From NCBI GenBank assembly GCA_039190745.1, contig JBCCXZ010000080.1, forward strand, positions 1-13,962: a stretch of 13,962 nucleotides of DNA. The letters run 5' to 3'. The notes beneath the pieces were generated by a model. The model was not told the DNA's origin, ran no database searches, and worked only from the letters and a program-made list of their open reading frames with translations. Numbering within the stretch: position 1 is the stretch's first letter; each line of letters begins with the position of its first letter. The position numbers were made by a program, and so were the translations under genes. The DNA comes from Planctomycetota bacterium (GTDB lineage: Bacteria > Planctomycetota > Planctomycetia > Pirellulales > Lacipirellulaceae). This document shows positions 1 through 13,962 of the stretch, one piece after another.

Positions 1-74
1 ACCATGTAGTTGCCGCGATAGATTAGGCCTTCTTCGTAGAGCATAGTGAAGGCTTTGAGGACCGCTTTGGTTCT
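1..74 (-). other. Internal fragment resembling valyl-tRNA synthetase, out of frame with clpC and running off the window edge
   Basis: Minus strand 74->1 translates to RTKAVLKAFTMLYEEGLIYRGNYMV, matching the ValRS segment 'AV..AF..LY..GLIYRG...VNW'. There is an in-frame TGA directly upstream (77-75). GC content is visibly lower than in the adjacent clpC DNA. Confidence 0.75.
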
Positions 75-523
75 TCACCCTCCAGGCCGTGGCCCAGCAG
101 GTTGAGGACTTCCTCGCGGACCTCTTCAAGCTTCAGGCCCAGGTTCATCAGCACCTGGGCCGCCACGCCCTCTTGCTCACGCAGGAGGCCGAGCAGGATG
201 TGCTCCGTGCCGACGTAGTTGTGGTTCAGCTGGCGAGCCTCCTCCATGGAGTACTCGATCACCTTCTTCGCCCGCGGCGTCTGGGGCAGCTTGCCCATGG
301 TGACCATGTCCGGCCCGCTCTGCACGAGCTTCTCGACCTCGAGGCGGATCTTCCGCAAGTCGACGTCGAGGTTCTTCAGCACGTTGGCCGCAACGCCGCT
401 GCCCTCTTTGATCAGGCCGAGCAACACGTGCTCGGTGCCGATGTACTCGTGGTTGAAGCGTTGGGCCTCTTGGTTGGCCAACTGCATCACCTTGCGGGCA
501 CGGTCGGTAAATCTCTCGTACAT
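23..523 (-). CDS. clpC: ClpC-type ATP-dependent Clp protease ATPase, N-terminal double Clp-repeat domain only; apparently truncated at ~72
   Basis: MYERFTDRARKVMQLANQEAQRFNHEYIGTEH...NHNYVGTEHILLGLL is the canonical ClpC N-terminus, with an AGGAGA RBS upstream. No AAA+ domain follows. The last ~16 residues come from the unrelated 1-74 sequence. Confidence 0.85.
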   Translation of the reverse strand: MYERFTDRARKVMQLANQEAQRFNHEYIGTEHVLLGLIKEGSGVAANVLKNLDVDLRKIRLEVEKLVQSGPDMVTMGKLPQTPRAKKVIEYSMEEARQLNHNYVGTEHILLGLLREQEGVAAQVLMNLGLKLEEVREEVLNLLGHGLEGEEPKRSSKPSLCSTKKA

Positions 524-579
524 GGCCGCTCTCCTGGGTTGTCTTCGCTGTGCCTTGGATCCGCTACCGGGTCGCTCTC

Positions 580-1269
580 TCAGGCGGCCGCTCGGTAATC
601 GCCAGGCTCTGTTTCGTCGTTCTCTGTTTCTGGATGGCCGTGCTCTTCGCGAGCGGTTTCAATCGCGACGACTCCGTCGTCCGCGTGGTCTTCTTCGTTA
701 TCAGTTTCTGTTTGGGTCAGTTGCTCGTACAGGGCCGACCGCTCGCGGGCGATCTCGTCCCGCCAAGCGTCGGCCGCTTCCAGCCGCTCCAGCCGGTCGA
801 GCTCGACGAGCGCCTCGTCGGTCCGCTCCCGGTGACGCAGCAGCGTTGCCAGCAGCAGCCGACCCTCTATATCTTTCGCGTCGGTCGCCAGCAGGTCACG
901 CAGGCGCGCCTCCGTGGCGTCCCAATCCCCGGCCAGGTACAGCCGCTGGGCCTCGCCGAACAGCCGCTCGCACCGCGCCGCCGGGTCTTCCCGGGCCGCC
1001 TCGGAAACCAGCGCCATCGCCGCCCGCCGCCACTGCGTGCGGCTCTCCGCGAGTGCCAGCACCCAAACTACTACGAGCGCCGCAGCACCAAGGTTCCGGG
1101 CATCCGCGTCGATCCAGCCCGAGTAAACGACCGTTGCAACCAGCAGAACGCAACCGACCCAGGTAAATCCTACCGCTACCGCCAAACCCGCCCAAGACCC
1201 CCGGCCCCACGCCTGCGCAAAGCCCGGCCAAAGCAGGGCCGACCAGTGCATGCGTTGCGGTGCAGCCAT
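580..1269 (-). CDS. Membrane protein with a C-terminal tetratricopeptide-repeat region, probably co-transcribed with clpC
   Basis: N-terminal hydrophobic segments (LLWPG..., LAVAVGFTWVGCVLLV, LGAAALVVVWVLAL) are followed by TPR-like helices (AQRLYLAGDWDATEARLRDLL...DIEGRLLLATLLRHRERTDEAL) and an acidic tail. ATG 1269 is chosen as the start; the ORF extends to 1383. Confidence 0.8.
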   Translation of the reverse strand: MAAPQRMHWSALLWPGFAQAWGRGSWAGLAVAVGFTWVGCVLLVATVVYSGWIDADARNLGAAALVVVWVLALAESRTQWRRAAMALVSEAAREDPAARCERLFGEAQRLYLAGDWDATEARLRDLLATDAKDIEGRLLLATLLRHRERTDEALVELDRLERLEAADAWRDEIARERSALYEQLTQTETDNEEDHADDGVVAIETAREEHGHPETENDETEPGDYRAAA

Positions 1270-1594
1270 AAAAGAGACCAAAAACCGAGCAAGATTGTTC
1301 GCAGGGGCCGTGCGCCAAGCACACCGGGAGCGCTCTCCCGGCACGGGGCCCGACAAGTCTAGCCCGCGGGGGGCGCGAATCAAGGCAACCGAAGACAGTG
1401 AAAAGGCTTACGACCGTTAACCCGCCGCGCTGGCCGGCCCGCATCCTCTTTCATCGTCCAACGACACCGCCAAGGCCCACCCTCGTCGGACATTTGACCC
1501 TGAAGGCCCACGAGGAAGATAACGGTATCTAGTGAACCCAGCGAGGCCGGTTGCGGCCCGCTCGCCCCAAATGCCCCCCCGTTCGCAAGCCGCC

Positions 1595-1942
1595 GTGAGC
1601 ATCGTCAGCGACAAACCGAGATTCGACCTCAAGACGGCTCTCGCCGCGATGTCGTGGGTCGCTTTGTGGCTGGGCTACTACCAGGCTCTCAGCAAACAAG
1701 TGGTCGCCCTCGATAATCTGATCCCGCTGAATAACCTGCCTTCGGGCGGATGGGCGCAGCTCGGCCTAGTCGCGACTATCTTCGGGATCGCGGTTTTGTT
1801 TCTTCCCATCATCTTGCTCACTCACTATCTCTGCCGCCGCGTCCTGAAGCCGGGAACCACCGCCCTCGAGGTCTTGGCCCGCACGGGCTTGGTGCTCGTC
1901 GTCTCTTTCGTCTTGTTTGCGATCTTGCTGCCGCCGTACTAA
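1595..1942 (+). CDS. Small membrane protein with about 3 TM segments (planctomycete 'RFxLxxxL' N-terminal type)
   Basis: KPRFDLKTALAAMSWVALWLG followed by two further hydrophobic helices. The start is uncertain (1532, 1571 or GTG 1595). Confidence 0.65.
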   Translation: MSIVSDKPRFDLKTALAAMSWVALWLGYYQALSKQVVALDNLIPLNNLPSGGWAQLGLVATIFGIAVLFLPIILLTHYLCRRVLKPGTTALEVLARTGLVLVVSFVLFAILLPPY

Positions 1943-1964
1943 AGCGGCAGCCTCTGAAAACCGA

Positions 1965-2273
1965 ATGACTCTCGGCTTGAACGTGCGATTCTCGACAAGG
2001 CAACTCCTCACCGCCACGACGCTAACCTCCTTGGTTTTCGGTTGGTTGGCTTACCAAGGTCGAGAGTTTACCGTGTCGTTGCTCATTGCGACCGGCGTCC
2101 TCTTCGTGCTGTTGATCGTGCTCGGCCTCCTGGCTCTTGTGGTTGTAGTTCTCTTCAGATGGACGATGCGCAGGGAGCCGTTTCGCAGTAAATGGAGGTT
2201 GTTCTTCGAGTCGCTCATCGTTTTTGCGGCCTTTGTGGCTCTGGCAATCGCCTTATTGCTTGTATACATCTGA
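1965..2273 (+). CDS. Small membrane protein with about 3 TM segments (planctomycete 'RFSxRxLL' type)
   Basis: MTLGLNVRFSTRQLLTATTLTSLVFGWL plus two long hydrophobic stretches. It lies 22 nt after the previous gene and 18 nt before thiE. Confidence 0.7.
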   Translation: MTLGLNVRFSTRQLLTATTLTSLVFGWLAYQGREFTVSLLIATGVLFVLLIVLGLLALVVVVLFRWTMRREPFRSKWRLFFESLIVFAAFVALAIALLLVYI

Positions 2274-2291
2274 TGCCTTACCCAAGGACCG

Positions 2292-3449
2292 ATGATCTTC
2301 AAGATGGCATCCAACCTCCAAGCACACCGCATCCTCGACGCCGCCGCCAACCGCGCCGCCGAGGGCCTCCGCGTCGTCGAAGACTACGCACGCTTCGTGC
2401 TCGACGACGCCCACCTCACCCGGCTCGTGAAATCGCTCCGGCACGACCTCGCCGAGTGCCTCGCCGCCCTGCCCCGCCCCGAGCGGCTCGCCTCGCGCGA
2501 AACCCAGGCCGACGTCGGCGCCGAGATCACCACCCCCGCCGAAACCAACCGCACCGACGCCTGGCAGGTCTGCGTCGCCAGCAGCGAGCGCGTGAAGCAG
2601 TCGCTCCGCAGCCTCGAGGAATTCGGCAAGATCGAGGACCCCGACTTCGCCGCCGGGATCGAACGCCTCCGCTACCGCCACTACACGCTCGAGCGCGCCC
2701 TGGGCGTCACCACCACCGCGGTCGACCGGCTCGAGTTCTGCACCCTCTGCGTGCTCGTCGACGGCGGCGACACGCCCGAGGCATTCACGGCGCTCGTGCA
2801 AGAACTTGTCGCCGCCGAGACGCCGATGATCCAGCTCCGCGACAAGCGGCTCGACGACCGAGAGCTGCTCGATCGCGCCCGCACGCTGGTCGAACTCACC
2901 CGCTCCCCCTCTTCTATAGGAGGCCTCTCCGAGGCCGATGACGCATTGATTAGCCGCGCGGAATCGGGCTCAGAGAGCCCTCCCACAGGCCCTTCGGCTA
3001 ACCGGAACCGCACGCTCGCGATCATCAACGATCGGGCCGACATCGCCGCCGCCTCCGGGGCCGACGGCGTCCACCTCGGCCAGGAAGACCTGCCCGTGAA
3101 GGCGGCCCGGGGCATTGTCGGCCCCCGCGCGCTCGTCGGCGTCTCGACGCACGCCATCGAGCAAGCCCGCGCCGCGGTACTCGACGGGGCCGACTACCTC
3201 GGCGCCGGCCCGACGTTCCCCTCGCAAACCAAGTCGTTCGACGCCTTCCCCGGCCCGGCGTACCTGGCCGAACTCGCCGCAGAGATCCGGCTGCCCACCT
3301 TCGCCATCGGCGGCATCCACGCCGAGAACCTCCCCGAGGTGCTCGCCGCCGGAGTGGGTGGCGTCGCGGTCAGCTCCGCCGTGACCAGCGCCGCCGAGCC
3401 CGGCGCCGCCGTCCGCACACTCCTACGATCCCTCTCTCGATCGCGGTAG
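2292..3449 (+). CDS. thiE: Thiamine-phosphate synthase, long form with an N-terminal helical extension, carrying a ~32-35 aa REP-derived insertion
   Basis: N-terminal RILDAAANRAAEGLRVVED...K.LRH...SLRSLEEF domain; ThiE barrel motifs IQLRDK, IINDR.DIA, ADGVHLGQED, VGVSTH, DYLGAGPTFPSQTK, FAIGGI. The start could also be ATG 2304. Confidence 0.93.
   Translation: MIFKMASNLQAHRILDAAANRAAEGLRVVEDYARFVLDDAHLTRLVKSLRHDLAECLAALPRPERLASRETQADVGAEITTPAETNRTDAWQVCVASSERVKQSLRSLEEFGKIEDPDFAAGIERLRYRHYTLERALGVTTTAVDRLEFCTLCVLVDGGDTPEAFTALVQELVAAETPMIQLRDKRLDDRELLDRARTLVELTRSPSSIGGLSEADDALISRAESGSESPPTGPSANRNRTLAIINDRADIAAASGADGVHLGQEDLPVKAARGIVGPRALVGVSTHAIEQARAAVLDGADYLGAGPTFPSQTKSFDAFPGPAYLAELAAEIRLPTFAIGGIHAENLPEVLAAGVGGVAVSSAVTSAAEPGAAVRTLLRSLSRSR
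2914..2988. repeat. GTAG-type REP doublet (REPIN-like), 75 nt, in frame within thiE
   Basis: Left arm 2914-2939 is ctataggaggcctctccgaggccgat and right arm 2963-2988 is atcgggctcagagagccctcccacag (21/26 inverted match), with a 23-nt spacer. It has the same layout and length as 13697-13771. Confidence 0.9.
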
Positions 3450-3450
3450 T

Positions 3451-3624
3451 GTGAACCACGGAGGCACGGAGGACACCGCGCCAAAAAAAGGCGACGGCCA
3501 AGCCAGAACATGAGATCGACGCTTATCCTCACTAATCAGATTAGCGGAGATTAGTGCAGATTAGTGTTCTAGTTCGTCTTCTTTTTCTCGTTCCTCCCGT
3601 GAACCCCGCGTCTCCGTGGTGAAC
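3451..3624. repeat. Composite intergenic repeat: outer inverted CACGGAG-type arms (3451-3480, ~3597-3624) enclosing a CTAATC/GATTAG palindrome (3506-3569)
   Basis: gtgaaccacggaggcacggaggacaccg pairs imperfectly (18/25) with ccgtgaaccccgcgtctccgtggtg. The inner gaaca...actaatc-a-gattagcggagattagtgcagattagtgttc has a decayed left arm. Confidence 0.85.
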
Positions 3625-3695
3625 CTCTCCCCCTGCGAAAGCCGCAAGCAAAGCACTACAATCAGGGCTCACCGATAACCCCGGCCTGACCGAAC

Positions 3696-4778
3696 ATGCT
3701 CCACGCAGTCATCATGGCCGGCGGCGCCGGCACCCGCTTCTGGCCCGCCAGCCGCAAGGCCACGCCCAAGCAGCTCCTGCCGCTGGTCGGCGACCAGACG
3801 ATGATCCGCCAGACCTACCTCCGGTTGGCCGGCCTCACGCCCGCCGAGCGGACGCTGATCGTCACCAACAAAGCGCTCGTGCCCGCCGTCGCTGAAGAGC
3901 TCCCCGAGCTCCCAGCCGCCTCGGTCGTCGGCGAGCCCTGCAAGCGCGACACGGCCCCCTGCATCGGGCTAGCCGCCCTGCTCGTCTCGCGGGACGACCC
4001 CGACGCCACAATGGCTGTCATGCCGTCGGACCACGTCATCCGCGACGACGCCCGCTTCCGCGACGGGCTCAAGCAGGCCGCACTGCTCGTCGAGGCCGAC
4101 CCCACGCGGATCGTCACCTTCGGCATCCGCCCCACCTACGCCGCCCGCAGCTTCGGCTACATCCAACGCGGCACCGGCCTCGATACCGCCGGCGACGAGG
4201 CCCCCGCCTACCAGGTGAAGCAGTTCCGCGAGAAGCCCGACGCCGCCACCGCCACCGAGTACCTCGCCTCGGGCGACTTCTACTGGAACTCCGGCATCTT
4301 CGTCTGGAAGGCCCAGACCATCTTGGACGCCCTCGCCGAACGGCAGCCGCAGATGCTCGAGCACCTCAAGAAGATCGGCGAAGCCTGGGGCGCCGACCAG
4401 CAGCAAGCCGTCTTCGACGCCGAGTTCGCCGCCATCGACGGCACCTCCATCGATTACGCCGTGATGGAGCACGCCCAGAACGTTGCGGTCATCGAGGCCC
4501 ACTTCGATTGGGACGACCTCGGCAGTTGGCAGGCCCTCCCGCGGCAGCTCGGCAGCGACCACCACGACAACACCGTCGTCGGCAAACACCTCAGCGAGAA
4601 CACCACCGGCAGCATCGTCCGCACCTCGGGCGACCACCTCGTCGTCACGCTCGGCCTGAAGGACTGCCTCATCGTCCACACCGACAACGCCACGCTGGTC
4701 GCCAACAAGCACGACGAGGAAGCGGTCCGCAACATCGTCAAACAGCTCCAAGAACGCGGCTGGACGGACTACTTGTAG
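3696..4778 (+). CDS. manC: Mannose-1-phosphate guanylyltransferase
   Basis: AVIMAGGAGTRFWPASRK.TPKQLL, GEPCKRDTAPCI, MPSDH, FGIRPT...FGYI, FREKPD, YWNSGIF, SIDYAVME, WDDLGSW and a C-terminal beta-helix. There is no cupin isomerase domain. Confidence 0.95.
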   Translation: MLHAVIMAGGAGTRFWPASRKATPKQLLPLVGDQTMIRQTYLRLAGLTPAERTLIVTNKALVPAVAEELPELPAASVVGEPCKRDTAPCIGLAALLVSRDDPDATMAVMPSDHVIRDDARFRDGLKQAALLVEADPTRIVTFGIRPTYAARSFGYIQRGTGLDTAGDEAPAYQVKQFREKPDAATATEYLASGDFYWNSGIFVWKAQTILDALAERQPQMLEHLKKIGEAWGADQQQAVFDAEFAAIDGTSIDYAVMEHAQNVAVIEAHFDWDDLGSWQALPRQLGSDHHDNTVVGKHLSENTTGSIVRTSGDHLVVTLGLKDCLIVHTDNATLVANKHDEEAVRNIVKQLQERGWTDYL

Positions 4779-4798
4779 GAGGCCTCTCCGAGGCCGAT
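4773..4798 (+). repeat. Single GTAG-type REP arm overlapping the manC stop codon
   Basis: tgtaggaggcctctccgaggccgat (4774-4798) is identical to 13698-13722. Its TAG (4776-4778) is the manC stop. Confidence 0.9.
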
Positions 4799-4822
4799 CC
4801 CACTCTGTTTGCAGGAAGAGCT

Positions 4823-4996
4823 AACCACGGAGTCACAGAGGACACTGAGACAAACGCAGGGAAAGGAAGAGGTAAGGAACACTAATCGGCACTAATCTGC
4901 GCTAATCAGATTAGTGAAGATTAGCGTAGATTAGTGTTCCCCTGTCTCCCGTCCCCTGCCCCCTGTCTCCGTGCCCCCCGTGCCTCCGTGGTTCAC
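4823..4996. repeat. Composite intergenic repeat: CACGGAG-type inverted arms (4823-4850 and 4966-4993), inner palindrome 4876-4940, TCCCCTG heptamers 4938-4965
   Basis: The outer arms match 23/28 as inverted repeats. The inner sequence is ggaac-actaatcggc-actaatctgc-gctaatc-a-gattagtgaa-gattagcgta-gattagtgttcc. Four degenerate tcccctg units follow it. Confidence 0.92.
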
Positions 4997-5026
4997 TCCC
5001 CTTCGATTCGACTCGGCCGACAAGCC

Positions 5027-5485
5027 ATGCCCAATCACTCCCGCGGCCGCGTCGCCGGCATCGACTACGGCACCGTCCGCATCGGCATCGCCGTCGCCGA
5101 CCTCGAGGTGGGCATCGCCACGCCCGTCGAGACCTACCACCGCAAGAACCCATCGCTCGACGCGAACTATTTCAAACAACTCGCCCTGGAAGAGCGCCTC
5201 GCCAAGTTCGTCGTCGGCCTCCCCGTGCACCTCGACGGCGGCGAAAGCCATAAATCGACCGAGGCCCGCGCTTTCGGCAAGTGGCTCACCGAGCACACCG
5301 GCCTGGAAGTCGACTACTTCGACGAACGCTACACCTCGTCGCAAGCCGAAGAGATGCTGCAGGCCGCGGGCCTCACCAAGAAACGCCGCAAAGAACGCAT
5401 CGACCAACTCGCCGCGCAGCTGATGCTCACCGCCTACCTCGAAGCGGGTGCTAAAGGCCAGCAAGACCCCGGCAGTATCGGGTAG
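5027..5485 (+). CDS. yqgF: YqgF/RuvX family RNase H-like nuclease (pre-16S rRNA maturation / putative Holliday junction resolvase)
   Basis: GIDYGTVRIGIAV, FVVGLP, FDERYTS, IDQLAAQLML; 152 aa from ATG 5027. The upstream ORF extension lies in repeat DNA. Confidence 0.95.
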   Translation: MPNHSRGRVAGIDYGTVRIGIAVADLEVGIATPVETYHRKNPSLDANYFKQLALEERLAKFVVGLPVHLDGGESHKSTEARAFGKWLTEHTGLEVDYFDERYTSSQAEEMLQAAGLTKKRRKERIDQLAAQLMLTAYLEAGAKGQQDPGSIG

Positions 5486-5493
5486 GAACGAAT

Positions 5494-5532
5494 CAGGGGA
5501 CAGGGGACAGGGGACAGGGGACAGGGGACAGG
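5494..5532 (+). repeat. Perfect heptamer tandem repeat (CAGGGGA)x5 + CAGG
   Basis: Read directly from the sequence, starting 9 nt after the yqgF stop. Confidence 0.97.
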
Positions 5533-5541
5533 AAGATGGTA

Positions 5542-5644
5542 GAACACTAATCCGCGCTAATCGTCACTAATTCGATTAGTGGAGATTAGCGTCAATTAGT
5601 GTTCCCTCCTTTTCTTCTTTCGTAGTTTTCGCGCATTTCGTGGT
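5542..5644. repeat. CTAATC/GATTAG palindrome (5542-5604) plus a three-unit TTTCGYR arm (5618-5644)
   Basis: gaacactaatccgcgctaatcgtcactaatt-c-gattagtggagattagcgtcaattagtgttc, followed by tttcgtagt-tttcgcgca-tttcgtggt. Confidence 0.9.
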
Positions 5645-5661
5645 CCCTCCCCAAAGCATCA

Positions 5662-6531
5662 ATGAGCAAACGACGACTCATCTTCGGCTGCGGCTACCTC
5701 GGCAAGCGCGTCGCCGACGCCTGGCGTGACGCAGGCGACGAAGTGTTCGCCGTCACGCGGTCCGAGGAGCGTGCCGCCGCCTGGCGAGCCGAAGGGCTGC
5801 ACCCGATCCTGGCCGACGTGACCGACCCCGCCACGCTCGCCGAGTTGCCGACCGCCGACACGGTGCTGTTCGCCGTCGGCTACGACCGCAACGCGGGCCC
5901 CTCGATCTTCGAGGTCTACGAGCACGGCTTCCAGAACGCGCTCGACGCCCTCCCGAGGGGCACAGGCCGCGTCGTGTACATCAGCACGACCGGCGTCTAC
6001 GGCGACGCCGGCGGCGACTGGGTCGACGAGCAGACCCCGCCCGACCCCAAGCGCGACGGCGGCCGCGCCTCGCTCGCCGCCGAGCGGGCGCTCGCCGATC
6101 ACCACAACGCGGCCGACAGCGTCGTGCTCCGGCTGGCCGGCATCTACGGCCCGGGCCGCGTGCCGTTCCTCGAACGCCTGAAGTCAGGGCAACCGATCAA
6201 CGCCCCCAGCGAAGGGTGGCTCAACCTGATCCACGTAGAAGACGCGGCACGTATAGTCCAAACCGTCGCCGACGCAGAGCAGACCGCCGCCGTGTACTGC
6301 GTGAGCGATGGCAACCCGGTGGTCCGCGGCGAGTACTACGCCGAGGCCGCCCGGCTCTTGGGCGTGGCGCCGCCCGAGTTCGAAAAACCACCGGAAGGCT
6401 CATCCGCCGCCGCCCGCGCCGGAGCCTCGAAACGCATCTCCAACCGCCGACTGCAGGAAGACCTCGGGGTGCGCTTCGCCTACCCGACACACCGAGCGGG
6501 GCTCGCCGCGATAATCAGCACATCTCCGTAA
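5662..6531 (+). CDS. NAD-dependent epimerase/dehydratase (atypical SDR, YeeZ-like)
   Basis: LIFGCGYLG Rossmann motif, YISTTGVYGD..GDWVDE, VLRLAGIYGPGR, NLIHVEDAA, KRISN.RL...LG..F.YP. Confidence 0.9.
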   Translation: MSKRRLIFGCGYLGKRVADAWRDAGDEVFAVTRSEERAAAWRAEGLHPILADVTDPATLAELPTADTVLFAVGYDRNAGPSIFEVYEHGFQNALDALPRGTGRVVYISTTGVYGDAGGDWVDEQTPPDPKRDGGRASLAAERALADHHNAADSVVLRLAGIYGPGRVPFLERLKSGQPINAPSEGWLNLIHVEDAARIVQTVADAEQTAAVYCVSDGNPVVRGEYYAEAARLLGVAPPEFEKPPEGSSAAARAGASKRISNRRLQEDLGVRFAYPTHRAGLAAIISTSP

Positions 6532-6628
6532 TCTGCCTCGCAGGGCATCCCACAATCGGGATACAAACTGCATGGCCGCCGGCTTTTGAGAACGGTTATC
6601 GATTGCCTGGAAAATGGCGCTACGCCCG

Positions 6629-6658
6629 TTGCGTGCCGCTTCCAAGCACCTCTAAAAT
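6629..6658 (+). promoter_or_regulatory. Possible sigma70-type promoter for the MBL gene
   Basis: TTGCGT-N18-TAAAAT, ending 55 nt before ATG 6714. Motif match only. Confidence 0.35.
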
Positions 6659-6713
6659 TAGCTGTTCTCGCTGTCCCACGCCGGCCCCACCGGGGGCGGT
6701 CTGACCGTTACTC

Positions 6714-7508
6714 ATGTCGGTTTCTATGCTCGATCGCACGCCCATCTTCCCGCACGTCATCGAACTCAACCACCAGGCACGCCGCCGCTTTACGTGCAGC
6801 GTCTACCTGATCTACGACGACAACGCCTGGACGCTAATCGACATCGGCTACGACGACGCCGTCGAGGAGTGCATCGAGCTGATCCGCGAGCTGGATTTCC
6901 CCTTCAGCAAGTGCACCACGCTGCTCGCCTCGCACGCCGACGTCGACCACATCGGCGGCTTGGCCCGCGCGAAGCAGATGCTCAAGACCACCGTCACGTG
7001 CCATCCCGCCGCGGCGGAGCACCTCAAAACGGGCGACCGGCTGGCCACCTTTGCCGAGATCAAGGCCCAGGGAATCGACCTCGAAATGCCGCCGGTAGAG
7101 ATCGAGCATCAAGTAAACGACGGCGATACCATTCGGGTCGGCGGCCTCGACCTCGAGGTCTGGCACACGCCGGGGCACACCGATGGGCAGCTCTCCTTCC
7201 GGATGGGCAACCTCCTATTTTCGGGGGACAATATCTTCCGCGACGGCTGCGTCGGCGCCATCGACGCCCACCACGGCAGCAGCATCCCCGACTTCATCTC
7301 CTCGCTCACCCGCATCCGAGAGAGCGATGTCGAGTGGCTCCTCCCCAGCCACGGCCCCGCCTTCCGCAAGGACGACGACCTCATCAACCGCACCATCGAG
7401 CGGCTGGAGAGCTACCTCCACATGGCCGATTTCGGTACCTGCGCCATCGACTGGCCCCTGATGGACGACTGGGAGCAAGAGCTCGTCGAGGGCAAAGCCC
7501 CCGAATAG
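6714..7508 (+). CDS. Metallo-beta-lactamase-fold hydrolase (glyoxalase II-like)
   Basis: [34 protein letters not shown] motifs. The start is 6714 or 6726. Confidence 0.92.
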
Positions 7509-7708
7509 CGAGCAGTGTTTGCCTGTTAGGCCAAGCACTTGCCAGTGGGCCGGCCAAAATCTCGCCAGGTTGAAGATCTCGCCAGACTGAAAGAGCCCGA
7601 AGGACTCACGGGCTGAAGCTGCTCGCGGGGGCCTTGCTCCTCTCAAGGTTCGTGAAAGTACCGCGAAATTCGGCATCCCGCCTTTTTCGCATTTTTTCAC
7701 ATACTCAC

Positions 7709-7780
7709 TTGCGACCCATAACGCTTCCGGTATTCTCTGGGATGAGTTGATATTGAGTCTCGCTAACGAATGAGACGCAA
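7709..7780 (+). promoter_or_regulatory. Sigma70-like promoter followed by a palindromic, Fur-box-like operator
   Basis: TTGCGA(7709)-N16-TATTCT(7731). TGATATTgAGTCTCG at 7748-7762 matches 10/14 positions of the 7-1-7 TGATAAT-N-ATTATCA box. There is also an inverted pair TTGAGTCTCG (7753-7762) / TGAGACGCAA (7771-7780). Confidence 0.5.
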
Positions 7781-7806
7781 CCCCCTTCCGTAGAGAGAGA
7801 GTTCTA

Positions 7807-8556
7807 ATGAATCGCACCTTGAGTATTTGGCCCAGAGTAGCGGTCTGCATCGCAGCGCTCACCGCAGCGACGCAGTTAACCCACACAGCCCAGGCTGTGA
7901 CCGTCCCCTTTGTTGAAGACTTCAACACCGACTCCGCCAACTGGGGTAATTTCGAAGCGGCTAACTCCAACCCGAGCATCCCCGGCTTCCAGACAGGCGG
8001 CCCCGCCAACTGGGTCTCCTCCGGCGGCCCCGACGGCAGCGGCTACGCCTCGGTCGACTTCGCATTCGGCGATTTCACCAGCCCCTTCGGCGGCCCGACG
8101 CTGTTCCGCGGCCAGGACGAGTTCAATTCCTCCAACGGCGATTACATCGGCGATTGGCTCACCAACGGCATCCGCACGGTCCGTTACAGCGTGCGCCACA
8201 ACGCGCCTGTTCCCATCCCCCTCGGCGTGCGTGTTTCGACTCCTTTCAACTTCCCAGGCGCCAGCGCCGTCATCCAAGGCCCGCCCGTGCCGCCGAACAT
8301 CTGGACCGAGCTAGTGTTCGACCTTAGCCCTGGCAGCCCGCAGATTGTGAGCACCAGCGGACAACCCTACAACTCGATCTTCGCCAACGTGGGGCACATT
8401 CAGATTACTTCGAGTATCCCTACAGCTTTGATAGGCGACCCGACGGTCTACACCTTCGACCTCGACAACGTCACCGCCGTGCCCGAACCAGCGGCTGTGA
8501 GCATGCTCACCCTAGCTGCGGTTCTTGGTCTCGGACGCCGACGGATCCGAAACTAA
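7807..8556 (+). CDS. PEP-CTERM exosortase-sorted surface protein
   Basis: Signal peptide ending AQA, a beta-rich G/S/N/F-rich body, and C-terminal VPEPAAVSMLTLAAVLGLGRRRIRN. Confidence 0.9.
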   Translation: MNRTLSIWPRVAVCIAALTAATQLTHTAQAVTVPFVEDFNTDSANWGNFEAANSNPSIPGFQTGGPANWVSSGGPDGSGYASVDFAFGDFTSPFGGPTLFRGQDEFNSSNGDYIGDWLTNGIRTVRYSVRHNAPVPIPLGVRVSTPFNFPGASAVIQGPPVPPNIWTELVFDLSPGSPQIVSTSGQPYNSIFANVGHIQITSSIPTALIGDPTVYTFDLDNVTAVPEPAAVSMLTLAAVLGLGRRRIRN

Positions 8557-8579
8557 CCCCGGTCTTTATTTGACATGTC

Positions 8580-8620
8580 CCTGCCGAGTGTAGCCGCCGC
8601 CAACACTCCGGCAGGTCTTT
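8580..8620 (+). terminator. Stem-loop after the first PEP-CTERM gene (partial terminator or mRNA stabiliser)
   Basis: cctgccg-agtgt (8580-8591) pairs with acact-c-cggcagg (8603-8615) and is followed by a pyrimidine run tctttcctcccctttcctttt. Confidence 0.5.
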
Positions 8621-8662
8621 CCTCCCCTTTCCTTTTGGATCCACGCTAGGAGCTGATTCAGA

Positions 8663-9652
8663 ATGGACCCCATTCTCTTGCGGCGCACCAGGAACAGAAA
8701 TTCCCACTTGCACACCGGCCCCCTCCGGGCTGGCCCCTTCCGGGCTGGCAGAATCACAGCAGCAGCGTTCCTCGCTGTCGCGGTGTCGCTCACCGCCAAT
8801 CAGGCCGAAGCCCTTCGAGCCACAGCATTTGAAGAACCGACGCTCTGGACGGTCGGCGACCCCGACAGCACCTTCCAAGAGTGGGTCGCCCAAGAGCTCG
8901 CCTTCAACGCGCTTACCCCCACACCCGCACTATTGAGCAACGTCAACCCCACGATCACTGCCGACGCGCTCCTCAGTGTCCAGTCGCCCGGCTTCCGCGC
9001 CGGTTCCGGCGGATACTATGCGTTTGCGGGACCCTACGGCGTCAACGCCGAGATCTACAACCACGGCGGCTCGGAAGGCTCGGGAGCGCCCTACCCAGCC
9101 GGTTCTGGCACGCACGTCATAGTTCAAACGCACGCATCTCTAAACGGCGGAGACGGCGTGCTGACAGACCAGATGCAATTGACCGACTTGAGCGGTAACA
9201 TCCTCGCCGGCGGGGCGAACGAAGACCTGCTCCGGGTGGAGCAGCTCGCGACGAACCTTTGGGGAAGCTCGTTCGGCGTCGTGACCGTCGAAGAGCTAGT
9301 CTTCGAATTCTTCCTCCCAGACTTCACGGGCGACTTTATCGTTGACTCAACGTCGAACTCCTCCTCAAGCTTCCAACACATGCGGGTGGATACATTTATC
9401 GTTGCCGGCAGCGGTCCTGACCCAGACCTCGACGCCGACCTTGACGTCGATGTCAGCGACCTCATCGCCTGGCAGAACTCCGCATCCCCCGACGCGGCGG
9501 GCCTCTCGGCTTGGCAGAATGCGTTTGGCGTCGGCGCCGCGACTACCGCGGCCATCTCCGCAGTGCCAGAACCCGCAACGGCCGGGCTAATCTGCACCGC
9601 GCTCGGACTCGCTTTGCTCCGGCGCCCCTCAAACCGTGGACGAGGGTGCTGA
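8663..9652 (+). CDS. PEP-CTERM surface protein with a dockerin/EF-hand-like motif before the sorting signal
   Basis: AGGAG RBS upstream, a signal peptide ([18 protein letters not shown]), [17 protein letters not shown]...WQNAFG, and [21 protein letters not shown]. Confidence 0.88.
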
Positions 9653-9662
9653 GCAAAGAACC

Positions 9663-10607
9663 ATGAATAATTCCCGAAAACAGACCACAGCCCCCCGCCG
9701 CCTCGGCGGCAGGGGCTTCACGCTTGTCGAGCTGCTGGTGGTAATCGCGATCATCGGCGTGCTCATCGCGCTTCTGCTGCCGGCCATCCAGGCCGCCCGC
9801 GAGGCCGCCCGCCGCACTTCCTGCACCAACAACCTGAAGCAGATCGGGCTGGCCACTCTCAACTACCACGACGCGCGCAAGGAGCTGCCGCCCGCCAGGA
9901 ACAGGATCGGCCTCGGCGACATCGCAATCCCCGAGAGCGCCCTGCTCTTCCTGCTCCCGTACCTCGAAGAAGCCAACCGGTATGTCCGGTACGACCTAGA
10001 CGCCGAGTTTGGAACCCTCGACTCGGTCAACGACTTGGTCACCCATACGCTCGTGCCGATTTACCTCTGCCCGTCCATGGTCTACGAGTGGGGCGGAGAC
10101 TCACCCGCACCAGGCAGCTACGTGGCGTCCACAGGCACAGAAAGGCCCTGGGACATCGTCGACCAAGCGCAGGTCCCGTTCCCGCTTCCGCCGGATTTCG
10201 ATTACGAAAGCCTCGGTCCCGGCGCGGGGCTCCACAACGGAGCCATCGCCTCCCGGCCGGCTATCGTGCGTATCCGCGACATCACCGACGGCACATCCAG
10301 CACCTTCGCCTTCGGCGAGAGCGATTACTTCGGCGGGCGGAGTGAGTCGGGCCCGATCTGGTCCGGGGGCTACGTCCCTAATTTCCAGGCCGCCACCTGG
10401 GGGCCGTTCAACCCCAAAGACCCGCCATCCACATTTCTAGAAACAGGCCCCATTACCACCGCCTTCCGCAGCGACCACCCGAACGGGGCCCACTTCCTGT
10501 TCGTGGACGGGGCCACCCGGTTTGTTGCTGACGGCGTCGACGAAGACCTCCTCGACGCCTACGCTACGAGAGCAGGCGAAGAAGTTTTCACAAACGAAGG
10601 CCTCTAG
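9663..10607 (+). CDS. DUF1559 family prepilin-type N-methylation protein with an H-X9-DG C-terminal motif
   Basis: [62 protein letters not shown]...[14 protein letters not shown]. Confidence 0.96.
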
Positions 10608-10665
10608 GCCTTGCGGTTACGGCTGATCCATAGCGTAACTCGCTCTTGAGACTAAGGACCCAATC

Positions 10666-12318
10666 ATGCAATCACGAACTGCCTCCGTTCTGCTAGCCGC
10701 CGCGTTGGCCGCGCTCTTGTGCCAGCCCGCCTCCGCGCACTTCACCTGGCTCGCCTCCGACGAAGAGGGGCACGCGATGCTCTACTTCTCCGAGGCCCCC
10801 ACCGACCAGGAATACAAGATCCCCGACGCCATCGCCAACGCTGAGGTCTTCGCCGTCGGCAAGGGCGATGCGCCCCGCCAGCTCAACCTCGAGACCGTCG
10901 ATGAAGAAACCTTCGTCGGCCGCAAGTCCGCCGAGCCCGTCAAGACGGTCGCCTTCGCCAACGTCGTCTACGGCAACTACCACGGCACGCTGCTCAGCTA
11001 CTACGCCAAGCACTTCCCCGGCAAGGCCGCCGGCTGGCATCACGCCAAGCCCGTGAAGCAGCTCAAGCTCGACGCCCAGCTGGCACGCACCAAGAAGGGC
11101 CTCAAGCTCACCGCGCTCTGGCAAGGCGAGCCGCTCGCCGACGCCAAAGCCACAATGCTCCTTCCTAACGGCGAGAACCTAGAGGCCAAGACCGACGCCG
11201 AGGGCGTCGCCGAGTTCACCACCGAGGCCGAGGGTCTGGTCGGCATCCTCTTCGGCTACACCGACACCGAAGCCAAGGGCGAGTCGGGCGGCGAACCCTA
11301 CGAAAGCGCCTCGCACTACTGCACAGTCACCTGCCGCCTCACGGCCCCCGAGCCGGAGCCCGAGGACGTCTCCGACCTCACGCCGCTGCCGATGGGCCTG
11401 GCCAGCTTCGGCGGAGCCGTCGCCGACGGCTGGCTCTACGCCTACAGCGGCCATACCGGCAAGGCCCACGACCACTCGGCCGCCAACCTCTCGCAGGGCT
11501 TCCACCGTCTGTCGCTCACCGACCCGACCGACTGGCAGACCCTGCCCATGCAGCAGCCCCTGCAGGGCCTGGCCCTCGTCCCGCACGGCGGCAAGCTCTA
11601 CCGCGTCGGCGGCCTCGATGCCCAGAACCCGACGATCGACGACGAAGAAGAGCTGCACTCCGTCGACTCCTTTGCCAGCTTCGACCCCGCCACAAACGAG
11701 TGGACCGACCTCGCTCCGCTCCCCGCCCCGCGCTCTTCGCACGACGCGGTCGTCATCGGCGACAAGCTCTACGTCGTGGGCGGCTGGACCCTCGAAGGCC
11801 CCAGCCATGGCGACTGGCTCGCCGACGCGCTGGTCTACGACCTCGCCGACCCAGAGTCCGGCTGGCAGGCCCTCCCCGAACAGCCCTTCCAGCGCCGCGC
11901 CCTCGCCGCAGGCCACGCCGACGGCAAGCTCTACGTCCTTTGCGGCATGGACTCCAGCGACAGCATCAGCCGCGAAGTCGACGTCTTCGATCCCTCCACG
12001 AAAGAGTGGTCCAAAGGCCCCGAGATGCCCGGCAAGGGCATGGAAGGATTCGGCGTCTCCGCCTGGAACGCCGGAGGCCGCCTCTACCTCAGCGGATTCG
12101 GCGGCAAGGTCTACCGCCTTACTGAAGCCGGAGACGGCTGGGAAGCGGTCGCCGAGCTCCGCACGCGGCGGTTCTTCCACCGACTGCTCCCCCACCCCGA
12201 CGGACGACTCATCGCCCTCGCCGGGGCCTCCATGATCGGCCACCTCACCGGAGCCGAGCTGCTGGTGGTCAAGGGACACAAAGTACCTGAGAACACCAGT
12301 GCTTCTGCGGGGCTCTAA
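10666..12318 (+). CDS. Secreted protein with an N-terminal DUF4198-like domain and a C-terminal Kelch-repeat beta-propeller
   Basis: AAGGA RBS and signal peptide ASA|HFTWL; WQGEPLADAK...AKTDAEGVAEF; Kelch repeats (GKLYRVGG, FDPATNEWTDLAPLPAPRSSHDAVVIGDKLYVVGG, FDPSTKEWSKGPEMP). Confidence 0.88.
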   Translation: MQSRTASVLLAAALAALLCQPASAHFTWLASDEEGHAMLYFSEAPTDQEYKIPDAIANAEVFAVGKGDAPRQLNLETVDEETFVGRKSAEPVKTVAFANVVYGNYHGTLLSYYAKHFPGKAAGWHHAKPVKQLKLDAQLARTKKGLKLTALWQGEPLADAKATMLLPNGENLEAKTDAEGVAEFTTEAEGLVGILFGYTDTEAKGESGGEPYESASHYCTVTCRLTAPEPEPEDVSDLTPLPMGLASFGGAVADGWLYAYSGHTGKAHDHSAANLSQGFHRLSLTDPTDWQTLPMQQPLQGLALVPHGGKLYRVGGLDAQNPTIDDEEELHSVDSFASFDPATNEWTDLAPLPAPRSSHDAVVIGDKLYVVGGWTLEGPSHGDWLADALVYDLADPESGWQALPEQPFQRRALAAGHADGKLYVLCGMDSSDSISREVDVFDPSTKEWSKGPEMPGKGMEGFGVSAWNAGGRLYLSGFGGKVYRLTEAGDGWEAVAELRTRRFFHRLLPHPDGRLIALAGASMIGHLTGAELLVVKGHKVPENTSASAGL

Positions 12319-12417
12319 CTTCTTCGCGCGCAGCGGCAGTTAAGGGCGTAGGCTCCACGCGGTTCCTGGCGGCAGACACAGTCGCCTCAACAACCGTTCA
12401 CTGGAGACCCTAGCGAC

Positions 12418-12627
12418 ATGAGCGCAGAGCACACTAACACGTGGCCCGATCTAGCCATCGGGCTCTATGACCGCTTGACCGGACGCGGGGCCGAAATCAA
12501 CTACGTGTTCGATGACATGCACGTGAAGGTGCCTAGCGGTACAGGTAAATCTGCAGATCACGCCGAATGGGTTCTCAACGGCGGTATCAAAATCACGACC
12601 AAAGATACCGGCACAGCCCCAAACTAA
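12418..12627 (+). CDS. Small hypothetical protein (69 aa)
   Basis: GGAGA RBS upstream. The sequence TWPDLAIGLYDRLTGRGAEINY.FDDM.V.VPS...HAEW.LNG.IKI has a globular pattern and resembles a small conserved family I recall but cannot name. Confidence 0.75.
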   Translation: MSAEHTNTWPDLAIGLYDRLTGRGAEINYVFDDMHVKVPSGTGKSADHAEWVLNGGIKITTKDTGTAPN

Positions 12628-12629
12628 CT

Positions 12630-12890
12630 TTGGCCGGCCGGCTCACCGGCACATTTTCCGGTCGGCCCTTCGTGTTCGAAGCCTCCGGCGATCGGGCAGA
12701 GTTCCATGTTGCCGGTGTGCGCGACGCCTTTAGATTACGCCAATCACTCCCGCCTCTGAGCAGCTCCGCCGTTCACCTGCTGCGTGTAGGTCCCCCCTTG
12801 TTCGTGGCTATCGGCAAATTGGTAACGCTACAGGCTCTGCCTTACCCTAGCCTGCCAGTCCGGCTCGCGTTACCTATCTTGGGCTCTTGA
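12630..12890 (+). CDS. Hypothetical protein, probable partner of the upstream small gene
   Basis: The open frame 12567-12890 has a beta-strand-like pattern (LAGRLTGTFSGRPFVFEASGDRAEFHV). The start is uncertain: TTG 12630 next to the upstream stop, or an overlapping ATG 12567. Confidence 0.45.
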   Translation: MAGRLTGTFSGRPFVFEASGDRAEFHVAGVRDAFRLRQSLPPLSSSAVHLLRVGPPLFVAIGKLVTLQALPYPSLPVRLALPILGS

Positions 12891-12950
12891 AAGAACAAGC
12901 CCGCACTTGCTTCCGGCTCAATTGCAGCTTGTGCCCTATACCCAGTCTGC

Positions 12951-13005
12951 TTGCCACTGGCCACCCCCGCCGCTAACCTGGATGTGTACAAAATTACACA
13001 TCAGG
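12951..13005 (+). promoter_or_regulatory. Sigma70-like promoter with a perfect palindromic operator over the predicted start site
   Basis: TTGCCA(12951)-N17-TAACCT(12974), then GATGTGTA-caaaat-TACACATC (12981-13002). Confidence 0.6.
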
Positions 13006-13028
13006 AGCCCCGCCGGGGGAACACAGCC

Positions 13029-13538
13029 ATGGCCAAGACCGGAAGACCCCGCGCACTCAACGACGAAAAACGCGGCCAGATCTGCGGGCTCGTAGCCTCC
13101 GGCTGCGCACTCGATCACGCCGCCCGACACGTCGGCTGTTCCGTCCGCACCATCCGCCGCGAAGCGACTCGCAACCCCGCCTTCGGCGAGTCACTCCGCC
13201 GGGCCGAGCTCTCCGCTCAGCTGCAGCCGCTCAACTCGCTCCGCGCCGCGGCCTCGAAGAACTGGCGGGCCGCTGCCTGGCTGCTCGAACGCACCAAACC
13301 CGACCAGTTCGCCCGCCGCGATCCCTCGGCCCTCACGCCCGACGCCCTCAGCGCCGCGATCGACAACCTCCTCGAAGCGATCGTCGACGAGATCGACGAC
13401 GCCGACACCCGCGGCCGCGTCTACCGCCGCATCCTCGCGATCAGCACCCGCGAGCAGCTCGAAACCGCCGCTGCGAGCCACAACCCCAAGCGGCCACCGA
13501 GAATCCCCGACCCCAACCGCGATCCCAAACAGAGGTAA
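13029..13538 (+). CDS. Helix-turn-helix protein resembling terminase small-subunit-like proteins (GRP...WRAAAWLLER)
   Basis: MAKTGRPRAL, HTH-like ALDHAARHVGCSVRTIRRE, and NWRAAAWLLERTKPDQF. GGGGGA lies upstream of ATG 13029. Confidence 0.8.
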   Translation: MAKTGRPRALNDEKRGQICGLVASGCALDHAARHVGCSVRTIRREATRNPAFGESLRRAELSAQLQPLNSLRAAASKNWRAAAWLLERTKPDQFARRDPSALTPDALSAAIDNLLEAIVDEIDDADTRGRVYRRILAISTREQLETAAASHNPKRPPRIPDPNRDPKQR

Positions 13539-13696
13539 CGCGAGGCGTGCCCCAAGCAGCACCCTTGTTCGTAACCGCTGAACTATGCGTCGGCGGCTGC
13601 CCGACCAGAAAGCCAACCCGCAAAGGCTTGCGGCCGCACACCGCAAATGCAAACTAGCCCACGGTAGGGCAGCGGCATCCAAGTGAGTCTACGGAC

Positions 13697-13771
13697 ATGT
13701 AGGAGGCCTCTCCGAGGCCGATTACCGCCTCCAACTCTGTATGGAATCGGGCTCAGGGACCCTTCCCACAG
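13697..13771. repeat. GTAG-type REP doublet (REPIN-like), 75 nt, intergenic
   Basis: atgtaggaggcctctccgaggccgat-N23-atcgggctcagggacccttcccacag. The right arm differs at 3/26 positions from the thiE-internal copy. Confidence 0.9.
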
Positions 13772-13857
13772 AAGAACCTCTTCTAAGCCCCTAGGAGGTC
13801 CGCGAAGCCGCTCCCCGCAACACCAGGCTCTTCAACTCTTACCGCGGAGAAACTCTC

Positions 13858-13962
13858 ATGCCGCGCGCCTCGCACGCCTTGCAAGCCCTCCTCGCCGCCC
13901 TCGCTCTGCTGCTGACCGCCGCACCCGCCGCCAGAGCCGCCGAGTTCGACAACAAGGCCACA
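13858..13962 (+). CDS. 5' part of a secreted protein (runs off the window)
   Basis: GGAGA RBS; MPRASHALQALLAALALLLTAAPAARA|AEFDNKAT is a typical Sec signal peptide. Confidence 0.75.
   Translation, partial: MPRASHALQALLAALALLLTAAPAARAAEFDNKAT

Follow-up and report, generated by a model that had tools for sequence, protein, structure and literature searches.

How does a palindromic repeat come to be read as part of a core enzyme, and does this reflect the repeat or the place in which it lies? The question is raised by thiE, which occupies 2292..3449 on the + strand of the window, by which we mean the whole 13,962-nt stretch of DNA analysed (contig C80 of G000, a genome of the planctomycete family Lacipirellulaceae).

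A REP doublet in the thiE reading frame

The gene encodes a ThiD2 domain fused to thiamine-phosphate synthase (Pfam ThiD2 and TMP-TENI). Its product scores 343.9 against NCBIfam PRK02615, above the cut-off of 335, and its start may lie four codons downstream, where the database gene call gives 381 aa. Between helix 189–204 and strand 242–246, we found a loop insert of 35 codons (2904..3008, + strand) that translates in the thiE frame as SPSSIGGLSEADDALISRAESGSESPPTGPSANRN. Within it lies a doublet made up of a left REP arm at 2914..2939 (+ strand, CC/GG stem variant, tag ATAG, read as (S)IGGLSEAD), a 23-nt spacer at 2940..2962 (+ strand) and an inverted right arm at 2963..2988 (– strand, GC/GC stem variant, tag GTGG) that reads ESGSESPPT on the + strand. 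A full doublet of the same REP family is found between genes at 13697..13771 (+ strand), recognised by its arm match and by profile search. Both doublets are 75 nt long, with 26-nt arms and a 23-nt spacer; the left arms are identical at 24 of 26 positions and the right arms at 23 of 26, and the spacer sequences differ. The original prediction had described an in-frame 75-nt doublet matching the intergenic element in arms, spacer length and total length, and this description is correct. Both copies that it named in the window are borne out, but it overlooked a third, a half copy at 4773..4810 (+ strand) whose tag supplies the manC stop codon and which is present at the same site in G001, a genome of the same genus. 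With a folding energy of –37.5 kcal/mol (z = –5.3), the doublet was equalled by 0 of 200 shuffled sequences.

In most relatives the loop at this position is short. The spacing from Q-R-K to ND is 65 residues in G000, the source genome, compared with 37 in G001 and 32 in 54 of the 111 parsed alleles of the bacterial family. The G001 orthologue is without the REP and has 90% and 86% identity to G000 on the two sides of the insert, and GC3 is 0.63 in the insert as compared to 0.90–0.92 (about 0.91) in the flanks. The ortholog alignment called for at the outset shows a short loop as the normal state and an insert without counterpart in G001, and these comparisons support a recent acquisition of the doublet by what was a short loop from helix to strand. 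The five extra loop residues of G001 were considered separately as a possible REP remnant; their DNA shows no clear similarity to the REP.

The expectation that the insert does not break the gene agrees with what we found: the frame is kept, and 13 of 13 checked ThiE motif residues, which have catalytic roles, are present, in motifs that are invariant or nearly so among homologues. The dN/dS of thiE against G001, with the insert excluded, is 0.24 (0.31 with another alignment); five neighbour genes range from 0.00 to 0.24, and manC, at 0.24, has the thiE value. An AlphaFold model built from 72 of 120 homologues, a set in which Lacipirellula and Bythopirellula proteins occur, has a mean pLDDT of 89 and a predicted intact TIM barrel, and its top Foldseek matches are solved ThiE structures. 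The insert appears in the model as a low-confidence loop (pLDDT about 50–62) from helix 2 to strand 3. A single-sequence AlphaFold run reached a pLDDT of 45 and was discarded. In TIM barrels, helix-to-strand loops lie on the face opposite the active site. The gene with its insert looks intact; the loop is predicted to be translated and disordered, and the enzyme likely still works.

The repeat family and its transposase

We found that the stem variants of this REP co-vary genome-wide: 81 exact-frame arms comprise 39 CC/GG, 32 GC/GC, three CT/AG, two CG/CG and five unpaired arms, so that the compensatory changes proposed for the arms extend to the family. The GTAG tag with a hairpin that had been proposed is likewise typical, with GTGG or GTAG at the start of 113 of 130 arms, but it does not hold for the thiE left arm, which is mutated to ATAG. 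Doublet length is 75 nt in 39 of 45 seed doublets. A profile made from 39 seed doublets detected 90 copies in G000, 68 of them at least 65 nt long, and 0 in the reversed genome, and the repeat is thus multi-copy, as anticipated. The arm pattern is found in 35 of 120 genomes of the bacterial family. At syntenic G001 sites, 12 of 23 are also occupied by a copy in G000, an indirect sign that the REP family has turned over since the two genomes split. With a GT(A/G)G tag and a short hairpin, inverted doublets at conserved spacing, many copies and a mostly extragenic location, the family has the features of GTAG REPs and REPINs.

A further claim was that this family invades housekeeping proteins, with GGLSEAD...ESGSESPPT as its peptide signature, and here the data point the other way. 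When copies were placed on our own codon-model gene calls (2,844 genes in G000), 85 of the 90 were intergenic, four lay over a gene 3′ end and one, that in thiE, was gene-internal. In G001, G023 and G107, 0 of 98 copies (the best matches in 90 loci sampled from these genomes) were internal and one was read into a C-terminus, and a GTDB-wide scan gave 0 gene-internal loci of 26, which come mostly from one genome and probably overlap with the 98-copy sample. A peptide search with the insert region matched the ThiE of G000 alone among five candidates scored (lengths 211–674), a weak negative. In an RPE-like family, a large proportion of the copies would be read in frame, spread over numerous unrelated proteins, and these counts do not show that pattern. 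Rickettsia palindromic elements (RPEs; Ogata et al. 2000 and 2002), according to the part of PMC10969869 covered here, are also palindromic repeats translated in frame in conserved proteins, which for thiE is predicted from sequence; however, RPEs are about 150 bp long and nearly half coding, whereas the thiE REP family is 75 nt long, about 1% coding and linked to a RAYT.

That a RAYT gene flanked by this REP should exist proved true of relatives but not of G000. A G010 protein scores as a REP-associated tyrosine transposase (NF047646, 107 bits, cut-off 80), inverted arms flank its gene, and homologues are found in 13 of the 120 genomes, not including G000. Inverted arms of the thiE-REP type are present at all 11 RAYT loci with parsed flanks (two further loci were unparsed); most of these arms are a third stem variant, and only G061 has the variant of G000. 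In the G000 assembly (3.89 Mb, 125 contigs, 95% complete), no Y1 transposase or RAYT was found by PF01797 or by the family-genome search, and tblastn with the G010 protein gave a best E of 0.28. With the G010-type RAYT as query, the gene was also not found in the three genomes richest in this REP. The patchy set of RAYT genomes shares one conserved junction for most loci (L153–L164), between leuS-like and glgC-like genes that we take, from their motifs, to be leuS and glgC; in G000, this junction is a short spacer with neither RAYT nor REP. The thiE REP doublet was likely placed by a RAYT transposase that is no longer found in G000.

This arrangement resembles REPtrons, or RAYT (TnpA-REP) systems, in which a HUH-Y1 transposase is flanked by inverted REPs and REPs persist without the gene, but it differs from those presented in the part of Quentin et al. 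(2018; PMC6006769) covered here in the missing G000 gene and in the third stem variant of most relatives' flanking arms. GTAG REP dimers inside ORFs, coding 20–30 aa and reaching their highest number in Opitutus terrae, which belongs to the PVC group, appear in the portion of Di Nocera et al. (2013; PMC3733652) on which we draw, and loop placement of intragenic GTAG REPs is already proposed there, so the novelty first attached to an in-frame REP was overstated. Those REPs and the thiE REP share the GT(A/G)G tag with a hairpin, inverted dimers, a mostly intergenic location and tags that supply stop codons; dimer spacers are variable there, and spacer sequence varies between copies here. In that portion of PMC3733652, REPs in genes of the same category lie at different sites, except in recB of two Xanthomonas species, and serial refilling of one loop by five repeat families is not among the cases described; four of its supplements gave 0 matches to thiE or to the REP arm sequence. 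In the literature searched, which covers few subscription journals, we found no account of a thiE insertion, of the repeats of Lacipirellulaceae or of several repeat families occupying a single loop in turn.

Five repeat families in one ThiE loop

The slot that holds repeats in the ThiE loop is a stronger result than the single REP insert. We surveyed the bacterial family with a short-loop thiE query, as an insert-bearing query would favour long-loop matches; loop frequencies from the insert-query homologue list have that bias and were not used. The short-loop query found thiE in 115 of 120 genomes. We took 114 alleles, leaving out G072 (split over contigs), and 111 were parsed: 66 are short (spacing below 35), 11 have 3–6 extra residues, seven are long and unassigned (G028, G034, G088, G093, G117, G127 and G141, not counted as carriers), and in the other 27 a repeat can be recognised. 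Short extensions without a repeat assignment are seen in the three unparsed alleles.

In 27 of 114 genomes, the ThiE loop thus contains a palindromic repeat that is multi-copy and belongs to one of five families, a count that treats A and D as separate. Family A is found in 12 alleles as a QPPAPPG..PPAEPGA doublet, family B in eight (NPSPSPSLQGRG), family D in five (SPDLARSGL), family C in one (GTVP..GLSPF) and the REP of G000 in one. Families A, B and D are each multi-copy in the carriers searched. Family A occurs in 62 of 120 genomes; in five carriers each, D has 20–67 copies and B has 3–32 matches, and in G126 a C-related motif is matched 19 times. Spacing in the repeat-bearing alleles ranges from 41 to 106, and eroded loop remnants are common (G095, G102, G079). 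In the database protein P0052, A lies upstream of B, stacked in one ThiE loop, a plausible intermediate of repeat replacement. The ThiE loop of G142 (L069) is longer by 74 residues, at a spacing of 106, with a B-type doublet, a long spacer and an intact frame. Reading-frame breaks are present in 5 of the 27 repeat-bearing alleles compared to 2 of the 84 others (Fisher p = 0.009, with kin that are not independent). In three of the genomes with a broken thiE (G100, G114 and G118), manC is fragmented as well, an indication of assembly error there; this is not the case in G025 and G115.

We calculated a tree from thiE with the loop removed (59 rows including 22 carriers, LG+G4, quick search; G115, G118, G123, G137, G142 and most plain alleles were left out), and on these 59 rows the loop state changes at least 13 times. 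G133 (family D) and G143 (family B) are close sisters, joined with SH-aLRT 99 (end branches 0.025 and 0.033, respectively), and a group made up of G139 (B), G132 (A) and G134 (A) has SH-aLRT 98. For the A carriers as a whole (p-AU 0.0004) and the B carriers as a whole (p-AU 8e-8), a single clade is rejected; it is not rejected for A when limited to genera g22 and g10 (p-AU 0.34) or for the D carriers (p-AU 0.12). On this phylogeny, insertion events may be as few as five to seven: five at minimum, and seven if the A and B rejections stand for separate gains.

Two further genes were compared with thiE. The manC-like mannose-1-phosphate guanylyltransferase gene (3696..4778, + strand), a control without insert in G000, has five orthologues, all in genus g22, with one loop occupied by either of two additional multi-copy repeats, in a sample of 20 of 116 orthologues picked mostly by length. 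This slot is of the same kind as that of thiE and weaker. The repeat-collecting loop of manC sits after an FGYI-x-RG motif (L361–L367; G107, G109, G126, G117 and G110). There is no such slot in thiG, whose 112 full matches in 115 genomes all span an equal length. With thiE excluded, A lies inside other long ORFs in 7 of 57 sampled elements and B in 4 of 31, and Pfam domains were found in 8 of 10 scanned ORFs with an internal A or B; for D, 0 of 15 copies are internal to ORFs. These candidate A and B insertions suggest that in-frame repeats are a family-wide habit, with thiE apparently hit most often of the three genes compared; three genes are too few to call it exceptional. Candidate in-frame A or B repeats were seen in a Kdo transferase, a VWA/YfbK protein, a proline dehydrogenase, a BamB-like propeller, a BlaR1-type peptidase and an NAD synthase (L265, L273, L279, L289, L348 and L354).

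Possible roles of tolerance, supply and selection at the loop

The most likely reading, and one that we think probably right, is that RAYT-driven neutral insertion is filtered by the tolerance of the loop and brings no new function. Repeats would land across the whole genome and most gene-internal landings would be purged. The helix-to-strand loop of ThiE, away from the active site, would tolerate 10–70 extra residues, so that in-frame insertions could persist there. It would accept in-frame additions rich in Pro, Gly and Ser, and, once lengthened, could take further insertions and deletions, leading to serial replacement of repeat families. A repeat-rich neighbourhood may raise the supply of insertions. 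Against this reading we count the excess of frame breaks among repeat-bearing alleles, the failure to find a RAYT in G000 and the REP-richest genomes, and the small number of insertion events (as few as five to seven) that the tree allows. Nor does neutral tolerance alone account for the more frequent hits in thiE than in manC or thiG.

If the insertions were instead favoured, a hairpin in the middle of the thiE mRNA or a longer loop would tune ThiE output or ThiD2 contact, and lineages would have convergently recruited whichever repeats were available into a selected landing pad. The convergence of five families on a single ThiE loop is consistent with this, as are the long loop in 13 of 14 examined g3 alleles, the spacing of 52–53 shared by several D and B alleles, the Pro-rich frame used by all intact A alleles, and the strong fold of the doublet in a window in which Rfam gave 0 matches and thus no riboswitch match. 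We nevertheless regard selection for the insertions as unlikely, given that 66 of 111 alleles are short-looped, that spacing varies so widely among repeat-bearing alleles, that remnants are often eroded and that the neighbouring manC behaves alike. Should a selected landing pad prove true, it would be a case of REP domestication inside a core enzyme that tunes thiamine synthesis. The opposite possibility is that the insertions are mildly harmful and were kept under relaxed selection on thiE, for example through thiamine salvage, with some alleles decaying. This would fit the frame breaks and a thiE dN/dS (0.24–0.31) that tops six neighbouring genes, but relaxed selection would scatter inserts and put them out of frame, and among 120 homologues long inserts are found almost only at the ThiE loop. 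In addition, the G000 allele is intact with all of its checked motif residues, its end branch (0.059) is no longer than that of G001 (0.08), and, for three of the five broken alleles, other genes of the genome are fragmented too. We regard harm under relaxed selection as distinctly unlikely.

Patchiness could also have arisen from few insertions, about one per repeat family, followed by precise loss and by recombination of thiE segments between lineages. A single clade is not rejected for D or for A in g22 and g10, B lies at an equal offset in G139 and G143, and 22 of 56 inner tree branches are open. Against this, no fewer than five insertions are needed to bring in five families, the tests above reject a single clade for A and for B, and position and form differ by genus (B is single or a doublet), and we consider so small a number of events doubtful at best. 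An assembly artefact, in which the insert results from a repeat-mediated mis-join, is very improbable. The assembly is in many contigs, and the insert is spanned only in run X1, which is possibly the source sample: one X1 contig covers 2200–3700 with one difference, which argues against a mis-join but is not independent support. In runs X2 and X3, the repeat is present and the stretch is represented by short fragments, none of which spans it. Also against a mis-join are the unique spacer, the preserved frame, the match of both flanks to the G001 orthologue and the equivalent inserts of relatives.

Whether neutral insertion into a tolerant loop or another reading applies, close relatives provide a natural replicate experiment, with empty, filled, stacked, swapped and eroded alleles of one core-enzyme loop. 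With these alleles one can test how REPs select their targets or persist there, and whether loops derived from repeats are carried along neutrally or provide material from which proteins evolve. The alleles also mark a position in ThiE that tolerates insertions (at most about 70 extra residues, in G142), and they serve as a warning that repeat-bearing loops distort alignments and gene calls in Lacipirellulaceae.

The window itself is rich in repeats. It holds three REP copies in 14 kb compared to a genome mean of 0.23 per 10 kb (a post hoc comparison), and C80 has the highest REP density among the contigs carrying it. Another 65-nt palindromic repeat (ACTAATC..GATTAGT) is found between genes of the thiE-manC-ruvX run at 3507–3571, 4877–4941 and 5542–5606; its 32-nt arm has only four genome matches. 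The same spacers contain AACCACGGAG-type small repeats (3453–3477, 4818–4852 and 4964–4998) and a GGGGACA heptamer array (5496–5528), which indicates that several repeat families are nested there. Next to the intergenic REP doublet, the ORF at 12951–13538 has a weak match to a terminase small subunit (E 5e-4, below the cut-off). From their translations, the genes at 7807–10607 presumably encode two exported proteins with C-terminal VPEP-type sorting motifs and, after them, a protein with a prepilin-type N-terminus. Elsewhere in G000, TCCGCAA heptamer arrays (48 matches genome-wide) lie in frame in two called genes, at G000:C20:47807-47831 and G000:C36:22810-22827, where they encode NPQSAIRNPQS-like peptides.
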